In this document: positions 1 to 64,000 of the stretch, in pieces
Layout: the number at the start of each line of letters is the position of its first letter
How positions within the stretch are numbered: the first letter of the stretch is position 1
NCBI GenBank assembly: GCA_003635265.1
Contig: PYIZ01000010.1
Coordinates: 258,626 to 322,625 of the forward strand
DNA: 64,000 nt
Direction of reading: 5' to 3'
DNA from: Candidatus Poribacteria bacterium
Lineage (GTDB): Bacteria > Poribacteria > WGA-4E > PCPOR2b
Made by a program: the position numbers and the translations under genes
Notes under the pieces: model-generated
Databases searched by the model: none
The model's input: the letters and a program-made list of their open reading frames with translations, nothing else
What the model was told of the DNA's origin: nothing

Positions 1-1
1 C

Positions 2-202
2 ATTCAGCCCGGCGAGGTAACCGTTGAAGCGCGGGTTGACCCGCAGGTGCGAGAGATTTTAAGGGAACGTGGGCATATCGTCCACGATAATCAGGAATGG
101 GGATCCGTCAGTTGCGTCTGTGCTATCACCGTCGATCCCGACACCGGTGTCCGTGCCGGTGGAGCGGATCCAAGATCAACATCTTACGCAATCGGATGGT
201 AG
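2..202 (+). CDS. gamma-glutamyltransferase-like protein, C-terminal fragment (5' end off-window)
   Basis: Frame 2 is open from the window edge to TAG at 200-202. The translation ...AITVDPDTGVRAGGADPRSTSYAIGW resembles the GGT small-subunit C-terminus. It is absent from the ORF track because no start lies in the window. Confidence 0.45.
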   Translation: MQPGEVTVEARVDPQVREILRERGHIVHDNQEWGSVSCVCAITVDPDTGVRAGGADPRSTSYAIGW

Positions 203-205
203 GAG

Positions 206-1651
206 ATGTCAAATACGTCAAATCAAAAACAGGCAATCGTCATCGGCGGCGGTATCGCCGGACTAACCACCTGCTACCGCTTAGTCACTGAATCAGCCAA
301 ACGCGGCATTCCCCTCAACGTGAAGCTACTCGAAGGGGAAAATCGTGTTGGGGGTGCAATCCACACATCCAAACAGGACGGCTTTATCATCGAACACGGT
401 CCCGATGTTTTCATCTCCACAAAACCGTGGGCAAAGGCTTTGTGCGAAGAGCTGGGCATCGACGATCAGTTTCTCGGCACAAACCCGAAGGAACGGCGCA
501 GCTTCGTCCTACGCAAGGGAAAATTGTATCCCGTCCCCGATGGCTTCTACCTGATGGCACCCGCTTCCTTTATGCCCTTTGTTAAGACGCCAATCTTTAG
601 TTGGGGCGGAAAATTGCGGATGGGCTTAGATTGGGTCATACCTCGCCGTCGAAGCGATGACGACGAATCGCTGGAAGGTTTCATCACGCGACGACTGGGA
701 AAGCAAGCCTTCACGCGGATAGCACAGCCGATGATAGGCGGTATCTACACCGCCGATGGAAAAGACCTCAGCCTCAAAGCCACGATGCCACAATTCCTTG
801 AGATGGAAAAGAAGCATGGCAGCATCATCAAAGCGTTAGTAGCACGGAAGAAAAAATCTCAAGGTGGAGCGAGCGGCACAAGTGGTGCACGTTATAGCCT
901 ATTTCTCTCTTTCAAAGATGGGATGCAGACCTTGACCGATACTCTCGCCGAACGTCTGCCCGACGATTGCATACAACTCGGCACGAAAGTCAGCCATCTG
1001 AACTACCAAAGTGATCTGGAAAAATGGCAGATTCATCTTGCAAATGGGGAACAGCTGCAAAGCGATTTGGTCTGTATCGCCCTCCCCGCACACGGTGCAG
1101 CAGGCTTGGTCAAAAAGATTGCTCCAAGTCTGTCAGAATCCCTCGCTTCTATCCCTTACGCTTCATCCGCCATCGTGAATCTTGCTTTCCGTCGCGCGGA
1201 TATTGAACACCCTCTCAACGGAGCAGGTTTTGTTGTGCCCGCGGTTGAGGAACGCTCGATTATCGGCTGCACATTCAGCAGCGTCAAGTTTGAGGGACGC
1301 GCTCCGGCGGAGTATGCCCTGTTACGCGCTTACGTGGGCGGAGCAGGCAGTAAGGGGGAAGCATATTTCAACCGCTCGGAATCGGAGATGGTCGAATCGG
1401 TGCTCAAAGAACTGCACGAACTGCTGGGACTCAAAGGGGATCCGCAGTTTGCGCTTGTGTACAAACACCCCAACGCAATGGCGCAATACCATCTGGGGCA
1501 TCTGGATCTCGTCGCAGAAATCGAGGCGCAGGCGAAAAAACTACCCGGATTTGCGCTCGCAGGAAACGCCTATCACGGAATCGGGATCCCCGACTGTATC
1601 AATAGCGGAGAGAAAGCAGCAGCCCTTCTTCTGGAACAAGGACTAAAATGA
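206..1651 (+). CDS. hemY: protoporphyrinogen/coproporphyrinogen III oxidase (HemY family, FAD-dependent)
   Basis: 481 aa with an N-terminal FAD dinucleotide fold (AIVIGGGIAGLTTCYRL). Length and overall similarity fit HemY-type oxidases. AGGAG lies 5 nt upstream of the ATG. Confidence 0.85.
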   Translation: MSNTSNQKQAIVIGGGIAGLTTCYRLVTESAKRGIPLNVKLLEGENRVGGAIHTSKQDGFIIEHGPDVFISTKPWAKALCEELGIDDQFLGTNPKERRSFVLRKGKLYPVPDGFYLMAPASFMPFVKTPIFSWGGKLRMGLDWVIPRRRSDDDESLEGFITRRLGKQAFTRIAQPMIGGIYTADGKDLSLKATMPQFLEMEKKHGSIIKALVARKKKSQGGASGTSGARYSLFLSFKDGMQTLTDTLAERLPDDCIQLGTKVSHLNYQSDLEKWQIHLANGEQLQSDLVCIALPAHGAAGLVKKIAPSLSESLASIPYASSAIVNLAFRRADIEHPLNGAGFVVPAVEERSIIGCTFSSVKFEGRAPAEYALLRAYVGGAGSKGEAYFNRSESEMVESVLKELHELLGLKGDPQFALVYKHPNAMAQYHLGHLDLVAEIEAQAKKLPGFALAGNAYHGIGIPDCINSGEKAAALLLEQGLK

Positions 1652-2676
1652 AATCGGATTTAGTTGTACGAATGGCACGGATCTGTCTGACCATTGCCCT
1701 TATAACTTTCTGTGCACAGGTAGAAACCGCTGACGAAATGGAAGATGACTCAATCTTCGAGCCTAGCTATCTCAGCTACGATGACATCTACCGAGATTTT
1801 ACTCAGAAAAAGATGTGTAAGCGATGTCACCCAGCAATCTGGCGCGAGTGGGAAAGATCAATGCACGCTAAAGCATGGGAGGATCCAATCTACCAAGAAG
1901 CTGCAAGTCAGGTGGAGGATCGGGAGAAGAAGTGCGATCCGTGCCACGCCCCCGAACCGATCCTCATCACCGGGATCGGAAAAATGCCGAAGCTGCGAGC
2001 CGAAGACCGGAAGTACGGTGTCTCCTGCATCGTATGCCATATCGACGCACACGGCGCAATGCACGGACCCCACAAGAGCGACAATCCGATGTACCACGCA
2101 AACGTGACTTCCGAGGCTCACGCCAAGCCGACTGAACTGTGCGCCACCTGCCACGGTCAACCGAGCGTACCTGAACACAATCAGGTCGCCAGTTTCAGAG
2201 ATAGCCCCGCAGCAGAAAAGGGGCTGAACTGTGCCTCCTGCCACATGCCTGCTGTCAAACGAACGTTAAGCGTCCATACATACGAGCCAGTCACGGTCCG
2301 ACGGCACACATGGGCGGGCAGTCGTAGTGTTAGCAAACTCAGAAGTGCCGCAAACCTGAAAATCGTCCGTGCGGAAGGCAAAGCAACGGTTCGCTTGACG
2401 AATAAGGCGGGGCATCTGCTTCCGGGTGAAGCCTTACGTGCGATTATCCTTGACGTGAAAATCTCCGATGCCACCGGAGCCGTGAGTCGCCATGAAAAAG
2501 CTGTCATTTCCGAGGCATCGGATAAACCCGAACACAGTCGCATACCGCCCGGTGAAACGCGAGAGTTTGTGTATCCCCTCAACGACACGGAAAAAATTGA
2601 AGCGAAGTTACTATATCGTCTAATACCAACAACACCAGAAACCGAATGGATTACAATGGCGGATGCAAGCCAATAG
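1648..2676 (+). CDS. multihaem c-type cytochrome (five CxxCH motifs), secreted
   Basis: Five haem-binding motifs are present: CKRCH, CDPCH, CIVCH, CATCH and CASCH. There is an N-terminal hydrophobic signal-like segment. The start overlaps the hemY stop (ATGA). Confidence 0.8.
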   Translation: MKSDLVVRMARICLTIALITFCAQVETADEMEDDSIFEPSYLSYDDIYRDFTQKKMCKRCHPAIWREWERSMHAKAWEDPIYQEAASQVEDREKKCDPCHAPEPILITGIGKMPKLRAEDRKYGVSCIVCHIDAHGAMHGPHKSDNPMYHANVTSEAHAKPTELCATCHGQPSVPEHNQVASFRDSPAAEKGLNCASCHMPAVKRTLSVHTYEPVTVRRHTWAGSRSVSKLRSAANLKIVRAEGKATVRLTNKAGHLLPGEALRAIILDVKISDATGAVSRHEKAVISEASDKPEHSRIPPGETREFVYPLNDTEKIEAKLLYRLIPTTPETEWITMADASQ

Positions 2677-2726
2677 GTCTTACTTTATGTGACAACAACT
2701 CAAGTTGCTAGTTTTCAAATCTGCTC

Positions 2727-2750
2727 GGCTTGGATAGACATATCCAAGCC
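2727..2750 (+). terminator. stem-loop downstream of the cytochrome gene (possible terminator)
   Basis: GGCTTGGATA-GACA-TATCCAAGCC forms a perfect 10-bp stem 50 nt after the stop. No U-tract follows, so the assignment is tentative. Confidence 0.3.
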
Positions 2751-2903
2751 ATAAACGCCCGGATTATAATGTAACATTCGGGACTGATTGAGCTATGACT
2801 GTTGCACAATATGATATGTATCTTGTGCAGTGGATTTGTCAATCCACTGCGAGCGGTGATGTAGTAATACCATACCAACAATCACAGGAGGTAAACTGAC
2901 AAG

Positions 2904-3035
2904 ATGAGACTTTCAGATCGTCCCGTTCGACGCAGAGGCTCATGGAAGCGCGTTATATGGTATCTTATTTTGCTCGCAATAATTCTGATTATGATGTGGA
3001 AGATGTCAGCAATCGTCCGCTGGCTGCCCGTCTAA
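2904..3035 (+). CDS. small hypothetical membrane protein (43 aa)
   Basis: ATG is preceded by AGGAGG at 7-12 nt. Translation is MRLSDRPVRRRGSWKRVIWYLILLAIILIMMWKMSAIVRWLPV, with one clear TM helix. It is below the ORF-track size cut-off. Confidence 0.3.
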   Translation: MRLSDRPVRRRGSWKRVIWYLILLAIILIMMWKMSAIVRWLPV

Positions 3036-3131
3036 CCGTCACGACCGACTCACGAGATAAATGCGGATTCAAATCCACACCATCTGTGAAGTTCACCCAA
3101 TCCACAATCCCAACAGTAAGGATATATCACT

Positions 3132-4487
3132 ATGCCAAAACCAACGACTAGCTTAACTTTTTCAATACTCATCACCCTCTGTACTGTCATCACACTAATC
3201 TTCGGACAAACCGCCTCCGCTCAAGATAAACTCGTCATTATATCGCCACACTGGGAAGGCATCGAAACAGAATTCGACACCGCCTTTAAGGCGTGGTATG
3301 TCAAGGAAACAGGACGCGAAGTCACTACAGATTGGCTCGATCAGGGCGGATCGTCTTCCGACTTTCGGTTCATCGAATCCGAATTCAAGCGGCTGCCCGA
3401 AGGAATCGGGATAGATCTCTTTTTCGGTGGCGGGACAGACAACTACCTCAAACTCGCTGCGAAAGGGTTGCTGGCTCCCTACAAACTACCAGAAGCCCAA
3501 CTGGCACGAATCCCGAAAGAAATTTTTGGCATTCCCGTCTATGACCCAGAATACCGTTGGTACGGTGCAGCACTGTCAAGTTTTGGGATTATGTATAACG
3601 AGGACTTACGTGCTCTGTTTAGTCTACCCGAAATCCACACGTGGAAAGACCTGACACACCCTGAACTCATCAACCGTGTCGGCGCAGCGGATCCCCGTGA
3701 AAGTGGGAGCGCCCACATGATGTACGAACTTATCCTGCAAGGTTACGGCTGGGAGGAAGGCTTTGAATTAATTACGCAGCTCGGTGCGAATGTCAGGGGA
3801 TTTTCCGCAGGGTCAAATGCAATCCCCGCTGATGTTGGGATGGGACAGGTCATCTACGGTATGGCAATTGACTTCTACGCGTTCGGTAAGATTGCCGAAA
3901 TCGGTGCAGATAAAATTCATTACGTTGTGCCACCCGATGCCGCTGTTGTCAGTCCCGACTCAATCGCCATCCTGAAAGGCGCACCCAATATGGAGGTCGC
4001 CCAGAAATTCCTCGATTTTGTTCTTTCCGATCAAGCACAAAAACTGTGGGTGTTGCGCGACACCGATCCAGAAGGACCGAAGTGGAAAGGAGGGTTGAAC
4101 CGTAGCAGCGTTATCCCTGCGTTGTACGATGAACTTGGGGACCGCTGTGTCGCCGCCAATCCGTTTGAGTTGGATCTGACTCCTATTGACTACGATGCGG
4201 TAAAAGGTGGGATACGTTGGGACATCGTCGGGGATCTTATCGGTGCGCTTGTCATTGAACCGCACAGAGATTTGGTCAGCGCATGGAAAGCCATTAATAA
4301 AAGCAAAGATCCAGCGAAACGTGCCGCAGCGATTCAGATCTTGGGTCAGGTGCCAATCACAGAGGCGGAAGCACTAGAATTGTCTCGGGCGAAGTGGCAA
4401 ATGCCAGACTTCCGAAATCAGAAGCTGAAGGAATGGAGAGCATTTGCTAAAGAAAAGTTCAAGGAAGCGAAGAAAGCAGCAAAATGA
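3132..4487 (+). CDS. ABC transporter periplasmic substrate-binding protein (family 1-like)
   Basis: 451 aa with a signal peptide ending ASAQD. The pattern KLVIISPHWEGIETEFDTAFKAWY... is typical of extracellular solute-binding proteins. Confidence 0.7.
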   Translation: MPKPTTSLTFSILITLCTVITLIFGQTASAQDKLVIISPHWEGIETEFDTAFKAWYVKETGREVTTDWLDQGGSSSDFRFIESEFKRLPEGIGIDLFFGGGTDNYLKLAAKGLLAPYKLPEAQLARIPKEIFGIPVYDPEYRWYGAALSSFGIMYNEDLRALFSLPEIHTWKDLTHPELINRVGAADPRESGSAHMMYELILQGYGWEEGFELITQLGANVRGFSAGSNAIPADVGMGQVIYGMAIDFYAFGKIAEIGADKIHYVVPPDAAVVSPDSIAILKGAPNMEVAQKFLDFVLSDQAQKLWVLRDTDPEGPKWKGGLNRSSVIPALYDELGDRCVAANPFELDLTPIDYDAVKGGIRWDIVGDLIGALVIEPHRDLVSAWKAINKSKDPAKRAAAIQILGQVPITEAEALELSRAKWQMPDFRNQKLKEWRAFAKEKFKEAKKAAK

Positions 4488-4522
4488 TAAGGTGCACCCG
4501 GCCTTTACGACGATTTAGGATC

Positions 4523-4613
4523 TCTGTAGGGGCAACCCTCGTGGTTGCCCTCCTGTAGGTCGATTTTCCAAAATCGACATTCTTTTGTCGAGATATGAAT
4601 CTCGACCTACAGG
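4523..4613. repeat. palindromic repeat cluster: GGGCAACC..GGTTGCCC hairpin plus a TGTAG...CTACA element
   Basis: 4552-4613 has perfect 12-nt terminal inverted repeats (CCTGTAGGTCGA / TCGACCTACAGG) enclosing two internal hairpins. The architecture matches the elements at 20584, 33133, 54220 and 54289. Confidence 0.6.
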
Positions 4614-4666
4614 TTGAGTATAGCTTGCTCGCCCTATAACCCCAACGGGACAGCAGGGATATTTTC

Positions 4667-4737
4667 GCTCCAGAGGAGCGATATGTATATAGCAGTGTTG
4701 AATCCCCACAACCTCAAAGCCCCAGCGGGGCGACATG
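4667..4737 (-). repeat. paired 20-nt hairpin motif (ACATrTCGCyCCnCTGGrGC x2, 51-nt spacing)
   Basis: Motif copies lie at 4667-4686 and 4718-4737 when read on the minus strand. The same pair with the same 51-nt spacing occurs at 33314-33384 on the plus strand. Confidence 0.55.
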
Positions 4738-4848
4738 TGTATCGAAACACACCATCCTCATAGGTCCGGCGTCTTTGACCTACGACAATCCGCATTGATC
4801 CAACCTACAGTGCCCTGCCACATAGGGCAATCAAGAGCTTAATTGCTT

Positions 4849-5691
4849 TTAAGTTATCCTCCCTATGGCTTCACATATCGTGGCAATGTATCTGCGAAAT
4901 TGAAGCAGAAGGATTTCCTGGTCTTCCCTTGACCAACTTTGCCTGATGCTTTGGGGGTGCCCTGCTTTGTTTCGGTTCTTACGATATAGAGTCCCTAAAC
5001 CGTCTAACAGTTCCTTCAACTCCCCGGCGAATTCCTCGTCAATTGCAAAAATCATGGGAATAACACTATGGGATAGATATTCGGTTAGGTCTGATATGTT
5101 CCCTTTCCTTCTTGTTTCAATTTTTCGTCGATACTTTTCAGAGTAAGATTCTATAGATTCTGCCAACCAGTGTATAGCCCTTTCCGAAGCGGCACCAAGG
5201 CAAATCACAGACGAGATGTATAGTCCCTTTTGGTAAGCGCGTAGACTTTCGATGTAGTATTGCCTAACGACAGGATCAAGGTCCCAGCTAACTCTCTGCT
5301 CAAGTGCACCGACAATTTTTTCGGGCTTATCCACCAAAAGGATTACTTCGTCATCAATTCTAGACTTTATGCCGACAGACGTGAGAAAAATGTAATACTT
5401 GTGGGACCCCATCATGTTGTGCGGATAAGAGCAGATGTCCTTCGCCACTAATCCTCGTCTTTCAAGCAAGGTGATTGCTTCCAATAGATGGGTATAATCG
5501 GAGCACGAACGTCCTCCTCTTTCACCGGGAAACAATACATTCCATAAGCCGTCGACAGAATGATAGAAATCTTGACCATCAGGCTCAGAATCAGGATTGT
5601 CCTTCAGATAACGAAATACAACTGTTGCCAGAGATTCAACATCCAACTCTCTGTGCTGCTGCTTTTCTGCCTCAGTGAAGCTGGTAGGCAT
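4849..5691 (-). CDS. hypothetical protein with C-terminal HEPN-like domain (R-x4-H motif)
   Basis: 280 aa. The C-terminal ~130 aa is helical and contains LYRKNRNKAGHP (RNKAGH = R-N-x3-H), as in HEPN/Abi-type RNase domains. AGGAGA lies 8 nt upstream of the ATG. The gene is AT-rich. Confidence 0.55.
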   Translation of the reverse strand: MPTSFTEAEKQQHRELDVESLATVVFRYLKDNPDSEPDGQDFYHSVDGLWNVLFPGERGGRSCSDYTHLLEAITLLERRGLVAKDICSYPHNMMGSHKYYIFLTSVGIKSRIDDEVILLVDKPEKIVGALEQRVSWDLDPVVRQYYIESLRAYQKGLYISSVICLGAASERAIHWLAESIESYSEKYRRKIETRRKGNISDLTEYLSHSVIPMIFAIDEEFAGELKELLDGLGTLYRKNRNKAGHPQSIRQSWSREDQEILLLQFRRYIATICEAIGRIT

Positions 5692-5795
5692 TGACTATTA
5701 TCTCCTTTCTGCTCAAATTCATACTTGCCCTTTTTTAGGTTCTCTGCTTGTTGATTAATCTCACGGGGTTCCTGGCCTATCATATTTTTTTCACC

Positions 5796-7229
5796 TCACG
5801 CTAACTGTATTTCATACTTGCGAATATCACCTGTCTCTGGAGAGTAATATGCCTGATAAAACTTGAAATCGGTCCGATTCTTTTGCGCGCACTTTCTTTG
5901 AATGATGTCGATGATTTTTAATTTTTGCTCATCAGATGTCTTGAGTCCAAAAATAACGCCTGTCAGCGAGTTGAAGTCGTAGGTTAGTGCACGGTCCTTC
6001 TCATCGTCGAATTGCCTCAAGCCATCTTCTAGGATTAGGCGGCACTCCTGTTCATACTCCCAATCCTTGGTCTTAACAGTAATATCACGGTAGAAACTAC
6101 TCCAATGTCTTTCTCGCCAATCAACCATTTCATCGCTATCTATGTCACCATCAAGTGGAATATGGGAGGCGCATTCAGAACTATTGCCTACCTCATCAGT
6201 GTACCAATGTTCCTTTGCATCCTTACCTGTCAACCTGCCAATGGATCTGAAGAAGTCAACCTCGTCCGGTTTATCTGCATATCTTATCTCTGACAACCGT
6301 ATTGCTCTAGCGTTTTTACCTGTCTCGTAAAATAACTCTAAACCGTTAGAGTCGCCCATTGTTTTAGATGCAAAAATCAAGCATGCCCCCTTATGGTTAT
6401 CTGCATAATGCCCCCATACAGAGGAATTGTAGTAATATTTCATAAAGCAGGCGGTGTACCACTGAGGGCCAAGCAGTCTCTCAAGCTCTTTCAAATATAC
6501 CATGGGAAAATCGACAAACACTATTTGACGATTATTCCAATATTCTTCACTTGGAATCAGTTGTTTGTGTTGCTGAATAAACCTTTGGCTCTGAAGCCTG
6601 TTCCTATAATCTATCACTGCAATTTGCTGCAAGGCAATGTTAATTTTGTCCTCAGTACGTGCTTCGTCAAACGTTTTTATCGATTTAAGAATTGTTTCAC
6701 ATATGCGCCGTACCGATAATTCTTCAGCCAGCGGAGTCTCTTGAGATTCGGGTATACGGCCATGTGCAATATATGTGTCTATGATTTCAGGAAGAAAGAA
6801 TGGGTGTATCATTTGAAGATAAAATTTAAGCTCTATGTATCGGATTGGGCGATTTGAGTTTGACAGTGCTTCAATAATCTCTGGGATATATGGTAGGCTA
6901 GAAAACCTGTCCCAAACATCATTGAACAATCTGCGTGCGTCGGGAGTTGGCAGGTGATTCCAGCCGTATAGGATTGGAAGGCGACCTTGTTCGAATTCTT
7001 TAGAGCTCAGGGTTATTTCAGGTCCAAGACATCTTACATGCAGACAAAGAACGTAATTTTTAAAAAAATTAGTCCAGACAATCTTATCTCCTCTCCACAC
7101 AATATCCCGGAATCCTTCCATTGGATCATTTAGTTGGTCAGGACTAGCGAAATAGATTGTCTGTTTCTCAAGCTCTTGATATTCATCTCCTAACAGATAG
7201 TCCATGCTTCTGAATCTGTATAATTTCAT
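5796..7229 (-). CDS. DUF2971 family protein with ~200-aa insertion
   Basis: All three blocks I associate with DUF2971 are present: LYRFRS...IYFASPDQLNDPMEGF, SVWGHYADNHKGACLIF and KDWEYEQECRLIL. AGGAG is upstream of the ATG and a TTGACA hexamer (minus strand, 7266-7271) lies in the 52-nt gap after modC. Confidence 0.75.
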   Translation of the reverse strand: MKLYRFRSMDYLLGDEYQELEKQTIYFASPDQLNDPMEGFRDIVWRGDKIVWTNFFKNYVLCLHVRCLGPEITLSSKEFEQGRLPILYGWNHLPTPDARRLFNDVWDRFSSLPYIPEIIEALSNSNRPIRYIELKFYLQMIHPFFLPEIIDTYIAHGRIPESQETPLAEELSVRRICETILKSIKTFDEARTEDKINIALQQIAVIDYRNRLQSQRFIQQHKQLIPSEEYWNNRQIVFVDFPMVYLKELERLLGPQWYTACFMKYYYNSSVWGHYADNHKGACLIFASKTMGDSNGLELFYETGKNARAIRLSEIRYADKPDEVDFFRSIGRLTGKDAKEHWYTDEVGNSSECASHIPLDGDIDSDEMVDWRERHWSSFYRDITVKTKDWEYEQECRLILEDGLRQFDDEKDRALTYDFNSLTGVIFGLKTSDEQKLKIIDIIQRKCAQKNRTDFKFYQAYYSPETGDIRKYEIQLA

Positions 7230-7281
7230 AGGTGATGCTCCTGCAATCTGATTAGGTATTTAATTTGTCAACAGGTTCCCC

Positions 7282-8361
7282 TTACCCCTCCCAAAGGAGA
7301 TTAATCGCACTCGCCTTAATAATAAAATAACACACCGTCCCCTCTGCAAGCCCAAGCTGCTCACGGGCATCGCCCGTAACCTCAACCGACAACAGATGCC
7401 CCTCAATGTCCACCGACAGCATCACACGCCCCGCTTGAACAGCAGCCCCCCGGATTGTCCCGCGCAAAATATTCCGCGCACTCATCCGCAGATCCGGATC
7501 CATCGCAACAATGATATCCCGCGCCCTGATAGCGATCGGCATCGTTGCGCCGGGCTCCGTCTCCGTATACGAAACCATCAATCTCTGCTCTCCCAACGCC
7601 AATTCCGTCACACCGCGTTCCTCCGACGCAACGACCACCGGCAAAGCGAGAATATTCTCCACACCCGTCATCTGGGCAACAGGCAATGCCGAAGGAGAAG
7701 CGAGCAGTTCATGGGGTTCCCCACGCGCCGTTATCTGACCATCGGAGAGCAGAAACGCTTCATCTGCAAGCGCCATCACTTCTGAAATGGAATGGGTAAC
7801 GTAGAGGAGGGGTATGTCAAACGCCTGTTTAATGTGATAAAGATAGGGCAGAATGCGGTTCTTCAAGCCCGCATCCAGAGAGGTAAGCGGCTCATCCATT
7901 AACAGCAAGCGCGGTGACATCCCCAAAGCGCGCGCAATGGCGACGCGCTGCCGTTGACCGCCGGAAAGCTGGTTCGGATACCGATCCAGCAATTCACCAA
8001 TTTCAAGAATGTCGATAATTGTATTGGAGTCAATCTGGTTATTACCATTAGGGCTGCGGGGACGACCATACGAAATATTCTGTCGAACCGTCAGGTGCGG
8101 AAAAAGATACCCTTCCTGAAAGACATATCCGAAACGACGCTTTTCTGGTGGCAGACACCTTTTCTGCTGGGAAGAATACAGGGTTTGACCGGAGAACAGC
8201 AGTTCCCCATCGTCAGGGTTCAAGATACCACTAACACAATTCAGTAGCGTGCTTTTGCCACTTCCCGACGGTCCCAGAAATGCCGTTACCTTCTCGGTAA
8301 TCGTATGATCAATCTCAAGCTGAAAGTTGCCAAGACGCTTGCGAAAACTGAGTTTTAACAT
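7282..8361 (-). CDS. modC: molybdate ABC transporter ATP-binding protein with C-terminal TOBE/Mop-like domain
   Basis: Walker A GPSGSGKST, signature LSGGQRQR and Walker B LLLMDEP are present. The 359-aa length allows a C-terminal extension. It follows modA-modB. Confidence 0.85.
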   Translation of the reverse strand: MLKLSFRKRLGNFQLEIDHTITEKVTAFLGPSGSGKSTLLNCVSGILNPDDGELLFSGQTLYSSQQKRCLPPEKRRFGYVFQEGYLFPHLTVRQNISYGRPRSPNGNNQIDSNTIIDILEIGELLDRYPNQLSGGQRQRVAIARALGMSPRLLLMDEPLTSLDAGLKNRILPYLYHIKQAFDIPLLYVTHSISEVMALADEAFLLSDGQITARGEPHELLASPSALPVAQMTGVENILALPVVVASEERGVTELALGEQRLMVSYTETEPGATMPIAIRARDIIVAMDPDLRMSARNILRGTIRGAAVQAGRVMLSVDIEGHLLSVEVTGDAREQLGLAEGTVCYFIIKASAINLLWEG

Positions 8362-8373
8362 GGTACATAATGC

Positions 8374-9039
8374 CTATTTCTTAATATACAACCGCTCCGC
8401 TATCCACAACGTCCCAAAAGCGATCAAGGTGGATAGAAACACCAAACGGTACGCACTCAGATCCTGACCGATCTGCACAAAGTTATAAATTGCCAGCGGC
8501 AATGTCTGCGTTTTGCCCGGAATGTTCCCCGCTACCATCATCGTCGCACCGAATTCGCCGAGACTCCGAGAAAATCCCATAATCGCTCCCCCGATAATCC
8601 CACGGTACGATAGAGGCAGCGTAACAGTAAAAAACACCTTCAACGGCGAGGCACCGAGCGTCCTTGCGGCATTCTCCAGTTGTGTGTCCACACTCTCCAT
8701 CGCCGTGACGATACCGCGCACCAGTAGCGGAAACGAAAGCACAGAGATCGCCAACACCACCGCCAGCCACGAAAAGACAATTTCAAGCCCAAAAAGTCGA
8801 AAGAGCAGCCCCCCAATTGGTCCGCGTTTACTCAGGAGAATCAGAAGGAAAAAACCGCTGACAACGGGTGGCAACACCATCGGCAGCATGACAACGGTAT
8901 TTAGGAGCGATTTGCCGGGGAATGAGAACTTGGCGAGGATCCAGCCGATCAGGAGTCCGAGAGGAAGGATGAAAAGCAGACTCAACAAGGCGGCTTTGAT
9001 AGATAAAACCAGCGCACTGACTTCCGCTGCTGTTAGCAT
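8374..9039 (-). CDS. modB: molybdate ABC transporter permease
   Basis: 221 aa, polytopic, with an EAA-like loop (ENAARTLGASPLKVFFTVTLP). The start overlaps the modA stop. Confidence 0.85.
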   Translation of the reverse strand: MLTAAEVSALVLSIKAALLSLLFILPLGLLIGWILAKFSFPGKSLLNTVVMLPMVLPPVVSGFFLLILLSKRGPIGGLLFRLFGLEIVFSWLAVVLAISVLSFPLLVRGIVTAMESVDTQLENAARTLGASPLKVFFTVTLPLSYRGIIGGAIMGFSRSLGEFGATMMVAGNIPGKTQTLPLAIYNFVQIGQDLSAYRLVFLSTLIAFGTLWIAERLYIKK

Positions 9040-9791
9040 TAGTTCACCACAGAGAAACCGTATTTTTCAAAGATTGCTGCAGCTTCGGCGGTTTGTAGGT
9101 AGTCTAAGAAGGCTTGAGCGAGAACTTTACTTCTGGTATCTCGGAGCACCGCTGCCGGATACACAATCGGGGAATGACTTGAGTCGGGAAATTGATAGAT
9201 AACCTTGACCTTTTTACTGAGCCTTGCGTCTGTTTGATAGACAATCCCGAGGTCAACCTCGCCAGATTCCACATACGCCAAAGTGGATCGAACATCGGCA
9301 CTAGGGATCAACTTCGGCTGTACAGCATCCCAAACCCCCAAGTGGGTCAAAGCCTCTTTCCCATAAATTCCAGCAGGAACTGAATTTGGTTCCCCGATAG
9401 CAATCCGTCGAATCGAGTCTTGGGGGAGCAGCCTCGCATCAGTTATGGCAAGCGAACTAGTGACAGGTGCCACCAATACCAATCGGTTGCTCAAAATCCC
9501 TTGGCGCGAACCGTCATAAAGTAGTCCTGCCTCTTGTAACGCATCCATCTGCCTAGGACTGGCAGAGATGAATACATCCGCTGGTGCACCTTTCTCGATT
9601 TGGCGTTGTAACGTGGAAGAACCGGCAAAGTTACAATATACCTTGACATTCCGCACCTCACCAAAACGCTGGCTGACCTCGGTGAGTGCGTCAGTCAAAC
9701 TCATCGCGCCAAAGATAACCAATTCCTCGCCCGAACAACCGATTAACAGATAAACAAAACTCAGAAAAATAAGCAGATGCAGTGTCATCAA
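9039..9791 (-). CDS. modA: molybdate ABC transporter substrate-binding protein
   Basis: 250 aa with a lipoprotein-like signal (LLIGCSG). ModA-like pattern: VFGAMSLTDAL...VYCNFAGSSTLQRQIEKGAPADVFISA. Confidence 0.85.
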   Translation of the reverse strand: MMTLHLLIFLSFVYLLIGCSGEELVIFGAMSLTDALTEVSQRFGEVRNVKVYCNFAGSSTLQRQIEKGAPADVFISASPRQMDALQEAGLLYDGSRQGILSNRLVLVAPVTSSLAITDARLLPQDSIRRIAIGEPNSVPAGIYGKEALTHLGVWDAVQPKLIPSADVRSTLAYVESGEVDLGIVYQTDARLSKKVKVIYQFPDSSHSPIVYPAAVLRDTRSKVLAQAFLDYLQTAEAAAIFEKYGFSVVN

Positions 9792-9892
9792 TTATGCAAT
9801 CTCATTTTTTGTATTGTCTAACTTCTGATAATGTGTTATCTTGCTTGCTACTGGTTAATCGAAATGACTGAAGATTCTACGGAGGAATCGCC

Positions 9893-10684
9893 ATGACAAA
9901 CCCAAATCAAAACGGTTCTCCCATTTCAGAAGCGCAAATTGAACAATATGATCGTGATGGCTACCTGCTCGTTTCTGGGTTGATTCCTGAGGACATCGCT
10001 GCAAAGGCGGAGGCTGCAATGTGGCGGTGCGCGGGAATTGATCCCGACGACCCACCCTCCTCTTGGGATCATGTCCAAGGAGGAATCTGTCTATACAACA
10101 GCGCGGATCTCGTGAACTGCTTCACACCGCAATGCCTCGCCGCAGCAGCGCAGTTGACAGGGGAAGATCCATCCACATTTAACAAGCTGCACAGACACCC
10201 AAAAACCTATTGCGCCCCAGATTTCCTAGCAGCACAAGAGGCAAAGGAAGATGTCTCCAAGTTTTTCAGATGGGATAGCGCCTACACCATCAATATCTAT
10301 CCAACCTCAGACGAATGGGAGTCTCCGACAATTACATCGGGCGGCCACCTAGATCACTCCCTTGAGGAACACTATCACAAGACCTTCCCACCCGTCTTCC
10401 GAATCGGTGCGCTGATTTATTTGAACGATATTCCTCCGCACGGCGGCGGCACGTATGTTTGGCCCGGATCGCATCATGAACTGGACCGAGTAGCGCGCAA
10501 AAAACCAGCACATTACGAATACCGTAACACACTGAACGCGGATCTCCCCGATCTCGACCTCGGCGACCCCGTGGGCATGACGATTCGGCGTGGCGATGTG
10601 CTATTCCTACATAATCTGTGCATCCATTCCGGCAGTAAGAATGTAAGCAACCAACCACGTTTTGCGCTGAATATGAAATGGTAA
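9893..10684 (+). CDS. phytanoyl-CoA dioxygenase (PhyH) family Fe(II)/2-oxoglutarate oxygenase-like protein
   Basis: The N-terminal ISEAQIEQYDRDGYLLVSGLI is typical of PhyH proteins. HLDH and a later H are candidate metal ligands. Confidence 0.55.
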   Translation: MTNPNQNGSPISEAQIEQYDRDGYLLVSGLIPEDIAAKAEAAMWRCAGIDPDDPPSSWDHVQGGICLYNSADLVNCFTPQCLAAAAQLTGEDPSTFNKLHRHPKTYCAPDFLAAQEAKEDVSKFFRWDSAYTINIYPTSDEWESPTITSGGHLDHSLEEHYHKTFPPVFRIGALIYLNDIPPHGGGTYVWPGSHHELDRVARKKPAHYEYRNTLNADLPDLDLGDPVGMTIRRGDVLFLHNLCIHSGSKNVSNQPRFALNMKW

Positions 10685-10724
10685 TGCGGATCTTTAGGAC
10701 CGATTGTGCAAGAGGATTGCGGGA

Positions 10725-11915
10725 TTATCCCTCCTCTTGGTAAAACTCCATCAAGATCTCTGCAACTTCAGGACGCGAAAACTCTGGCGGCAACATTTCA
10801 CCTGCTGCTAACATATCCCTGACCTTCGTCCCTGATAGGAACAGGTAGTCTTCCGGTCCATGTGGACAGTCACGCATCATTACAATTTCGCCGCACTGGT
10901 TGCACCAAACGGTATGATCGCCGCGAAAGATTTCGATCCCGAGGGCACCTTCGGGGATGTCATCAAAAATTGTCTGTGCATCAAAAGGTCCATAGTAATC
11001 CCCGACCCCCGCGTGGTCACGACCGACAATCAGGTGTGTGCAGCCACAATTCTGCCTGAACACCGCGTGCAACACCGCCTCGCGCGGTCCTGCGTAAAGC
11101 ATATCAAAACCGTAACCGGTAATTGAAACCGTGTTTTCAGGGAAATACAGCTCGACCATTTTGCGGATGGAAGCGTCACGGACATCGGCAGGAATATCGC
11201 CCGGCTTCAACTTCCCAAGCAGCATGTGAATCAGGACTCCGTCAGCACCAATTTCGTCTTGTGCAATTTTGCATAACTCCTCATGTGCACGGTGCATCGG
11301 ATTCCGTGTCTGGAAGGCAACAACCGTATTCCAACCCCGCTTCTCAATATCCTCTCGGATCTCAGAGGCAGTGCGGAAGGTATCCGGGAAGTCAGACCTG
11401 AAATAGGAGTAGTTGAGGACTTGGATAGAACCAGAAATCACCTGATCACCCATCTCGGTAAACGCTTCCACACCCGGGTGTGCTGGGTCCGTCGTCCGAA
11501 AAATCTGTTCAATCAGATACGTTCTCTGGTCATCGGAAATCTCTTCAATCCCCGAAACGTCCATGACAGCGATAGGCGGTTGACCATCTACATTCGGATC
11601 GAGCAACGCGATCCGTCCCGCATTTTTAATCGCATCGGTGACCTGCTCTGATTTGACAATATTTATCACCGGGATGGGCCAAAATTGACCGTTTGGCAGC
11701 GTCATATTTTCAGCGACACTTGTCGCTTCAGCGAGATTCATATAGCCGGTAAGTGGATTAAAATAGCCTGAACCGAGCATCACTGCGGATGCAGCAGCCC
11801 CTGAAGAAATTAGGAGAGAAGGTAAGTTTTCAGCCTCTTTAGTCAACGCTGCACGCTCGGCATCATCAGCAACGTAAAGCGGATTCAAAGTCTCAGAACC
11901 GTGTGGTTTAATCAT
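10725..11915 (-). CDS. sat: sulfate adenylyltransferase (ATP sulfurylase)
   Basis: Contains QTRNPMHRAHEEL and VGRDHAGVG motifs. The 396-aa length matches homo-oligomeric Sat. Confidence 0.9.
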   Translation of the reverse strand: MIKPHGSETLNPLYVADDAERAALTKEAENLPSLLISSGAAASAVMLGSGYFNPLTGYMNLAEATSVAENMTLPNGQFWPIPVINIVKSEQVTDAIKNAGRIALLDPNVDGQPPIAVMDVSGIEEISDDQRTYLIEQIFRTTDPAHPGVEAFTEMGDQVISGSIQVLNYSYFRSDFPDTFRTASEIREDIEKRGWNTVVAFQTRNPMHRAHEELCKIAQDEIGADGVLIHMLLGKLKPGDIPADVRDASIRKMVELYFPENTVSITGYGFDMLYAGPREAVLHAVFRQNCGCTHLIVGRDHAGVGDYYGPFDAQTIFDDIPEGALGIEIFRGDHTVWCNQCGEIVMMRDCPHGPEDYLFLSGTKVRDMLAAGEMLPPEFSRPEVAEILMEFYQEEG

Positions 11916-12233
11916 TCAGTGCTCCTTAGATAGATGATAGAATGGCGCAAATTGCCATCTTATTCATTTAGCATAACGCAAGTTGTCATCTTATTTACTT
12001 CAAAAGATTTCGGGTTTTCCTTATACACAATTATAATAGCGAATTTGTGCCTCATTGTCAATCGGTTTCTAGGCTTCAGATGCACCAACTTCTCCTGATT
12101 TGAGATTTGCACCCTCACCACCTTTCGCGGTCTGCGACGGTCTTTTTACATGGCAAACCGTCCACTCCAAGGATCCCGTCAACGCCAAACAGAAAAAAAA
12201 TGTAGACAAGTGAATATTTTCTGAAACATCCCC

Positions 12234-12262
12234 TTGATACTTAACGTATGTTATGGTATAAT
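12234..12262 (+). promoter_or_regulatory. sigma70-like promoter upstream of the first Rieske-fusion gene
   Basis: TTGATA (12234-12239), a 17-nt spacer, then TATAAT (12257-12262), about 85 nt upstream of the ATG at 12345. Confidence 0.5.
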
Positions 12263-12344
12263 TAACATCTATCACTTCATCTGTTGGACAGCTTTATGTA
12301 TAATTGTCATGAGAACCCCTAACCCTAGAGAGGACAAATAACGC

Positions 12345-14078
12345 ATGGCAACCCAAGAAGCACAATGGACAAAATTGGCGGATTTGAGCGATGTACCCAT
12401 CGGGGAATCAAAAGCGGTGCGGATCGGTGAAGGACGGAGCATTGCACTGTTCAATGTTGACGACAAGATCTACGCAACCGACAACCAGTGCCCCCACATG
12501 GGCTATCCACTGACACGCGGACGCATTCGACACGGCATCCTCACCTGCGACTGGCATGAACGGAGTTTCGACCTTGAAGGAGGTGGCTGCTTTAACGTCG
12601 AGTGCGACGACCTACAAACCTTTCCCGCTGAAGTACGAGACGGTGAGATCTGGGTCCAACTCGGCGATTTGACCTACAGACGAAAGGCAGAACACCTCAG
12701 CCTACTGTGGGAGGGACTTCTGAGTGGAGACCGCTGGACAATGTCAAAGGCGATTGCCCTACTCCTCAAAGGGGGCGTGCTAGAAGGCGAAATCGTCGAG
12801 TTAATCCTACGGCATCTTGGGCGACACATCGCTAGCTCACACGGCTCGGAAGCAGGTTGGGATGTCGCTCGGTTGATGAATGGCCTTTCGGTTGGACGAC
12901 GATACAAAGATGCCGACCGACTGATCGCAATGACAACTGCAGCCTGTGCCGCCTCCGGTGGAGCTGCCGAACGCCTAGAGGTCGTCCCACTGCCAGAACC
13001 GGTGGCTTGGGAGAATATTGAACCGTGGGTGCGCAGCTTCTCACGTGATGGCCACTCGGGCCGCATCGAGCGGTGCCTCTTCACCGCCTACACACTCGGC
13101 GATGCAGATAAAATTTTGCCCCTCCTTCTTGAATGTGCCGTTGAGCCACACTTTCTCGGTTTCCCGGATAATCTCATTTCCCTCGGTTACCTCTCCGAAG
13201 CGGTCGATGAATTTGACTGGGAGAAAGCATTTGAGTTGGTCTTCAATCTCGGTGCAAGCCTAGTCGGGCGCGGGCGCGGTGAACCACAACGGTTCCGGCG
13301 AGACGCTATCGCCATCATGAGAGAAAAACTCAGCGAACTGGATGCTGGGGGTGCCACAGCAACAGCCTACGATGAAGATGTCTTCGTCAACGCATTAACA
13401 AGCGTGGATATTCAGAAGTCGTTCGACGCCGTCGCAGCAGTCCTAAAAGATGGCGTTCCAATCGACCAACTTATTTCAACCCTGGTGATCCTCGCTGCCG
13501 ACCGGATGGCACGCACGCCGGTGAACGTGGATGCCGGCTGGGAATGCTTGACGACGGAACTCAACCTCGCCGCTTCACTCCGCACAGTACGACGCATCGC
13601 CGGTGATGATGCAGCGGTAAAGGGAATCTTCCACGGAGCGTGGCTTATCTTCGATGACCGTTGGCTCAACATCCCGTCGCGGGCATTGACTCCCCCGCCG
13701 GTCGAAACTGAGTGCAATGCTACCAGCGAGGAAGAAGGTATCCAACAGATTATCAATGCTATTGAAACCCTCAATGTGCAGTCGGTCGGTGGACAGGTGC
13801 TTGCGTATCTTAACGCTGGCTACTCCGGCGATGCCTTGCTCCACGCGCTCGGAAAAGCCATCCTCTGGAACGATACCGCGACTGAAATCCTTCCTACACT
13901 CCGCACCGTTTTCGATGAGTGGACAAATTGTGCAGCACACCCCGCTCGCAATCAACTGCTCGTTGCACTTGCCCGATATGCCACCGACATCCGTACTAAC
14001 AAGGACAGCGAATCTGCTACAACCACAGCGATGCGCTTTGCGGAAGGGCGAACGACGGTAGAGGTATTTGAGGATTAG
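12345..14078 (+). CDS. Rieske [2Fe-2S] domain fused to ~470-aa domain of unknown function (paralogue 1)
   Basis: CPHMGYPLTRGRIRHGILTCDWH matches C-x-H-x16-C-x2-H. I do not recognise the remaining ~470 aa. Confidence 0.7.
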   Translation: MATQEAQWTKLADLSDVPIGESKAVRIGEGRSIALFNVDDKIYATDNQCPHMGYPLTRGRIRHGILTCDWHERSFDLEGGGCFNVECDDLQTFPAEVRDGEIWVQLGDLTYRRKAEHLSLLWEGLLSGDRWTMSKAIALLLKGGVLEGEIVELILRHLGRHIASSHGSEAGWDVARLMNGLSVGRRYKDADRLIAMTTAACAASGGAAERLEVVPLPEPVAWENIEPWVRSFSRDGHSGRIERCLFTAYTLGDADKILPLLLECAVEPHFLGFPDNLISLGYLSEAVDEFDWEKAFELVFNLGASLVGRGRGEPQRFRRDAIAIMREKLSELDAGGATATAYDEDVFVNALTSVDIQKSFDAVAAVLKDGVPIDQLISTLVILAADRMARTPVNVDAGWECLTTELNLAASLRTVRRIAGDDAAVKGIFHGAWLIFDDRWLNIPSRALTPPPVETECNATSEEEGIQQIINAIETLNVQSVGGQVLAYLNAGYSGDALLHALGKAILWNDTATEILPTLRTVFDEWTNCAAHPARNQLLVALARYATDIRTNKDSESATTTAMRFAEGRTTVEVFED

Positions 14079-14147
14079 GTCAATCTTTCAAATGGCCATG
14101 AATCTTCTTGAAGAACACTTCACACAGAACAACAATGGAGATTAATC

Positions 14148-15896
14148 ATGTCAAACACATCATCCAACTTTGTCAAAGTCGGTAATCTGGATGACCTAGC
14201 AGAAGGAAAACCAAGGGCGGTTAGAGTCGAAGGACAGAGCGTTGCCTTATTCAAACACAACGGGAACATCTACGCTACTGATAATCAGTGCCCCCACATG
14301 GGCTATCCGCTTACACGCGGGCGCGTCCGTGGTGGTGTGCTCACCTGTGATTGGCACGGCTGGAGTTACGATATGGGCGGTGGTGGCTGTTTCACCGGCG
14401 GTTGTGATGACCTATCAACTTTCCCCGTCGAAGTCCGTGAGGATGAAATATACATTGATATTGCCGGAGGTGGAAACAAGCGGGACGATGCTCACTTTCT
14501 CCTTCTCCAAGAAGGACTATTAAGCGGTGACAATTGGACGCTCTCGAAGGCCGTTGCGATTATGCTCGCAAGAGGGGTTCCCGAAACGGACGTCCTGAAC
14601 CGATTGGTACGACATGGGGGTCGTCACTTTGTGACCGAACTTGACGCAGGAAATGGGGGATGGCAACTCGCGTATCTAGTCAACGGTGTGAAAGTTGCCA
14701 GTCAGTATGACCCGGAAGACCGGCTCATCCCACTGATGATGGCAGCGTCGGGTGCATCGGGACGCGCAGGTGATCGTCCGCCGGTTGCGCCTCTGCCCGG
14801 AGAGATTACGTGGGAGAAGTTAGAGCGATGGATTCGCGTCTTCTCTGCTGATCGAGAATGGGAGGGTATCGAAAAGTGTCTCATCACCGCACGGCGTCTT
14901 GGCGGGCATGACGACAAGATCATCCCGCTGGCGTATGAATGTGTTGTTGAGCCCTTCTTCCTAGGCCATAACGAGAGTCTGCTCTATATTGGCTATCTCG
15001 CCGAATTGCTCGAACAGTTCGGTTGGGAGGTTGCGGAGGAGTTGGTCTGCAATCTCACGGCGAAAATACTTGGTCGGGGCCGTGGTGCACCCGACGAAAT
15101 CCGGCGCGAGGCAATCAGCAAGTTGGAATCGCTGGAGGATTTCATCGCCGATTTAGCTGCCAATCCGCCGACTCAAACAACCGATTTTGACGAGGACGCA
15201 TTCGCAGCAGGTCTTGTCAGCGGCGATCTTGACGACACATTCGATACTATCACCAACACGTTGAAAAGCGGTGTTGATATAAACCGTATCGCTTCGACGA
15301 TGGTGCTTATAGGCGCAGATCGGATGGCACGCACCCCAGCAAGTATGAGCCCCGGCTGGTGGGAACTAGGACGGGAGATTTCTCTTGCCTCGTCCCTCCG
15401 CACAACATTGCGATTTGCCGGTTTTCAGGTTGCCGCCAAAGCGCTCTACCACGTAGCGTGGGAATTCTTCAGCAACCGCTGGCTTAACATCAGGCAGATG
15501 CCACTCAGCGCACCAAGAGGCGCAAACCCATCAGAGGCATCAAACGAACAGGAAGCAATCAATGAGGTCATAGATACTATTGAAACGGTTCAAATTCAAG
15601 AAATTGGGCGGATTACGCGACAGTATCTCAACAGTGGCTTCTCCGCTGACCGCTTATTGTCGGAGCTGGGGCAGTGCATCCTCAAGGACGATAACGGTTG
15701 GGACATCCTCAACACATTGCGGACCACTTTTGATGAGTGGAAACTTTGTCAAGGACACCCCGCTCGCACTCAGTTGCTCGTTGGACTGGCACGTTGGACC
15801 ACCGATGTGCGGAAAAACACCAACAGCGATTCCGCAGCGAGAACTGCACAGCGATTCGCACGGGGTGAAACTGCGGTTGATCTATATGAACAATAA
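14148..15896 (+). CDS. Rieske [2Fe-2S] domain fused to ~470-aa domain of unknown function (paralogue 2)
   Basis: CPHMGYPLTRGRVRGGVLTCDWH. It is collinear with the upstream paralogue over its full length, with roughly half the positions identical by eye. Confidence 0.7.
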   Translation: MSNTSSNFVKVGNLDDLAEGKPRAVRVEGQSVALFKHNGNIYATDNQCPHMGYPLTRGRVRGGVLTCDWHGWSYDMGGGGCFTGGCDDLSTFPVEVREDEIYIDIAGGGNKRDDAHFLLLQEGLLSGDNWTLSKAVAIMLARGVPETDVLNRLVRHGGRHFVTELDAGNGGWQLAYLVNGVKVASQYDPEDRLIPLMMAASGASGRAGDRPPVAPLPGEITWEKLERWIRVFSADREWEGIEKCLITARRLGGHDDKIIPLAYECVVEPFFLGHNESLLYIGYLAELLEQFGWEVAEELVCNLTAKILGRGRGAPDEIRREAISKLESLEDFIADLAANPPTQTTDFDEDAFAAGLVSGDLDDTFDTITNTLKSGVDINRIASTMVLIGADRMARTPASMSPGWWELGREISLASSLRTTLRFAGFQVAAKALYHVAWEFFSNRWLNIRQMPLSAPRGANPSEASNEQEAINEVIDTIETVQIQEIGRITRQYLNSGFSADRLLSELGQCILKDDNGWDILNTLRTTFDEWKLCQGHPARTQLLVGLARWTTDVRKNTNSDSAARTAQRFARGETAVDLYEQ

Positions 15897-16284
15897 AGAT
15901 GCTAGATTGAAATGCGCTATCCCTCCTCGGATAGTGCATTCCAATCCCATAAAAAAGCTTACCTGCTACCTAGTGGCAGTTGTTTTATTGTTAAGTCCCA
16001 TCTCGACCGCCTACAGCATCAGTGTAAAGACACAGGGAAAATTGGCGATCGTAGCAATTCTAGGCGGCGTTGCAGTCCTGACAAAATATCTCGTAGGACG
16101 CGATCAACAGGCTGTCGAGGCGCTTCATGCCAAACTCGGCACACCGGAGCGTGTCGTCAAGTTCGAACACGGTTTTGATCGGTGGCGCGTTGAATGGTAT
16201 GGAAATCGAAGATATGTATTCCGAAACAACATCTTGCAGAAAGAGACTGGCAAAAGACCAGCTGAAGTCCTTGAAGCATTTTAA
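15886..16284 (+). CDS. hypothetical membrane-anchored protein (132 aa)
   Basis: This is the in-frame ATG within the 234-aa track ORF that begins at the end of the Rieske gene. It has a hydrophobic segment, LTCYLVAVVLLLSPISTAYS. The 5' part of the track ORF is an alternate frame of the Rieske gene. Confidence 0.35.
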   Translation: MNNKDARLKCAIPPRIVHSNPIKKLTCYLVAVVLLLSPISTAYSISVKTQGKLAIVAILGGVAVLTKYLVGRDQQAVEALHAKLGTPERVVKFEHGFDRWRVEWYGNRRYVFRNNILQKETGKRPAEVLEAF

Positions 16285-17029
16285 GCTGTTCAGCAGCTGG
16301 ATCTGGATACTCTCAATCTACCTCCTCATCTTGATACTAATCGGCTGCGACACCGATCCAACCCTGACCCCTCCAGTCCGACATACCGTAGAAATCAGCG
16401 AACTAAGTCTGACAAATCAAACGCTCGAGGCCGGCGGCACCGCCACGGTTACTGTAACGTTTGATTATTCAGGCGACGCGCTAGATCTAATTTTTGGATG
16501 GGAGACAAGCAGCGGGCAGATTATTGGGGAAGGATCAAGCGTGACCTACGTTGCGTCAGACACACCCGGCACACACACAATCACGCTACAGTTGACCGAT
16601 GGGTTCGCAACAGCTGAACACGCCATCACAGTTGAGGTACTCGCCCAACAAGCACTCCTGATAGATGCTGATACCTATTGGGTGGGTCAAGGCGAAACGC
16701 TCGCGCTGAAATATCAGGTCAATGTCACCCAGATCTTGCATCAGCCCGTGATACTACAATATGATATCGCTCAGGACGAAGCCAGAGCCGGCGCGTTTCT
16801 GAATGTTGATGTCGATGGAGTGATGCTTGTCGAAGAAGAGGCAATTGGAGAGGTAGATCCCCCTGACAAGATAATCATTACCGGAGAGACCGATGTGTCA
16901 GGAATCATCACGGGGCCGGGGACGTACGAAATAACACTGACTTTGGTTGTTATAAACGCCGTTGAGCGCGGGTGGCTGTTACAAACAGCAGAACTGATCG
17001 GTGCGGAGGGATCAGCGATTCAACTGTGA
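16214..17029 (+). CDS. hypothetical lipoprotein with beta-rich (Ig-like) domains
   Basis: Lipobox-like LILILIGCDTD. The start codon is uncertain; ATG at 16214 was chosen and overlaps the previous ORF. Confidence 0.45.
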   Translation: MYSETTSCRKRLAKDQLKSLKHFKLFSSWIWILSIYLLILILIGCDTDPTLTPPVRHTVEISELSLTNQTLEAGGTATVTVTFDYSGDALDLIFGWETSSGQIIGEGSSVTYVASDTPGTHTITLQLTDGFATAEHAITVEVLAQQALLIDADTYWVGQGETLALKYQVNVTQILHQPVILQYDIAQDEARAGAFLNVDVDGVMLVEEEAIGEVDPPDKIIITGETDVSGIITGPGTYEITLTLVVINAVERGWLLQTAELIGAEGSAIQL

Positions 17030-17088
17030 AGGGATAACCTAGATTCCTAGTAGTAGGCATACTCGGTATGCGGTAATCAGATTGCGTG

Positions 17089-17188
17089 TTGGGTTTCACT
17101 GTCTCCATTTCTAAAACGATGTCGTTGAAAAACTGAACCGTTATTGGTATTGATACCAATTTGGTTTGCCCCGTTCAACCCAACCTAC
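17089..17188 (+). repeat. split copy of the TTGGGTTTCAC / GTTCAACCCAACCTAC element
   Basis: The exact 11-mer (17089-17099) and exact 16-mer (17173-17188) recur on the opposite strand at 46373-46406. Here they are 73 nt apart around a TTGGTAT-TG-ATACCAA palindrome. Confidence 0.5.
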
Positions 17189-17254
17189 GTACTATTAGCA
17201 ACTATTTACACCTCAAGTTCCGTGCGTGGAAAATAGGGAAATTTGTTGCACCCT

Positions 17255-18295
17255 TTACGGCAACACCAATACCTTCACCGAACCGTATGCTTCCCGTCCA
17301 TCGGCAACAGCAAACGCTTCACTAATCTCGTCCAAAGGAAAGCGATGGGTAATTAGCGGCGTGGGATCAAGCTTGCCGGCTCCCATCAGGTTCAGGGCGA
17401 TCTGGAACTCCTTCTCCCCTTCACGTCGTCCGTAACAGAAAGCCCACGTAACCGTCAACTCGCGACTACGCGCGTAACGGGCATCCAGCATCAAAGGAGC
17501 CACATGTCCACCCACCATGCAAATCCTTCCGCGTTTAGCAGCAATTTCGGTTGCCTGCATCAGCGTGTTTGATCGTCCACCCACTGCCTCAAAGACAACG
17601 GGAGCACCCCGACCGTTGGTCCACGCCATTACATCCTCCACCGGATTTGCCGTATCGACATTTATCGGAATCGCTCCCATCATCTGTTGTGCAATCTGCA
17701 AGGGACCGTCAGGTTTGCCCAAAATGGCAACCGATTCCGCCCCTGCCAAATCTGCCATCTGAGCGATAGTTAGACCAATGGGTCCGCTTCCGATCACAGC
17801 GACCTGATCACCGGGTTGCACCGGAACCATCGACAGCGCATGGACAGCCACGGCGTAGACTTCAGCCAACGCGCCGGCTTCAAAAGAGACATTATCCGGG
17901 AGGATGTAAACGTTATCCTCAGGAGCTACCATGTATTCAGCAAATCCACCTCCACGAACCGTCCCGCCGATGTGCACCAATTCGGAACAGATATTATAGT
18001 TTCCGCTGAGACACTCCGGACACTCGTTACAAGGAATAGTCGGCTCGATAGCAACGCGGGCACCTTCCCTGTGTTTGGCATCCCCCGGTCCAAGACCAAC
18101 TACGTGACCGGTCAATTCATGTCCTGCAATTCGGGCAGAGGACCGCCTCGGATTTTCCGCATGATAACCGTGTAAATCGCTGCCGCAGATACCCGTTGCC
18201 TCTACCTGAACTAACACTTCGCCCGGTCCCGGCACTGGTTCAGGCAGCGTCTCAAGTCGTATATCTTTCCCACCATAAAATCGTGCAGCCTTCAT
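17255..18295 (-). CDS. zinc-dependent alcohol/polyol dehydrogenase (MDR family)
   Basis: GICGSDLHGY zinc motif, structural Zn cysteines CNECPEC and NAD fold VIGSGPIGL. Confidence 0.8.
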   Translation of the reverse strand: MKAARFYGGKDIRLETLPEPVPGPGEVLVQVEATGICGSDLHGYHAENPRRSSARIAGHELTGHVVGLGPGDAKHREGARVAIEPTIPCNECPECLSGNYNICSELVHIGGTVRGGGFAEYMVAPEDNVYILPDNVSFEAGALAEVYAVAVHALSMVPVQPGDQVAVIGSGPIGLTIAQMADLAGAESVAILGKPDGPLQIAQQMMGAIPINVDTANPVEDVMAWTNGRGAPVVFEAVGGRSNTLMQATEIAAKRGRICMVGGHVAPLMLDARYARSRELTVTWAFCYGRREGEKEFQIALNLMGAGKLDPTPLITHRFPLDEISEAFAVADGREAYGSVKVLVLP

Positions 18296-18407
18296 TGTCT
18301 CCTCCGGGAATCAATTTACTATTGCAAAAAATGGATTGACTAAACTGGAAATCTAGCTATTCCCTCATAACCGAAAGCCTTCAATGTAAAGTCAAGACTG
18401 AAAATAC

Positions 18408-18436
18408 TTGACAGGCACGAAGAGATTAAATAAAAT
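18408..18436 (+). promoter_or_regulatory. sigma70-like promoter upstream of the lactonase gene
   Basis: TTGACA (18408-18413), a 17-nt spacer, then TAAAAT (18431-18436), about 75 nt upstream of the ATG at 18511. Confidence 0.5.
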
Positions 18437-18510
18437 CCACCAACCCCGTTCTGAATCATTATCATATCTACGTGCTAAAAGCGCACATGCCTAGACTAAC
18501 GAGGAACACA

Positions 18511-19542
18511 ATGGATTCAACACAATCGAATCTCTATGTATACGTTTCCATCGCAGGCGAGAACAAAATTGCTATTTTCAAGATGTCGCCTGATACAGCG
18601 GCACTTACTCCCCGCGCAGAGATCTCAGTCTACAGTCCCCCTAGTATACTCACCGTCCATCCGACGCGGGACGTTCTTTACGCTGCAATTCGAGCCACGG
18701 GAGACATCATGAGTTTCCGGATCGACCAAAGCACAGGTCAACTTCAACTAATGGACACAAGGGTGACAGGTTGGGAGGATCCGGCATACCTTGAGATAGA
18801 TAAGACGGGAGAGTTTTTGATAATCCCCTACTACGTTCCCGGCAAGGTAACCGTTTACCCCCTACGAGACGACGGAACGCTTCAAAGCGAACCGAGCGAT
18901 ACACACTCGACCGGTGAACACGCGCATGGCGTCGCTATCGATCCATCAAATAGATCTGTATTTATCTCCCACACATGTCCTACCAATTCCATCTTTCAAT
19001 TCCAGTTTGATCCCAGCACTGGAAACCTCTCCCCAAACGCAACACCCCAAGTTATCCCTGAAGGCGAAGACGGACCCCGCCATATCTGCTTCCATCCGAG
19101 CCAACCCTTCGTTTATGCAGATAACGAACAGGGCAGCAGCGTAACCGCTTATAAATTCAACGCCTCCGATGGGACTCTTAGCGCCTTCCAAACGCTCCCA
19201 ACGCTGCCTGAAAGTTACGATGGCAGCAACTCCTGTGCTCGTTTGGAGATGCACCCGTCCGGGAAATTTCTGTACGTTGCGAACCGTGGTCACGATAGCA
19301 TTGCCGGCTACGTTATCAATTCCGATGGTTCGTTGAACTCCATCGGTTACTTCCCGACAGAAAAAACCCCACGTTCCTTCAGGATTGACCCGAGTGGCAA
19401 ATTTATGATTAGCGCAGGTCAGTCTGCCGACCGGCTAATCGCATACCGCATTGATGCAGATGGAGGTTATCTCTATCCGTTGGATACTTACGATGTGGGC
19501 ATGGAGCCGTGGTGGGTGCTTATCGTGAAAGGGGTAGGGTAA
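18511..19542 (+). CDS. lactonase family protein (7-bladed beta-propeller, 6-phosphogluconolactonase-like)
   Basis: The start was moved to the ATG preceded by GAGGAA. LYVYVSIAG...IAIFKM and the repeated blade pattern are typical of this family. Confidence 0.7.
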   Translation: MDSTQSNLYVYVSIAGENKIAIFKMSPDTAALTPRAEISVYSPPSILTVHPTRDVLYAAIRATGDIMSFRIDQSTGQLQLMDTRVTGWEDPAYLEIDKTGEFLIIPYYVPGKVTVYPLRDDGTLQSEPSDTHSTGEHAHGVAIDPSNRSVFISHTCPTNSIFQFQFDPSTGNLSPNATPQVIPEGEDGPRHICFHPSQPFVYADNEQGSSVTAYKFNASDGTLSAFQTLPTLPESYDGSNSCARLEMHPSGKFLYVANRGHDSIAGYVINSDGSLNSIGYFPTEKTPRSFRIDPSGKFMISAGQSADRLIAYRIDADGGYLYPLDTYDVGMEPWWVLIVKGVG

Positions 19543-19592
19543 TCGGCAAATCGCTCGTTACTTTAGCAAGGTATGATGCAAGGGTAGCAAGT

Positions 19593-20516
19593 TCAGAACC
19601 GGGACGCTTCGTGCAATTGATGATAGCGATCTTCTATCTCAGATCGCGTCAGTCGACGTTGTCGGTTCAGGCTGAAATCCTCAACATTGAAGGAAGCGAC
19701 CACTGTTCCGTAGATAATCGCTTTGCGGATCGCCGACTCCGAAGTCTCTCCAACAGAAGCGAGATACCCCAAAAATCCACCAGCGAAGCTGTCGCCTGCT
19801 CCAGTTGGGTCCGATACAGAATCCAACGGATACGCAGGCGCGGCAAAGAACGTGGAATCGGTCAGGGTAATCGCCCCATGTTCCCCTTTTTTGATGACAA
19901 CTCGACTCGGACCGTAGGTGAGAATCTGCTTCCCAGCACGGATCAAGTTATCTTCTCCCGTCAATAGACGCGCTTCCCCATCATTTAGGATCAAGATATC
20001 CACTTCGCCTAGTGTCTGCATCAACGCGTCAAGACTGTTATTTATCCAGAGATTCATCGTATCACATACGATCAATTCTGGCGATACCGCCTGCCGAAGC
20101 ACATTCAGTTGCAATTCAGGATTTATGTTGGCTAGGAAAACGTAAGGGGTGTCTCTATACGTTTCCGGTAGTTTCGGATCAAAGTCGCCGTAGACATTTA
20201 GGTCTGTAAAAAGCGTCGTCGCAGCGTTGAGATCCCCGGTGTAGTCTCCGCCCCAACGGAAGGTTTTACCGCCTTGAATCTGTTCCAGCCCTTCAAGTCC
20301 AATCCCCCGCGCATCCAAGAAATCAAGATGCTTTTGCGGAAAATCATCTCCAACAACAGCGACCAGCCGGATAGAATCATAGAAAAAACTCGCCGCGGTC
20401 GAGAAATAGATAGCCGATCCGCCAAGTGCGTTTTCAACTTCGCCGGCATGGGTTTTAACATCGTCCAACCCTACGGACCCGACGACTAAAATACTCATAT
20501 CAACCTCGTGACTCAA
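19593..20516 (-). CDS. PfkB-family carbohydrate kinase
   Basis: PfkB signature DPTGAGDSFAGGFLGYL and N-terminal VVGSVGLDDV. Confidence 0.8.
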   Translation of the reverse strand: MSHEVDMSILVVGSVGLDDVKTHAGEVENALGGSAIYFSTAASFFYDSIRLVAVVGDDFPQKHLDFLDARGIGLEGLEQIQGGKTFRWGGDYTGDLNAATTLFTDLNVYGDFDPKLPETYRDTPYVFLANINPELQLNVLRQAVSPELIVCDTMNLWINNSLDALMQTLGEVDILILNDGEARLLTGEDNLIRAGKQILTYGPSRVVIKKGEHGAITLTDSTFFAAPAYPLDSVSDPTGAGDSFAGGFLGYLASVGETSESAIRKAIIYGTVVASFNVEDFSLNRQRRLTRSEIEDRYHQLHEASRF

Positions 20517-20583
20517 TCTGATGAGAATCGGCTTGCTATGTCAAAGTGAATAGGAGTTACGTATTTCCGTATGGAGCCTTTGC

Positions 20584-20665
20584 TGTAGTTGCCCGATTCA
20601 TCGGGCGTTGGGAACGGTGTCCAGCGGCGATAAATCGCCGAACTACAATCAACTGCGTAAGTCCT
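20584..20665. repeat. TGTAG...CTACA palindromic element with flanking CTGCGTAAGTCCT
   Basis: The 64-nt core is TGTAGTTGCCCGATTCATCGGGCG...GGCGATAAATCGCCGAACTACA. A near-identical core occurs at 33133-33196 in inverted order. The flank 13-mer recurs at 54200-54212 (minus strand, 1 mismatch). Confidence 0.65.
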
Positions 20666-20673
20666 GAGTGGAT

Positions 20674-20910
20674 TTAGAAAGGAAAGGGACCCTGACGGTT
20701 TTTGTTTTCGCGTAGTGCTGTGATGACACGCCGAACCCGCCGAATCAAGATAGTAACAAGGACAACTAATAACACAAATTGCGTTATCTGCAGGAATGTG
20801 AGAAGTCCGCCAGATGCTGCGTGTTGGTTGGAGGCGAATATCCAGATTGGTACGAGTAAAATTGCTGCCAAGAGTAATATGATATTTTCCCAGAGATCCG
20901 AATTTTTCAT
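20674..20910 (-). CDS. small hypothetical two-TM membrane protein (78 aa)
   Basis: Two clear hydrophobic helices with a basic tail (RRVRRVITALRENKNR). I recognise no homology. Confidence 0.4.
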   Translation of the reverse strand: MKNSDLWENIILLLAAILLVPIWIFASNQHAASGGLLTFLQITQFVLLVVLVTILIRRVRRVITALRENKNRQGPFPF

Positions 20911-21428
20911 AAGTTAAGCCTCCTGTACTTTTTTCACCGCCCATCGGATGGCATCAATAATCAGATCGGGCTGATCCTGTTGATTGACATACTCCGCAAA
21001 CCTAAAGGATTGGGATTCTTATCCCGATTTATCGGGACTCCGAGAATCGGAGCGCGCTTCCTTTCCGATAGGAGTGCTAATTGTGCGGTCAAACACGGCT
21101 GCGAACCGAAGTCCGTCTTACATACCGCTAACGCAATGGACAATGCCCTGCCCACTGCCCACAAGAGCAACTTTGGCGAGGCTATAGGGTATTCCGATAC
21201 CCGTCGGTATCATCAAACTATGGTGGATTTGAACCCGACTCATAGCAGGTGGAATACCCAACCTCTGAAAAGAAGGATACTACATTTTTATAGCAAGCTC
21301 AACAAAAAACAATGCTAAAGCAATCTGTATCCCAAGCGTAAACGCTTGGGTTTTAGACCTAAAGGAAGTTTCGATAAAATGACCGCTCTTTGTCACAACC
21401 TTTAGCATCTTACGTTTTACGTTTTACG

Positions 21429-22691
21429 CTACGTTCCCATCGTCCAAGAATTGAGATAAGTCTCCTGCTCTTCTGTCAAATCATCAATTGCAACGCCGAG
21501 GGCTTGCAGCTTCAGTGTTGCGATAGAATCGTCCAGTTCTTCCGGCACGTCATAAACGCGGTTTTCCATCTGCTCATAGTTTTTAACAGCATACTCCGCA
21601 GACAACGCCTGATTTGCAAAACTCATGTCCATAACGCTAGCGGGGTGTCCCTCCGCCGATGCGAGATTGATAAGCCTTCCTTCGCCCAGTAGATAAAGTT
21701 TGCGCCCATCCTTGAGGGAATATTCCTCGACTAACTCCCGCGTCGTTCTCACCTCGGTGCTCAAATCCTTGAGATCAGGGATATTAATTTCGACATTAAA
21801 ATGCCCCGAATTGCAGATAATCGCGCCATCCTTCATCGCTTCAAAATGCTCGCGGCGCAAGACATGAATATTGCCCGTTAAGGTGACAACCAAATCGGCT
21901 TCGGCAACGGCCTGAATCATCGGCAAAACGCGGAAGCCATCCATCACCGCTTCCAGTGCATTTAACGGATCAACCTCCGTGACGATGACATTTGCGCCTA
22001 ATCCCCGCGCCCGATCCGCAAAACCTCGACCACACCATCCGTAGCCAGCGACCGCAACAGTCGTACCGGCAACAAGCAGATTAGTCGCACGAATGATGCC
22101 GTCCAGTGTGCTCTGCCCGGTCCCGTAACGATTATCAAAGAAATGTTTGGTCTTGGCGTCGTTTACAGCAATGATCGGATACCGCAGGACACCTTCGGAG
22201 GCCATGCTCTTGAGGCGGATGACTCCCGTTGTCGTCTCCTCTGTTCCGGCGAGTACATTTTCCACGTAAGAAGGATTTGCATCTTCAGCGTGCAGCCGAG
22301 AAACTAGATCCGCACCATCATCCATAGTGATCGCCGGTTTGAAGCTGACCGCTTCATCAATATGTTGGTAATAGGTCTCGGTGTCCTCCCCTTTGATTGC
22401 AAAAATGGGAATGCCATCATGTGCAACAAGCGATGCGGCAACATCGTCCTGCGTACTCAGCGGGTTAGAGGCGCACAAGAGCACTTCAGCGCCCCCCGCT
22501 TTCAGTGCTCGGGCTAAGTTTGCCGTTTCCGTCGTAACATGCAAACAGGCAGAAATCCGCACTCCTTCGAGGGGACGTTCCTGCTCAAACCGTTGGCGAA
22601 TCAAACGCAGAACAGGCATGAAACGATCTGCCCAGTCAATTCGCCGCTTTCCATCGTCTGCGAGTTCTTGGTCTTTGATATCGTGATTCAT
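21429..22691 (-). CDS. ahcY: adenosylhomocysteinase (S-adenosyl-L-homocysteine hydrolase)
   Basis: The start was trimmed to [14 protein letters not shown]..., preceded by GGAGG and 11 nt after the metK stop. NAD fold [10 protein letters not shown] and HFNVEI are characteristic. Confidence 0.9.
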
Positions 22692-22702
22692 AGCTTCGCC
22701 TC

Positions 22703-23857
22703 CTACACACCTGCCTCTGACTTCAGCAGGTCTGCATAGTCCGTCAATTCCCATGTGAAGCCCGGCTCTTCACGTCCGAAATGCCCATAAGCCGCTGTGG
22801 CTGAGTAAATCGGTCTCCGGAGTTCAAGACGCTCAATAATCCCAGCCGGTGTCAGATCGAAATGCTTCGTCACAAGCTGCGTCAGTTTCTCATCGGGGAC
22901 TGTGCCTGTGCCAAAAGTATCGAGCATAATCGAGATCGGTTCAACAACACCAATGGCATAAGAGAGCTGGACTTCACATTGATCTGCCAATCCGGCAGCA
23001 ACGATGTTTTTCGCAACGTGCCTTGCCGCATACGCAGCGCTCCGATCTACCTTCGTCGGATCTTTGCCAGAAAATGCCCCGCCACCGTGCCTGCCCATGC
23101 CTCCATAAGTGTCAGCAATAATTTTTCGACCCGTTAATCCACAATCGCCTTGCGGTCCCCCGACAACGAAACGCCCCGTCGGATTGACATGGTAGGTGAT
23201 GTCAGATTGCTTTTGACGCAATTCGTCAGGAATGACAGGTTTGATAATTTCTTCGATGACGGCTTCTCTTAAATCTTCATTCGTAACTTCCGGATCATGC
23301 TGCGTCGAAATCACAACAGTATCAATACTTACAGGTTGTCCGTCGGCATATTCAACTGTTACCTGCGACTTGCCATCGGGCCTTAGGAAGTCCAATATAC
23401 CCTCTTTCCGTAACTGTGCAAGCCGGTGTGTCAGTCTATGCGCCAATATAATCGGCATTGGCATCAGTTCTGGAGTCTCGCGGCAAGCATAGCCGAACAT
23501 CATCCCCTGATCGCCGGCGCCGAGCCGATCCACACCCATTGCAATATCCGCTGATTGCTCGTCAATTGCAGTCAACAACGCGCAGTGTTCATAGTCAAAT
23601 CCGTAAGTCGCCCTAATGTAGCCAACCTGTTGGATAGTGTGCCGGACGAGTGCGGGAATATCAATGAAGTTCGCTGAGGTCGTCATTTCACCAGTAATGA
23701 GTGCCAGTCCGGTTGTTACCAACGTTTCGCAGGCGACACGCCCCATCGGATCCTCTTCCATAACCGCGTCAAGCACGGCATCAGAAATCTGATCTGCAAG
23801 TTTATCGGGATGTCCTTCAGTTACAGATTCAGATGTAAATACATAGTTTTGAGCCAA
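22703..23857 (-). CDS. metK: S-adenosylmethionine synthetase
   Basis: [25 protein letters not shown] and [16 protein letters not shown] motifs. It uses a TTG start with AGGAGA 7 nt upstream. Confidence 0.95.
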
Positions 23858-24556
23858 TTGAGTTTCTCCTGATTAGATACCATTCTACACTGAAAGAGGA
23901 AACCTCTTCAGTGCATGAAAAATCCTTCATAGTGCTTGTTCTTGAGCAGCACAAAGGTTCGGACGAATCACGATTAATCGGTGCACATACTAAACATAAT
24001 CCTCAGCCCGATCTCAAGGCATGAAAAATCCTTATCAGTTCTTATGGATTTCCAACAATCCCATCGGGTATTGTTGAGGATAGCAGCCTGTCACTCAGCC
24101 CTTGAGGCAGTCTGCTAATTCTAAATCCGTTGTCTTGCTTGCTTAACCCAGCAGACAAACGGACTAGCATGAGGCGTGATAAGCGATACACAGTAACACG
24201 CGCGTACCATAGTGAAGAGATGAGAACCGCTTGTTACCAGCCGCGAAAGGCTTGAAGCAACAGAGGAAGGATAACGGTAAGGTCTTAGATATATTCAAAA
24301 AATGTTGTGCTATCACATAACCCATGAGCAGCCGGAAAGCAGCCGCAACCATACACGAAACGTGAAGCGCGAAAGACAGGACAGCTCACTTCACGCCCCA
24401 TATCAGCGACTGAATAGCGGATCTACACCATTGAGCCCTTCGCTGAAGGCGGAGCGATAGCAATCTGTAATTTGCAACGATGCGAAATAATTCAATAGCA
24501 CATAAACGCTCAGATTCAAAACAGAGAGAAATTTAATCTCCCCAAACACCTACATG
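23858..24556 (-). promoter_or_regulatory. 700-bp structured non-coding leader/spacer between rpsA and metK-ahcY
   Basis: No credible ORF. Several strong hairpins are present, for example 23888-23913 and CAACAAT..ATTGTTG near 24054-24077. A 15-nt direct repeat (minus strand AAGGATTTTTCATGC) sits at 23913-23927 and 24019-24033, and each copy forms SD + AUG + one codon + UGA. Confidence 0.35.
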
Positions 24557-26650
24557 TCATTTTTCTTCAGAAGTCTCCTCCGAATTGTCTTCAGAACCAG
24601 ATCTATTTAGTTCTTGCCTTAATAAACCCCCAAATGCTGTCAGTTCCTCCTGGTCTTTCTGTTGAGGCTCGGAACGTTCTTCCTGTTCTTGTTGATACTG
24701 AGTAATGGTTGCACGCTCTTGTTCAGCCTGTGCAGCTTTCAAGGACAAACCAATTCGCCGTTCCGTCGGATCTAGATGAATCACTTTCAGATTCAATTCC
24801 TCACCAACCGAAACGATATCTTCTGGCTTCTCAATCCGCTGTTCAGCGAGTTCAGAAATATGGATTAACCCTTCAATATCATCTTCAAGTTGTGCAAACA
24901 CACCGAAGCTGGTTATATTCACAACCTTACCACGAACCACGGATCCAATTTTATACTTATTCGGAACCTCTATCCACGGATCTGGTTCAATCTGCTTGAG
25001 CCCCAGCGAAATCTTCTGTTGCGCCGAATCAATGCTTAAAACCATGACCTCAACTTCATCACCTTCCTTGAGAACCTCGCGCGGATCAACAATTCGCTTC
25101 AGCCAAGAAAGATCTGAAATATGGATCAAACCATCGATGCCCTCTTCGATTTCAACGAACGCACCAAAATTGGTCAGATTACGTACGCGCCCCGTGAGTT
25201 TTGTTCCGACAGGATATTTTGTCTCCAAAAGTTCCCACGGATTCGGGTGCAGTTGCTTCAATCCGAGCGATAACTTCTGGTTGTCCTTGTCGATATCCAG
25301 AACAACGGCGTCAATGACATCATCTTTTGCGACAACCTTTGACGGCGCAATGTTTCGCCGTGTCCACGACATCTCCGATATATGGATGAGCCCTTCAACC
25401 CCCTCTTCCAACTCCAGAAATGCCCCGTAGTTGACAATCCCCACCACTTTTCCTGTTACAGTGGAACTAATCGGGTATTTCTTTTCAACGGATTCCCATG
25501 GATCCAGCGTCTTCTGCTTCAATCCGAGAGAGACCTTCTCCGTGTCGCGATCAACGGAGATCACCATCACCTCTATCTCATCTCCCACGGCAACCACCTC
25601 AGACGGATGGTTGACTCGACGCCACGACATATCTGTCTTGTGGAGCAACCCATCAATGCCGCCGAGATCCACAAATGCACCAAAGGTCGTAATACTCTTC
25701 ACAACCCCGGATCTAATTTGGTTCGTTTCGATGTTCTCAAAGAGAGCAGTTTTTTGCGCGGCCAACTCCTCTTCGAGAATCACACGGCGTGACAAGACAA
25801 TATTACGGCGACGTTTGCTCAGTTTAACAACCTTCGCTTCAAGTGTCTGACCGATATACTGTTCAAAATCTTGTGGAGGTCGCAATTCAATCTGAGACGC
25901 CGGCAGGAAAGCACGTAACTTCCCAAGGTCTACTTGTAGCCCGCCCTTAATGCGCTGCACGACGGTGCCTGCCACAACTCGTCCTGCTTCGTAAGCCTCT
26001 GTGATTTCATCCCAGACCAATTTCTGGTCGGCAATCTCTTTGGATAAAACAAGCTGACCTTCGGAATCTTCTCTCCGGACGATGTACACATCAATCTGGT
26101 CACCAACATTTACAGTGGGCGTACGCTCGTCACTAACCGGAAATTCCGATACAGGGATATATCCTTCGGATTTGAACCCAATATCAACCATAACTTCGTC
26201 ATGATCGACGTTAATCACCGTTCCCTTGACAATTTCCCCCTCTGAAAAAGCTCTAAGGGAATTGTCATAAGCCTCTTCAAGGGATTCGATTTCCGTAAGC
26301 TCCGGTGTCGCTTCCGGCGCATCGCTAGATGCTTCTGCTGTTGTTGATTCATCAACAGAGGAAGTCTCATCGGTCACCTCGGCTTCGTCCGATTCGCCTT
26401 CAGACGGAGGAATCTCTTCACCACTTTCTCCCGTCTCCTCTGTTGGCTGTGCCCCCTCTGCCTCATCTTGTGGCTGATCCGCTACCGCAGGTTGCTCATC
26501 TGACTGCGTATCTTCGTCAGTCACTGGAGAAGCGTCCAACGCCTCCTGAGTCTCAACTGCACCGGTGTCTTCCACTTCGGCTGTGGGCTGATCTGGTGTT
26601 TCCTGTTCCTTTTTTGAATCCTCGTTCATCATGTAACTGGCTCTATTCAA
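24557..26650 (-). CDS. rpsA: 30S ribosomal protein S1 with acidic N- and C-terminal extensions
   Basis: Six S1 (OB-fold) repeats are recognisable, e.g. GxVxxxxxFGAFVxL.GxxGLxHxS. About 130 aa of D/E/T-rich N-terminal low-complexity sequence is present. The exact start is uncertain. Confidence 0.9.
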   Translation of the reverse strand: MNRASYMMNEDSKKEQETPDQPTAEVEDTGAVETQEALDASPVTDEDTQSDEQPAVADQPQDEAEGAQPTEETGESGEEIPPSEGESDEAEVTDETSSVDESTTAEASSDAPEATPELTEIESLEEAYDNSLRAFSEGEIVKGTVINVDHDEVMVDIGFKSEGYIPVSEFPVSDERTPTVNVGDQIDVYIVRREDSEGQLVLSKEIADQKLVWDEITEAYEAGRVVAGTVVQRIKGGLQVDLGKLRAFLPASQIELRPPQDFEQYIGQTLEAKVVKLSKRRRNIVLSRRVILEEELAAQKTALFENIETNQIRSGVVKSITTFGAFVDLGGIDGLLHKTDMSWRRVNHPSEVVAVGDEIEVMVISVDRDTEKVSLGLKQKTLDPWESVEKKYPISSTVTGKVVGIVNYGAFLELEEGVEGLIHISEMSWTRRNIAPSKVVAKDDVIDAVVLDIDKDNQKLSLGLKQLHPNPWELLETKYPVGTKLTGRVRNLTNFGAFVEIEEGIDGLIHISDLSWLKRIVDPREVLKEGDEVEVMVLSIDSAQQKISLGLKQIEPDPWIEVPNKYKIGSVVRGKVVNITSFGVFAQLEDDIEGLIHISELAEQRIEKPEDIVSVGEELNLKVIHLDPTERRIGLSLKAAQAEQERATITQYQQEQEERSEPQQKDQEELTAFGGLLRQELNRSGSEDNSEETSEEK

Positions 26651-27181
26651 AACCCGATGACGGCATTAGATTTGATAGATTTGATTCACCAGCTCCTCCT
26701 TTTTTAAGGTGACTAATGACCTATATTAGGTCAAAATCCTGACATAGGTTAAACATATTATAGTATAGCACAAATGGCAGAAAGACGCAACGGAATTTCT
26801 AAATGGATATAAATATCTGAATTAACAGAGAAAACTAGGAGATTAGACGGAGAACAGTAGATAGTAAATGCAGTCCTCACGGACGTTCTTAGGGGATATA
26901 TGAGAATGCATGACTTTTTCCAATACAGCTTTTTTCATTGCAGAATTGACTCCGCTCTGCTATGATAGCTTGCGCTCCACTATATTCTCAGTTAATCAGC
27001 ACCTAGGCTTACACCTACAGAATCCAAGACGATGTTACGAAGATTTTTACTCAAAAAAAACAGATTCGTTGGATTTTCCCGATCGGTTTCTGTATACTTT
27101 TAATTAGACATCTTGGAAATGTGAAATCTGCTTGGCGCGGTTTCAGACCAACTAGCATAGGACCCCATTAAGGAAATCATA

Positions 27182-27820
27182 ATGGAAAAGCAGCAAATCA
27201 TAATGGAATTGGAGTTTTCCGAATATGAAGCGTTGCGCCAAGAAATTATAGCAAATGCCGGGATAATCGCTGATGTTTTCACCATAAGTATTACAGCGGC
27301 AGTTGTGATCCTCGGATATGGCGTTCAGAGGGAGCAGGAAACGGAGGGCGATACAGGTAGTTGGCTTCTGTTTCTGTGTCCTCTTGCGATATTGGCTCCC
27401 TCACTATGGTTTATATCCTCACAATTGGAGTCAACGGTACGAATTGCGACATATATTCAGACGTTCATTGAGACAGGGCAGGATGTGCTGAATTGGGAGA
27501 CGAGACTCTCGCTATTGCGCCAAGCTGGTACAAGTTCCGGTACGCTGTACACATTTTCAATTTCAACTGTATATATGGGATTAGGCCTAGTTTCATTGGT
27601 TCTTTCGATCTGTTATGTGTTCAAGAATAAACGAGAAACAAGAGCCAGAATTGTCCGCATAGCATTTTGTTTGGCGTTGTTCGTCCCCATGGTGATCGCC
27701 TGCCATCAATTTAATATGCGATTAACCCCAAAATTTACCCAAGAGTATAAGGAAAAATGGGAAGCCGTGGGACGCTTGGAGAAGGAAAATAATGCACATT
27801 CACAACCCACGCTCAAATAA
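27182..27820 (+). CDS. hypothetical four-TM membrane protein (AT-rich gene)
   Basis: 212 aa with four hydrophobic helices and no motif I recognise. It overlaps the thiO start by 29 nt. One sampled 60-nt line is 35% GC. Confidence 0.5.
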   Translation: MEKQQIIMELEFSEYEALRQEIIANAGIIADVFTISITAAVVILGYGVQREQETEGDTGSWLLFLCPLAILAPSLWFISSQLESTVRIATYIQTFIETGQDVLNWETRLSLLRQAGTSSGTLYTFSISTVYMGLGLVSLVLSICYVFKNKRETRARIVRIAFCLALFVPMVIACHQFNMRLTPKFTQEYKEKWEAVGRLEKENNAHSQPTLK

Positions 27821-28943
27821 ACGAGTCATTATCGTCGGCGGCGGGGTCATCGGGCTCGGTATCGGCTGGCAGCTAGCAAAGGCAGGCTGCGCTGTTTCGA
27901 TCTATGAACGCGATCAAGCTGGACGCGCTGCGTCGTGGGCGGCAGCGGGCATGTTAGCACCACACGCGGAAGTTCATTTTGAGGAACGTGCCCTCCTCAG
28001 ATTGGGCGTTCAAAGTTGCCGAATGTACCCGGAGTGGGTTGTCGAGTTAGAATCCGATAGTCAGATGAGCGTCGGTTATCGGGCAGAGGGAACACTTATC
28101 GTCGGAGTAGATCGGGACGATGCACGAGAGTTGGGACACCTCTATGAGTCCCAACAACTCCTGGACCTGAAAGTGGAGTGGATTACCGGCGTAGAGGCTC
28201 GTGAGATAGAGCCACTGCTCTCCCCTAAAATCACCGCCGCCATTTGGAGTAGGGACGACCATCAGGTTGACAACCGAGCAATGGTTGATGCACTGATTCG
28301 GGCATATCGAAATGCGCACGGGATACTTCACGAAAATACTCCTGTTGAGAAAATTGAGGTCGTCAACGGAAAGGCAGAAGGGATTTGGGTTAAAGGTAAT
28401 TTAGAAGAAGCCGATGTCATTGTGCTAGCGGCGGGCTGCTGGTCGAACGATATTGACGGCTTGCCGAAAGCCGTGCAACCACCTGTCCGTCCGGTCAAAG
28501 GACAGATGCTCGCATTGCAGATGGAAGAAGGGATCGTTCTGCAAAAAGTTATCCGTGCACCACGTGCCAAGTATCCGACCGATGTTTATTTGGTCCCGAA
28601 AGATAACGGACGCTTGGTGATCGGTGCAACGAATGAAGAGATGGATTTCGACACACGCCTTACAGCGGGGGGCTTATTTGAACTCCTCAGAGGCACATGG
28701 GAAGCTGTTCCGGGCATATATGATCTTCCTGTTCTGGAGACATGGACCGGCTTGCGCCCCGGCAGTCGAGACAACGCACCGATTCTCGGCGAAACAAGCG
28801 TCGAAAATCTGATTATGGCAACCGGACACTACCGCAACGGCATTCTGCTCACCCCCGTCACCGCCCGTGAAATAGCTTCACTCATCTTAACAGGCGAAAA
28901 TTCAGAAACTATCGCACCTTTTCAACTGTCTCGATTTTCATAA
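27792..28943 (+). CDS. thiO: glycine oxidase (FAD-dependent), thiamine biosynthesis
   Basis: FAD fold VIIVGGGVIGLGIGWQLAKAG, DAO-family length, and context immediately upstream of thiS. Confidence 0.8.
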   Translation: MHIHNPRSNKRVIIVGGGVIGLGIGWQLAKAGCAVSIYERDQAGRAASWAAAGMLAPHAEVHFEERALLRLGVQSCRMYPEWVVELESDSQMSVGYRAEGTLIVGVDRDDARELGHLYESQQLLDLKVEWITGVEAREIEPLLSPKITAAIWSRDDHQVDNRAMVDALIRAYRNAHGILHENTPVEKIEVVNGKAEGIWVKGNLEEADVIVLAAGCWSNDIDGLPKAVQPPVRPVKGQMLALQMEEGIVLQKVIRAPRAKYPTDVYLVPKDNGRLVIGATNEEMDFDTRLTAGGLFELLRGTWEAVPGIYDLPVLETWTGLRPGSRDNAPILGETSVENLIMATGHYRNGILLTPVTAREIASLILTGENSETIAPFQLSRFS

Positions 28944-28958
28944 TCATGGAGGGAACAG

Positions 28959-29165
28959 ATGAAAATAAAAGTAAACGGCGAAACAAAAGAAGTTTCACCG
29001 GGGTTAACCCTCCGTCAATTGCTCTTGGATCTGGAAATAGATCCCTCTCGACCGGGGATTGCGGTCGCAATCGACCAAGAAGTGATCCCTAGAACACAGT
29101 GGGAGGAAACAGCAATCCAACCGGAAAGCGAAATCGAGATTATTCGAGCGGCGCAAGGAGGATAA
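28959..29165 (+). CDS. thiS: sulfur carrier protein ThiS
   Basis: 68 aa with a ubiquitin-like fold pattern and a C-terminal GG. Confidence 0.85.
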   Translation: MKIKVNGETKEVSPGLTLRQLLLDLEIDPSRPGIAVAIDQEVIPRTQWEETAIQPESEIEIIRAAQGG

Positions 29166-29190
29166 GAATTCAATCCGAAATGAGGATGTT

Positions 29191-30054
29191 ATGAAAGCCT
29201 TGGAAAAGGGAAATCATCTGATAATCTGGGGGGATACCCTTGATGCTTTGTCGAGCAAAATTCCTGATAGCTCAGTAGATTTAATCTTTACAGATCCTCC
29301 CTACAACATTGGCAAAAACTTCAATGGCAGAAAGGATAAGTGGAGTTCTGAGGAGGCGTACCTCGAATGGTGCTACCAGTGGATTGATCTTTGTCTCCGT
29401 AAGTTAAAAGACAAAGGCAGCTTCTATCTCATGGCTGCCACTCAAAATATGCCCTATTTTGACATCTACCTTCGGGATAAAATCTGCATTCTTTCTCGTA
29501 TAATTTGGTCTTACGATAGTTCGGGGGTCCAAGCCAAGAAATATTACGGCTCTCTATATGAACCGATTCTTTTCTGCGTAAAAGATAGGCAGCAATACAC
29601 TTTTAACGCTGATGATATTCTCGTTGAGGCAAAGACAGGGGCAAAGCGTAAATTAATCGATTACCGAAAGCAGGTTCCCACACAATACAGTTCAAGAAAA
29701 GTGCCGGGGAATGTTTGGGAATTTCCGCGTGTCCGCTACAGAATGGAGGAGTACGAAGAACATCCAACTCAGAAACCCGTTGCATTGCTTGAACGAATTG
29801 TTCGGGCAAGTTCAAACCCCGGCGATCTCATCCTTGACCCCTTCGCTGGTACATTTACAACATGTTTTGTCGCGAAAAAATTGGGGCGTCAATCAATCGG
29901 AATAGAGATAGAGGAAGATTACGTCAAAATTGGGTTGAGAAGACTTCAAATAATGACACATTATAGAGGGGAAGAATTGAAACGAGAACCTCGCTCTTAT
30001 GAGGAACAGGCGAACCCAACCCAACAGACCCTCAAGTTATTCGAGGGAAACTAG
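29191..30054 (+). CDS. DNA methyltransferase, beta-class (DPPY; N6-adenine or N4-cytosine)
   Basis: Motif IV TDPPYNIG precedes motif I ILDPFAGTFTTCFVAKKLGR, which is the beta-class order. The gene is AT-rich. Confidence 0.85.
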   Translation: MKALEKGNHLIIWGDTLDALSSKIPDSSVDLIFTDPPYNIGKNFNGRKDKWSSEEAYLEWCYQWIDLCLRKLKDKGSFYLMAATQNMPYFDIYLRDKICILSRIIWSYDSSGVQAKKYYGSLYEPILFCVKDRQQYTFNADDILVEAKTGAKRKLIDYRKQVPTQYSSRKVPGNVWEFPRVRYRMEEYEEHPTQKPVALLERIVRASSNPGDLILDPFAGTFTTCFVAKKLGRQSIGIEIEEDYVKIGLRRLQIMTHYRGEELKREPRSYEEQANPTQQTLKLFEGN

Positions 30055-31173
30055 ATGGAACACGAATTTACGCAGCAAATTCATGTTGTTTTGCGCTCCG
30101 ATTTTGGCGAAGCAGCAGAAGATATTTTTGAGAAAAGCGAACTCTTGCAGTACCTCAATCTCAAAACCAGATCCGCCACGCGTGGATCAAAAGCAAGAGG
30201 TAGCTTTGCCAATCTTTACGCACTCTACGTGTTAATCGAAGATTACCTTAACCACGGATTTGATGAAAAAGGCAACTACTCAAATTATCAAGGGGCAGCA
30301 TTTACAGACTTATTTAAGCGTCAAAGAGAATTGCCTTTTGGTAATAAGCTGCAGAATCATGCGCTCAACCACCGCATGAACAGCGATTTTCGGAAGTATT
30401 TTCCACAAACCGAGTATATCCCAATTTTACGCGATGTTGAAACAAAGCGTTATTGGATCAATGAAAATCTCCTAAACTTTTCCGTTGCAGGCGATTCGCA
30501 CAATATTGCAAGATCTATTATCAGTATCGTAAATCGCTATATAGAGACGAAGCGGAGTGCATTTGAGGCATTTATTCAAACGTGCGAACGTTTGAAAAGC
30601 ATTAACGAAGAGAGTATAGAAAATGTAGAAGCATTTATTGAAAGCCTCCTCGAACCAAACGCAGATGCACGTATCTTCGAAATTGTCAGTTATGCCATCC
30701 TAAAGTATTACTATAGCAATCAAACCGTTTATTTCGGTTTTGATCTGGAGAGCGTAGAGGAAGAAAACCTCACACTCTATAAAACTGGTCGCACCAATGC
30801 CAATGATGGCGGTATAGACTTTGTTATGCGTCCATTGGGCAGATTTTTTCAAGTGACAGAAACTCTAGACGTAAGAAAATACTTTTTGGATATCGATAAA
30901 ATTGAACGCTATCCTATATCCTTTGTCATCAAATCCGAGGAATCTATTGATGTGCTCAGGCAAAGACTCCAAGCGGGAGCAGAAAAACAGTACCTTATAA
31001 CGGCTATAGTCAGGAAATACATGAATTGTGTTGAAGAAATCATCAATATTCCTGTTTTGAAAAATAGGTTTAATGAGGCGGTGCAGGAAGGCTATTTGCA
31101 GAGTATTCTCGATGAGGTGATTAAACAAAGTAAAGTCGAGTTTAACTATGAAGAGCCGGCTGATACCGTTTGA
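30055..31173 (+). CDS. putative type II restriction endonuclease partner of the methyltransferase
   Basis: The ATG directly abuts the methyltransferase TAG. A possible PD-(D/E)xK-like core is ARIFEIVSYAIL...NANDGGIDFVMRP...FQVTE. One sampled line is 33% GC. I cannot name a specific family. Confidence 0.5.
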   Translation: MEHEFTQQIHVVLRSDFGEAAEDIFEKSELLQYLNLKTRSATRGSKARGSFANLYALYVLIEDYLNHGFDEKGNYSNYQGAAFTDLFKRQRELPFGNKLQNHALNHRMNSDFRKYFPQTEYIPILRDVETKRYWINENLLNFSVAGDSHNIARSIISIVNRYIETKRSAFEAFIQTCERLKSINEESIENVEAFIESLLEPNADARIFEIVSYAILKYYYSNQTVYFGFDLESVEEENLTLYKTGRTNANDGGIDFVMRPLGRFFQVTETLDVRKYFLDIDKIERYPISFVIKSEESIDVLRQRLQAGAEKQYLITAIVRKYMNCVEEIINIPVLKNRFNEAVQEGYLQSILDEVIKQSKVEFNYEEPADTV

Positions 31174-31224
31174 ACTTGCCTTATAACTATAGAAATTGAT
31201 GAAAGAATACAAAAGAGGACAAAG

Positions 31225-32001
31225 ATGGAAGGACTCAAAATTGGTGATACCCTATATCAATCACGACTACTAATCGGCACAGCCGGTTACCCCAATTTCG
31301 ACCTGATGATGCGGTCACTCGAAGCAAGCGGTGCAGAGATCGCCACCGTTGCCATGCGCCGGGTGAAACTCAGCGATGCCTCAGGTGAAAATCTGTTCAA
31401 TCTCCTCCGTGAGAAGGGATATACAATTTTACCGAACACCTCCGGCTGCTTCACCGCAAAAGACGCCCTGTTGACAGCACAACTCGCACGTGAAGCACTC
31501 GATACCTCACTCATCAAGTTGGAAGTTATCGGCGACGACCAAACCCTGTTTCCCGATGTTGAGCAGTTGTTACCCGCAGCCGCAACGCTGGTCAAAGATG
31601 GGTTCACTGTGCTGCCCTACTGCAACGATGATCCGATTACGTGCAAGAAGTTGGAAGATATCGGGTGTGCAACGGTGATGCCGCTAGGGGCACCAATCGG
31701 TTCAGGCATGGGCATCCGCAATCCGTACAATATCCAGATTATCCGTGACATCGTGAGCGTCCCTGTGATTGTCGATGCGGGGGTTGGGACCGCCTCCGAC
31801 GCAGCGATTGCAATGGAACTCGGCTGCGACGGCGTCCTGCTCAGTACCGCAGTCGCCAAAGCCCGTCAACCGGTCCTGATGGCAACCGCCATGCGAAAAG
31901 CGGTAGAGGCAGGCAGAGCAGCATTTTTGGCAGGACGGATTCCGAGAAAACTCTACGCAACAGCGTCGAGTCCTTTGGAAGGTATGATTGGTCAAGAATA
32001 A
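31225..32001 (+). CDS. thiG: thiazole synthase
   Basis: 258 aa with [18 protein letters not shown] and [11 protein letters not shown] motifs typical of ThiG. Confidence 0.9.
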
Positions 32002-32028
32002 CTACGGCAGATTTTAAGGAAAATTCCC

Positions 32029-32526
32029 ATGCCAGACGACCACACATCAGCCGAAGATCAACAAGTCGAAGCCGAAGGACAAACACCGGAAACAGAAACA
32101 TTAGCACAATTGCAAGAACTTGCCGAAAGTGGCAACCCCGCAGCCCAAAATGACCTCGGTTGGATGTATCAAAACGGTAGGGGTGTAGTGCAAGATGACA
32201 GAGAGGCAATTAAGTGGTATCGAAAAGCTGCCGAACAAGATTATGCCATAGCCCAAGACAACCTCGGTTGGATGTATCAACACGGCAGAGGTGTCCCGCA
32301 AGACGATGAGAAAGCAGTTAAATGGTATCGAAAAGCCGCTGAGGATGGCAATCTTGCAAAAGCTCAAGACAACCTTGGTTGGATGTACCAACATGGCAGA
32401 GGTGTCCCGCAAGACGATGTAGAGGCGGTCAAATGGTTTCGCAAAGCTGCTGAAGGTGGTTATTCCGCGGCCCAAGCTAATCTTGACTGGATGTATCAAA
32501 ATGGTAGGGGCGTTGAGCAGGTATAG
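32029..32526 (+). CDS. Sel1-like repeat (SLR) protein
   Basis: Four tandem units of AQxNLGWMYQxGRGVPQDDxxAVKWYRKAAExG. Confidence 0.85.
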   Translation: MPDDHTSAEDQQVEAEGQTPETETLAQLQELAESGNPAAQNDLGWMYQNGRGVVQDDREAIKWYRKAAEQDYAIAQDNLGWMYQHGRGVPQDDEKAVKWYRKAAEDGNLAKAQDNLGWMYQHGRGVPQDDVEAVKWFRKAAEGGYSAAQANLDWMYQNGRGVEQV

Positions 32527-32527
32527 A

Positions 32528-32608
32528 TTAATTCACGCCCAACCTACTCCCACTCCCGAATATCCACAAAATGCCCAGCCAGCGCAGTCCCCGCAGCCAT
32601 CTGCAATT
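32528..32608 (-). pseudogene. duplicated remnant of the leuC 3' end (last ~20 codons plus stop and 16 nt downstream)
   Basis: About 85% nucleotide identity to 33427-33506. On the minus strand it translates to [19 protein letters not shown], versus authentic Leu[20 protein letters not shown]. Confidence 0.7.
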
Positions 32609-32680
32609 GGAGGTAATTATACTTGCCCAGATGTCGGTGTATTGCGTCTGTTCAATAATAGAGTACCCTTCAGCTTCCAG

Positions 32681-32836
32681 TTATGCCTTTTTACCGCGTA
32701 ATTTCACCTTTCGCACATAATCTGCCCCGCGGTCAAAAGACTGAGACACCAAATCTGCTGTCAATCCTTCGGTAAGAAAAGCACTCACGGCAACAACACT
32801 ATCAAGGACGACATGCAGTTTTCTTCTGTTTATCAT
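32681..32836 (-). pseudogene. truncated PIN-like toxin fragment (51 codons)
   Basis: MINRRKLHVVLDSVVAVSAFLTEG... resembles the first strand/helix of PIN-family toxins, including the first acidic residue. It stops after 51 aa and lies directly downstream of an AbrB-type antitoxin gene. Confidence 0.3.
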
Positions 32837-33104
32837 ATTCTTCTTGTCGGAGCTCAGCAACTGCGCGTTCAACATCGTGATAGACTTCTTCTTCACTGAT
32901 ACCCCTATTTTGTTCGTGGACGCTGTGCATCAGTTGCAGAAGTTTCTCCCAGTCTTCCGATGCCACCAGCTTTCTGGGCGTAATCACGACGCAATCACCT
33001 TCAATTCGTGCATCTACGACATCACCTTTTTTAAGCCCTAAATTCTCTCGGATTGATTTAGGAATGGTTATCTGTCCATGTTCGAGAATCTTCGCAATTG
33101 CCAT
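32802..33104 (-). CDS. AbrB/MazE/SpoVT-family antitoxin-like DNA-binding protein
   Basis: N-terminal GQITIPKSIRENLGLKKGDVVDARIEGDCVVITP is a classical SpoVT-AbrB swapped-hairpin motif. Confidence 0.7.
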   Translation of the reverse strand: MAIAKILEHGQITIPKSIRENLGLKKGDVVDARIEGDCVVITPRKLVASEDWEKLLQLMHSVHEQNRGISEEEVYHDVERAVAELRQEEYDKQKKTACRP

Positions 33105-33122
33105 ACTATTACCCCTTTTCGT

Positions 33123-33196
33123 ACGTAAGTCCTGTAGTTCGGCGATTCATCGCCATAGAATACCGTTTCCCACGCCCGATGAATCGGGCAACTACA
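33123..33196. repeat. TGTAG...CTACA palindromic element preceded by CGTAAGTCC
   Basis: The 64-nt core at 33133-33196 is TGTAGTTCGGCGATTCATCGCC...GCCCGATGAATCGGGCAACTACA. It has the same hairpins as 20584-20647 in the opposite order. Confidence 0.65.
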
Positions 33197-33313
33197 ATAT
33201 TCATCGGGATCCTTAATAAGTTGGGACTAGTCTCGATTGCTAGCCCGCCGTGATCCAGCCAATAATCCGTGCAATCTGCGGTATCCGTTTAATCCGCGAT
33301 TCAGACAAATGGC

Positions 33314-33384
33314 ACATGTCGCCCCTCTGGGGCTTGGAAGGAGGGACCTATTGCCCGGCTATAGACATATCGCCCCTCTGGGGC
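33314..33384 (+). repeat. paired 20-nt hairpin motif (51-nt spacing)
   Basis: ACATGTCGCCCCTCTGGGGC at 33314-33333 and ACATATCGCCCCTCTGGGGC at 33365-33384. This is the counterpart of 4667-4737. Confidence 0.55.
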
Positions 33385-33440
33385 TAAATGGATCGATGCA
33401 CAGGCTTGATGTATTCAGATGTAGTTGAATTCACCTCAAC

Positions 33441-34844
33441 CTACTTCCACTTCCGAATATCGACAAAATGCCCAGCAATCGCGGCACCCGCAGCCATTTG
33501 CGGACTGACAAGATGCGTCCGTCCACCCTTACCCTGTCTGCCCTCAAAGTTCCGATTCGACGTGCTAGCACACCGCTCACCCGGCATCAGGATATCCGGA
33601 TTCATACCGAGACACATACTACAGCCAGACTCACGCCACTCAAATCCCGCTGCACGGAAAATCTCGTCCAAACCTTCCGCCTCCGCCTGTCGCTTGACCG
33701 CCTGTGATCCCGGCACAACGAGCGCGTTCACCGTCGGAGCAACCTTGCGTCCCTTGGCAATCTCAGCAGCCACGCGCAGATCGTCAATTCGAGAATTGGT
33801 ACAACTCCCGATGAACACCTTATCGATCTGAATTTCCTCAATCGGCGTCAGTGGCTTCAGGTCCATATATTCTAATGCGTGTTCTGCTGCCTGTTTCTCA
33901 TCTTGGGTCGGCATCTTATCCGGATCCGGCACCTGTCCGGTTACCTCAGTCACCATCCCCGGATTCGTCCCCCACGTCACTTGAGGTACCAGCGTCGCAG
34001 CATCAATGGCAATTGACTTATCGTAGACCGCCCCCTCATCCGTCGGTAACTGTTTCCACTTTTCAACCGCCTGATCAAACGCCTCACCCTGTGGACAAAA
34101 ATCACGTCCCGCGAGATATTCGTAAGTCTTATCATCAGGCGCAATCATGCCAGCACGCGCACCCGCTTCAATGGACATATTGCAGACCGTCATCCGCTCC
34201 TCAACGCTCAACGCCCGAATGGCAGATCCAGTGTATTCGACCACTGTGCCCGTGCCCCCAGCGGTCCCGATCCTGCCGATAATCCCCAGAATAATGTCCT
34301 TTGCGGTAACACCACGCCCCAATTTCCCATCAACCTCAATCTTGAAGGTCTGCGGACGCTGCTGCAAAAGGCACTGGGTCGCCAATACATGCTCCACCTC
34401 ACTGGTCCCAATACCGATGGCAAGGGCACCCAACGCCCCATGCGTTGAAGTATGGCTGTCCCCACAAACGATCGTCTTCCCCGGTTGCGTGATACCGAGC
34501 TCAGGTCCAATCACATGCACGATGCCCTGATTGGGGCTATGAAGGTCATACAACGTGATGCCAGTCTCTTCACAATTCTGTGCCAATACCTCCATCTGCT
34601 TGGAGGCAATCTCATCCAGGATCGGGAGGGTTCGATCGGTCGTCGGCACATTGTGATCCATCGTTGCAAAAGTCAGATCTGGGCGGCGCACCTTCCGCCC
34701 CGCGAGCCGGAGCCCTTCAAACGCCTGTGCAGAGGTAATTTCGTGAACGAGATGTGTATCAATATAGAGTATCGTTGTTTCGCCCGGTATTTCGTGGACG
34801 ATGTGTGCATCCCAAATCTTTTCAAACATCGTTTTCGGTGTCAT
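33441..34844 (-). CDS. leuC: 3-isopropylmalate dehydratase large subunit
   Basis: 467 aa, aconitase family. MFEKIWDAH..., VCGDSHT and GSCTNSR cluster-ligand motifs are present. No leuD is adjacent. Confidence 0.9.
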
Positions 34845-35101
34845 CTATCTCTCCTACCTATGAAATACTCAATAAAATGCATTTTAATTTCCACTTATTT
34901 AGTATACCCGATTTTTCCTCTCCTGTGCAATATCATAAGCGGATTCTAGGCATTTCCACCTGCCCTGTCCGCTTCATACTTGTCCAACACACTCAATTAT
35001 GGTAAAATGAAAGGACCCAAAGGGTAAATCCCTGCTCCACAAGCTGTAATAAAAAAGGCAATAAAATAACGGTAGGGGTAGCCCGAAAAGGAGTGAAAAC
35101 A

Positions 35102-35353
35102 TTGATAGTTACAGTCAAAGCAATCTACGACGATGGACACCTGATTTTTCACAACAAAGAAGATATTCCGGAGAATGGCACGGAAGTCACCGTCAATTTT
35201 GAAAAGCGATCGAAAACACCTGCGGTCTCATTACGGGGAAGCTGGGCAAAGTATTTCCCAGCAGATATTGATATAGACGAAGAATTACAAAATCTCCGAT
35301 CGGGAACAATTGAGTCCCCGTATGAGTATCCAACAAAACGAGAGAATTCATGA
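35102..35353 (+). CDS. small DUF104/AF2212-like (antitoxin-like) protein
   Basis: IVTVKAIYDDGHLIFHNKEDIPENGTEVTVNF resembles the DUF104 pattern. A TTG start lies 8 nt after AAGGAG; the track start GTG at 35093 is the alternative. There is no adjacent toxin gene. Confidence 0.4.
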   Translation: MIVTVKAIYDDGHLIFHNKEDIPENGTEVTVNFEKRSKTPAVSLRGSWAKYFPADIDIDEELQNLRSGTIESPYEYPTKRENS

Positions 35354-36627
35354 CAAGAATCGGCATTGCAAGCATTGACATAACCCCCCAGCATCCCGTC
35401 TGGCTAACAGGTTATGGCAATCGTGACCACAGATCCGAAGGTGCTTACCAGTCGCTTATCGCCGGGGCTATCTCTATCGCAGGCGACACAGACGAGGCCC
35501 TGATCCTGACCGCGGATCTCATCGGATACGACCTCGCCTACGCAGCGGCGACAAAGAATCGAATCGCAGAATCCACCGGTTTGCTACCACATCAGATCGT
35601 TTTGACAGCGACCCACACCCACTGCGCCCCGTTCTTCTATCCGATGGCAATGCCGGGCGAGGTCGAGAAGGGATACGCAGAATTTCTCTTGAACCAGCTT
35701 GTTCAAGTTGCAGTTTCAGCGAAAAATCAGCAAGTTGAAGGAACGGTAGAGTTTTCGAGGGGGCACTCCGAATTTGGCGTCAGTCGCCGCTTGCCCGATG
35801 GAGAGGGCGGCGTTCTGTTTGCCCCAAATCCAAACGGACCCATGGATCGAGATCTGGATACTCTCTGGCTTAGTAACACAAACGGAGCACTGATCGGCAG
35901 CCTAACAATCTTCGGCTGCCACCCAACAAGCCGAGGCGGCTACATGCTTGGCGGGGATTATCCCGGCTTTCTATGTCGCGCACTGAGCGAACAGACACAA
36001 GCGCCATCATTTTTCGCTACAGGCTGTGCGGGAAACATTCGTCCATGGTTTAAGGGTGAAAACAACGGCTTTAACACACCATCGCTCGAAGAGCTGGAAA
36101 CTGCCTCCCGGCGGATCGCGGATGAGGTGATGCAATCCCGACCACACGCCACTCCAGTGAACGCTGAAGAGTTGTCAGTCACAAGCGAATTTCATCACCT
36201 GCCGTATGCTGAACTGCCTGATGATGCATCGCTTCGTGATAATGCAGAAAACCACGCCAATCCACTCATAAGACATTGGGCATCAGAAATGCTCAAGTTA
36301 TCCGCGGTGGGCGGATTGCCCAGCAGCTGTCCACAAGAGATTCAGGTGGTGCAATTCAACGAAGCAACACGAGTCATCTTCCTCGGCGGTGAGGTGTTGG
36401 CAGAAATAGGTCTACACATCAAAAGTGCGCTCCAACCTGCGACAACAATTACGGTCGCTTACAGCAACGGCCTGATTGCCTACGTGCCGAGTAAGGCGAC
36501 CTATGACCTCGGTGGATACGAAGTGGATGGCTCTCACTTCTACTTCTTGCGTCCTGCCCCTTTTGCAAAGGAGATTGAGGATCTGATTGTTGCCAAGACG
36601 GTAGATATAGTCCAGAAAACAGGTTGA
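35350..36627 (+). CDS. neutral/alkaline ceramidase-like N-terminal domain protein (hypothetical hydrolase)
   Basis: IGIASIDITPQHPVWLTGYGNR...ALILTADLIGYD resembles this family. The start overlaps the previous stop (ATGA). Confidence 0.45.
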   Translation: MTRIGIASIDITPQHPVWLTGYGNRDHRSEGAYQSLIAGAISIAGDTDEALILTADLIGYDLAYAAATKNRIAESTGLLPHQIVLTATHTHCAPFFYPMAMPGEVEKGYAEFLLNQLVQVAVSAKNQQVEGTVEFSRGHSEFGVSRRLPDGEGGVLFAPNPNGPMDRDLDTLWLSNTNGALIGSLTIFGCHPTSRGGYMLGGDYPGFLCRALSEQTQAPSFFATGCAGNIRPWFKGENNGFNTPSLEELETASRRIADEVMQSRPHATPVNAEELSVTSEFHHLPYAELPDDASLRDNAENHANPLIRHWASEMLKLSAVGGLPSSCPQEIQVVQFNEATRVIFLGGEVLAEIGLHIKSALQPATTITVAYSNGLIAYVPSKATYDLGGYEVDGSHFYFLRPAPFAKEIEDLIVAKTVDIVQKTG

Positions 36628-36714
36628 CTCCGTCCATCGACAAGAAACGCCACACAACAAGAGGCACGGCTTTAGACCCCTAAATCAGTCTGAGGGTTCT
36701 GCCGCGAAAAGATT

Positions 36715-38058
36715 ATGAAAATTCTTGCAACCGCAACTTTCGTTATCGCATACCTGATCCTAGTCTGTGGATGCCAACCATCATTCAAACAGGTTTTTGT
36801 GGAGGGGAGTGAAATCGACAAGCAGCTTGTCAACTATGCCCTCCCCGAAAATGGTGGTGTGATCTATGTCTCTCAAGATAACCCCGATCATCCAGCTAGA
36901 ACCTTGACAAACGGAATTGTTGGTTCTGAAAACTGGGATCACGGCGAGGGTTGGGAATCAAAGTTTGATGGTGAATATGAATATGGTGGATACATAGAAC
37001 CCGGAGAACGTGAGCGGCTAGCGGTCTCCATTGGGGGAGGCAGAGCAGCACGTCAGCGTGAGGATGCGAACCAACCCGATTACAGAAGTCGAGACCTTTA
37101 CGGCGGCGGGATACAGGGCACTGCTTCTACGGCGGTAGGGTGGGTGGTTATTCAACTCGCAGCAGAAGAACTAGTAACCCGTGTCATCGTCCACACCGTC
37201 GATTCAGAAAAGTATCCCGCCAGCCAGTACGGCATCAGCGATTTTGCTGTGCAATATTGGACGCCACACGCAAACACATGGAAGCATGTCGATCGGGTCG
37301 GAAAAAAAATTGGAGACCAACATAACAGCATCCGTAACAACACACAGGGACGGGTGGTTGTGCGTTTCAGACCGGTCCGGACATCGAAGATTCGTCTGCT
37401 TATCCGCTTGACAAACGACACGGAGACCTACGCCAAAAGGCGTTCCATGGGCTACACTCAAGGAATGCTCAGTCGTATCCGTCTCCGATCTATGCGCGGG
37501 ACAATTCGCCTCACAGAAATCGAGATCTATGGACTTGAAAAGAAAGACGAAGTCGCATCAATGACATCAAGTGAAGATGACCTTAATGAACGACTTCTTG
37601 ATGAGATTTTCGCAGTAGATTCCGACGTGCCTGCGTCGTCCTCGAATTCTTCCGCATCGGCTGCTGAAGATTTTCCCCATCCCGAAATAGGTGTGCCGAC
37701 CAATCCACAGGAATCCATTGAAGCCGTTATCCAGAGGTATACATTGGCTTACAGCAGCCGCGATCTATCCGCATTGATGGCGACCATATCGCCTAAGTAC
37801 TCAAGAGATGGCGAAAATTACGAGCAACTGCGTAAAAAAATGGCGGGGGTGTTCCAAAGATATACGCAGATCGATTTTTCGTTGCAAAGATTGCGGGTTC
37901 AAGCCGAAACTCAAACGGCAACGGTTGACGCCGACTACGCAGTTGCCCTAACTGCTGCGGGAGGTTCACCTTTAACACTTTCAGGCAAGCTGTTTTTTGC
38001 ATTGATTGAGTCCAAAAACGGGTGGCAGATTTCAAGCATCAACGCCCAAGGACGATAA
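36715..38058 (+). CDS. hypothetical lipoprotein (galactose-binding-like middle domain, SnoaL/NTF2-like C-terminal domain suspected)
   Basis: Lipobox LILVCGC. The domain assignments are from pattern only and are low certainty. Confidence 0.4.
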   Translation: MKILATATFVIAYLILVCGCQPSFKQVFVEGSEIDKQLVNYALPENGGVIYVSQDNPDHPARTLTNGIVGSENWDHGEGWESKFDGEYEYGGYIEPGERERLAVSIGGGRAARQREDANQPDYRSRDLYGGGIQGTASTAVGWVVIQLAAEELVTRVIVHTVDSEKYPASQYGISDFAVQYWTPHANTWKHVDRVGKKIGDQHNSIRNNTQGRVVVRFRPVRTSKIRLLIRLTNDTETYAKRRSMGYTQGMLSRIRLRSMRGTIRLTEIEIYGLEKKDEVASMTSSEDDLNERLLDEIFAVDSDVPASSSNSSASAAEDFPHPEIGVPTNPQESIEAVIQRYTLAYSSRDLSALMATISPKYSRDGENYEQLRKKMAGVFQRYTQIDFSLQRLRVQAETQTATVDADYAVALTAAGGSPLTLSGKLFFALIESKNGWQISSINAQGR

Positions 38059-38083
38059 CATTAACTCTGGAAACCCCTCTTTT

Positions 38084-38995
38084 ATGCTACGAGTTCCGCG
38101 CCTCCACTCCGAAGATCCAAGGATCAGAGACCACCATACAGCCCATAGCTTCTTTATCCCAATCCGACGGGGGTTTGTATCGTACATCCTGCCGACGGTT
38201 CTGTGCTTGTTAGTTGTGCTCAATGGATGCGGAGGCGCAGCGACTAGTTTCCAGTTATCCCCCGCTGACGCCGAAAAATTGAACCCAATTCTCGCGGAGC
38301 TTCAGTTGAGTTATGATCTGACATCGACCTTAAGAATACTGCAGCTAATCGTGACCATCGAGGAAGAGGGTAAAAAAGAGGAAGTCAGAGAATCCCTCTG
38401 GTACAAGAAATCCGACGTGGACGGCGATCTGCTGCACATTCAAGCGATGGGTCCCCTGAATGAACCACGAGTGGTGGCTATCGCTGCCCGAAACCAGTTT
38501 CTACTTTATTTCGTCAATGAGGAAGAGGTTATTTTTGAACCGTTAGAGGATCAGGTTCTCCAAGAAATTTTTGGAGTAGATCTTCGGGTTTCTGATGTTC
38601 GTAGCGCGATTTTCGCTAACCCCTTCCTCGATGGACGGACTAGCGAGTTATCGCTATCCCATTCCGGCGCAAAATATGTGGTGAGGCGTCCCGGCATCGC
38701 AGCCGGTCAGATTGAGCAGATTACAATCTTTGTGCGTAATTCCGAACCACAACTCAGCGATTGGGAAGTCCGTGATTCCAGTGCTACGATTATTCAGCGC
38801 GCAAAGTTCTCAGACTATCGAGAGGTCGGCGGTATTCTCCGCCCCCATAAAATTGAGATTGAGCGCCCCATCGAGAAGACGCAAGTCGAACTGAAAATCA
38901 TAAAGCCTGAAATCAACCTTGATATCAACGACAGTAAGTTTGAGTTTGAGCGATTTTTGCAGCCCGGCATAAAGCGCCGATCTTTGGGGAAATAG
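38084..38995 (+). CDS. hypothetical lipoprotein immediately upstream of ispE (the position lolB occupies in proteobacteria)
   Basis: The start was trimmed to an ATG after the upstream stop. Lipobox VVLNGCGG. Any link to LolB is by position only. Confidence 0.4.
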   Translation: MLRVPRLHSEDPRIRDHHTAHSFFIPIRRGFVSYILPTVLCLLVVLNGCGGAATSFQLSPADAEKLNPILAELQLSYDLTSTLRILQLIVTIEEEGKKEEVRESLWYKKSDVDGDLLHIQAMGPLNEPRVVAIAARNQFLLYFVNEEEVIFEPLEDQVLQEIFGVDLRVSDVRSAIFANPFLDGRTSELSLSHSGAKYVVRRPGIAAGQIEQITIFVRNSEPQLSDWEVRDSSATIIQRAKFSDYREVGGILRPHKIEIERPIEKTQVELKIIKPEINLDINDSKFEFERFLQPGIKRRSLGK

Positions 38996-38996
38996 C

Positions 38997-39881
38997 ATGG
39001 CAACGTTCGACTTGCGCGTACAAGCACACGCGAAGATTAATCTGTACCTCGACATTATTGGGAAACGCCCCGATGGGTATCACGAAATCGAAACAATCTT
39101 CCATTCTATCGGGCTGCATGACGAGATCTACCTCCGTAAACGCACCGATAGACAGATTACAGTGCACTGCGAACACCCACATGTGCCGTGTGACCCACGT
39201 AACCTTGCCTATCGCGCTGCAAAGCTGCTGCTTGACGATAAGCCGGATCTGAGCGGTGTCGAAATTATGATCCTGAAACGGATACCGGTTGCAGCAGGGC
39301 TTGGCGGAGGTAGTGCAGATGCCGCTGCAGTGCTTTGTGGGGTGAATGCCCTCTTTGACCTCGGTTTGACCCAGAGGGATCTAATGCAGTTGGGTGTACA
39401 ACTTGGCGCAGATGTGCCGTTCTGTATACTGGGTGGCGCCGCCCTCGGACGCGGTATTGGTGAAATCTTAACACCATTACCTCCCATGGAGGAAACGTGG
39501 ATCTTGCTAGCAAACCCCGGCTTTGCGATTTCTACCGCTTGGGTTTACCAACAAATCAATTTATCATTGACTGTACCTAAAAAAAATGTTACAATTCTGG
39601 CTCGTTGTTTGCGGAATGGCGAGTTCATCAACATTGCGCGCCATCTCTATAACGGCTTAGAAGTACCTGCTCTGTCGAAATACCCCGCTGTCGCTAAGAT
39701 AAAAGCCAAACTCAACAAATACCCAAGCAGTTGCGGGGTGCTCATGTCAGGGAGCGGCGCAACGGTGTTTGCGCTCATGCAAAACCAAGTTCAAGCGCAT
39801 CGTGCTGCCCTGAACTTCGAGAACGACTTCGTTTTTTGCAGTGCAACCCCCATGAGTAGCGTGGGCGTGCGTATCTCTTGA
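38997..39881 (+). CDS. ispE: 4-diphosphocytidyl-2-C-methyl-D-erythritol kinase
   Basis: AHAKINLYLDIIGKRPDGYHEIETIF and GHMP motif PVAAGLGGGSADAAA. Confidence 0.9.
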   Translation: MATFDLRVQAHAKINLYLDIIGKRPDGYHEIETIFHSIGLHDEIYLRKRTDRQITVHCEHPHVPCDPRNLAYRAAKLLLDDKPDLSGVEIMILKRIPVAAGLGGGSADAAAVLCGVNALFDLGLTQRDLMQLGVQLGADVPFCILGGAALGRGIGEILTPLPPMEETWILLANPGFAISTAWVYQQINLSLTVPKKNVTILARCLRNGEFINIARHLYNGLEVPALSKYPAVAKIKAKLNKYPSSCGVLMSGSGATVFALMQNQVQAHRAALNFENDFVFCSATPMSSVGVRIS

Positions 39882-39953
39882 TGGGCGGTCGCCAAGCGGT
39901 AAGGCACGGGTCTTTGGCACCCGCATGCGTAGGTTCGATCCCTACCCGCCCAG
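39882..39953 (+). tRNA. tRNA-Gln (anticodon UUG)
   Basis: Hand-folded cloverleaf: 7-bp acceptor stem with U1-A72, D arm GCC/GGC, anticodon stem CGGGU/ACCCG with loop CUUUGGC (anticodon at 39914-39916), and T arm GUAGG-UUCGAUC-CCUAC. CCA is not encoded. It starts 1 nt after the ispE stop. Confidence 0.85.
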
Positions 39954-39962
39954 CATTTTTAC

Positions 39963-40003
39963 AAGCCGTAGCTATCGTCACAGCTACGGCTTTCTTTTGT
40001 TTT
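39963..40003 (+). terminator. rho-independent terminator after tRNA-Gln
   Basis: AAGCCGTAGCT-ATCGTCAC-AGCTACGGCTT followed by TCTTTTGTTTT. Confidence 0.65.
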
Positions 40004-40016
40004 GGAGGAATACAAC

Positions 40017-40691
40017 ATGCAACAAGTTAGACTTGAAGCCCAAAAACGGGAAACTGCCGGCAAAGGAGCCGCGCGTGGCATGCGACGTGCAGGGAATCTC
40101 CCCGGAGTCCTGTACGGTCGCAAGAACGAGGTTATCCCTATCCAAATTAATGCACGGGGATTTCAGGATTTTCTGCATAACTATGGGGAGAACGCCTTTA
40201 TCAATCTAGAAATCGCAGATCACGGCACCGAAAACGTCATGGTGAAAGAAATTCAGAGAGATCCGGTAAGCAATCAACTACTTCACACCGATCTCTTGCG
40301 GATCTCAATGGATGAACCGATCACCTCAGCCGCAACTATCGTCTTAGTCGGATCTGCCCCGGGAATCCAAGAGGGAGGAATCCTTGAGTTCCCACACCGA
40401 CAGCTAACGTTACACTGTCTTCCAACGCTTTTACCTGAAGAAATCGAGGTCGATATCAGCGAACTGTATATCGACGATAGGCTCTCTGTGGAAGATATTT
40501 CTCTGCCTGAAGAGATTGAAATCCTAGATGACCCGAACACACGGATTGTCGCTATTGTGCCGCCGAGGATTGAGGAAGAACCAGAAGCAGAAGTAGAAGA
40601 AGGTATGGAAGTAGAAGCGGAAGCCGACGAGGATGCGGAACCAGAGGTTATCTCTCGCCGTAGTGCTGATGACGAAGAGGATGAAGAATAA
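40017..40691 (+). CDS. rplY: 50S ribosomal protein L25/general stress protein Ctc with acidic tail
   Basis: The start was trimmed to the ATG 7 nt after GGAGGA. LEAQKRETAGKGAARGMRRAGNLPGVLYG is the typical L25 N-terminus. Confidence 0.85.
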   Translation: MQQVRLEAQKRETAGKGAARGMRRAGNLPGVLYGRKNEVIPIQINARGFQDFLHNYGENAFINLEIADHGTENVMVKEIQRDPVSNQLLHTDLLRISMDEPITSAATIVLVGSAPGIQEGGILEFPHRQLTLHCLPTLLPEEIEVDISELYIDDRLSVEDISLPEEIEILDDPNTRIVAIVPPRIEEEPEAEVEEGMEVEAEADEDAEPEVISRRSADDEEDEE

Positions 40692-40881
40692 GTAGTGGAA
40701 CCTTGCCTCCAAGTTATCCACTACGTTATTGCCTTGGGTAGATAACATCGTCCCTCTATATATGCTACACTAGGACGTCAGAATAAATCGTGATAAGTGA
40801 AGTAGACCTTTGGTCAATTTCGATAGAATTTTAGCCCGATCATCGGAAAAACGCTACTACAATTCTGCAGTTAGGTGCCTA

Positions 40882-42036
40882 ATGGTGCGTCAATTCATTC
40901 TATCCATTGCCATTCTGCTATTGAGTTTATTCAGCCATAGCTTTGCTCAATCGTCACTAATGCGTTTTGTTGATGGAAGCGGCAATACCCTTGCCCAAGC
41001 GCAGATTATTGAGCAGGACGGTGGATTGTATCTGCCAATTCAGACGTTGCGGGAAGCATTTGATCCGGGAATGAAGCAACAGTACATCGAGCTGACGAAG
41101 CGGCTGACCTTGAACCTCAAGGAGAAGCAGCTCCGTCTGCGAATTGGATCACTAGCTGTTAGCGCCGATTCGGACGAAACACAATTGTCGCTTGCTCACC
41201 CGCCACGGATCATTGAGGGGCAATTGATGCTTCCCCTCTCATTTTTCACCGATCTTCTGCCCGAGATATACGATTTTCGGGTCACCCATAATCCCGTAAT
41301 CCAAACGATACACATTACTGACAAGGCTGCACCGCTCCCTGAGCTCACCACCGACACAGCTACGGAAGGTCCAGCAAAATTTCTGGTCATTCTCGATCCC
41401 GGACACGGTGGGGCAGATACAGGTTATCGAGGCACCACACTGCGGGCGGAGAAAGATATTGTGCTTGACCTTGCCAAAAAGATCGAGGAGGTAGCTCGTC
41501 AGAATCAGGTAGCGGTCCTATTGACACGGGATGCAGATTTTGAGCAGCGTCCGAGAGAGCGAATCGATATTGCACAGAATAATCTAGGAAAGCTCTTTTT
41601 GAGCCTACACTGTAACGCCTCTTTTTCACAACACGCAGCTGGGATCCATCTCTATGTTAGTAATTCCTTGGGCATCACCTACGTAGACCGTCCACCAACC
41701 AATCCAAGCAGAGCTTCACAGAACAGCGTGACTATCGAAACTCTCTCCCAAGAAAACTTCCTGAAACAAAGTCGGCAGTTCGCTACGATTCTCCAGACAG
41801 AATTGGAAAAACTCTCCCCTGCACCAATTCCCCTGAGTGAGCTACCACTGGCAACGTTGGCAGCAGTCTATATGCCAGCAGTTCTTATTGAAATAGGTTA
41901 TCTATCTAACGAAGCCGACGAAGCACGACTCGCTGACCCTGAGAACCTTGCCTTAATCGCAGCAGGGATAGTGCAGGCAATCCAAACGTATGTCACAGAA
42001 TCGGATCAGGCGGAGGCAACTGCAAATGGCAGATAA
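40882..42036 (+). CDS. N-acetylmuramoyl-L-alanine amidase (AmiC-like)
   Basis: The start was trimmed to the signal peptide MVRQFILSIAILLLSLFSHSFA. Amidase_3 motifs VILDPGHGGADTG and SLHCNA are present. Confidence 0.8.
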   Translation: MVRQFILSIAILLLSLFSHSFAQSSLMRFVDGSGNTLAQAQIIEQDGGLYLPIQTLREAFDPGMKQQYIELTKRLTLNLKEKQLRLRIGSLAVSADSDETQLSLAHPPRIIEGQLMLPLSFFTDLLPEIYDFRVTHNPVIQTIHITDKAAPLPELTTDTATEGPAKFLVILDPGHGGADTGYRGTTLRAEKDIVLDLAKKIEEVARQNQVAVLLTRDADFEQRPRERIDIAQNNLGKLFLSLHCNASFSQHAAGIHLYVSNSLGITYVDRPPTNPSRASQNSVTIETLSQENFLKQSRQFATILQTELEKLSPAPIPLSELPLATLAAVYMPAVLIEIGYLSNEADEARLADPENLALIAAGIVQAIQTYVTESDQAEATANGR

Positions 42037-42040
42037 AGCG

Positions 42041-42742
42041 ATGCACAAAAATCTGAAATCCATGCAGATTCGGCAAATTGTAATTTCAACCGCCACCCTC
42101 GCAATCGGCATTGCTATCTTTGTGATATTTATATCATGTGATTCTCAACAGAACGATCCAACGCCGGCACCTCCTCCTTCACCTATTGTCATCTCCGAAC
42201 TGACACAAACGCAAATCCAGAAATGCACGCTCTTTTTTTTTGATACCAACTCGCTCAGACTCGCCGGTGAAGAGCGAGAGTTGAATCTATCCCAAGATGT
42301 CACTGAACGCCTCAAACAGACTATCAACGAACTCCTCAAGGATTCGATCAGCGGCTTGTACCAAACCATTCCCCAAGGCACCCTTCTCTATGAAGTCTAT
42401 GTCGATGAACAATCCACGGTGTATTTAGATTTTTCACACCACCTCAAAGACGAACATATCGGCGGCACAACCAGCGAAGCCCTCACCGTAGCCGCAATTC
42501 TCCGAACTGTTAAGGTAAATTTCCCGGACGAGATTAGAAAGGTGCAGATTCTCATTGAGGGACTTGAAACAGATACGATTGGAGGGCATGTCGATATTTC
42601 AAAGCCCTTGAGTCTTTCATTGGATTTGGAAGTTGTGAGCAGGCAGGGAGAGTCAATAGAAGCAGAGTCAACAGAAATTGAACCGACGGAAGCCGAGATA
42701 CTGGAAGCAGACACAGCTAGCGAGTGGGAAACAGATCGATAG
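42041..42742 (+). CDS. GerMN-domain protein (membrane anchored)
   Basis: The pattern YEVYVDEQSTVYLDFS...GGTTSEALTVAAILRTVKVNFPDEIRKVQILIEG is typical of GerM-like domains. It is adjacent to the amidase. Confidence 0.5.
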   Translation: MHKNLKSMQIRQIVISTATLAIGIAIFVIFISCDSQQNDPTPAPPPSPIVISELTQTQIQKCTLFFFDTNSLRLAGEERELNLSQDVTERLKQTINELLKDSISGLYQTIPQGTLLYEVYVDEQSTVYLDFSHHLKDEHIGGTTSEALTVAAILRTVKVNFPDEIRKVQILIEGLETDTIGGHVDISKPLSLSLDLEVVSRQGESIEAESTEIEPTEAEILEADTASEWETDR

Positions 42743-42800
42743 AGTCGTCTCTCAGAATAGGAAGATCCCTCCAAAGGTTGCCTTAAACTAGAGTCCCATA

Positions 42801-43391
42801 ATGTCTACGTCAACAAAACTAATCGTTGGACTCGGAAACCCCGGTTCCCGATACGAAAACACCAAGCATAATCTCGGGTTTTGGGTTGTCGACGAACTTC
42901 TCCGTAGATTGCAGTTAAATCGGTTAGCGGCCTTGTGCCAGTCGCTTGTTGCGCGAGCAGAATGGCGCGACTCCGAGGTTATCCTTGCCAAACCGATGAC
43001 CTATATGAACAATAGCGGACAGGCTGTCAACATGCTCGTTCAGAAATTTGATATTTTCCCACAGGATCTATGCGTGGTCTACGATGACTTGAACCTAGAC
43101 ATCGGTGTGTTGCGGATGAGAAAGGCAGGAAGCGACGGCGGTCATAATGGAATGAAGTCAATTATCCACCGTCTTGGCACACAGGATTTTCCCCGTTTGC
43201 GTGTAGGAATCGGAAAAGTGGAAGGAGATTGGATGGATCACGTTCTCAACGAATTTTCTGCCAACGAGAGAGAGGATATCGGTTGGGCGATCCCCTGTGC
43301 AGCCGACGCTATTGAAACATTTGTAAAAGAGGGAGTTCAAACAGCAATGAACCGTTTTAACGGCTGTGCTCCCCCAAAACATGAGCCTTAA
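42801..43391 (+). CDS. pth: peptidyl-tRNA hydrolase
   Basis: LIVGLGNPGSRYENTKHNLGF and GHNGMKSI motifs. Confidence 0.9.
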   Translation: MSTSTKLIVGLGNPGSRYENTKHNLGFWVVDELLRRLQLNRLAALCQSLVARAEWRDSEVILAKPMTYMNNSGQAVNMLVQKFDIFPQDLCVVYDDLNLDIGVLRMRKAGSDGGHNGMKSIIHRLGTQDFPRLRVGIGKVEGDWMDHVLNEFSANEREDIGWAIPCAADAIETFVKEGVQTAMNRFNGCAPPKHEP

Positions 43392-43424
43392 CCGAGCCGC
43401 TGGTCAACGTTTGAGAAAACGGGG

Positions 43425-44423
43425 TTAGGGCATGAGGGTCGAGTCCTCCCTCTTCTCCTCACTTCGCAGCGAAACATAGCTCAAATAACGAACATCACTG
43501 ATTTCACCCGCGTTGACTGCATCGGTAACCGCGCATCCGGGTTCAGATATGTGAATACAGTCTGCGTATTTGCACTCGCCAAGATACCTTTCCATCTCCG
43601 GGAAATAGAGGTCAAGGTTCTCCGTATCAACACCCCACAAGCCAACCTCTCGAATGCCCGGTGTATCCGCCACCTCGCCTCCAAAATCTAACCAGAAAAG
43701 TTCGACCAATGTTGTTGTATGCCTACCCTTCCCCGTTTTCAGACCCACTTCTCCGACACGCAAACCCAGTCCCGGCTGAACCGCGTTTAGCAGGCTTGAT
43801 TTCCCCACACCTGACGCACCAACGATAACGCTGAACTTATCCCTTAATGCGTCTCGAAAGGGTTCAATGCTCTGTGGCTGATGGATACTAGTAAAAATCA
43901 CCGGATACCCAAGTTCTTCGTAGGCACTCAGAATAGCTCCTAACTTTCGCTGCTCCAATGAATCAATGAGATCGACCTTATTCAGGCAGACCACCGCCTC
44001 CATCTCTCCCACCTCTGCCAAAATTAGGAATCGATCCAAGAAACGAAGGTTAAGGTCAGGCAGACGAGTTGAGAGTACAATACCCACCTGATTCGCATTC
44101 GCAACCACAATCTGTTCAATTGCGTCGCGCTTGCCGGGGTATCTGCGCGAAAATTTTGTCCGCCGTGGCAAAATCTCCTCAATTACCCCCTCCTCATTCT
44201 CGAGCGGCGTCACAAGTACCTCATCCCCAACGGCAACGGGATCCGCGTAGATTTGCCTGCCCTCCGCAGATCTCTGCGCACGCTTGACGCGTCCGCGCAG
44301 CTGACAACGAAGCACCGCACCGCCGTCTTGAACATCATAGAAGCTGGTTCTGGCTCGAATGACTCGCCCTTGAATCGTACCCATAGCCAACATTGAAGAT
44401 TGTAGGTTGAAGCCTTGTACCAA
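43425..44423 (-). CDS. rsgA: ribosome small subunit-dependent GTPase A
   Basis: Circularly permuted GTPase: NKVDL, then GASGVGKSSLLN, then Zn motif C..CxH..EPGCAV. The true start may be an internal Met. Confidence 0.85.
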   Translation of the reverse strand: MVQGFNLQSSMLAMGTIQGRVIRARTSFYDVQDGGAVLRCQLRGRVKRAQRSAEGRQIYADPVAVGDEVLVTPLENEEGVIEEILPRRTKFSRRYPGKRDAIEQIVVANANQVGIVLSTRLPDLNLRFLDRFLILAEVGEMEAVVCLNKVDLIDSLEQRKLGAILSAYEELGYPVIFTSIHQPQSIEPFRDALRDKFSVIVGASGVGKSSLLNAVQPGLGLRVGEVGLKTGKGRHTTTLVELFWLDFGGEVADTPGIREVGLWGVDTENLDLYFPEMERYLGECKYADCIHISEPGCAVTDAVNAGEISDVRYLSYVSLRSEEKREDSTLMP

Positions 44424-44465
44424 TTGCAGCGGCTAAATCATTTATACCGAACATAGAAAATCGGT

Positions 44466-45233
44466 CTAGATATACGCTTTCATCGTCCGGAGGGCAGTCT
44501 CCACATCGGCATCAAAATCATCAAAACTGCACTCACAGGAGACACGCCCATCGTAACCAGCCCCCTCAAGGGCAGTAAAGAACTCCTCGAAATCGAAGTC
44601 ATCGTTGCCCGGATACGAGCGTTTGGCGGGTTCAGCGATGTGGACATGCGCCAACCACTCCGCCGCATAAATGATGTCCTCCATCGGCTCATCTTCCTGC
44701 CAGACATGGTAGAGGTCTGCTAGCAACTGAACCCCCTCCCGGTTGACTCTCTGTGCCATTTGCAACCCGTCAGCGACTGTGCGGAGGATATTCCCCTCCC
44801 GGTGACAGATCGGTTCAATTACGATTGTAATATCGTTTGTTTCCGCGTGATCGGCAGCCATGTCCAAAAATTCCGCAATCTGACCCAATGCCCTCTCCTC
44901 CGAATAACCTTCCTCAAGATTGCGCGAGCCGCTGCTCCCATAGACAATAATCTCTCCACCGATCCCCTTCGCTCGACGACACGCAGTTTCGACATAACGT
45001 GATAATCGGGGAAAATCAACGGCATCCCCAACAACGCGCAGATCACCGGGAATAAAGCCTGAGTACGCTTCTGGCTTCAAATCAGACTGTGCCACGCGCT
45101 CCTGAATTGTCTGAAATTCTGCATCGCTTGCTTCCGGAATGAGCGCATTTTGCACTCCTAATTCGATGTAATCATAGCCTACCGCTGCGAGCCTATCAAT
45201 TTTGTCGAGCGGAGCGCAAATACCAAATCTCAT
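44466..45233 (-). CDS. sugar phosphate isomerase/epimerase (xylose isomerase-like TIM barrel)
   Basis: 255 aa. MRFGICAP...GYDYIEL and the IVIEPI / HVHIAE ligand pattern fit the family. Confidence 0.7.
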   Translation of the reverse strand: MRFGICAPLDKIDRLAAVGYDYIELGVQNALIPEASDAEFQTIQERVAQSDLKPEAYSGFIPGDLRVVGDAVDFPRLSRYVETACRRAKGIGGEIIVYGSSGSRNLEEGYSEERALGQIAEFLDMAADHAETNDITIVIEPICHREGNILRTVADGLQMAQRVNREGVQLLADLYHVWQEDEPMEDIIYAAEWLAHVHIAEPAKRSYPGNDDFDFEEFFTALEGAGYDGRVSCECSFDDFDADVETALRTMKAYI

Positions 45234-45282
45234 ACTGTTCTCCTCTGTGCTAAATTTGGTTCAAAGATAGATTGACATCCAT

Positions 45283-46311
45283 TTAGGCGCTATCACCAGC
45301 GATTTCTCGAACCTTTTCAAAGAAAGCCTTCTTACGTTCTGTGTTGAGTCCCCACTGCACAGGCACACTCTGGTAACCATCACAATAATTATTCTCGCCC
45401 GGATCAAAATAACCCCACGACGCATACTCGCTGATTGCAGCCACGAAGTTATTAAGCGGCTTATCGAAATCGAAGTGATCATCTTCGTTGAACAGAATTG
45501 GCATCGTTCGGTAGCCGGGCACCTGCCGCGCCTGCTGCACCATCTCTGCAATGCGGTTAGGGTCGCGGACACCGTTACCGTGCATCAGCAGAAAATCTGA
45601 TGTTCGCACGACGTTCTCCCGCGAGACTCTTCCCCCACCGTAACTCGTTCCAACAAGCAATCGCCGTCCATCGCGAGTTATCCCTTTAACCCGTTCAATT
45701 AACTCATGTACGCGGTCCGGCATCAAGATCTCGTGAATATATCGCTGAACGTTGCATTCATTGTTGACCTCAACGAGGACATTCGTATACTCCTGATCAA
45801 AAATCCAGTTGGTAACATTATCCACCCCACGAACTACCGCCGCCTCGTCACGAATACGTTCATCTTGCCCAAAATAGAAGTAACCCAAAATCACAACCAT
45901 CCCAAGTTCATCGGCACGATCGATGATACGGGTAAGTCGATCAATATAGTCGGGATTCAGGCTGCCATCGGCTTCAATCCCTGTATTGTGCCATGGCTGC
46001 CCCTTCGAGTATCCTTCGGGGCTGCCGCCTTGAAGATTGATTGTGAACGCCAATAAACCGTAGGATCTCCATTCTGGCATCGCCTCTAGAAACTCTCGCG
46101 TGTTCCTTTCCGCGTCCCACTCGCCGGTGTCAGGATATGCCCACATTCCAACAGTCTCTGGATTTCGATCGTCGAAAACCCCCTGCACCATCCGCGAATT
46201 GAGGAGTAACCCCTCGACCCTATGTCCATTATAAAACCGCCCCGGATAGGTGGTTTTTCCGTTGATATAAAACGCATCACCAACAATACTTATAGCAGTC
46301 TGTCTTTCCAT
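45283..46311 (-). CDS. putative glycoside hydrolase (TIM-barrel, GH5-like NE motif)
   Basis: VLVEVNNECN resembles the GH5 acid/base region. The family was not confirmed. Confidence 0.4.
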   Translation of the reverse strand: MERQTAISIVGDAFYINGKTTYPGRFYNGHRVEGLLLNSRMVQGVFDDRNPETVGMWAYPDTGEWDAERNTREFLEAMPEWRSYGLLAFTINLQGGSPEGYSKGQPWHNTGIEADGSLNPDYIDRLTRIIDRADELGMVVILGYFYFGQDERIRDEAAVVRGVDNVTNWIFDQEYTNVLVEVNNECNVQRYIHEILMPDRVHELIERVKGITRDGRRLLVGTSYGGGRVSRENVVRTSDFLLMHGNGVRDPNRIAEMVQQARQVPGYRTMPILFNEDDHFDFDKPLNNFVAAISEYASWGYFDPGENNYCDGYQSVPVQWGLNTERKKAFFEKVREIAGDSA

Positions 46312-46372
46312 ATAATTTCCTCTCTGAGTCTATATCAACTACTTAACCGTAAAGACCTAGGCTTGTGGTAGT

Positions 46373-46406
46373 GTAGGTTGGGTTGAACAGGAACTGTGAA
46401 ACCCAA
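46373..46406 (-). repeat. compact copy of the TTGGGTTTCAC / GTTCAACCCAACCTAC element
   Basis: Exact reverse complements of the 16-mer (46373-46388) and 11-mer (46396-46406) seen at 17089-17188, here only 7 nt apart. Confidence 0.5.
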
Positions 46407-46413
46407 TTCAATC

Positions 46414-48348
46414 CTAAAACGGCACCAGCCCCTTGTCGCCATGCCAAGGAAAAGCATAGCTCGGTTGATTCACAAAACGGTGCATCCCGGCTTCCAACCG
46501 AATACTTGTGGAGGGAGGTAGTTCGACCACAAAATATTTGCCCTCAACGGGAGCGACCTTCTCCGACGTTGCTCCTTGTTCATTCGTCTGAAACTGCACC
46601 TGAGTGAACCGGTGTTCTCCAAAAGCACCCGCCTGCACAATCACATTCCGTGTTTCGGTTCGGTTGAGGTTCACAAGCTGGAGGCCCACCCGATCTGCCT
46701 CCAATTTATAAACCAAAGCGGCAACATCTTTCGGAAGACCGGGACGCTCAAGGTCCATGTCGAAATAGCGCACGGTTGTGCGTAACAGTCCACCATTGTA
46801 AATAGGCTGCGGTGAGCCCATCGTCACCTGCGTAAGCCCCTTGGTCACCACAGGGTTCGGGGGCCACCGGTTGTCCGCAATAATCTGCGCGGGATCACGT
46901 GAATCACGACGCATATACTCATACATCGCCATAACATACTGATACTCCGCCTGCAACCGCTTTTGGGGCCAATCGGGATTTACACCGTCGTAGTAGTTAA
47001 AACGCGCTTCCAGATTCCCACTGCTTCGATCCCCAGCAACCTCGACCTCATTCCAGTCACTCTCCTTTTCACCAGCGCGCAGCTTTGTAATTAGCTCATA
47101 ATCCCTCGCCTCCATTGACGCGTGATACACCCGCGCCAACCACTGAATTCCTCTCGGCTGATACCCCTCCCAACCGTTGGGCGTAATCCGCGTCGGCACA
47201 AGCAATTGACCATCTTCTCGCGTCTTAGCAAGACTCAACAAAAATTCAATTTGCGAGCGGATAAACTCCAGATAGCCAAAATCACCGGTGAGCAACAACG
47301 CGCATTCGGAGGCAATGGTAGCCGCTAAAAACGCATTGCGCGCAGAGTTACGACTATTCCAGCCGTAAAATCCACCCCACCACTGACCGTTGCGTTGTTC
47401 CCCTATCTTCCCTGTGGGTCCAACATTGTCCGGAATAATCCCATTATTATCCCGAGTCCGATCCATCCAAGCTTCTGTATATTCCAGCACCCACCGTTTA
47501 TATTTCTCCTCACCGGTGTAAAGATACGCATTGGTAATCAGCCCCGTAGCTGCCAAATTATCAGGGATATCGCCGTTAAGAATAACATCGTCGAAGATCT
47601 TCAGAATCTCTTCCGCGCGCACCGGATTCTCAAACCAGTCATCCTCTAAATCGTTGACGACCGGGTAGAGATTTGACCGTTGAGCGTGCCCATGGGCAAC
47701 GCCACCCGGATAGTAAATCGGATCCAACAGCACCTTCGCCATCGCAAGGTCTGCATGAAAGCGAGGACCAACACTACCGTGGAAAGGCGAACGGATAATT
47801 TTATATTCAGGGTCATAGTTGGGTGCTTTAGGATCCTCAGCCATATACATCGCTGCGAACCGCTTGGCGCGCCGGATGTTTTCCGGATGGGTTGGGTCCG
47901 CCAACCCAAAGCAATAAAAAGACTGATTACCTTCACCCATGTGAAACCAGTCCGCGGGACCATTTAGGTTGTAGTATTCATTGTGGAGTTGCACCCGAAA
48001 CTCTGGATGTTGCGGATCCTCGTCCCGTCGCACTACGCCATCGTCATAAAGTCGGGTAATTGCATTCCATTCTTGGAGACCGATCTCAAGCACTCGCTCA
48101 GCCGCGCCAATGGCATAGAGAAGTCCTTTATATGAGTGCGCCTCATACGTATCATCGACATCGTTTACATTATAAGGAGTGCCATCAAGACGACCATACT
48201 TCTGCGCTGCTAACTCTACCGCCTCCTCCATGAGGCAGATAAGTTGACGCTCCATCAGTGCCCACGTCGGCGGAGATGAGATCTCAGTCGCCTTTATAGA
48301 TACTATATTTTCTGGCATGTTTCGTCCTGCCATCGTCCAACCTCCCAC
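46414..48348 (-). CDS. large hypothetical protein (possible alpha/alpha-toroid glycoside hydrolase-like)
   Basis: A 644-aa intact ORF with uniform coding character. I recognise no diagnostic motif, and the start is uncertain. Confidence 0.45.
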   Translation of the reverse strand: MGGWTMAGRNMPENIVSIKATEISSPPTWALMERQLICLMEEAVELAAQKYGRLDGTPYNVNDVDDTYEAHSYKGLLYAIGAAERVLEIGLQEWNAITRLYDDGVVRRDEDPQHPEFRVQLHNEYYNLNGPADWFHMGEGNQSFYCFGLADPTHPENIRRAKRFAAMYMAEDPKAPNYDPEYKIIRSPFHGSVGPRFHADLAMAKVLLDPIYYPGGVAHGHAQRSNLYPVVNDLEDDWFENPVRAEEILKIFDDVILNGDIPDNLAATGLITNAYLYTGEEKYKRWVLEYTEAWMDRTRDNNGIIPDNVGPTGKIGEQRNGQWWGGFYGWNSRNSARNAFLAATIASECALLLTGDFGYLEFIRSQIEFLLSLAKTREDGQLLVPTRITPNGWEGYQPRGIQWLARVYHASMEARDYELITKLRAGEKESDWNEVEVAGDRSSGNLEARFNYYDGVNPDWPQKRLQAEYQYVMAMYEYMRRDSRDPAQIIADNRWPPNPVVTKGLTQVTMGSPQPIYNGGLLRTTVRYFDMDLERPGLPKDVAALVYKLEADRVGLQLVNLNRTETRNVIVQAGAFGEHRFTQVQFQTNEQGATSEKVAPVEGKYFVVELPPSTSIRLEAGMHRFVNQPSYAFPWHGDKGLVPF

Positions 48349-48665
48349 ATACGAAAAGAGGAAAAAGGCTTTGTCGCAATCTGCTAGCTGATTGCAACAC
48401 AGGGATGTTCATTATCTCATATCAGTATCTATTTTTCAACGCCAATTCCCGTGCTACAGCCAAATTTTCATGCCAAGCAAAAAGTTTGACAAAGTTTGCC
48501 ACATTGGCATAAACTAATACCTGTTATGGTGCTCCCAAACTTCTCATACACAATCGCCATTGTCCCATTTCAATTTTGCGCGAACCATACTCTCTTCGCT
48601 CACGAAACGCCCGCAACCACCCTTAGACACTTAAACTATTCGTGAGAGGTACTCCGAAAAGCAGC

Positions 48666-50564
48666 ATGGCAATCAACAACCTCAAATTACCAGAAACCAC
48701 CAATCCATCTCTTGGGAAACCTGCCGACGCATCAGTTTATCAAACGACAGTCCAACGGAAGGCTGGTAGGATCGGAAAACTCCATTTGCAGCGCAATGGG
48801 ATAGCACTCCCACCCCTATCGACACCAATTTTGTATCCTGTCCTCTCATTCATGACCAGCACCAGCACAAATGGCGGCGGAATATGGAAATACCTGCTGA
48901 AAGATGTTATGAAACATGACGTACCGATCCTTTCACAGGTACTGCATTTCCTCGATTTTAATATCACAGGCAAACACATCGGTTATTGGCGTGAAATGTC
49001 CATGCGTGAACGCTACCGGGAGCCGAATGGCCCCTATGACGCTCCCATGTTTTTGGACTCCGGCGGCTTCAAACTACTTTATAACGCTGGGCTCTCGCTC
49101 TCAGAATTCGGTATCCATAAGGAGACAGAAGCGGATGATATCTTAGATTTTCAACTCAGTCTTGGGGGAGATATCATAGCCTCCCTCGATTATCCACTAC
49201 CTCCCGGTCTCGTCCGTTCCGAAGCGAAAACTCGTATGAAGCGAAGCCTTCAGAACGCATTCCATGTTGCAGAGCGACTCGCAGAAATGGACAATCCACC
49301 TTACCTCTATATTTGCTGCCACGGACAATCCAGAGAAGATATTCAGAACTACGTCACTCAGGTTTTTGAACGGCTAACGGAGGTTCCGCCCTTCGGACTT
49401 GCAGTCGGCTCGCTTGTACCACTACGAGGAGACAACGATTCCGAGGTACTATCACGGATATGTGGTGTGCTGGACGCTATTCCGGAATCAGCACGGGATC
49501 GGATACCCATCCACGCCTTCGGGGTCTCTGGCAACCTAACTCCAGTACTCGCCTATTTGGGAGTCGATAGTTTTGATAGCACAAGTTATATTCAAGCAGC
49601 GCGTAGTCTGAGCTATTCACATCCGGAGACACAGAAAAAACTAAAGATCATGGAGTTGGATTCAATGGAGTGCACCTGTCGGATTTGTCGAGAAACTTGT
49701 CTCGGAGAGATGCAGCAGGCATTCATGGATCCGATACGCTATCGACGCACCTCAACAGGAAAATACAAAAGCTACTACTACGCCAAAATTGCGCTCCACA
49801 ATTTCGAGATGGAGGTCAAAACCCTCGACGACATGGTGCAGGCGATTAAAGCCGACAATGCGCTTGAAGCACTCGTTGAACACGTCTCAAAGGCACGCGG
49901 TGTTCGAGAAGCAGCCAACTGGCTCGTCGAAAACAGAGCTGAGTTTGCAACGAAAATGTCAAAAACTGTTATCCCTGTTCCCAAACGTTCAAAAACTCAA
50001 CGCGCGAAACAAAACCTCTCACTGAACTACACCCCCGACTCATTTTCTATCCCACCAGATTATCAGCCACCGCCAGAAAAACGGATTCTTTTGACAATCC
50101 CTTGTGCCGGAAAGAAGCCGTACTCCTTTTCACGCACCCATTCCATTGTGAACACCACACTCCGCACCGCATTTGGCAAGGATCAGCAGTTCATCCACAA
50201 AATCACCCTTTCAGGGCTCTATGGTCCCGTCCCCGAAGAATTTGAGTCGGAAAAAGCAGTAGTCCGCTACGATTTTCAATTGTTGCCTCGAAACGCCACT
50301 CAAATTCAACTTGGGGCAGATCGGTTCAACACCTATCTTGATAAACATGGGCAACACTACGAACTGATTGTCGGTTATGCTACCAGTAACGCCTACCGCA
50401 AGGTCCTAGGACTAGTCCAAAGGTATCATCAGGATTTTATCCTGCTGCCCACGAAACCTAAGCAAAAACGACTTTCTGAGTTTTTCCGACACATCCACCT
50501 CGACGAACTTGTAGAGGTATTATCCAGTGTTTTAGGTAGAAAAAAGGAACAGCCTTCGAGTTGA
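48666..50564 (+). CDS. tRNA-guanine transglycosylase (TGT)-fold domain fused to an archaeosine synthase (ArcS)-type motif domain
   Basis: TGT hallmarks: FLDSGGFKLL (catalytic Asp region), IHAFGVSGNLTPVLAYLGVDSFDS, and Zn site CTCRIC...LHN. The C-terminal domain carries IPCAGKKPYSFSRTHS, which matches PC-X3-KPY-X2-S-X2-H (nt 50100-50141). Confidence 0.7.
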   Translation: MAINNLKLPETTNPSLGKPADASVYQTTVQRKAGRIGKLHLQRNGIALPPLSTPILYPVLSFMTSTSTNGGGIWKYLLKDVMKHDVPILSQVLHFLDFNITGKHIGYWREMSMRERYREPNGPYDAPMFLDSGGFKLLYNAGLSLSEFGIHKETEADDILDFQLSLGGDIIASLDYPLPPGLVRSEAKTRMKRSLQNAFHVAERLAEMDNPPYLYICCHGQSREDIQNYVTQVFERLTEVPPFGLAVGSLVPLRGDNDSEVLSRICGVLDAIPESARDRIPIHAFGVSGNLTPVLAYLGVDSFDSTSYIQAARSLSYSHPETQKKLKIMELDSMECTCRICRETCLGEMQQAFMDPIRYRRTSTGKYKSYYYAKIALHNFEMEVKTLDDMVQAIKADNALEALVEHVSKARGVREAANWLVENRAEFATKMSKTVIPVPKRSKTQRAKQNLSLNYTPDSFSIPPDYQPPPEKRILLTIPCAGKKPYSFSRTHSIVNTTLRTAFGKDQQFIHKITLSGLYGPVPEEFESEKAVVRYDFQLLPRNATQIQLGADRFNTYLDKHGQHYELIVGYATSNAYRKVLGLVQRYHQDFILLPTKPKQKRLSEFFRHIHLDELVEVLSSVLGRKKEQPSS

Positions 50565-50569
50565 ACCCC

Positions 50570-50767
50570 ATGAAAACCAAAAACCGAGTGGAAATAGGAT
50601 TGTGTCAAACCTGCCAGCACGTCAAAATAATCGAAAACGCTAATCAGAGCCGTTTCTATCTGTGCCTTCTCTCCGATTCCAACACCGACTTCCGGAAATA
50701 TCCACACCTGCCTATGCTCACCTGCCCCGGCTACCAATCCCAGAAGAAAACACATCATCGGAAATAA
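50570..50767 (+). CDS. small Cys4 (zinc-ribbon-like) protein, 65 aa
   Basis: CQTCQH...YLC...TCPGY. The track start (TTG at 50561) overlaps the upstream stop as TTGA, and the first ATG is at 50570. The ...FRKYPHLPMLTCPGY pattern looks like a conserved small-protein family whose name I cannot recall. Confidence 0.45.
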   Translation: MKTKNRVEIGLCQTCQHVKIIENANQSRFYLCLLSDSNTDFRKYPHLPMLTCPGYQSQKKTHHRK

Positions 50768-51032
50768 TACCCATCTTAACCCGATCAGCTGAATACTCGG
50801 AATTTTTGTATCCTTAACGACTTTGATCTTGAATATCAGCCGTGTTTCCCTTATAATATTTGATACTATGTCAATCTAATATCTCAATCCACCAAACTTA
50901 CTTCCAGATAAGGTTTTCATGCTAAAATATAAAAACAATATGTAAGACTTGGTGGGTATCCGTTGTACTATTGGACTTTTACACCACTTAACCGATCGCC
51001 GCAAGGCGGTCAGGGGTTCGCCGGTAAGTAGG

Positions 51033-51050
51033 GAACAACGATCGTTGTTC
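51033..51050. promoter_or_regulatory. 18-nt perfect palindrome upstream of argD
   Basis: GAACAACGATCGTTGTTC lies 35 nt upstream of the argD ATG and just before the RBS GAGGAGG. It could be an operator or a leader hairpin. Confidence 0.3.
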
Positions 51051-51084
51051 TCCGAATACGCTAGCCCCAAGAGGAGGACACAAA

Positions 51085-52272
51085 ATGACAACCGCTGAAA
51101 TCAAAGCAATGGCTACAGAGTATATTATGAACACCTACGGGGAACGCTCGCTGGCGTTCGTCCGTGGCGAAGAGGCTTACCTCTGGGATGCCGATGGTAA
51201 GAAATACCTCGATTTCCTAGGTGGCTTGGCCGTCAACGGCCTGGGACACTGCCATCCCAACGTGGTCGCAGCAATCCGTGAACAGGCAGGCAAACTCCTG
51301 CATATCTCCAATCTCTACTACATTGAACCGCAAGCCCGGCTGGCAAAGATGCTGATTGATAACTCTGATATGGATCAGTGCTTCTTCTGCAACAGCGGTG
51401 CCGAAGCCAACGAAGCCGGGATTAAACTCGCGCGGAAGTACACAAGAGACCAAGGTAGAGATGCGTACGAAATCATCACGATGGACAACTCGTTCCATGG
51501 ACGTACAATGGCAACGATAACAGCGACCGCTCAACCCAAATATCACAAAGGATTTGAGCCGATGGTTCCTGGGTTCACCTATGTTCCGTACGATGATCTT
51601 TCCGCTGTGGAAGCCGCTATTAGCAGCAAGACCTGCGGCATTCTTGTGGAAGCAATCCAGTCCGAAGGGGGTGTTAACACACCGGGCAGCGGTTACATCG
51701 AAGGGCTGCGCGAACTCTGCGACAAACACGATCTAGTGCTTATCCTCGACGAAGTACAAACCGCAATGGGACGGCTAGGTCCTCTGTTTGGGTATCAAAG
51801 TTACGGCATTATCCCCGATATTATCACAATGGCAAAGTCCCTCGGTGGAGGGGCACCAATCGGCGCGATGCTCGCCAAGGGGCAGATCGCAGCAAGTTTC
51901 GTTCCCGGCACCCACGCCGCGACATTTGGCGGAAACCCGCTGGTGACCGCCGCAGCATGTGCAACGGTCGAAACCATCCTCGATGAAAACCTTGGCGAGA
52001 ATGCGGTTAAAATGGGGGACTATCTGGAATTCAAGTTGATGGGACTCAAAGATCAATACCCGATCAAAGAGGTGCGCGGCAAAGGCCTGCTGCGTGGCTT
52101 GGTACTGTCTGTCGATGCCAACGAGCTCGCCGCCAAGTGTATTGAAAATGGCTTAATCACGATCTGTACAAACGATTATATCCTTCGCTTTTTGCCACCG
52201 CTCAATATCACCGCTGCACACGTTGACGAAGCGGTTTCGATTGTTGAGAAGTCGCTAGCTGAAACTGTCTAG
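51085..52272 (+). CDS. argD: acetylornithine aminotransferase (class III PLP aminotransferase)
   Basis: FCNSGAEANEAGIKLAR, DEVQTAMGRLG and the PLP-lysine context TMAKSLGGG. Confidence 0.85.
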   Translation: MTTAEIKAMATEYIMNTYGERSLAFVRGEEAYLWDADGKKYLDFLGGLAVNGLGHCHPNVVAAIREQAGKLLHISNLYYIEPQARLAKMLIDNSDMDQCFFCNSGAEANEAGIKLARKYTRDQGRDAYEIITMDNSFHGRTMATITATAQPKYHKGFEPMVPGFTYVPYDDLSAVEAAISSKTCGILVEAIQSEGGVNTPGSGYIEGLRELCDKHDLVLILDEVQTAMGRLGPLFGYQSYGIIPDIITMAKSLGGGAPIGAMLAKGQIAASFVPGTHAATFGGNPLVTAAACATVETILDENLGENAVKMGDYLEFKLMGLKDQYPIKEVRGKGLLRGLVLSVDANELAAKCIENGLITICTNDYILRFLPPLNITAAHVDEAVSIVEKSLAETV

Positions 52273-52309
52273 TGCGGGGGCAGAAGTAATTTACGCGTTA
52301 AACAGAACC

Positions 52310-52342
52310 AGAGACCGAGTTTTTACGAACAACTCGGTCTCT
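52310..52342 (+). terminator. stem-loop after argD (AGAGACCGAGTT...AACTCGGTCTCT)
   Basis: A 12-bp perfect stem 38 nt after the stop. It shares the ACCGAGTT/AACTCGGT core with the hairpin at 55414-55478. There is no clear U-tract. Confidence 0.45.
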
Positions 52343-52395
52343 ACACATAGGAGACAAACTAAGACTCAAGAGTGCAGAGTCTTTCTATAATACTA

Positions 52396-52953
52396 ATGCC
52401 GACTACAAAATCTTTGTTATGGTTGGGAGCTATCATCCTCACCACTTGCAACGGGTGTGACAAGTCCAAACCCAACGCAGTTTTAGAAACTAGCAAAGGA
52501 CGAATCATTATCGAACTCTATCCCGACGCTGCACCGAAAACCGTTGATAATTTCGCAACCCTCATCCAACAGGGGTTCTACGACGGACTCTCTTTCCATC
52601 GTTATGTGCCTGACTTTGTAATCCAAGGCGGTGACCCAGCGGGCGACGGCACCGGAGGACCAGGGTGGATGATTTACGGTGAATTTCAAGACCCCGAACT
52701 TCGCTCAAAAATGCCCAAGCACGAAAAAGGTACTGTCGCGATGGCACGAAAGCCACAGCCGAATTCCGCGGGCAGCCAATTCTACATCTGCCTGAATCCA
52801 GACGCCAACGGGTATCAGCACCTCGAAGGCAAATACACCGCTTTTGGGCGCGTCATCGAAGGGCTAGAGGTCGTCGATCAACTCCGCCAAGGTGATAGGA
52901 TGAATAAAGTCACACTCGAGGGCTACCAGCCACCAACAGAAAGCGAAAAATAA
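52396..52953 (+). CDS. peptidyl-prolyl cis-trans isomerase, cyclophilin type (lipoprotein/secreted)
   Basis: FHRYVPDFVIQGGDP and GSQFYICL motifs. The start was trimmed to the Met before the signal sequence. Confidence 0.85.
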   Translation: MPTTKSLLWLGAIILTTCNGCDKSKPNAVLETSKGRIIIELYPDAAPKTVDNFATLIQQGFYDGLSFHRYVPDFVIQGGDPAGDGTGGPGWMIYGEFQDPELRSKMPKHEKGTVAMARKPQPNSAGSQFYICLNPDANGYQHLEGKYTAFGRVIEGLEVVDQLRQGDRMNKVTLEGYQPPTESEK

Positions 52954-52979
52954 CTTCACGCGAAAGGCAAATAAATCTC

Positions 52980-54041
52980 ATGGAAGAATGGAAAAAACTC
53001 GTTCGGGATACGGTCAATACACCTGAAAAACTTGCTGCTATCTTCGATGTCGATCTCGACGAGATAAAGCGCGTTCACGACGTATTTCCTATCCGTATTA
53101 ATCCCTACTATTTGAGCCTGATCGAGGAGCCGGGAGACCCGATCTGGAAACAGGTTGTCCCAGATCCAAAAGAACTGATCCGAACCGGATTTGAGGAAGA
53201 TGACCCACTCGGCGAAGAGGATGATAGCCTCGTACCCAACGTCACACATCGTTATCCGGATCGGGTATTGTTTTATGTCAACTACATGTGCCCGATCTAC
53301 TGCCGATTCTGCACCCGAAAACGCAAAGTCGGAGATCCGGACTCCATTCCCGACAACAATATCGAGATGGGTTTGGACTATATCCGCAGTCACCCCGAAA
53401 TTCGCGACGTCATCATCTCCGGCGGTGATTCGATGATGCTGACGGATCGGAAAATTGATTATATTGTCGGCAGCCTCCGTGACATCGAGCACCTCGAAAT
53501 CATCCGAATCGGTTCGCGCGTACCCGTTACCTTGCCACAACGTATCACGCCGGAGTTATGCGCAATCCTCAAGCAGTACCACCCTTTTTATATTAACACC
53601 CACTTCAACCACCCCCGCGAAGTTACGCCGGAAACCGAGAAAGCGTGCGGCATGTTGGTAGATGCCGGTATCCCTGTCGGCAATCAGGCTGTCCTGCTCA
53701 GAGGCGTCAACGACGATCCCACAGTCATGGTTGATTTGATGAAGAAACTCCTCAAAATCCGCGTCAGACCCTACTATATCTATCAGGCAGACCTCGTTTA
53801 CGGAACAGATCACTTCCGCACATCGATCAAAACAGGACTGGAAATTGTCTCCGCATTGCGCGGACACATTTCTGGGCTCGGCGTGCCGCACTATGTGGTT
53901 GATGCACCCGGCGGTGGTGGTAAAATTGCTCTCATCCCAGATCCAGTCGTGTCGTTTGATGATGAGGAGATTCGGTTGAAAAACTACGAGGGGAACACCT
54001 ACAGCTATCCAAGTACCTCCTTCTATGATGAAGATTGGTAG
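52980..54041 (+). CDS. KamA-family radical SAM enzyme (lysine 2,3-aminomutase-like)
   Basis: CPIYCRFCTRK (CxxxCxxC) and the N-terminal PYYLSLI...DPIWKQVVP typical of KamA/EpmB. Confidence 0.85.
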   Translation: MEEWKKLVRDTVNTPEKLAAIFDVDLDEIKRVHDVFPIRINPYYLSLIEEPGDPIWKQVVPDPKELIRTGFEEDDPLGEEDDSLVPNVTHRYPDRVLFYVNYMCPIYCRFCTRKRKVGDPDSIPDNNIEMGLDYIRSHPEIRDVIISGGDSMMLTDRKIDYIVGSLRDIEHLEIIRIGSRVPVTLPQRITPELCAILKQYHPFYINTHFNHPREVTPETEKACGMLVDAGIPVGNQAVLLRGVNDDPTVMVDLMKKLLKIRVRPYYIYQADLVYGTDHFRTSIKTGLEIVSALRGHISGLGVPHYVVDAPGGGGKIALIPDPVVSFDDEEIRLKNYEGNTYSYPSTSFYDEDW

Positions 54042-54199
54042 GATTTCAGAACCTGTTTAAAAAAGAAAACAGCTCTCACTCCCTAAGCCAGACATCTTGC
54101 CCACCACCACGAACAGGAAACAAACCCAACCCCGTAGGCGGGGCATCTTGCCCCGCCACGCTATGTCATCATAACCTTCCAAACAGGTTAGTAGATAAT

Positions 54200-54423
54200 A
54201 GGAGTTACGCAGTTCAGTTTGTAGTAGCACAATTCATTGCGCGTCCGGACGGGCGATAAATCCCTCTACTACAAACCTAAGACCTGACTGTAGTTGCCCG
54301 CCTGTCCCGATAATTCGGGGATTCATCGGGCGTTTGAAATGGTGTCCTGTGGCGATGAATAGTCGAACTAAAAATCGAAGACTCTCGGAACGGAGGGTTT
54401 GAGCGTTCAAGTGCATAAGTCCT
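54200..54423. repeat. cluster of two TGTAG...CTACA-type elements plus flanking CTGCGTAAsTCCT / ATAAGTCCT motifs
   Basis: Variant core at 54220-54273 (TGTAGTAG...CTACTACA). Core at 54289-54372 is the TGTAGTTGCCCG... type with a ~20-nt internal insertion and a degenerate right arm. A GGCGGGGCA-TCT-TGCCCCGCC hairpin lies just upstream, near 54128-54148. Confidence 0.6.
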
Positions 54424-54440
54424 AAGATAAATCAAATCCC

Positions 54441-54671
54441 ATGAAAAAAGAACAGATTATCACATGCGATAAAGAAATAGTCAGCGGAACGCCCGTCTTT
54501 GCCGGTACGCGTGTGCCCGTCGCAATACTGATTGACTATCTTAAAGCAGGGGATTCCTTGGAGCGTTTTCTGGAGGGCTTTCCTACAGTCAAGCGTGCAC
54601 AAGCCATCGCTTTTTTAGACATGGCTCTCGAAGCTGCCCTGACGGAGAACCCTAGTGCGCGTGCTGCTTGA
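54441..54671 (+). CDS. DUF433-family antitoxin-like protein
   Basis: ITCDKEIVSGTPVFAGTRVPVAILIDYLKAGDSLERFLEGFPTV is the canonical DUF433 pattern. Confidence 0.75.
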   Translation: MKKEQIITCDKEIVSGTPVFAGTRVPVAILIDYLKAGDSLERFLEGFPTVKRAQAIAFLDMALEAALTENPSARAA

Positions 54672-54942
54672 TGAAAACATAGACCGTTTCTTGAAATCTC
54701 TATTCGCTTCTGATATGGAGGTATTCACCGTCCGTGAGCAGGGTTGGACAAGCATGGAGAACGGTAGATTACTGCGTGTAGCACAGCATGAATTTGATGT
54801 TTTGGTCACGATGGACAAGAATTTGGAACACCAGCAGAACCTAAATGTGATCAATATGGGTATCGTCGTGATTCGAGTCGCAGATTTTCACTGGTATTCA
54901 AGATCTTGTTTGGATTGTCATAAAAAGCCCTGCGAAATATGA
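54655..54942 (+). CDS. DUF5615-family (PIN-like) toxin-like protein
   Basis: VRVLLDENIDRFL...DVLVTMDKNL is typical of DUF5615. A GTG start overlaps the DUF433 stop by 17 nt. Confidence 0.7.
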   Translation: MRVLLDENIDRFLKSLFASDMEVFTVREQGWTSMENGRLLRVAQHEFDVLVTMDKNLEHQQNLNVINMGIVVIRVADFHWYSRSCLDCHKKPCEI

Positions 54943-55415
54943 AAAAAACTATGGCTTGGAGCTGTTACGTTTTTACTAGTTTTTCCTCTATTCCTGCCCA
55001 TAGGGATAGCGAGCGATGTTCCTTTTGCAGATGTTCCGTTTGATGTTAACAACATCCCAGAACCCGTGCTGCCCCCAAAGGAAGTCCGTGATTTCTTTGA
55101 GCTAGACCCATATTACCAACAATGGATAAATGTCGGAGGATTTCCTGTCCTCGCGTCAGCAGAGGTCAGCCCTTATACTGTAAAAGAAGCGGCATGGACT
55201 ATCGGGCACATGGTCGGACATCGTCCGGATATTCTAAAGGTAATGGCACAAAACAAAGCACGTTTTTCCATAGTTCCTCATAACAAACATCTCCCTGACA
55301 TTCCCGAATATGACCTTGGTAGACTCGATTTTTTTGGGAGATGCGTGCTCGCGGTATAGGTGGTTTGACGACGACTTCGCCTGAGGAAAATATAATCGCT
55401 CATGTTAAGATTTAG
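54939..55415 (+). pseudogene. degraded secreted-protein gene (two homopolymer frameshifts, 3' truncated)
   Basis: ATG at 54939 is followed by an A7 run. One fewer A would give MKKLWLGAVTFLLVFPLFLPIGIA, a signal peptide in frame with the 55066 ORF. At the T7 run (55329-55335) one extra T would continue ...DFFWEMRARGIGGLTTTSPEENII. The reading then ends at 55413-55415. Confidence 0.55.
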
Positions 55416-55478
55416 TGCAAAGAAACCGAGTTTTCAAGAAAAAACTCGGTTTCTCTGAGTGCTTTGCACTTTCTTTTT
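55414..55478 (+). terminator. long hairpin plus T-tract
   Basis: AGTGCAAAGAAACCGAGTTTT-CAAG-AAAAAACTCGGTTTCTCTGAGTGCTTTGCACT followed by TTCTTTTT. Confidence 0.55.
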
Positions 55479-55512
55479 ACATGAGCCTTTCCGCTATACG
55501 GCGGATGTTGAT

Positions 55513-55578
55513 ACTCAAGTAATGGGCAAAATCATTCTCAAAGGCATTTGATTTCATGAATATCACGGCGTCGCAGAA
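55513..55578 (+). pseudogene. duplicated remnant of the folB 5' end
   Basis: About 86% identity to 58205-58270. It reads MGKIILKGI* versus authentic FolB MDKIILKGIGFHGYHGVVE, with an in-frame TGA. Confidence 0.7.
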
Positions 55579-55583
55579 TAATA

Positions 55584-58214
55584 ATGGGTACAAACCTGCT
55601 GACAAAACAATGCTTTCAGTTCATCCCCATTTTCACAAGGGGCTGCCTTTTCTTGTGGATTTCTCTCGTGGCGGGGGCACTTCTCCCACAGATTGTTGAT
55701 GCCCAAAATTATCAAGATTATCAGACCTGGAGTTTACCCCATGGCGCGATTGCTCGCTTGGGAAAAGGGCGCGTTAAGAGTATTGCCTTTTCGCCCGATG
55801 GCTCACGCCTTGCTGTGGTAACCTTTATTGGCGCCTGGCTTTACGATGTGGAGACGGGGCGTGAACGGGCACTACTCACCGGGCATATGGGTGCGTTTGC
55901 GTTTATAGTGTTTTCACCCGACAGTACAAAAATTGCATCAACGGGGGAGGCCGGTAAGACAATCCAACTGTGGGATGTTTCGACCGGACGAAACATCGCT
56001 ACACTCAAAGGGCATACGGGGATAATTAACTCTATTGCATTTTCGCCTGACAGCACCAAAATCGTATCGGGGGCACGGGATGTCATACTCTGGGATACTG
56101 CGACGGGCAAACAGATCGCTGCGCCCATAGAACAGAGGGATTATTCGGTATCGGAGGTAGCGTTTTCACCCGATGGCACAAAAATCGCATCAGGGATAGG
56201 AGGGGAAATTAAGCTGTGGGACGTTGCGGCGGGGGACAACATCGCCACGCTCAAAGGGCATACGCGCCGGATCAATTCGGTGGTGTTTTCGCCCAATGGC
56301 ACAAAAGTCGCGTCAGCGTCAGAGGAAGATATTAAGCTGTGGGACGTAGGGACAGGGGGCAATATCGCCACACTCCAAGAGCCTAACGGACGGATCTACG
56401 CTGTGGTATTTTCACCTGACGGTACTATTCTCGCATCAAGGGCTCATCGGCACGGGTTCGGTCCTAGTGACGAGATAGTTAAGCTGTGGGATGTTTCAAC
56501 TGGTCAACACATCGCTACGCTTGAAGAACATGAAACACGGTCCCTGCCTATGGCATTTTCGCCCGATGGTACAAAACTCGCATGGGGATCATGGGAAGAG
56601 ATCAAACTATGGGATGTAGAAACCAAAAAAAACATTGATACACTACGGGGACATACGTGGATAGTCAGAACTATAGCATTTTCGCCCGATGGTACAAAAC
56701 TCGCATCGGGGTCATGGGATAGACTCCGCGAAGAAGGAGAGATTAAACTGTGGGATGTTGCAAACAGACAAAACATTGCCATACTCCACGGGCATACGAG
56801 GGAAATCCAATCTGTGATGTTTTCACCCAACGGCACAAAACTCGCCTCAAAGTCAGGGGAAGAGGTCAAATTGTGGGAGGTAGGGACAGGGCGAAACATT
56901 GACACGCTCCACGGGCATACGGGGGGAGTCCAATCTGTCGTGTTTTCGCCCGACGGCACAAAACTCGCATCGGAGGCTTATGATGAAGAGATTAAACTGT
57001 GGGACGTAGGGACAGGATACAACATCGCCACGTTAGAAGGATATACGAGACCAGCGTTTTCGCCTGACAGCACAAAAATCGCATCGTGGGGAGAGTTAGG
57101 GGTGAACCTGTGGGAGGTGGAGACAGGACGAAATATCGCCACGTTACAGGCGCATACGGATGGTGGGGCTGTTGTAGTGTTTTCGCCCGATGGTGCCCTC
57201 CTCGCATCGGGGTCTTATGATACAAGAGTTAAACTGTGGGATGTAGAGACAGGACGAAATATCACTACCCTACCTGTTACGGGGCGGGTCACTTCTGTGG
57301 CATTTTCGCCTGATGGCACAATAGTCGCTTCAGGGGCAAGCAACTCCAGCAGGGAAGGGGAACTCAAGCTGTGGGACGTAGAGACAGGACAAAACATCGC
57401 TGCGCTAGACAAGTTTCCGAATGCGGTCTATTCTGTGGCATTTTCGCCCGACGGCACCATCATTGCGTCGGGGTCTGATGATGAAGTAGTTGAACTATGG
57501 GAGGTAGAAACAGGACGCCACATCAAAACACTAAGAGAAAATGGGGATGAGGTTAGGGTTGTGGCGTTTTCGCCCGATGGTACGAAAATCGTATCATTAT
57601 CATTGCAAGCGGTCAAACTATGGGAGGTTTCGACCGGCCAAGATATCGTCACCCTAAAGAATCAGTGGACAGATCATGTCGCATTTTCGCCCGACAGCAC
57701 CATACTCGCATTGGGATCCAGGTTAGCGGTGAACCTGTTGGATGTAGAGACGGGACGAATCATCGCCACACTGCCCGGGCACGGGGGATTTGTCAACGAC
57801 GTAGCGTTTTCACCAAATGGCACAAAACTCGCATCGGGAGCGGGGGATGGAACAATTCTGCTGTGGGATATGTCGCCGTACCTCACACCTGTCCCATTGC
57901 CTTTTCAACGGCCGAACGTGACAGAAACGGCACTATTGCAAAACTATCCTAACCCGTTCAACCCGGAAACTTGGATTCCTTACCAACTCGCCAACGACAC
58001 CGATGTGCAGATTGCAATCTACGATACCAAAGGCACATTAGTGCGTCGATTAGATCTGGGGCATCAGAAGGCGGGCTTCTACACCTATCAGACAAAGGCA
58101 GCGTATTGGGACGGATGGAACGAAATTGGGGAATCGGTTGCAGCTGGAGTGTATTTCTACACGCTGACGACCGATGACTATACCGCAACTCGTAAGATGG
58201 TTATTCTCAGGTAA
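55584..58214 (+). CDS. secreted WD40 repeat protein (about 17 blades) with T9SS-type/FlgD-Ig-like C-terminal sorting domain
   Basis: Signal peptide ending VDAQ. There are 17 recurrences of (V/I)AFSP(D/N)G(T/S)K(I/L)AS...(I/V)KLWDV. The C-terminal NYPNPFNPETWIPYQL...IYDTKGTLVRRL...GVYFYTLTTDDYTATRKMVILR is typical of Por-secretion CTDs. Confidence 0.9.
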   Translation: MGTNLLTKQCFQFIPIFTRGCLFLWISLVAGALLPQIVDAQNYQDYQTWSLPHGAIARLGKGRVKSIAFSPDGSRLAVVTFIGAWLYDVETGRERALLTGHMGAFAFIVFSPDSTKIASTGEAGKTIQLWDVSTGRNIATLKGHTGIINSIAFSPDSTKIVSGARDVILWDTATGKQIAAPIEQRDYSVSEVAFSPDGTKIASGIGGEIKLWDVAAGDNIATLKGHTRRINSVVFSPNGTKVASASEEDIKLWDVGTGGNIATLQEPNGRIYAVVFSPDGTILASRAHRHGFGPSDEIVKLWDVSTGQHIATLEEHETRSLPMAFSPDGTKLAWGSWEEIKLWDVETKKNIDTLRGHTWIVRTIAFSPDGTKLASGSWDRLREEGEIKLWDVANRQNIAILHGHTREIQSVMFSPNGTKLASKSGEEVKLWEVGTGRNIDTLHGHTGGVQSVVFSPDGTKLASEAYDEEIKLWDVGTGYNIATLEGYTRPAFSPDSTKIASWGELGVNLWEVETGRNIATLQAHTDGGAVVVFSPDGALLASGSYDTRVKLWDVETGRNITTLPVTGRVTSVAFSPDGTIVASGASNSSREGELKLWDVETGQNIAALDKFPNAVYSVAFSPDGTIIASGSDDEVVELWEVETGRHIKTLRENGDEVRVVAFSPDGTKIVSLSLQAVKLWEVSTGQDIVTLKNQWTDHVAFSPDSTILALGSRLAVNLLDVETGRIIATLPGHGGFVNDVAFSPNGTKLASGAGDGTILLWDMSPYLTPVPLPFQRPNVTETALLQNYPNPFNPETWIPYQLANDTDVQIAIYDTKGTLVRRLDLGHQKAGFYTYQTKAAYWDGWNEIGESVAAGVYFYTLTTDDYTATRKMVILR

Positions 58215-58582
58215 TGGACAAGATCATTCTCAAAGGCATTGGATTTCACGGCTATCACGGCGTTGTAGAAGCAGAGCGTCATATTGGGCAAAAGTATGAA
58301 ATAGATCTTGAGTTGACAACTGATCTCTCTGCCGCCGGCACAAGCGATGACCTCACTCACACAATCGACTACGCCCAAGTTGTCCAGTTGGCAATCAAAA
58401 TTGGAACCCAGCAGTCCTTCCGACTCTTTGAAGCCCTCGCCGAAGCGATTGCGGCGGCAATCCTCGATCAATTCCAAATCGAAGAAGTTCGCATTGCGGT
58501 CAAAAAATTATCTCCTCCCATCGAGCCAACACTCAGCTACGCAGGCGTTGAGATCCATAGGAAGCGAAAATCAGATGGATAA
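58214..58582 (+). CDS. folB: dihydroneopterin aldolase
   Basis: 122 aa. GFHGYHGVVEAERHIGQKYEIDLEL...DDLTHTIDYAQV is typical FolB. The ATG overlaps the WD40 stop (TAATG). Confidence 0.85.
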   Translation: MDKIILKGIGFHGYHGVVEAERHIGQKYEIDLELTTDLSAAGTSDDLTHTIDYAQVVQLAIKIGTQQSFRLFEALAEAIAAAILDQFQIEEVRIAVKKLSPPIEPTLSYAGVEIHRKRKSDG

Positions 58583-59822
58583 ACCAACGCCTGTTTTTCA
58601 TGCCATAATTTTCTTGTGCTTCCTTCTGATCACCAGTCGAACCGTCATAGCAAGCGATGCGGCTTCCTCGCCACTGAATCCCAATTCAACGCGCACAGAT
58701 ATGTTCGACGATTTGCATCCGGGCCTCCAAGTCTATCGGTACGACTGGCATGAGGAAGGGTGTGTCCTTTATGTGGCCGAAATGGACCGTTTTCACACGG
58801 ACCTCCATTTTGAAACGGCAATTGCCAACAACCAGATCTTAGGCAAGGAAACCGTCAGATCTATCGCAGATCGACGTTCGCAGCGCGGAGACCGCCGTGT
58901 CTTAGTTGCCATCAACGGTGGATTTGGTGTTCTCGGTGATATGAAAGGATACGGCGGCGCGTTAGAAAATCTACACATCCAAGCCGGGGAGTTGATGACC
59001 CAGCCTGCGTCGGATAAAGAGGCGTGTTTCGGTGTGACGTCGGACGGTGACTTTCTGATTGGTCCCCTTGAAATGCAAGCCACCGTAACGGTGGGAACAT
59101 ATAGTGTCCCGCTTGGGTGCATCAACCAGAGATTTCTCGATGGTTGCGAATCTATCCTCTATACGCCCCGCATGGGCGACTCGACACACACGAACCGTAG
59201 GCGGGCTTATGAAATTATTCTGACCGGACTCCAGTTACCAATCACAGGCAAATACCAAAGCGACTTCATCGTTGATCAGTTTGGAAAAGGTGGAAACAAC
59301 CCAATCCCTGAAAACGGTGCGGTCATTTCCTTCCGCTCACGAATTGATCAACAGTTGGAAGCACAGTTAGACGCGGGCAAGGGTGGCAAGATCGAAATAC
59401 GGCTCGAACCAGCTGTCTGGAATCGTACAATTCAAGCAATCGGCGGTCGAATCCGACTTGTGAAAAATGGGCGAGTCAACGAAATCATCGAAAAACATCA
59501 CCGTGCTCAGAAAAAGCATACGCCTGGCAAGCGACAGCGCGACTTGGCACTGAGCTATGAACCCCGCACTGCTCTCGGTTACAACGCACAGAAATTGATC
59601 TTAATTGTGGCAGACGGACGACGGGCGGGTTATAGTACGGGGTTATCCCTATATCGGCTCGCAAGCCTCCTTATTGAACTCGGCGCCACAGAAGCCATCA
59701 ATTTGGATGGAGGATCATCAAGCACTTTCGTTGTCGATGGAAAAGTTGTCAATCGTCCCTCCGGCCAGAGTGAACGTGATGTCCTCAATGCCGTTCTTAT
59801 CACGGCGGATCAATCCCAATAA
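58575..59822 (+). CDS. phosphodiester glycosidase family protein (DUF2233/NAGPA-like), secreted
   Basis: The start was trimmed to MDKPTPVFHAIIFLCFLLITS (signal). The C-terminal AINLDGGSSSTFVVDGKVVNRPS is the family hallmark. Confidence 0.7.
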   Translation: MDKPTPVFHAIIFLCFLLITSRTVIASDAASSPLNPNSTRTDMFDDLHPGLQVYRYDWHEEGCVLYVAEMDRFHTDLHFETAIANNQILGKETVRSIADRRSQRGDRRVLVAINGGFGVLGDMKGYGGALENLHIQAGELMTQPASDKEACFGVTSDGDFLIGPLEMQATVTVGTYSVPLGCINQRFLDGCESILYTPRMGDSTHTNRRRAYEIILTGLQLPITGKYQSDFIVDQFGKGGNNPIPENGAVISFRSRIDQQLEAQLDAGKGGKIEIRLEPAVWNRTIQAIGGRIRLVKNGRVNEIIEKHHRAQKKHTPGKRQRDLALSYEPRTALGYNAQKLILIVADGRRAGYSTGLSLYRLASLLIELGATEAINLDGGSSSTFVVDGKVVNRPSGQSERDVLNAVLITADQSQ

Positions 59823-60013
59823 CATCGGTAGCTCACCCTGCACAACGTATTCCATCCAGTTCGCCAACGAAAGTTTTTCATAGCCTTCCACTGTAATCTG
59901 TGATAAAATCCCATCACACAGAAAAGGAACACAGCACACTGTGCTAAAGAAATGTGTCTGTATCCGGTCTTCAATAAACCATAATTACTAATCAAAACAC
60001 TAGGAGACACAAA

Positions 60014-60409
60014 ATGTCAGAGCGAGTCGAACTAAATCCGCCATGGCCCTGGGCGAGCCAATTCCGGATTGCCCAAGGGGTACAGGTGGGAAATACCGTA
60101 TATGTATCAGGACAGGTCGCCTTCGATCCAGAGGGCAATCTCGTCGGCGGGGACGACATGGGCGCACAGGCGCGACAAGTTTTCGCTAATATTCAAGCGG
60201 TCCTCGCTGAAGCAGGTGCAACCATGGAGGACGTGGTAAAGATTACAGCGTTTCTGACCGATATGAGCCGGTATGCAGAATACGCAGCCGCGCGTACTGA
60301 GGCATTCCCGAACAATATACCCGCTAGCGCGACAGTTGCCACACCGATACTAGTCAACAGCGATCTGCTTGTCGAGGTCGAAGCGATCGCCGAGATTGGC
60401 TGTGGTTAG
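60014..60409 (+). CDS. RidA/YjgF-family reactive intermediate deaminase
   Basis: 131 aa. VYVSGQVAFDPEGNLVGGD...DVVKITAFLTDM...PASATVATP...VEVEAIA. Confidence 0.85.
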   Translation: MSERVELNPPWPWASQFRIAQGVQVGNTVYVSGQVAFDPEGNLVGGDDMGAQARQVFANIQAVLAEAGATMEDVVKITAFLTDMSRYAEYAAARTEAFPNNIPASATVATPILVNSDLLVEVEAIAEIGCG

Positions 60410-60550
60410 GGAATGCAGTGCATTAGGTTCGTAAATGTCCCACCATGGAATTGTTGTATCATTAACATCAAAGCGGTATAGCACATCTGTCGAGGCAAAA
60501 GCAGTGATTCATTGATTTCCCATCTATTGACGAAGCGAAGCGATAGCCCA

Positions 60551-62488
60551 ATGAAAGACACATCTATCACCTTCCATAGAGGCTTAACGCTCAAGTCTTG
60601 TCTGATTGCTCTATTGCTCATGCCAATCACTGCGTATTGGCTTATCGAACTCGAAGTTGTTCGCTATACCTTTCCAACAATTATCCACCCGTTTTCAAAT
60701 GTCATCTTTGTCATTTTTTGGCTCCTGCTGATTCGGCATATACTTGTAAAAATTTCTCCGGCACTTGGGCTCTCTCAGCAGGAACTTCTCACTATCTATG
60801 TCATGCTGGGGTTCGTTTCCTGCCTCTGTTCGTATGACATGATGGAGATCTTGGTCCCAATCTTGGGACACCCGTTTCGCTTCGCTACCCCCGAAAACGG
60901 CTGGCGAGAACTGCTCTTCAAACATCTTCCCGAATGGCTTACCGTGCGGGACGACAAAGCCCTAACACCGTTCTACAAAGGAGGTACAACTCTCTACGAA
61001 GAGGGGTATTTTAAGGCATGGCTGATCCCCGGCGTTGCTTGGATCGCATTCCTATTTGCACTGATGGTTGTGATGTTGGGACTCACGACCCTGTTGCGGA
61101 AGCAGTGGACGGAGCACGAACGATTGACATATCCACTGATCCAACTTCCGCTAGAGATGACCAATCCCAGATCTAGCTTCTTCAAAAACAGACTAATGTG
61201 GCTTGGCTTCGGCATCGCTGCCTTAATCAGTGTCGAAAACCTGCTCAATTCAATCTATCCCGCATTCCCCTACATTCCCGTCAAACGTCAGAACATCCAT
61301 CAGTTTTTCACGGAGCGGCCTTGGAACGCGATGGGCAGCGTAAGGCTCTCTTTCTACCCTTTTGTCATTGGCATCAGTTTTCTTATGCCACTGGATCTCC
61401 TGCTTTCATGCTGGGTGTTTTACTGGGTTTACAAAGTTGAGTTGATGGTCGGGAACATCATGGGTTGGCAGGGGCTGCCGCGATTTCCATATATCGCTGA
61501 ACAGAGTTTCGGTGTATACATTGGACTATTTGCAGTCGCGCTATGGACCGGTCGGGCGCATTTCACAAGGTTGGGACGCCATCTGTTCGGCAGTGCCAGA
61601 TCCGCGTCCCAACTGGATGACTCCCAAGAACCGATACGGTATCGTATGGCATTTGTCTGTGTGGTCCTTGGTATGATATTTTTGACAATCTTTTCCTACA
61701 AGGCAGGTATGCCCCTATGGGTGATTCCGCTGTTTTTTGGAATTTACTTCTTACTAGGGACGATGATTGCGCGGCTGCGTGCGGAAATGGGATTCTTGTG
61801 CCACGATTTTCAGAACGGTGTTGATCCGCATCACATGATTATCGACGCCTTTGGAACACGCCGGCTGGGTGCCGGTGCGCTGACCGTTTTTACGTTGTAC
61901 ATGCACGTCACTTTCGCAAACCGAACCAACCTTATGCCGCAGCAACTGGAAGCCTTCAAGATTTCAGAACGGCGAAATATTAACCCCCGCCATGTCGTCA
62001 TCGCTATCGTGCTTGCAACACTCATTGGGGCAATCGCAACGTACTGGCTCTTGTTGGACAACTACTATCGACACGGCGCCGAGTCGGGATACTACATGGG
62101 ACCAACCACAGGACGGGGCTGGATTTATCACCGACTTGAAAGCTGGCTGAACTCCCCTCAAGAGCGAGATGAGCCCGCGCTTGCCTTCATGGGCGGCGGA
62201 CTCGGTATAGCAGTGGTATTGATGTTGCTGAGGGGACGTTTCCTGTGGTGGTCGCTCCATCCGCTCGGCTATGCAATGGCGGATAGCTGGGGGATGTACA
62301 ACCTGTGGAGCTGCCTTTTTGTCGCTTGGGCGTGCAAGGTGGTCATCCTGCGCTACGGGGGGCTCAACGGCTATCGACGCGCCATCCCTTGCTTTTTGGG
62401 ATTGGCTCTGGGAGATTATATGTTAAGCAATATCTGGGGAATTTTAAGTATTCTGACCAATACACCTTTATACCAATTTTTCCCCTAG
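60551..62488 (+). CDS. polytopic membrane protein of unknown function
   Basis: About 645 aa with more than 12 hydrophobic segments. I recognise no transporter signature. The start was trimmed to an internal ATG. Confidence 0.55.
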   Translation: MKDTSITFHRGLTLKSCLIALLLMPITAYWLIELEVVRYTFPTIIHPFSNVIFVIFWLLLIRHILVKISPALGLSQQELLTIYVMLGFVSCLCSYDMMEILVPILGHPFRFATPENGWRELLFKHLPEWLTVRDDKALTPFYKGGTTLYEEGYFKAWLIPGVAWIAFLFALMVVMLGLTTLLRKQWTEHERLTYPLIQLPLEMTNPRSSFFKNRLMWLGFGIAALISVENLLNSIYPAFPYIPVKRQNIHQFFTERPWNAMGSVRLSFYPFVIGISFLMPLDLLLSCWVFYWVYKVELMVGNIMGWQGLPRFPYIAEQSFGVYIGLFAVALWTGRAHFTRLGRHLFGSARSASQLDDSQEPIRYRMAFVCVVLGMIFLTIFSYKAGMPLWVIPLFFGIYFLLGTMIARLRAEMGFLCHDFQNGVDPHHMIIDAFGTRRLGAGALTVFTLYMHVTFANRTNLMPQQLEAFKISERRNINPRHVVIAIVLATLIGAIATYWLLLDNYYRHGAESGYYMGPTTGRGWIYHRLESWLNSPQERDEPALAFMGGGLGIAVVLMLLRGRFLWWSLHPLGYAMADSWGMYNLWSCLFVAWACKVVILRYGGLNGYRRAIPCFLGLALGDYMLSNIWGILSILTNTPLYQFFP

Positions 62489-62533
62489 TCCGCTTGTCTA
62501 ACTATCAAATTTACCGTAAGCGAAGGTGTAGCC

Positions 62534-63358
62534 ATGAAGCTAAGTTGTATACCTGTTTCACTCTATGAAGATATCTTTAGCGGTCAGAAATCCGTTAGTG
62601 ATTGGATCCGTTTCGCCGCTTCCCTAGGGCTGGAGGGAGCTGACTTCAGCGTGAAATTCTTCCCGAACCGAGACGAAGATACCCTTAATGCCATCTCTGA
62701 GGAAGGGCAGAAAATTGGTCTTGAGTTTTGTGCATTGGCATGTTATCCTGATTTTACACATCCCGACGCCGATCAACGTGGACTAGAGATCGAACAGATG
62801 AAAGCAGACGTGCACCTGACAGCGACACTTGGTGCCAAATACGCACGCGTGACCGCCGGACAGAACCACCCCGGCACCGATCGGACGCAGGGAATCCGAT
62901 GGGCAGTGGATGGGCTTCGCCAAGTCCTTGACGAAGCAGATCGATTGGGAATAACCTTAGTCTACGAAAATCACACCAAAGGCGCGCCTTGGCACTATTG
63001 GGACTTTTCACAACCTAGCGATATTTTCTTGGAAATTCTCAACAGTCTAGCGGATACTCCCCTTAAAGTCTGCTTTGACACCGCAAATTCTCTGGTACTC
63101 CAAGAAGATCCGATAGCGTTGCTAGAAACCGTGATAGACCGAGTGGCAGTCGTTCATGTATTTGATATCCGCACCCCGGGCGAATTCGAGACCGTCCTTG
63201 TTGGCACCGGAGCGTCTCCTATAAAACAGATTTTCTCCATTCTGAAACGACACGGCTACGATGGCTGGTTGAGTATCGAGGAGGCGAGCCGTACAGGAGA
63301 AGCAGGATTTGAAGAAGCTGTCCCCTTCGTTCGTCGTGCATGGGAGGAGGCTTCTTGA
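62534..63358 (+). CDS. sugar phosphate isomerase/epimerase (xylose isomerase-like TIM barrel)
   Basis: 274 aa with LVYENH, CFDTAN and HVFD ligand-like motifs. Confidence 0.7.
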   Translation: MKLSCIPVSLYEDIFSGQKSVSDWIRFAASLGLEGADFSVKFFPNRDEDTLNAISEEGQKIGLEFCALACYPDFTHPDADQRGLEIEQMKADVHLTATLGAKYARVTAGQNHPGTDRTQGIRWAVDGLRQVLDEADRLGITLVYENHTKGAPWHYWDFSQPSDIFLEILNSLADTPLKVCFDTANSLVLQEDPIALLETVIDRVAVVHVFDIRTPGEFETVLVGTGASPIKQIFSILKRHGYDGWLSIEEASRTGEAGFEEAVPFVRRAWEEAS

Positions 63359-63364
63359 TATAAA

Positions 63365-64000
63365 ATGAACATCATCTGCATTTGCTTAGATACATTTCGG
63401 GCCGACATCATCGGACCCGGCAAAAAGTACAGCCACACACAAACACCAAACCTAGATGCGTTCGCAGCCGAAAGTATTCGCTTTAACTGGGCATTCGGCG
63501 AAGGTCAACCTACCCTTCAGATACGTCGTGGACTGTTTACCGGCATGAGAAGTTTCCCATGGCGGTTCAATTTTGACCGCCGGGGACACTGGCACCACGC
63601 ACCCGGCTGGCATAAAATCCCACCAGAGCAAGATACAATCGCTGAAGTCCTGCTGGAACGAGGCTATCTGACAGCCTTAATTGCTGATACCTATCACATG
63701 TTCAAACCCACAATGAATTTTTCGCGCGGGTTTGCTCACTTGGATTTCGTCCGTGGACAGGAATCGGACAACTGGCGAAGCGGAGATCCGCGGCTGATTG
63801 AAGATCAACTCAGACAGCATGTCAGAGAACCGATTAACTGGCAGCGTCATGCAGGTTTGGTCAATTACCTTCTCAATCAACGGCATCGTCGTGCCGAAGA
63901 TGATTACAGTTGCGCCCGCGTGTTTCGTGCCGCGTGTGAATGGCTCGACGACAACCACACAGTGGGCTCCTTCTTTCTATGGATAGACAGTTTCGATCCG
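63365..64000 (+). CDS. sulfatase-like (alkaline phosphatase superfamily) hydrolase/transferase, 3' end off-window
   Basis: The frame is open from the ATG at 63365 to the window end, so it is not in the ORF track. ICLDTFRAD...TPNLDAFAAESIRF... fits the sulfatase N-terminal fold. T-L-Q-I-R replaces the C/S-x-P-x-R nucleophile motif. Confidence 0.65.
   Translation, partial: MNIICICLDTFRADIIGPGKKYSHTQTPNLDAFAAESIRFNWAFGEGQPTLQIRRGLFTGMRSFPWRFNFDRRGHWHHAPGWHKIPPEQDTIAEVLLERGYLTALIADTYHMFKPTMNFSRGFAHLDFVRGQESDNWRSGDPRLIEDQLRQHVREPINWQRHAGLVNYLLNQRHRRAEDDYSCARVFRAACEWLDDNHTVGSFFLWIDSFDP

What the first reader, a model, noticed from the sequence alone, without database searches (positions are those of the whole stretch)
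4849..7281. AT-rich two-gene cassette (DUF2971 protein + HEPN-like protein) appended to modABC: candidate undescribed defence/toxin module
Seen in sequence: two co-oriented genes sit directly after modC, separated by a 104-nt gap, each with its own Shine-Dalgarno sequence. A TTGACA hexamer lies in the 52-nt gap after modC. Single 60-nt lines count 42% GC at 5821 and 62% GC at 7501 (modC), so the cassette looks foreign. The 477-aa protein carries the three blocks I associate with DUF2971 (N-terminal LYRFRS..FASPDQLNDPMEGF, WGHYADNHKGACLIF, KDWEYEQECRLIL), split by a ~200-aa insert. The 280-aa protein ends in a helical domain with RNKAGH, an R-x4-H motif with Asn after Arg as in HEPN RNases and Abi proteins. 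The 3' flank (4523-4737) holds the same two repeat families found in the leuC-associated cassette. Inference: HEPN domains are recurrent effectors of abortive-infection and toxin systems, and I know of no named system pairing DUF2971 with HEPN. The pair may therefore be a sensor/effector module.
Basis: partly seen in the sequence, partly recalled or inferred. Interest (0 to 1): 0.75.

Follow-up and report, generated by a model that had tools for sequence, protein, structure and literature searches.

The report
Two separate defence genes after modC
Behind the molybdate transporter genes of this sponge-symbiont (Poribacteria) genome sit two fast-evolving, low-GC genes, a DUF2971 ADP-ribosyltransferase-like protein of a family already linked to phage defence and an undescribed DNA-binding/HEPN predicted RNase, and they look like two independent immune genes sharing a small island, not one new two-part system.

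Summary
Both ORFs, the 52- and 104-nt gaps, the Shine-Dalgarno sites, the TTGACA hexamer and the GC dip (0.42 against 0.49 for the window) are all there. Gene A (477 aa) is a long-form DUF2971 protein. It passes the Pfam threshold and matches the PADLOC single-gene candidate PDC-S31 (E 4e-24). Published work predicts DUF2971 to be a DarT/AbiGi-like ADP-ribosyltransferase, and the single-gene lactococcal system Aristaios carries it.

Gene B (280 aa) matches no Pfam, NCBIfam, PADLOC or PDB sequence. Its family (690 representatives at E <= 0.001) has invariant R240 and H245 within RNxAGHP, plus invariant E170. Some distant members hit HEPN-clan Pfam models, and the model places the motif where HEPN domains carry it. 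The N-terminal half is a PadR/MarR-like winged helix.

The A-B pairing was found only at this one syntenic site in Poribacteria. Elsewhere B lacks A: at the same site, beside other genes, next to integrases, and in defence islands including an Agrobacterium plasmid. A-type genes lack B on plasmids of four bacterial genera, two of them within or beside type I R-M genes, and as TPR fusions.

Best reading: a small defence islet with two autonomous genes. B is a new HEPN variant. An obligate sensor/effector pair is not supported.

The parts
7230..7281 (-). 52-nt modC-to-A spacer with TTGACA (7271-7266) and a GGAG Shine-Dalgarno site (7241-7238)
   Evidence: Read directly from the sequence. No paired -10 hexamer was found by the promoter scan.
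5796..7229 (-). Gene A, 477 aa: long-form DUF2971 protein, predicted ADP-ribosyltransferase-like defence effector (PDC-S31 / Aristaios domain family)
   Evidence: Pfam PF11185 E 1.2e-8, above the cut-off. PADLOC PDC-S31 E 3.9e-24. phrog_1762 E 8e-32. Invariant Y275, H279, E393 and E395 (the ExE motif) across 30 homologues of 46-73% identity. The ART assignment of DUF2971 comes from PMC12522546 and PMC11381338.
5692..5795 (-). 104-nt A-to-B spacer. Its B-proximal ~58 nt (5692-5749) form a leader conserved upstream of B paralogues whatever gene lies upstream
   Evidence: Alignment A5 of 11 loci. No terminator-like site on the coding strand within the spacer. No Rfam match.
5362..5691 (-). Gene B residues 1-110: PadR/MarR-like winged helix-turn-helix domain, the faster-evolving half of the protein
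   Evidence: The family profile matches PadR-family structures at E 7e-4 to 4e-3. The AF2 model shows helix 63-78 followed by strands 82-86 and 99-103. Mean pairwise identity is 51% for this half against 73% for the C-terminal half.
4849..5286 (-). Gene B residues 136-280 plus the stop codon: HEPN-type helical domain, predicted metal-independent RNase
   Evidence: AF2 model of the domain has pLDDT 91.9. G166, E170, R240 and H245 are invariant in 88 family members down to 20% identity. Twelve Pfam hits among the 88 family members to the HEPN-named families DUF4145, HEPN_RiboL-PSP and HEPN_Apea, best E 2e-6. HEPN structures 4nqf, 2hsb and 1wol appear among weak Foldseek hits, as does 2q00, which I recall as HEPN.
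4957..4974 (-). Codons for R240-N-K-A-G-H245, the R-x4-H motif with Asn after Arg
   Evidence: R240 and H245 are invariant; N241, G244 and P246 are at least 90% conserved. In the model the motif sits at the end of helix 219-238 and the start of the loop to the last helix, which is the position PMC3710099 describes for HEPN domains.
4488..4848 (.). Convergent intergenic flank between B and the solute-binding-protein gene (3132-4487, +). It holds hairpins at 4529-4550 and 4552-4613 and two REP-like hairpins at 4667-4685 and 4719-4737
   Evidence: The 73-aa ORF 4515-4736(-) overlaps these repeats and is probably not a gene (inference).

Best explanation
The stretch between modC and the convergent solute-binding-protein gene is a small, old, fast-evolving defence islet of Poribacteria holding two autonomous single-gene immune modules. 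Gene A is a long-form DUF2971 protein. By inference from its family it is an ADP-ribosyltransferase-like effector, held inactive until infection, that then modifies nucleic acid or an essential protein and aborts phage growth. Gene B is a member of an undescribed winged-helix + HEPN family. By inference it dimerises through the HEPN domain, uses the variable N-terminal PadR-like domain to bind a nucleic-acid or protein cue or to repress its own leader, and once activated cleaves RNA through the R240/H245 site. Shown here: the domain assignments, the conservation of the motifs, the separate occurrence of the two genes, and their defence-island neighbours. Inferred: the enzymatic activities, the triggers and the anti-phage phenotype.
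For: Gene A: Pfam DUF2971 above threshold and PADLOC PDC-S31, a single-gene candidate, at E 3.9e-24. Y275 and the E393-x-E395 motif are invariant. Full-length homologues of 34-40% identity stand alone on plasmids: inside a type I R-M operon next to Fic (Arcobacter), near type I R-M and an integrase (Zymomonas), near Fic (Komagataeibacter) and on a small Clostridium plasmid, none with a B-like neighbour. A 51%-identical TPR-fused paralogue lies among TIR-TPR and SMC_N genes without B. Aristaios shows that a DUF2971 gene alone gives abortive-type phage resistance (PMC11381338, PMC13064643). Gene B: the HEPN evidence is, and the wHTH evidence. B occurs without A in many places. At the same site, L001 and L015 carry B with no A remnant by tblastn. 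In L002 and L024 it sits beside a DUF6236-like gene next to Eco57I/MmeI-type R-M genes, with PDC-M41A also nearby in L002. In L023 it lies in a TIR/ThsB_TIR/Fic/HD island. It also lies next to integrases or integrase remnants. On an Agrobacterium vitis plasmid it lies between UvrD/PD-(D/E)XK genes and AbiE and CBASS genes. A ~58-nt leader travels with B whatever lies upstream. Between genomes the flanking modB, modC and SBP genes are 88-93% identical, but A is 46-73% and B 58-70% identical. Both keep low GC in every genome, as expected of arms-race genes.
Against: At the modC site A and B stay adjacent, co-oriented and 60-104 nt apart in six divergent genomes, and no coding-strand terminator was detected between them, so co-transcription and cooperation are possible. 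At that site A was never seen without B, whereas B was seen without A. B itself gives no direct hit to any HEPN model, and Foldseek matches to solved HEPN structures are not significant (E > 0.5). No experiment exists for either gene. Only about 15 distinct contexts were sampled.
Confidence: 0.55

Rival explanations
1. A and B form one cooperative two-gene system. In this reading B senses infection or regulates through its wHTH domain and adds an RNase arm, while A is the ADP-ribosylating effector. More generally, B would be a common partner for interchangeable upstream effectors (DUF2971 here, a DUF6236-like protein elsewhere).
For: A-B adjacency with a short spacer is conserved in six genomes even though A has diverged to 46-73% identity. 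At least 37 of 120 B clusters share a contig length with one of the listed A clusters, some of them contigs of only 3-8 kb. A second recurrent upstream partner, the DUF6236-like protein, lies 79 nt from B in two genomes. HEPN-ART operons have been noted before for the pEK499_p136 family (PMC3710099), and a DUF2971 + Abi_C operon in PMC12522546.
Against: All A-B pairs lie at one orthologous site, so they count as one event. B persists there without A (L001, L015). The P0068 fusion shows A being deleted while B is kept. A-type genes elsewhere never have a B-like neighbour. B relatives elsewhere never have a DUF2971 neighbour. The homology unit of B begins about 58 nt upstream of its ATG and does not include A.
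Confidence: 0.2
2. The pair is a toxin-antitoxin-like module in DarT-DarG gene order: A is the ART toxin, and B is its antidote or transcriptional repressor acting through the wHTH domain.
For: DUF2971 is reported to be similar to DarT and AbiGi (PMC12522546), and in those systems the ART-like gene comes first (established knowledge). B has a DNA-binding-type domain and follows A.
Against: A-type genes exist alone on plasmids with no conserved downstream partner, so no dedicated antidote is needed. B lacks a macrodomain or any ADP-ribose hydrolase signature. B keeps an invariant catalytic-type R/H/E set, which suits an enzyme better than a simple repressor. B is widespread without A.
Confidence: 0.07
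3. The genes are not immunity genes. A is a symbiosis effector ART aimed at the sponge host or at competitors, and B is an ordinary PadR-like regulator with a non-catalytic helical domain that controls neighbouring genes such as modABC or the ABC solute-binding gene.
For: About 18% of DUF2971 proteins are predicted secreted effectors (PMC12522546). Poribacteria are sponge symbionts (the record names give the organism; the lifestyle is established knowledge). B is nearly always present beside the SBP gene at this locus.
Against: By eye A's N-terminus (MKLYRFRS...) shows no signal peptide. B paralogues sit in unrelated places rich in R-M, TIR, Fic, AbiE, CBASS, transposase and integrase genes. 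The flanks are 88-93% identical while A and B are hypervariable, which is atypical for a housekeeping regulator. The invariant R-x4-H plus Glu argues for catalysis.
Confidence: 0.1

Closest known systems
PADLOC PDC-S31 / Aristaios (single-gene DUF2971 anti-phage systems)
   Same: Gene A carries the DUF2971 domain, matches four PDC-S31 HMMs (best E 3.9e-24), and keeps the conserved Tyr and ExE residues reported for the family. Its relatives sit as single genes in defence contexts. Aristaios is a tested single-gene abortive-type system with an ART-like predicted fold (PMC11381338).
   Different: A is 477 aa against 316 aa for Aristaios, with about 200 aa of extra helical sequence between the N-terminal block and the Pfam core. 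No Lactococcus plasmid matched A by tblastn at E 1e-3, so the relation is at domain level only. There is no phenotype for A or for any Poribacteria gene.
DarT / AbiGi ADP-ribosyltransferase-like toxins
   Same: DUF2971 is reported to be significantly similar to the DarT, AbiGi and Tox-ART-HYD1 families (PMC12522546). As in DarTG and AbiG, A is the upstream gene of a co-oriented pair.
   Different: No macrodomain (DarG) or AbiGii-type nucleotidyltransferase partner is present. A-type genes occur alone. The ART fold of A was not modelled here.
HEPN superfamily, nearest the DUF4145, RiboL-PSP-HEPN and ApeA-like families
   Same: B has an invariant R-x4-H motif with Asn after Arg, an invariant Glu in the preceding long helix, a helical bundle with a helical insert, and a defence-island and R-M neighbourhood. 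Some distant family members hit these three Pfam models. Single-protein HEPN defence enzymes such as ApeA and DARNA are activated by infection cues and cut tRNA (bioRxiv 10.64898/2026.01.26.701840 and 10.64898/2026.02.22.705581).
   Different: B itself hits none of those models, nor PADLOC ApeA. It has a ~110-aa PadR-like wHTH in place of the ~300-aa beta-rich ApeA-NTD1 or the Pds5-like C-domain of DARNA. No Pfam or NCBIfam model covers the family.
HEPN-MNT (HepT/MntA) toxin-antitoxin pairs
   Same: A HEPN RNase-type domain on mobile or defence DNA.
   Different: No adjacent minimal nucleotidyltransferase is present. B is twice the size of HepT and carries a wHTH domain. Its partner here is an ART-like gene.
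pEK499_p136-like HEPN family
   Same: PMC3710099 describes it as sometimes lying in operons with R-M genes, ART-like enzymes and Macro domains, which is a precedent for HEPN-ART neighbourhoods.
   Different: Neither B nor any of the 88 family members scanned hit that Pfam family.

Membership tests
Pfam DUF2971 (PF11185) | Score above the curated gathering threshold | tested here: met
   36.5 bits against a cut-off of 22, residues 272-398. The orthologue in L003 also passes.
PADLOC PDC-S31 | Match to the PDC-S31 HMMs; a single-gene candidate | tested here: met
   Four PDC-S31 models hit, best E 3.9e-24 in three stretches. The L003 orthologue scores 1e-22. Relatives stand alone.
ADP-ribosyltransferase superfamily (DUF2971 clade as described in PMC12522546) | Strictly conserved Tyr in motif II and two Glu in the ExE motif III | tested here: met
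   Y275, E393 and E395 are invariant in 30 homologues. That these columns correspond to motifs II and III is my own reading of the paper's description.
ADP-ribosyltransferase superfamily | Split beta-sheet ART fold | not tested
Aristaios | Sequence relatedness beyond the shared domain, and an abortive-type phage-resistance phenotype | tested here: not met
   No Lactococcus plasmid match at E 1e-3. The phenotype cannot be tested here.
HEPN superfamily | R-x4-6-H motif with a polar residue (N/D/H) after R | tested here: met
   R240-N-K-A-G-H245. R and H are invariant and N is at least 90% conserved in 88 sequences down to 20% identity.
HEPN superfamily | [quoted passage not shown] | tested here: met
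   In the AF2 models helix 219-238 ends just before R240, and the last helix is 255-279. The domain model has pLDDT 91.9, with lower values (71-79) around the motif loop.
HEPN superfamily | Second conserved acidic residue in helix 2, typically E-x3-[KR] | tested here: inconclusive
   E170 is invariant within helix 158-183, but the +4 residue is His in the window protein, not K/R.
HEPN superfamily | Significant profile match to a HEPN-clan model | tested here: inconclusive
   None for the window protein. Twelve hits among the 88 relatives to DUF4145 (6), HEPN_RiboL-PSP (3) and HEPN_Apea (3), best E 2e-6 to 5e-5. Weak full-domain DUF4145 alignments appear in 3 of 10 further members.
HEPN superfamily | Structural similarity to solved HEPN domains | tested here: inconclusive
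   Foldseek against PDB gave no hit with E < 0.001. The entries 4nqf, 2hsb and 1wol, all labelled HEPN, appear with probability 0.47-0.63. Entry 2q00, which I recall as HEPN, has probability 0.90 and TM-score 0.61-0.64. Generic helical bundles score similarly.
HEPN superfamily | Metal-independent RNase activity | not testable with these tools
   Needs biochemistry.
ApeA | ApeA-NTD1 (~300-aa beta-rich N-terminal domain) plus an Apea-type HEPN domain | tested here: not met
   B has a ~110-aa wHTH N-terminus and no PADLOC or Pfam Apea hit.
HEPN-MNT toxin-antitoxin | Adjacent minimal nucleotidyltransferase gene | tested here: not met
   None of the ORFs beside B in the window is a nucleotidyltransferase.
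DarTG | Macrodomain antitoxin downstream of the ART | tested here: not met
   B has no macrodomain hit in Pfam, NCBIfam or PADLOC.
PadR/MarR-type winged-helix regulators (N-terminal domain of B) | Profile match to a wHTH and a helix-strand-strand wing | tested here: met
   The family profile matches PadR structures at E 7e-4 over profile positions 6-117. The model shows H63-78, E82-86 and E99-103. No Pfam PadR hit for the single sequence.

The most novel reading that the evidence does not exclude
The wHTH-HEPN protein is a portable common partner that couples to interchangeable neighbouring effectors. These would be the DUF2971 ART here, a DUF6236-like protein with a hydrophobic, glycine-rich C-terminus beside R-M genes, and a small membrane-anchored Gly-rich protein downstream in three other paralogue clades. 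In that case the modC cassette would be one instance of a new modular two-component immune architecture expanded in sponge symbionts.
Probability: 0.15. Interest if true: 0.6.

Novelty: new variant of a known kind. Interest (0 to 1): 0.35.

Why it matters
Gene B defines a sizeable protein family that no Pfam, NCBIfam or PADLOC model covers: 690 representatives at 50% clustering, found here in Poribacteria, Agrobacterium and Mycobacterium. It has a clear catalytic-type signature (RNxAGHP) and, in the contexts sampled here, often lies beside defence or mobile-element genes. That makes it a cheap, well-defined candidate for a new single-protein HEPN defence enzyme whose sensor is a small winged helix. 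The locus also shows how Poribacteria keep a hypervariable immune islet inside an otherwise 90%-conserved housekeeping frame. For the pair as such the result is deflationary: gene A is a known candidate type, and the two-gene 'system' is probably a neighbourhood, not a machine.

Tried and rejected
1. Direct family scans of B against Pfam, NCBIfam, PADLOC, PHROGs and PDB sequences gave nothing usable.
2. Foldseek with the whole B model, with the C-domain model against PDB and against BFVD gave no significant hit; the HEPN entries appear only as weak matches.
3. Metagenome (JGI) and viral contig scans for B relatives found nothing, and the wide alignment was too divergent to seed a scan.
4. tblastn of B against plasmids and of a distant relative against phages found nothing.
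5. The look-up of P0002 was not on record.
6. The second homologue search, run with the family profile, returned mostly close Poribacteria sequences, so the genomic contexts of the truly distant members could be sampled only through two plasmids.
7. I looked for a paralogue of A or B, or a remnant of the small downstream ORF, elsewhere in the window and found none.
8. I looked for an RNA element or tandem repeats that might act as an RNA antitoxin for the HEPN protein and found none.
9. I looked for a sigma-70 promoter using the TTGACA hexamer; it is not supported.
10. I searched papers for 'Dandelion' HEPN, after a weak PDB sequence hit at E 0.01 over 29 residues, and found nothing relevant.
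11. I rejected the idea that the 200-aa 'insert' in A is a local peculiarity, because it is conserved in distant full-length homologues.
Full report
**What is there.** The window comes from a Candidatus Poribacteria genome: the 280-aa product is 100% identical to 'hypothetical protein C6502_03875 [Candidatus Poribacteria bacterium]'. On the minus strand run modA (9039-9791), modB (8374-9039) and modC (7282-8361; ABC_tran + TOBE). A 52-nt gap follows, then gene A (5796-7229, 477 aa), a 104-nt gap and gene B (4849-5691, 280 aa). After B comes a 361-nt hairpin-rich flank that meets a convergent ABC solute-binding-protein gene (3132-4487, +). Both genes have GGAG-type ribosome-binding sites. The TTGACA hexamer exists at 7271-7266, but it has no partner -10 hexamer and promoter-like sites are not in excess. 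The cassette has GC 0.422 against 0.493 +/- 0.021 for windows of the same size. It is one of only two such troughs in the 64 kb. The other trough, at 29.2-31.2 kb, holds an N6_N4 DNA methylase plus an unassigned ORF wedged between thiO and thiG, which is probably an R-M cassette.

**Gene A.** It passes the Pfam DUF2971 threshold, matches four PADLOC PDC-S31 models (best E 3.9e-24) and matches phrog_1762. PMC12522546 assigns DUF2971 to the ADP-ribosyltransferase superfamily, close to DarT and AbiGi, with a conserved Tyr and an ExE motif. In 30 homologues of A, Y275, E393 and E395 are invariant. PMC11381338 and PMC13064643 show that Aristaios, a lactococcal DUF2971 gene, confers abortive-type resistance on its own and interferes with phage transcription. 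The long form is not a local oddity. Full-length homologues of 29-40% identity lie on plasmids of Arcobacter, Clostridium, Komagataeibacter, Zymomonas, Bacillus and a haloarchaeon. In the four plasmid contexts I inspected they sit as single genes: inside a type I R-M operon next to Fic, near a type I R-M and an integrase, near Fic, and on a small Clostridium plasmid. None has a wHTH-HEPN neighbour. A 51%-identical paralogue fused to TPR repeats sits among TIR-TPR and SMC_N genes, again without B.

**Gene B: what it is.** The single sequence hits nothing in Pfam, NCBIfam, PADLOC, PHROGs or PDB sequences. It does have 334 close homologues, and a profile finds 690 representatives at E <= 0.001.

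- **Conserved residues.** Across 88 members down to 20% identity, only G166, E170, R240 and H245 are invariant. N241, G244 and P246 are nearly so, giving the hallmark RNxAGHP. The motif is also present in relatives on Agrobacterium and Mycobacterium plasmids.
- **Profile evidence.** Scanning the 88 members one by one gave twelve hits to HEPN-named Pfam families: DUF4145 (6), HEPN_RiboL-PSP (3) and HEPN_Apea (3), with best E values of 5e-6, 2e-6 and 5e-5. PMC3710099 places DUF4145 in the HEPN clan.
- **Structure.** A domain-only AlphaFold model (pLDDT 91.9) gives a helical bundle. E170 lies in the long second helix. A helical hairpin insert follows. The R-x4-H motif sits at the end of the next helix and the start of the loop to the last helix. 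That is the position and the accessory acidic residue PMC3710099 describes for HEPN domains.
- **Fold search.** Foldseek gives no significant PDB match. Three entries labelled HEPN (4nqf, 2hsb, 1wol), plus 2q00, which I recall as HEPN, recur among generic helical bundles.
- **N-terminal half.** The first ~110 residues match PadR/MarR winged-helix regulators by profile (E 7e-4) and in the model. This half evolves faster than the HEPN half (51% against 73% mean pairwise identity).

I therefore file B as a new wHTH + HEPN family. The HEPN membership is well supported by motif and topology and only transitively by profiles.

**Is it a pair?** The arrangement modABC-A-B-SBP recurs in Poribacteria genomes (L003, L004-L011, L013/14, L016, L027). 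These loci are orthologous and share the same downstream cytochrome, amine-oxidase and GGT genes, so they count as one event.

- **Same site, B without A.** L001 has a zinc-ribbon ORF and a 727-nt gap. L015 has Exo_endo_phos and trypsin-LRR genes. tblastn finds no trace of A in either.
- **A being lost.** One homologue (P0068) is an in-frame fusion of the first ~45 residues of a DUF2971 protein to B, which is a deletion scar showing A lost and B kept.
- **Other sites, B without A.** In two genomes B follows a DUF6236-like gene next to Eco57I/MmeI-type R-M genes; in L002 it also lies beside PDC-M41A and between two transposase copies. B also lies in a TIR/ThsB_TIR/Fic/HD island behind an IS200 transposase. 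It lies next to integrases or integrase remnants. It lies near transposases and an MNT gene. On an Agrobacterium plasmid it lies between UvrD/PD-(D/E)XK genes and AbiE and CBASS genes.
- **B travels with its own leader.** An alignment of the 120 nt upstream of B in 11 loci shows that about 58 nt of leader travel with B whatever gene lies upstream. B therefore behaves as its own unit.
- **A different recurrent partner.** In three other paralogue clades B is followed by a homologous small ORF with an N-terminal membrane or signal helix and Gly-rich repeats. That ORF is absent from the window.

**Evolutionary picture.** Between these genomes modB, modC and the SBP gene are 88-93% identical, whereas A is 46-73% and B 58-70% identical. 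Both keep a low GC content everywhere, and B alleles look mosaic. This is a hypervariable islet in a conserved frame, the pattern expected for immune genes that diversify or are swapped by recombination. Extra genes come and go in the same gap: a HicB-like ORF, a trypsin, a 249-aa ORF, and an IS605 TnpB within the mod operon.

**Verdict.**

- **Observation:** confirmed.
- **Interpretation:** partly supported. The domain calls and the defence flavour hold. 'Undescribed' fails for A, and a 'sensor/effector pair' is not supported beyond one syntenic locus.
- **Most likely mechanism (confidence 0.55):** two autonomous modules. One is an ART-like abortive effector of the PDC-S31/Aristaios kind. The other is a wHTH-gated HEPN RNase resembling single-protein HEPN defences such as ApeA or DARNA, but not a member of either family.
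- **Rivals:** a cooperative pair keeps about 0.2 because of the conserved short spacing and the absence of a detectable coding-strand terminator. A DarTG-like toxin-antitoxin reading (0.07) and a non-immune reading (0.1) are less likely.
- **Limits:** nothing here is experimental. The enzymatic activities, the triggers and the phenotype are all inferences.

Noticed in passing
window 29191-31173 (+), between 27792-28943 (DAO/thiO-like) and 31225-32001 (thiG): The second low-GC trough of the window (~0.42) holds an N6_N4 DNA methylase (287 aa) and a 372-aa ORF with no Pfam hit. It is probably a type II restriction-modification cassette inserted into the thiamine gene cluster.
   Followed up: partly
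window 4667-4685, 4719-4737 (-) and 33315-33333, 33366-33384 (+): A REP-like hairpin motif, CATRTCGCYCCNCTGGRGC, occurs exactly four times, as two pairs about 50 nt apart: one pair downstream of gene B and one upstream of leuC (0.03 expected by chance).
   Followed up: partly
L017 6946-7419; L020 6959-7471; L021 6906-7427; L036 6957-7544: In three other paralogue clades (36-51% identical to B) the wHTH-HEPN gene is followed by a homologous 157-195-aa ORF with an N-terminal membrane or signal helix and Gly-rich repeats. These ORFs are 27-39% identical to each other and have no Pfam family. They may be the real recurrent partner of B.
   Followed up: partly
L002 4809-5921 and L024 5268-5921: A DUF6236-like protein (86% identical between the two genomes, with a hydrophobic Gly-rich C-terminus) lies 79 nt upstream of a B paralogue, next to Eco57I/MmeI-type methylase-nuclease genes. 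In L002 the pair is bracketed by two identical DDE transposase genes and followed by a strong PDC-M41A match.
   Followed up: partly
protein P0068 (311 aa): An in-frame chimera: the N-terminal ~45 residues of a DUF2971 protein (YRFRG..FASPDELNDPMEGF) are joined to B from about residue 17. This is a deletion that removed nearly all of A and the spacer.
   Followed up: no
L025 6001-8499 and neighbours; also P0425 and P0440: TPR-DUF2971 fusion proteins (738-832 aa, 51% identical to A over its full length) sit beside two TIR-TPR proteins, DUF433/DUF3368 genes and an SMC_N/AAA ATPase, which looks like a defence island.
   Followed up: no
L004-L008, L013, L014, L027 (between modA and modB): In several related genomes an IS605 OrfB/TnpB (Cas12f-like) gene is inserted inside the mod operon between modA and modB. 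It is absent from the window.
   Followed up: no
L015 and L016 (contig ERZ25072670:ctg256859, 9.69 Mb): One contig carries two full copies of the modABC...SBP-cytochrome-oxidase-GGT locus, one with A+B and one with B only plus other genes. This is either a large duplication or a chimeric assembly of two strains.
   Followed up: no
alignment A1: B alleles look mosaic: P0008 shares its N-terminal half with P0005 and its C-terminal half with P0011. A and B are 46-73% identical between genomes whose flanking genes are 88-93% identical. Both points suggest recombination among paralogues or cassette swapping at a fixed site.
   Followed up: partly

Follow-up and report, generated by a model that had tools for sequence, protein, structure and literature searches.

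The leuC gene of a Candidatus Poribacteria genome is followed by a short stretch of DNA bounded by two direct repeats of the leuC terminus. This locus raises the question whether such a segment is what remains of an integrative element, as an earlier note on this DNA had proposed, or whether it reached its position by some other route. The genome (referred to here as G000) is that of a sponge symbiont and it is available as a MAG of 5.3 Mb (53 contigs, 88%-complete, 4% contamination); the window, viz. the whole stretch of DNA that was analysed, is 64,000 nucleotides long. The observation of a repeat-bounded insert behind leuC is real. Based on the evidence described below, this 0.8-kb insert is a patchwork of foreign gene fragments, which was most likely placed behind leuC, and later shuffled between species, via ordinary recombination, and is most likely not the scar of an integrase-bearing element. 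The specific form of this reading that we consider probable, if not strongly so, is an "insertion with long target duplication" of an addiction-module remnant, which was made by one illegitimate joint and spread by homologous recombination via the leuC end.

The direct repeat and the empty site

The leuC gene (3-isopropylmalate dehydratase large subunit; 33441..34844, minus strand) is intact and encodes a protein of 467 aa (Aconitase Pfam, E 3e-183), whose orthologues show 93-97% aa identity across all congeners. Convergent with leuC is a plus-strand gene for a Sel1-repeat protein of 165 aa (32029..32526; PF08238, E 7e-43), which serves as the marker of the native right-hand flank. In the DNA extending from one of these genes to the other, a repeat search of the window identified a direct repeat of 65 nt with 86% identity (32540-32604 vs 33437-33501), and BLASTN of the region 32450-33560 against the whole assembly gave an alignment of 87 columns (32518-32604 vs 33416-33501; 82.8%, one gap, E 7e-17). 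Only two copies of the repeat were found by BLASTN in the 5.3-Mb assembly, and no third one. The direct repeats of about 85% identity that were reported in the earlier note (32528-32608 and 33427-33506) are thus confirmed by both searches.

The proximal copy of the repeat (33416..33501, minus strand) consists of the last 19 codons of leuC with the stop (33441-33500), a spacer of 16 nt (33425-33440) and 9 nt matching the Sel1 end (33416-33424). This copy is the true leuC 3' end, and its spacer and Sel1-end part are collinear with the empty-site sequence of relatives. The distal copy (32518..32604, minus strand) contains a displaced leuC end (leuC'; 19 codons with the stop, 32544-32603), which is followed by a spacer of 17 nt (32527-32543) and an overlap with the true Sel1 end (32518-32526). 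This copy runs directly into the Sel1 gene, just as in the empty-site relatives, and it translates in frame as the leuC end, but its leuC piece is a displaced, non-functional copy. The assignment of the second copy as the authentic leuC terminus, and of the first as a copy that can still be translated in frame, therefore holds. The match had further been described as running 16 nt beyond the stop; the extension itself is borne out, but its length is ~25 nt, as it covers the 16/17-nt spacer and also, in reverse complement, the Sel1 stop with the two codons before it (CAGGTATAG vs CAGATGTAG). The abrupt end of similarity at both inner edges is also seen in our alignment. The insert between the two copies is 811 nt long, and the longest identical run shared by them is 14 nt (GCTGGGCATTTTGT). 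Nine differences are present in their leuC part, at three of which both states occur in other species. Private changes number ~3 in each copy, and those in the distal copy include two replacements at conserved residues. The identity of the repeats (83-86%) equals the inter-species identity of leuC (85-91%).

Inspection of the leuC downstream regions of relatives, which had been suggested as a check, revealed the empty site, in which the stops of leuC and Sel1 are separated by 16-17 nt, in four genomes (G001, G002, G008 and G017). The last of these had the first appearance of a third duplication, but this was rejected, as its leuC is broken after codon 438 by a simple insertion of ~355 bp. The gap separating leuC from the Sel1 gene (Sel1_165) varies from 16 nt to ~6 kb across the genus, in which the Sel1-thiG-thiS synteny is kept. 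The insertion is thus supported to lie between leuC and the convergent Sel1 gene, and this location is a hypervariable gap between two convergent genes.

In a 53-contig, 88%-complete MAG with 4% contamination, an apparent duplication can also result from the stitching together of two strains or haplotypes during assembly. However, both flanks of the insert are syntenic with those in relatives, the joints lack any sequence overlap that an assembler could have bridged, and the cassette and its junction recur in two independent single-contig chromosomes (viz. G018 and G015). The junctions in G000 rest on the assembly and on these two chromosomes. An assembly artefact is very improbable.

Composition of the insert

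The insert is a mosaic made up of the Sel1' end, two MITEs, an intact AbrB gene, 32 codons of a PIN gene and ~43 internal codons of a DNA methylase (Mod) gene. One of the two MITEs is a paired-hairpin element with its left flank (33313..33412; hairpin copies at 33314-33334 and 33365-33385), which belongs to a multi-copy MITE/REP-like family with many genomic copies and which, together with the same flank, is also found ~150 nt behind leuC in G015 (90% over 102 nt). The other, a MITE-like TGTAG...CTACA inverted-repeat element with 20-nt arms (33133..33196), lies just upstream of the AbrB ribosome-binding site; it too has multiple genomic copies, and it is missing from the corresponding place in G018. 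The AbrB/MazE-fold antitoxin gene (32802..33104, minus strand; 100 aa; PF04014, E 2e-9) is intact in G000, where it is now an orphan. The AbrB sequence of G000 is 74-98% identical to the antitoxins of AbrB-PIN pairs from 32 Poribacteria loci, and the copy of the gene in G018, differing from it at 6/303 nt, contains an in-frame TAA. The AbrB gene, the TGTAG...CTACA element and the paired hairpin motif, all of which the earlier note had placed between the repeats, are therefore present. Neither Rfam searches (E up to 1) nor scans for promoters and terminators yielded anything of use in this region.

The 51-codon PIN-like stub that was reported from the same region is PIN-derived only over its first ~32 codons, and the rest of it is a fragment of a DNA methylase gene. 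The PIN part (PIN'; 32741..32836, minus strand) represents the beginning of a PIN_3 toxin gene, whose start and the AbrB 3' end overlap in the manner of intact pairs. Its identity to the AbrB-3'/PIN-5' region in intact cassettes reaches 95% at the nt level, and the homology ends after ...GATTTGGTGTCTCAGT. The methylase part (Mod'; 32605..32737, minus strand) comprises ~43 codons from the interior of a Type III-like N6/N4 DNA methylase gene, contains a stop and a 1-nt deletion, and has PIN' joined to it on its upstream side and leuC codon 449 on its downstream side. Its reading is ...FxSGADYVRKVxLRGKK..EAEGHSxIEQTQYTDIWANDxYLQ. Compared with the corresponding part of 14 full-length Mod genes which follow AbrB-PIN in other Poribacteria, it is 75-81% identical at the nt level, and its identity to the Mod gene of the congener G003 is 90%. 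The stub ORF of 71 aa is without a Pfam match. As judged from these alignments, the "PIN stub" is a chimera of PIN and methylase across a deletion joint, and it offers a caution for annotators that a short "PIN-like" ORF can be made up of fragments from two unrelated genes. The toxin gene is dead, and due to the reduction of the toxin to 32 codons, the pair cannot act as an addiction module. Thus, from a two-gene TA pair only the antitoxin is intact in the G000 insert, with the toxin homology stopping at ~32 codons, and from a pair of R and M homologues the insert holds only the ~43-codon Mod fragment, without Res.

In other Poribacteria, the intact gene order Res(ResIII)-AbrB-PIN_3-Mod(N6_N4_Mtase) is found at ~11/32 loci. 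At one of the loci (L054), the PIN partner is intact (PF13470 PIN_3, E 3e-14) and the Mod gene is identified by PF01555 (E 5e-53). No Res or Mod gene of the Res-AbrB-PIN-Mod kind was found in G000. An element of ~130 nt, which recurs behind AbrB-PIN in up to three copies per locus, was also considered as an integron attC cassette; this was rejected, as the copies are coding sequence in full-length tandem Mod genes (PF01555). No present function is demonstrable for the insert, and at most AbrB persists in it as an orphan antitoxin or regulator. As a side possibility, the orphan AbrB may have been kept as an anti-addiction factor against incoming Res-AbrB-PIN-Mod units.

The possibility of an integrase-mediated insertion

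The interpretation put forward in the earlier note is that the insert is the reduced scar of an integrative element. Under this model, an element with a tyrosine or serine integrase would have targeted the leuC 3' end, bringing with it a surrogate gene end, and subsequent deletions of the integrase and most of the cargo would have left only attL and attR and the 0.8 kb between them. Insertions of this geometry are made by e14 and phage 21, which show prophage-type integration into the icd 3' end of E. coli with a surrogate gene end. Similar to these cases, direct repeats of a gene 3' end flank foreign DNA in G000, the identical 14-nt block present in both copies could be a core, and the cargo is clearly truncated, from which it follows that larger deletions did occur. 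Further, relatives have an empty site that corresponds to one repeat copy, although this feature is common to the rival classes of explanation.

However, in a PF00589 search for tyrosine recombinases, which covered G000, 11 congeners and 7 genomes of the same order, only two were found in G000, both on contigs other than that of leuC (C51 and C17), those of the 11 congeners were all at least hundreds of kb away from leuC, and no recombinase is encoded by the ORFs of the insert. The integrases associated with leuC-end repeats, for which a search had been suggested, were thus not found near leuC in G000 or in these congeners. Among the 32 related AbrB loci, only the one in G018 adjoins leuC and most are without flanking repeats; around the other 31 no flanking direct repeats of the kind present in G000 were found, save for tandem Mod paralogues in L049, and no AbrB relatives were found on viral contigs. 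The borders of the insert present additional difficulties. The repeats, which are 83% identical, have as their inner borders the Mod fragment on the distal side and chromosomal spacer and Sel1 3' sequence on the proximal side. Because the proximal copy includes this spacer and the end of the neighbouring gene, the incoming DNA was chromosomal DNA of a relative and not a surrogate gene end evolved by a phage. On the distal side, where the border is an internal methylase fragment, a deletion would need to have stopped exactly at the att edge. Lastly, the cassette, which is dead and lacks an integrase, nevertheless precedes three different flanks (see below). Microhomology at the PIN'/Mod' and Mod'/leuC' joints is at most 1-2 nt, and by their sequence features these are illegitimate joints and not att borders. 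Due to these observations, the attL/attR interpretation is not upheld, and we regard the integration of such an element as improbable.

leuD and a second insert in the same genome

The earlier note had also remarked that leuD is missing from its usual place downstream of leuC. However, leuD is present on contig C52 of G000. In each of the 11 congeners in which this gene was looked for, it is likewise not linked to leuC, whereas the two genes are adjacent in other families of the same order. The leuC/leuD split is thus genus-wide and unrelated to the insertion. Upstream of leuD, a second TA cassette is present, consisting of genes which, by reading of their sequences, we take to be DUF433-like and DUF5615-like. 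This cassette has on its flanks a diverged duplication of ~240 nt, which includes the end of the upstream gene and the intergenic region, and in relatives both the empty site and a TA-only arrangement are seen at this place. The three repeat pairs of this kind in G000 each have an identity of 80-85%, and a young pair was not seen among them.

Distribution of the junction and proposed history

The Mod'|leuC' junction is present in three species (viz. G000, G018 and G015), in which it is 91-93% identical, and three unrelated flanks follow leuC' in them; a metagenome scan for this junction gave 0 matches. The occurrence of one junction before three flanks is best explained by homologous exchange through the leuC' fragment. 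In G018, the 300 nt of flank compared after leuC' show 100% identity to the sequence that natively follows leuC in G005, whereas the leuC genes of these two genomes are only 91% identical. Further, the cassettes of G000 and G018 differ by 2% in AbrB and by 6.6% in the pseudogene part, while at four-fold sites the same genomes differ by 36.6% in leuC and by 24.6% in thiG; the cassette is far younger than the species split. The chromosomal spacer and Sel1 3' sequence on the proximal copy extends for 25 nt in G000 and for 89 nt in G018, where the breakpoint is the same as in G015. Because the 25-nt flank is only 64% identical between G000 and G018, in contrast to 95-98% for the cassette interior, at least two events are needed. 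Sliding windows and informative sites gave no clear mosaic breakpoint within leuC, so that the left-hand homologous crossover is not mappable. The leuC tree places G000, G015 and G018 together with three genomes that lack the cassette (G001, G005 and G007) in a single subclade of poor resolution, a placement that fits ancestry as well as transfer.

These results also bear on a possible origin of the duplication in situ, by which a staggered break or a replication template switch at the leuC/Sel1 junction would have captured the foreign R-M/TA fragment and, in the same step, duplicated ~90-150 nt of the target, with the two copies having since diverged to 83%. A mechanism of this kind, as yet unexplained, has been discussed for R-M units by Kobayashi's group. 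The architecture of the locus fits the published class of insertions, in which double-strand breaks by the R-M unit itself are suspected to play a part, the insert comes from an R-M-linked addiction module, and the presence of ~3 private substitutions in each copy, with two replacements at conserved residues in the distal one, is as expected of a decaying copy. However, the published repeats are near-identical (44/46 to 417/423; PMC2853133), whereas the three pairs in G000, with no young example among them, are all at the inter-species distance, and some of the positions at which the copies differ are polymorphic within the genus as well. A long divergence within one lineage also fits poorly with a cassette that is far younger than the species split. 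Based on these considerations, an in-situ duplication seems rather unlikely to us.

Under the history that we favour, DNA of a related lineage, in which leuC-spacer-Sel1'-...-AbrB-PIN'-Mod' was already assembled, would have entered a genome with the plain leuC/Sel1 arrangement. On the left side, the incoming DNA would have recombined by homology in or near the leuC end, and on the right side its broken end inside Mod would have become attached to leuC codon 449 by an illegitimate joint. Such a product, in which leuC is intact and the recipient's own last 60 nt of leuC and the spacer are left as a direct repeat, is expected from either of two routes, viz. homology-facilitated illegitimate recombination and a Campbell-type single crossover of a self-ligated fragment. 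The leuC' fragment would then have acted as a second homology anchor, through which flank alleles or the cassette were exchanged between species by homologous recombination, and the MITE insertions and small deletions would have come afterwards. DNA uptake is plausible, since full-length ComEC is present in 18/18 congeners searched; ComEC was not found in the 88%-complete assembly of G000, and this gap is taken as assembly incompleteness. In experiments, homology-facilitated illegitimate recombination typically shows microhomology of 3-8 nt, and deletion is its usual outcome. Among the points that speak against the favoured history are that neither joint has microhomology of 3-8 nt, and that the two copies, with ~3 private changes each, could have been identical at birth and have diverged since.

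We tentatively suggest, further, that the displaced 60-nt leuC end may be a portable homology arm, which would permit recA loop-out of the cassette, its re-entry into any related genome at leuC by a single crossover, or a swap of the flank behind it. If this should be true, then cassettes would persist and move among co-resident species of sponge symbionts without a mobility gene, the 80-85% identity of the three repeat pairs would be the signature of heterospecific arms, and a mechanism would be supplied for the unexplained class of insertions with long target duplication.

Comparison with known systems

The resemblance to e14 and phage 21 at icd is that foreign DNA is bounded by direct repeats of the 3' end of a housekeeping gene and that this gene is kept intact by the inner copy. 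Unlike these elements, however, the insert has no integrase or defined att core, its repeat includes downstream chromosomal sequence, its inner border is an internal gene fragment, and it is too small and fragmentary for autonomy. The insert likewise shares with VapBC-like type II pairs (AbrB/MazE + PIN_3) an intact antitoxin gene, which has a ribosome-binding site and overlaps the toxin start in the customary way, and its close relatives are complete pairs. It differs from them in that the toxin is down to 32 codons and that the antitoxin gene of G018 is no longer intact either.

Homology-facilitated illegitimate recombination (de Vries and Wackernagel 2002; Prudhomme et al. 2002), as defined and reviewed in PMC3240628, has been invoked for displaced gene ends and orphan immunity genes (PMC5361080). 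Similar features at this locus are that one side lies in a conserved gene and the other is a non-homologous joint, that foreign DNA is found beside a housekeeping gene with a displaced 3' remnant and an orphan protective gene, and that ComEC is present in the genus. However, the homologous crossover is not located, the joints are without clear microhomology, and the outcome is a duplication in place of the deletion that is usual in experiments.

Insertions of R-M units with long target duplication, which have repeats of >30 bp, are without mobility genes and correspond to an empty site in relatives, have been described by Furuta, Abe and Kobayashi (2010, NAR, PMC2853133). The class, for which Nobusato et al. 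2000 is cited there, has no established mechanism. The present case agrees with this class in that a short insert (<20 kb; here 811 nt) is found where relatives have an empty site, in that the duplication exceeds 30 bp (86-87 nt), well above the length of target duplications made by transposons, and both of its copies align to a single target, in that transposase and integrase genes are lacking and the repeat overlaps a gene 3' end, and in that the cargo derives from a module of the post-segregational-killing type (R-M with an embedded TA). It differs from the class in its cargo, which is an antitoxin gene with toxin and methylase fragments and not a full R-M pair, in the identity of its repeats (83% vs 93-100%), and in the occurrence of the same junction before three flanks in three species, indicating homologous exchange via the repeat. 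The insert is thus a remnant or variant of the long-target-duplication class and not a full member of it, and it reveals no new system or function. It shows how uncultured sponge symbionts acquire and trade small pieces of defence/addiction DNA beside essential genes without integrases or transposases, and it provides a multi-species natural example of these poorly understood insertions, in which the junction is seen in three contexts, the empty site is known and the genome contains a second case.

Duplication of the leuC end and its empty site

The window is C10:258626-322625 of the source genome (G000), a MAG of 5.3 Mb in 53 contigs. In this window leuC encodes 467 aa on the minus strand (33441-34844; Aconitase, E 3e-183) and is convergent with a Sel1-repeat gene of 165 aa (Sel1_165; 32029-32526), which adjoins the distal of two direct repeats. 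A direct-repeat search matched 32540-32604 with 33437-33501 at 86% identity, and BLASTN against the whole assembly widened the pair to 32518-32604 versus 33416-33501 (87 columns, 82.8%, E 7e-17) and found no third copy. The direct repeats of the leuC end reported in the earlier note are thus real and slightly larger than first described. In each copy, the final 19 codons of leuC with their stop are followed by a spacer of 16/17 nt and then by 9 nt from the end of the convergent Sel1 gene; the distal copy is continuous with the real Sel1 gene, the proximal copy with the real leuC.

leuC was found in G000 and 30 relatives, and about 9 kb behind it was taken from 16 of the 18 congeners (G001-G018), with shorter stretches ending at contig ends in G006 (6.2 kb) and G016 (0.8 kb). 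In the congeners compared, the block Sel1_165-thiG-(R-M, restriction-modification)-thiS is syntenic. Comparison of these regions, which the earlier note had proposed, revealed an empty site in four congeners (viz. G001, G002, G008 and G017), where 16-17 nt separate the stops of leuC and Sel1_165, and merging of the two G000 repeats gives exactly this layout. In G000 the two stops lie 0.9 kb apart, against 1.9-6 kb in the other congeners, and further Sel1-like genes make up most of the added DNA. Between thiS and thiG, a methylase and a 372-aa gene (29191-31173) are variable across the genus: both are found in G000, G002, G008, G014 and G018, the methylase without the 372-aa gene in G001, G004, G005, G009 and G011-G013, only a partial methylase in G003, and neither in G007, G010 and G017. 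In G017 (locus L021 2815-3173), leuC is broken after codon 438 by an insertion of ~355 bp, which brings a stop and lacks a target duplication; this leuC is either a pseudogene or misassembled.

Composition of the insert

From leuC towards Sel1, two repeat elements follow the proximal repeat, first paired hairpins and then TGTAG...CTACA; next come the intact gene of an AbrB/MazE-fold antitoxin (PF04014) and what had been described as a 51-codon PIN stub. The paired GCCCCTCTGGGGC hairpins, 51 nt apart (33313-33389), and the TGTAG...CTACA inverted repeat (33133-33196) both represent multi-copy MITE/REP-like families with copies on many other contigs, dispersed and sometimes clustered (e.g. C53:90952-91330); in G000 both sit in the interval from the proximal repeat to AbrB, and the G018 copy has neither. 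When 32850-32605 was compared by BLASTN with 32 Poribacteria loci encoding relatives of the antitoxin, 32849-32740 proved to comprise the 3' end of AbrB and the ~32 initial codons of PIN, with up to 95% identity to intact pairs, and 32737-32605 matched, at 75-81%, an internal part of the full-length genes that come directly after intact AbrB-PIN pairs. By alignment and ORFs, the latter segment corresponds to residues ~85-128 of a DNA methylase of 570-630 aa (PF01555, E 5e-53). Hence, the stub is PIN-like over its first ~32 codons, but its remainder is a methylase fragment (Mod'). The joint of PIN' to Mod', and that of Mod' to the displaced leuC end (leuC'; …CCTCCAATT joined to GCAGATGG, at leuC codon 449), show microhomology of at most 1-2 nt. 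Since the chimeric PIN'-Mod' ORF stops earlier in G018 than in G000, it does not represent a conserved gene. The toxin gene is dead, and its antitoxin is left as an orphan.

About 11 of the 32 loci contain a Type III-like R-M unit into which a toxin-antitoxin (TA) pair is embedded, in the order Res (a ResIII helicase of ~890 aa), small ORF, AbrB, PIN_3, Mod. No Res or Mod of such a unit was found elsewhere in G000; a Res-Mod unit does occur in G003, and the Mod' fragment of G000 shares 90% identity with its Mod. AbrB-PIN_3 lies between res (~890 aa) and mod (~600 aa) in L049, L054, L057, L058, L069, L071, L072 and L074. In the units of other Poribacteria the start of mod overlaps with the stop of PIN; mod is present as three tandem paralogues (60-87% identical) in L072 and L049, and several loci have kept AbrB alone.

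The earlier note interpreted this region as the attL/attR scar of an integrative element. However, a search for tyrosine recombinases (PF00589) in G000, 11 congeners and 7 same-order genomes revealed two in G000, on contigs C51 and C17, and none within hundreds of kb of leuC in the 11 congeners. Further, the insert ORFs encode no recombinase, viral contigs contain no relative of its AbrB, and the repeat takes in chromosomal sequence past leuC. With no recombinase in the insert, no tyrosine recombinase near leuC in these genomes, and an inner repeat border that is the middle of a methylase gene, this interpretation is improbable and lacks positive support, although all diagnostic parts could since have been deleted. 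The Mod'-leuC' junction had no match in a metagenome scan.

The cassette in other species

In the complete chromosome of G018, AbrB-PIN'-Mod'-leuC' is present behind leuC with 95% identity over 582 nt. Behind the proximal leuC end of G018 come 89 nt made up of spacer and the 3' part of Sel1, cut at the same point as in G015, and its distal leuC' has the stop TAA and then a flank differing from that of G000. Over 300 nt this flank matches, at 100% identity, the one native to G005 behind leuC, and the two species (loci L080 and L076) share 2.9 kb at 97% over Sel1_165-thiG, whereas their leuC genes are only 91% identical, which, judging from these identities, indicates very recent inter-species recombination downstream of leuC. 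In G015, the Mod'-leuC' junction (92-93% identical) lies 430 kb from its own leuC (chromosome 1801923-1802031 and 2232510; loci L115, L008 and L079), with a third flank behind leuC' that is 89% similar to that of G011, and the spacer, Sel1' fragment and G000-type hairpin element are all kept at leuC. A large rearrangement evidently split this cassette, the break appearing to lie inside it. The G015 junction adjoins a TGTAG-type repeat, and the leuC of G015 no longer has the Sel1-thiG neighbourhood. AbrB shows 6 differences in 303 nt between G000 and G018, and the pseudogene part diverges by 6.6%, far less than the four-fold degenerate sites of leuC (36.6%) and thiG (24.6%); on these counts, the cassette has apparently passed between species well after their divergence. 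Recombination has repeatedly had its border in the 60-nt leuC' fragment.

Similar inserts and leuD

A genome-wide self-BLAST of G000 for low-copy direct repeats detected, besides the leuC pair, a similar structure directly upstream of leuD, outside the window (C52:126901-128400; locus L001 1-1500). Here a gene with a dockerin-like C-terminus is followed by an intergenic region with a TGnTATAAT-like motif, a TA pair that looks DUF433-like (antitoxin) and DUF5615/Mut7-C-like (toxin), a ~200-nt copy of the upstream gene 3' end with the same motif, and leuD. The duplication is diverged (87 nt at 80% by BLAST, ~240 nt overall); G002-G005 have the empty site, and G009 has the TA pair without duplication. 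A third candidate, on C44 and likewise outside the window, is a 241-nt direct repeat at 85% (27822-28061 and 33751-33991) in which the duplicated sequence is the 3' end of a gene for 363 aa, by its look a putative GNAT-type acetyltransferase. It flanks 5.7 kb that reads as encoding an ECF sigma factor, a putative anti-sigma factor and two large proteins, and a pair just outside the distal copy looks like BrnT/BrnA. All three repeat pairs are 80-85% identical. As the earlier note stated, leuD is not behind leuC; however, it is intact on C52 and unlinked from leuC in 11 of the 11 congeners searched, and its absence there is unrelated to the insert. In other families of the order leuD directly follows leuC.

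Mechanism and comparison with known systems

The repeat and the insertion are real, and the region is a patchwork made by recombination, of a kind already described. An illegitimate joint must have formed at least once, at Mod'-leuC', and the opposite side would require homology in leuC only; one homologous and one illegitimate side characterize products of homology-facilitated illegitimate recombination (PMC3240628, PMC5361080). Single-crossover integration of a self-ligated fragment would give the same product. Full-length ComEC is present in 18 of the 18 congeners searched, the identity between the repeat copies (83-86%) corresponds to that of leuC between species (85-91%), and 3 of 9 differences in their leuC part are polymorphisms common to other species; all these are consistent with a scenario in which DNA of related species was taken up and recombined. 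In-situ duplication followed by divergence of the copies is a serious rival, and a homologous crossover in leuC was sought but not located. The region, of modest interest, is a natural example that spans several species and hints at a homology-based mechanism. The closest described class is the "insertion with long target duplication" of R-M units (Furuta, Abe and Kobayashi, PMC2853133). Unlike in that class, the G000 insert keeps only a fragment of Mod, and thus departs from one of its criteria, but it shares with it the empty site in relatives, two repeats of >30 bp, each of which aligns with the target, and the lack of mobility genes.

What the first reader, a model, noticed from the sequence alone, without database searches (positions are those of the whole stretch)
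48666..50767. Bacterial TGT-fold / ArcS-motif fusion protein followed by a translationally coupled Cys4 mini-protein
Seen in sequence: the N-terminal ~390 aa has tRNA-guanine transglycosylase hallmarks. These are DSGGF in the catalytic Asp region, the G-x-G...GVDSFDS segment, and the zinc site C-x-C-x2-C...H-N. The C-terminal ~240 aa contains IPCAGKKPYSFSRTHS (nt 50100-50141). This fits exactly the PC-X3-KPY-X2-S-X2-H motif that, to my recollection, was defined for archaeal archaeosine synthase ArcS. A 65-68-aa ORF with CxxC...C...C starts by overlapping the stop (TTGA). Established knowledge: ArcS acts on preQ0 in archaeal tRNA, and TGT-family DpdA enzymes insert 7-deazaguanines into DNA in bacteria and phages. 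Inference: one polypeptide might both insert and derivatise a 7-deazaguanine in tRNA or DNA. No queC/D/E, folE or other dpd genes are in the window, so the substrate is unknown.
Basis: partly seen in the sequence, partly recalled or inferred. Interest (0 to 1): 0.7.

Follow-up and report, generated by a model that had tools for sequence, protein, structure and literature searches.

The report
ArcTGT-like / ArcS-like two-domain deazaguanine enzyme
This Poribacteria gene encodes an uncharacterised enzyme that probably swaps a guanine in DNA (less likely RNA) for the base preQ0 and then modifies it. In other microbes the same protein sits inside anti-virus gene clusters, but here it stands alone among housekeeping genes.

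Summary
Pfam scores TGT (9.5e-17) and DUF5591, the ArcS-specific core (5e-12). The TGT half is closest to archaeal ArcTGT and far from bacterial queuine Tgt and DpdA. It misses every curated equivalog cut-off, so it is a separate family.

That family is large and occurs in Poribacteria, cyanobacteria, haloarchaeal megaplasmids and many metagenomes. The catalytic Asp pair, most of the zinc site and the PC-X3-KPY-X2-S core are invariant in 50 representatives.

In 37 of 53 sequence groups the gene lies beside defence-type genes: DpdJ/K/H-like, GHKL ATPase, HerA/NurA, PglZ or DUF262+HEPN. In 9 groups it lies beside queC/D/E/folE. Its two halves match the phage nt-1 DpdA2 and ArcS2 pair, which is reported to make archaeosine in DNA.

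The Poribacteria clade is different: it is syntenic, sits among housekeeping genes, and has no preQ0 or dpd-like genes in the window.

The downstream Cys4 ORF is a real gene under purifying selection. It belongs to a widespread small-protein family that elsewhere is not next to this enzyme, so it is not a family-wide partner.

Verdict: a new variant of a known kind. The substrate is not shown; DNA is favoured.

The parts
48666..50564 (+). ORF for the two-domain TGT-DUF5591 protein (632 aa). An alternative GTG start lies at 48642. Residues 1-19 are predicted disordered, and homologues begin near residue 18.
49035..49886 (+). TGT catalytic (TIM-barrel) domain with its zinc subdomain; Pfam PF01702 match at aa 124-407. 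The barrel's N-terminal strands start at about aa 24.
49056..49070 (+). DSGGF. D131 corresponds to the general acid/base Asp (ArcTGT and DpdA Asp95). Invariant in 50 of 50 family representatives.
   Evidence: PMC10164549
49188..49190 (+). D175 in 'LDYP', the base-recognition Asp (aligned with 'LDIP' of ArcTGT). Invariant.
49320..49322 (+). H219. It is invariant in the family. E. coli Tgt and ArcTGT have Gln at this position, and a His plays this role in DpdA (His181).
   Evidence: PMC10164549
49560..49580 (+). GVDSFDS. D304 (nt 49575-49577) corresponds to the nucleophilic Asp. Invariant.
49671..49802 (+). Zinc site: C336-x-C338-x2-C341 and H378 (with N379), aligned with CSCPVC...ALHN of ArcTGT.
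50061..50438 (+). DUF5591 (ArcS C1 / ArcS2-type) domain; Pfam match at aa 466-591. The modelled alpha/beta domain (alternating strands and helices) spans aa 474-625.
50100..50141 (+). PCAGKKPYSFSRTH, the ArcS motif PC-X3-KPY-X2-S-X2-H. P, C, K, P, Y and S are invariant; H is present in 41 of 50 representatives.
   Evidence: PMC10516641
50570..50767 (+). Small Cys4 protein gene (65 aa from ATG; alternative TTG at 50561 overlapping the stop as TTGA). It is a real coding gene from a widespread uncharacterised family.
48486..48515 (+). Promoter-like site upstream of the ORF (consensus match only). No terminator-like site was found on the + strand between the two genes.

Best explanation
The ORF encodes a bifunctional enzyme that modifies nucleic-acid bases. 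It belongs to an uncharacterised TGT-DUF5591 family.

Step 1 (inferred from conserved residues). The ArcTGT-like domain exchanges a guanine for free preQ0 by the standard TGT double-displacement mechanism. D304 acts as nucleophile and D131 as acid/base. D175 and H219 read the base, and a zinc site is present.

Step 2 (inferred). The fused ArcS-C1/ArcS2-type domain acts on the nitrile of the inserted preQ0. It would give an amidine (archaeosine-type, or a lysine adduct) or, like the related DpdC, an amide.

Substrate (inferred). DNA is the more likely substrate, for five reasons:
- The tRNA-binding C2 and PUA domains are missing.
- The Gln of tRNA TGTs is replaced by the His seen in DpdA.
- Relatives sit in Dpd-like, BRIGADE-like, BRC-like, HerA/NurA and DUF262/HEPN islands, often with preQ0 synthesis genes.
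- The two halves match the phage nt-1 DpdA2 and ArcS2 proteins, which are reported to make dG+ in DNA.
- Haloarchaea carry this gene on megaplasmids; by my general knowledge, not checked here, they also have ordinary ArcTGT/ArcS.

In Poribacteria the gene looks like a vertically inherited orphan with no restriction partner nearby. This resembles an orphan DNA methyltransferase. The downstream Cys4 protein is co-transcribed, and possibly translationally coupled, in this subclade. It is not a family-wide component.
For: - Domains.
- Profile against PDB: ArcTGT 4.9e-32, AF0587 6e-13, bacterial TGT about 1e-10, DpdA 2e-3.
- AF2 model: pLDDT 91.4, pTM 0.90. Foldseek gives ArcTGT as top PDB hit. In the viral library, phage nt-1 R9TGF0, which I take to be its DpdA2 (BFVD lists it as uncharacterised), scores 1.5e-8 and the nt-1 DUF5591 protein 1.9e-4.
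- Both active sites are invariant in 34 and in 50 diverse members.
- Neighbourhoods. 37 of 53 groups have defence-type neighbours and 9 have preQ0 genes.
- C-domain against DUF6884 (the DpdC type): hhalign probability 90%, E 1.4e-6.
- His in place of Gln: with PMC10164549.
- Phage DpdA2 plus ArcS2 activity on DNA: PMC10516641.
- Poribacteria clade is monophyletic and free of defence neighbours, with synteny in 8 loci.
Against: - There is no biochemical evidence for any member.
- The window has no preQ0 genes, DpdB, restriction partner or riboswitch. The source of preQ0 and the biological role in Poribacteria are therefore unknown.
- The closest solved relative is a tRNA enzyme (ArcTGT), and the PUA domain is dispensable for ArcTGT activity (title of a paper cited in PMC11298593).
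- The housekeeping context and phylum-wide vertical inheritance would also suit a tRNA-modification role.
- The equivalence of H219 to DpdA His181 rests on HMM coordinates, not on a structural superposition.
- The tree is neighbour-joining, midpoint-rooted and without support values.
Confidence: 0.6

Rival explanations
1. It is a tRNA (or other RNA) modification enzyme: a bacterial counterpart of the archaeal ArcTGT and ArcS steps in one protein, making an archaeosine-like base in Poribacteria tRNA.
For: - The best sequence and structure matches are ArcTGT and ArcS.
- In Poribacteria the gene sits in a conserved housekeeping neighbourhood (rsgA, argD, PPIase) and is vertically inherited.
- ArcS accepts substrates as small as the preQ0 nucleoside (PMC11298593), so a PUA domain may not be needed.
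Against: - No C2 or PUA domains.
- The Gln of tRNA TGTs is replaced by His.
- Scores are far below the TgtA and ArcS equivalog cut-offs.
- Relatives are embedded in DNA-directed defence islands.
- Haloarchaea carry it on megaplasmids. By my general knowledge, not checked here, they also have ordinary ArcTGT/ArcS, which would make this copy an extra one.
Confidence: 0.22
2. It is an anti-invader effector or sensor rather than a self-marking enzyme. It would bind or remove 7-deazaguanine bases in incoming modified phage DNA, or form covalent adducts with that DNA.
For: - In cyanobacteria it pairs with a DUF262 (NsnA / PD-T4-2_A-like) protein and a HEPN protein. By my general knowledge, DUF262 is the N-terminal domain of GmrSD-type enzymes that target modified DNA.
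- TGT chemistry is reversible base exchange.
Against: - Co-location with preQ0 synthesis genes in 9 groups argues for writing the mark, not erasing it.
- A conserved nitrile-modifying domain has no obvious use in an eraser.
- The Poribacteria copy has no defence partners.
Confidence: 0.08
3. It is an ordinary bacterial queuine or preQ1 tRNA-guanine transglycosylase with an extended C-terminus, and the ArcS motif is coincidental.
For: NCBI and JGI annotate members simply as 'tRNA-guanine transglycosylase'.
Against: - The bacterial Tgt model scores 29 bits against a cut-off of 306.75.
- The pocket reads GSLVPL, not GGLAVGE.
- The C-terminal domain scores significantly as DUF5591/ArcS/AF0587, and its motif is invariant across the family.
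Confidence: 0.01
4. The Cys4 mini-protein is a dedicated subunit of the enzyme, for example a metal-binding accessory comparable to RaSEA for ArcS.
For: - The start codon overlaps or lies within 6 nt of the enzyme's stop in 8 loci, as ATGA in L003 and L007.
- The pair persists in L111 with different downstream genes.
- The ORF is under purifying selection.
Against: - The family has 692 clusters. In the other bacteria sampled it is not beside this enzyme; it lies, for example, one gene upstream of infC.
- It is absent next to the enzyme in L022, L024, L025-27 and all non-Poribacteria members.
- In L110 it lies away from any TGT gene. That contig has the same length as the one carrying a 65%-identical enzyme.
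- One locus (L004) has Arg in place of the third Cys.
- It has no radical-SAM features and no structural match.
Confidence: 0.15

Closest known systems
Archaeosine tRNA-guanine transglycosylase (ArcTGT/TgtA; PDB 1iq8)
   Same: - Best sequence and fold match for residues about 24-410.
- The catalytic Asp pair, the base-binding Asp, the CxCxxC...H zinc site, the GG/GS-(V/L)V-PL pocket and the first helices after the barrel all align.
   Different: - 81 bits against an equivalog cut-off of 350.
- No C2 or PUA domains.
- Gln169-equivalent is His.
- Carries an ArcS-type domain instead.
Archaeosine synthase ArcS (alpha subunit; NF040592) and AF0587 (PDB 2q07)
   Same: - DUF5591 core with the PC-X3-KPY-X2-S-X2-H motif.
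- Overall order is the same: a TGT-like domain followed by C1.
   Different: - 83 bits against a cut-off of 440.
- The ArcS model aligns only from residue 292 onwards. The first ~290 residues, which carry the base-exchange residues, match TGT models instead.
- No PUA domain.
- No RaSEA-like partner was seen. The only nearby radical-SAM gene belongs to the KamA family.
Phage DpdA2 + ArcS2 pair (Vibrio phage nt-1)
   Same: - The model matches two phage nt-1 proteins: R9TGF0 (E 1.5e-8), which I take to be its DpdA2 since BFVD lists it as uncharacterised, and R9TEI9, the DUF5591 protein (E 1.9e-4).
- The DpdA2 + ArcS2 pair is reported to put preQ0 into DNA and convert it to dG+ (PMC10516641).
- This is the closest functional analogue.
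   Different: - Here the two activities are on one polypeptide.
- The gene is cellular and chromosomal.
- No phage copy of the fusion was found.
Bacterial Dpd system (DpdA/DpdB/DpdC plus DpdD-K)
   Same: - Relatives sit next to DpdJ-, DpdK- and DpdH-like genes and preQ0 genes.
- His at the base-reading position, as in DpdA His181.
- The C-domain is distantly homologous to DUF6884, the DpdC-type domain.
   Different: - The DpdA model scores 21 bits against a cut-off of 200.
- No DpdB was seen.
- The window itself has no dpd-like genes.
BRIGADE (haloarchaea; PMC12458937) and BRC (PglZ/HerA/TGT; PMC12839542) defence systems
   Same: - The haloarchaeal loci found here combine queCDE, two TGT paralogues, DUF6884, GHKL, a DpdJ-like helicase and a DpdK-like PLD. 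That fits the BRIGADE description.
- Loci with PglZ-like plus AAA, or HerA plus NurA-like genes, resemble BRC.
   Different: - In the passages I read, those papers do not describe the ArcS-like domain. The BRC paper states that no DpdC homologue was detected.
- I did not confirm that their TGT proteins are this family.
- The Poribacteria copy belongs to neither system.

Membership tests
TGT superfamily (Pfam PF01702; TIGR00449 tgt_general) | Profile score above the curated cut-off | tested here: met
   PF01702 61.5 bits (cut-off 26.3); TIGR00449 68.5 bits (cut-off 47.6)
TGT superfamily (Pfam PF01702; TIGR00449 tgt_general) | Catalytic Asp pair, base-binding Asp, and CxCxxC...H zinc site | tested here: met
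   D131, D304, D175, C336/C338/C341/H378 align with ArcTGT. The three Asp and H378 are invariant; C336 and C341 are 49 of 50 and C338 38 of 50.
TGT superfamily (Pfam PF01702; TIGR00449 tgt_general) | TIM-barrel TGT fold | tested here: met
   AF2 pLDDT 91.4. Foldseek: ArcTGT 1.8e-19; bacterial and human TGT about 1e-16 with target-normalised TM-score (TMt) 0.75-0.80.
ArcTGT (TgtA, TIGR00432 equivalog) | Equivalog score of at least 350 bits | tested here: not met
   81.2 bits
ArcTGT (TgtA, TIGR00432 equivalog) | C-terminal C2 and PUA tRNA-binding domains | tested here: not met
   No TGT_C2 or PUA hit in Pfam at E up to 1. The protein ends after the DUF5591 domain.
ArcTGT (TgtA, TIGR00432 equivalog) | Gln at the base-recognition position (IQGS) | tested here: not met
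   His219 (CHGQ), invariant in the family
ArcS (NF040592 equivalog) | Equivalog score of at least 440 bits | tested here: not met
   83.2 bits, aligned only over residues 292-588
ArcS (NF040592 equivalog) | C1 motif PC-X3-KPY-X2-S-X2-H within a DUF5591 domain | tested here: met
   PCAGKKPYSFSRTH at aa 479-492; PF17884 46.3 bits (cut-off 26); motif as published (PMC10516641)
ArcS (NF040592 equivalog) | PUA domain and a RaSEA radical-SAM partner | tested here: not met
   No PUA domain. The only radical-SAM gene nearby (52980-54041) belongs to the KamA/AblA family. The rest of the genome could not be searched.
DpdA (NF041059 equivalog; PADLOC DpdA) | Equivalog score of at least 200 bits | tested here: not met
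   21.2 bits; PADLOC DpdA E 5e-5; PDB DpdA 7ui4 E 2e-3 by profile
DpdA (NF041059 equivalog; PADLOC DpdA) | His (DpdA His181) reading the base, in place of the Gln of tRNA TGTs | tested here: met
   H219 is invariant. The equivalence is inferred from HMM coordinates and PMC10164549, not from a structural superposition.
DpdA (NF041059 equivalog; PADLOC DpdA) | Gene cluster with dpdB, dpdC and restriction genes dpdD-K | tested here: not met
   No DUF6884 or DpdJ/K/H-like gene in the window. DpdB was not specifically searched for. Other clades of the family do have DpdJ/K/H-like neighbours.
Bacterial queuine/preQ1 Tgt (TIGR00430) | Equivalog score of at least 306.75 bits and a GGLAVGE pocket | tested here: not met
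   29.2 bits; the pocket reads GSLVPL
ArcS2 (phage stand-alone DUF5591) | DUF5591 core that converts dPreQ0 to dG+ in DNA together with a separate DpdA | not testable with these tools
   The fold matches the phage nt-1 DUF5591 protein. Activity needs an experiment. Here the domain is fused, not stand-alone.
DpdC / DUF6884 | Pfam DUF6884 match | tested here: not met
   No DUF6884 hit for the window protein. Only distant profile-profile homology: probability 90%, E 1.4e-6.

The most novel reading that the evidence does not exclude
Poribacteria, and possibly cyanobacteria, carry a constitutive archaeosine-type or lysyl-preQ0-type 7-deazaguanine mark in their chromosomal DNA. A single DpdB-independent polypeptide, domesticated from the modification module of defence islands, writes it. 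The tightly coupled Cys4 protein would serve as a lineage-specific metal-binding accessory. This would be the first phylum-wide, housekeeping-style 7-deazaguanine DNA modification in bacteria.
Probability: 0.25. Interest if true: 0.75.

Novelty: new variant of a known kind. Interest (0 to 1): 0.55.

Why it matters
Known 7-deazaguanine DNA modification uses separate proteins: DpdA with DpdB and DpdC in bacteria, and DpdA with ArcS2, Gat-QueC or QueF in phages. This family would put insertion and derivatisation on one chain. It appears to be the writer module of several recently named or unnamed defence islands: BRIGADE-like, BRC-like, HerA/NurA and DUF262/HEPN. In the passages of the literature I could read, its ArcS-like half was not noted.

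The distant homology between DUF5591 (ArcS) and DUF6884 (DpdC) suggests a common origin for the enzymes that act on the preQ0 nitrile. The Poribacteria orphan copy gives a directly testable case of a defence-derived base modification kept for another purpose. Cultured cyanobacteria that carry the family, such as Allocoleopsis franciscana PCC 7113 and Nostoc, make the experiment feasible.

Tried and rejected
- **preQ1 or other riboswitch upstream:** none found, at Rfam gathering thresholds over the whole window or at E up to 1 over 48200-51100.
- **Phage origin:** no fusion in IMG/VR, only TGT-only relatives at 21-25% identity. No tblastn hit in INPHARED phages at E up to 1e-5.
- **preQ0 or dpd-like genes in the window:** none, using local HMMs.
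- **KamA-family radical-SAM gene at 52980-54041 as a RaSEA analogue:** rejected. It scores as AblA-like lysine 2,3-aminomutase. It is syntenic only in close Poribacteria loci and is absent next to the enzyme in L013, L024 and L026.
- **Cys4 protein as a family-wide partner:** rejected.
- **Structure of the Cys4 protein:** moderate model (pLDDT 76) with no PDB match (best E 2.3).
- **Taxon names for distant members from cluster look-ups:** little gained.
- **Phillips et al. 2010 (the ArcS discovery paper):** not held, so the statement that the canonical ArcS N-domain lacks base-exchange residues could not be checked. I rely only on the HMM alignment range.
- **Genome-wide search of Poribacteria genomes for queC/D/E, tgt or yhhQ:** not possible.
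Full report
**Observation.** The + strand carries an ORF from ATG 48666 to the stop at 50564, encoding 632 aa. An in-frame GTG lies at 48642.
- DSGGF, aa 131-135
- GVDSFDS, aa 299-305
- CTCRIC, aa 336-341
- HN, aa 378-379
- PCAGKKPYSFSRTH, aa 479-492, nt 50100-50141

A small ORF follows. It is 68 aa from TTG 50561, which overlaps the stop as TTGA, or 65 aa from ATG 50570, which lies 5 nt after the stop. It contains four cysteines.

**Domains.** Pfam scores the protein as TGT (aa 124-407, 9.5e-17) plus DUF5591 (aa 466-591, 5.2e-12). Both are above the curated cut-offs. NCBIfam gives:

| Model | Score (bits) | Cut-off (bits) | Note |
|---|---|---|---|
| ArcS NF040592 | 83 | 440 | aligned over residues 292-588 only |
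| ArcTGT TIGR00432 | 81 | 350 | |
| tgt_general superfamily | 68.5 | 47.6 | passes |
| bacterial Tgt | 29 | 306.75 | |
| DpdA | 21 | 200 | |

PADLOC gives only a weak DpdA hit. The protein is therefore a member of the TGT superfamily and of DUF5591, but of none of the characterised equivalogs. The literature confirms that PC-X3-KPY-X2-S-X2-H is the signature of the ArcS C1 domain. It also confirms that canonical ArcS is organised as Nt(TGT-like)-C1-C2-PUA (PMC10516641; PMC5699537). The protein here amounts to Nt + C1 without C2 and PUA, so 'fusion' is a loose term.

**Organism and family.** Close relatives (84-89% identity) lie in seven Candidatus Poribacteria genomes, in the same gene neighbourhood. 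The word-indexed database lists more than 100 clusters at 63% identity or above. The exhaustive 50%-identity library gives 100 representatives at E up to 1e-30. Many of these are full-length at 32-48% identity. Named members include Nostoc, Dendronalium, Allocoleopsis franciscana, Limnoraphis and Coleofasciculaceae, all annotated only as 'tRNA-guanine transglycosylase'. Members also occur on megaplasmids of the haloarchaea Haladaptatus and Natrinema.

**Conservation.** In an alignment of 34 diverse members the following are invariant: D131, S132, G134, D175, D304, C338, C341, H378, N379, P485 and Y486. In 50 representatives below 80% identity:
- Invariant: D131, D175, H219, G248-S249, V251, D304, H378, and P479, C480, K484, P485, Y486, S489.
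- Less conserved: H492 is present in 41 of 50, C336 and C341 in 49 of 50, and C338 in 38 of 50.

Both halves are thus under strong constraint on their putative catalytic residues.

**Structure.** The AlphaFold model is confident (pLDDT 91.4, pTM 0.90). It shows a TIM barrel with a zinc subdomain, long linker helices (aa 368-432), a low-confidence linker, and an alpha/beta domain of alternating strands and helices (aa 474-625).
- A profile search of PDB sequences gives ArcTGT 1iq8 at 4.9e-32, AF0587 (2q07) at 6e-13 for the C-domain, bacterial and eukaryotic TGT near 1e-10, and DpdA 7ui4 at 2e-3.
- Foldseek against PDB puts ArcTGT first.
- Against viral models it finds phage TGT/DpdA-type proteins. 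These include Vibrio phage nt-1 R9TGF0 (1.5e-8), which I take to be its DpdA2 because BFVD lists it as uncharacterised, the nt-1 'DUF5591 domain-containing protein' (1.9e-4), and a YaaA-like protein.

The nt-1 DpdA2 + ArcS2 pair is reported to insert preQ0 into DNA and convert it to dG+ in E. coli (PMC10516641). The window protein looks like those two proteins on one chain.

**Active-site detail.** The alignment with ArcTGT pairs these segments:
- DSGGF with DSGSF
- LDYP with LDIP
- GSLVPL with GGVVPL
- GVDSFDS with GVDLFDS
- CxCxxC...HN with CSCPVC...ALHN

The review PMC5699537 attributes the preQ0 (rather than preQ1) preference of ArcTGT to V197/V198 replacing L231/A232. The family has L250/V251 and lacks the bacterial GGLAVGE motif. 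At the position where E. coli Tgt and ArcTGT have Gln (IQGS), the whole family has His. The TGT-only paralogue found next to it in haloarchaea also has His there. In Salmonella DpdA a His (His181), together with Asp130, reads the base (PMC10164549). The equivalence is inferred from HMM coordinates, so I treat it as a lead.

**Genomic context of relatives.** I fetched 80 metagenomic loci plus genome loci. I called ORFs, clustered the neighbours and annotated the clusters with Pfam, PADLOC and NCBIfam. Among 53 sequence groups (80% identity), 37 have defence-type neighbours within 8 kb and 9 have preQ0-synthesis genes. Many contigs are short, so these counts are lower bounds. Recurrent arrangements:
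- **(a) Haloarchaeal.** queC-queE-queD(-folE), the enzyme, a DUF6884 protein (PADLOC PDC-M57A, weak DpdC), a second TGT-only paralogue (~413 aa) and a GHKL ATPase. These often come with a DpdJ-like helicase (3.6e-49) and a DpdK-like PLD (3.4e-12). This fits the published description of BRIGADE systems, said to be exclusive to halophilic archaea (PMC12458937).
- **(b)** The enzyme with an unknown 259-aa protein, a DpdH-like NTPase, and a second copy of the enzyme.
- **(c)** The enzyme with HerA and a NurA-like protein.
- **(d)** The enzyme with a PglZ-like protein and an AAA ATPase. This resembles the BRC system, whose authors list a TGT but state that no DpdC homologue is present (PMC12839542).
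- **(e) Cyanobacterial.** The enzyme is followed by a DUF262 protein (NsnA 1.2e-58, PD-T4-2_A 1e-36) and a HEPN protein, in genomes with otherwise different flanks.

Profile-profile comparison shows that the C-terminal domain is distantly homologous to the DUF6884 proteins (probability 90%, E 1.4e-6). 'LLxxPCSxxKPY' aligns with 'LLVQSCSKTK', and 'SGLYGPVP' with 'LSAKHGLI'. DUF6884 is the domain reported for DpdC (GATOR-GC preprint), which converts preQ0-DNA to the amide dADG (PMC10164549). Two different enzyme families acting on the preQ0 nitrile therefore appear to be related.

**The Poribacteria copy.** A neighbour-joining tree (midpoint-rooted, no support values) places the window protein in one clade with L022, L013, L024 and L027. 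None of these has defence-type or preQ0 neighbours. The sister clades do.
- In the window the neighbours are rsgA, a sugar-phosphate isomerase-like TIM barrel and two conserved proteins without a Pfam match. Downstream lie argD, a cyclophilin and a KamA-family radical-SAM gene.
- G+C content is that of the surroundings.
- Local HMMs find no QueC/D/E, FolE, DUF6884, GHKL or DpdJ/K/H-like gene in the 64 kb.
- There is no riboswitch.

The copy thus looks like a vertically inherited orphan. A cluster member (P0423) of a distant representative, P0131 at about 35% identity, is also labelled Poribacteria. The phylum may therefore hold both kinds.

**The Cys4 ORF.** It is conserved in the eight closest loci. 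Differences fall 518: 200: 138 on codon positions 3: 1: 2. Synonymous changes outnumber non-synonymous ones only in this frame. It is therefore a real gene. In L003 and L007 its ATG overlaps the enzyme's stop (ATGA), and elsewhere the gap is at most 6 nt. Coupling is plausible.

However, a profile search finds 692 clusters of 60-80-aa proteins with the same invariant pattern, GLCxxC...F.xC.L...KYPxLPxLxCxGY. They have no Pfam or NCBIfam family. In the other bacteria sampled, these genes are not beside this enzyme. They sit one gene upstream of infC-rpmI-rplT, two genes upstream of a NIF3 gene, or directly downstream of an outer-membrane beta-barrel (TonB-receptor-like) gene.

Within Poribacteria the picture is mixed:
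- The pair is kept in L111, which has different downstream genes.
- The small gene is missing next to the enzyme in L022 and L024-27.
- In L110 it is not beside any TGT gene. That contig has the same length as the one carrying a 65%-identical enzyme.
- One locus has Arg at the third Cys.
- Its model (pLDDT 76) has no PDB match.

It is an interesting uncharacterised metal-binding-type mini-protein, but not a demonstrated partner.

**Mechanism.**
- *Shown:* domain identity, conservation, fold and gene contexts.
- *Inferred, step 1:* D304 attacks C1' of a target guanine nucleotide with D131 as acid/base, and preQ0 replaces guanine.
- *Inferred, step 2:* the DUF5591 domain, through C480, K484, Y486, S489 and H492, adds an amine or water to the nitrile.
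- *Inferred substrate:* DNA is favoured, at about 0.6 for the model as a whole. The reasons are the absence of C2 and PUA, the DpdA-like His, the defence and preQ0 contexts in relatives, the megaplasmid-borne copies in haloarchaea, and the phage DpdA2/ArcS2 analogy.
- *Main rival:* a tRNA role remains possible (about 0.2), given the ArcTGT affinity and the housekeeping context in Poribacteria.

**Novelty.** Within the searchable literature I found no description of this TGT-DUF5591 family as such. Two recent comparative-genomics papers mention TGT genes or a deazaguanine cluster in systems that match some of the contexts found here. I rate the finding a new variant of a known kind, of moderate to good interest. 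The enzymatic logic is predictable from known parts. The single-chain writer, its breadth across defence islands and the orphan Poribacteria copy are not described, and they are testable.

Noticed in passing
window 52980-54041 (+): KamA-family radical-SAM gene, closest to AblA lysine 2,3-aminomutase (476 bits against a cut-off of 525), 2.4 kb downstream on the same strand. It is tempting because ArcS uses lysine and a radical-SAM partner. However, it is syntenic only in the closest Poribacteria loci and is not RaSEA-like.
   Followed up: partly
window 50570-50767; P0302-P0421; L102-L107: The Cys4 mini-protein belongs to a large family (692 clusters) of 60-80-aa bacterial proteins with no Pfam or NCBIfam model. 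The invariant pattern is GLCxxC...C...KYPxLPxLxCxGY, and the predicted structure has no PDB match.
   Followed up: partly
L043 483-7858; L068 5231-13259; L108 (Haladaptatus plasmid NZ_CP119784.1): Haloarchaeal clusters hold two or three TGT-family genes, a short DUF6884 (DpdC-like) protein, a GHKL ATPase, queCDE/folE, and DpdJ/DpdK-like genes. These are probably the BRIGADE systems of a 2025 preprint. L108 carries two full-length copies of the two-domain enzyme side by side.
   Followed up: partly
L009 10001-13621; L011 10001-13853; L034; L038: A conserved cyanobacterial triad: the enzyme, a DUF262 protein (NsnA / PD-T4-2_A-like) and a HEPN (MAE_28990 / RiboL-PSP) protein, in genomes with otherwise unrelated flanks.
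   Followed up: partly
C-domain of A1 against cluster 2 (DUF6884), e.g. L043 4620-5081: Profile-profile homology between the ArcS-type DUF5591 domain and DUF6884, the DpdC domain (probability 90%, E 1.4e-6). This suggests a common origin for the enzymes that act on the preQ0 nitrile.
   Followed up: partly
P0153 (880 aa), P0187 (847 aa): Some family members carry a second, degenerate DUF5591-like repeat after the first (for example 'LLLMPSPGRLPY').
   Followed up: no
window 29191-31173 (+): A 287-aa ORF with a DPPY-type DNA methyltransferase motif is followed directly by a 372-aa ORF. This may be a restriction-modification pair, 18 kb from the finding. Not annotated with any library.
   Followed up: no
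window 54441-54942 (+): Overlapping DUF433 and DUF5615 ORFs, which look like a toxin-antitoxin-like pair. A DUF433 gene also lies directly upstream of the enzyme in Nostoc L011, which is probably coincidence.
   Followed up: no
window 45283-48348 (-): Two proteins (342 aa and 644 aa) with no Pfam or NCBIfam match are conserved in all close Poribacteria loci. They are transcribed divergently from the enzyme gene.
   Followed up: no
window 39882-39953 (+): A single tRNA gene, the only Rfam match in the window at gathering threshold.
   Followed up: no
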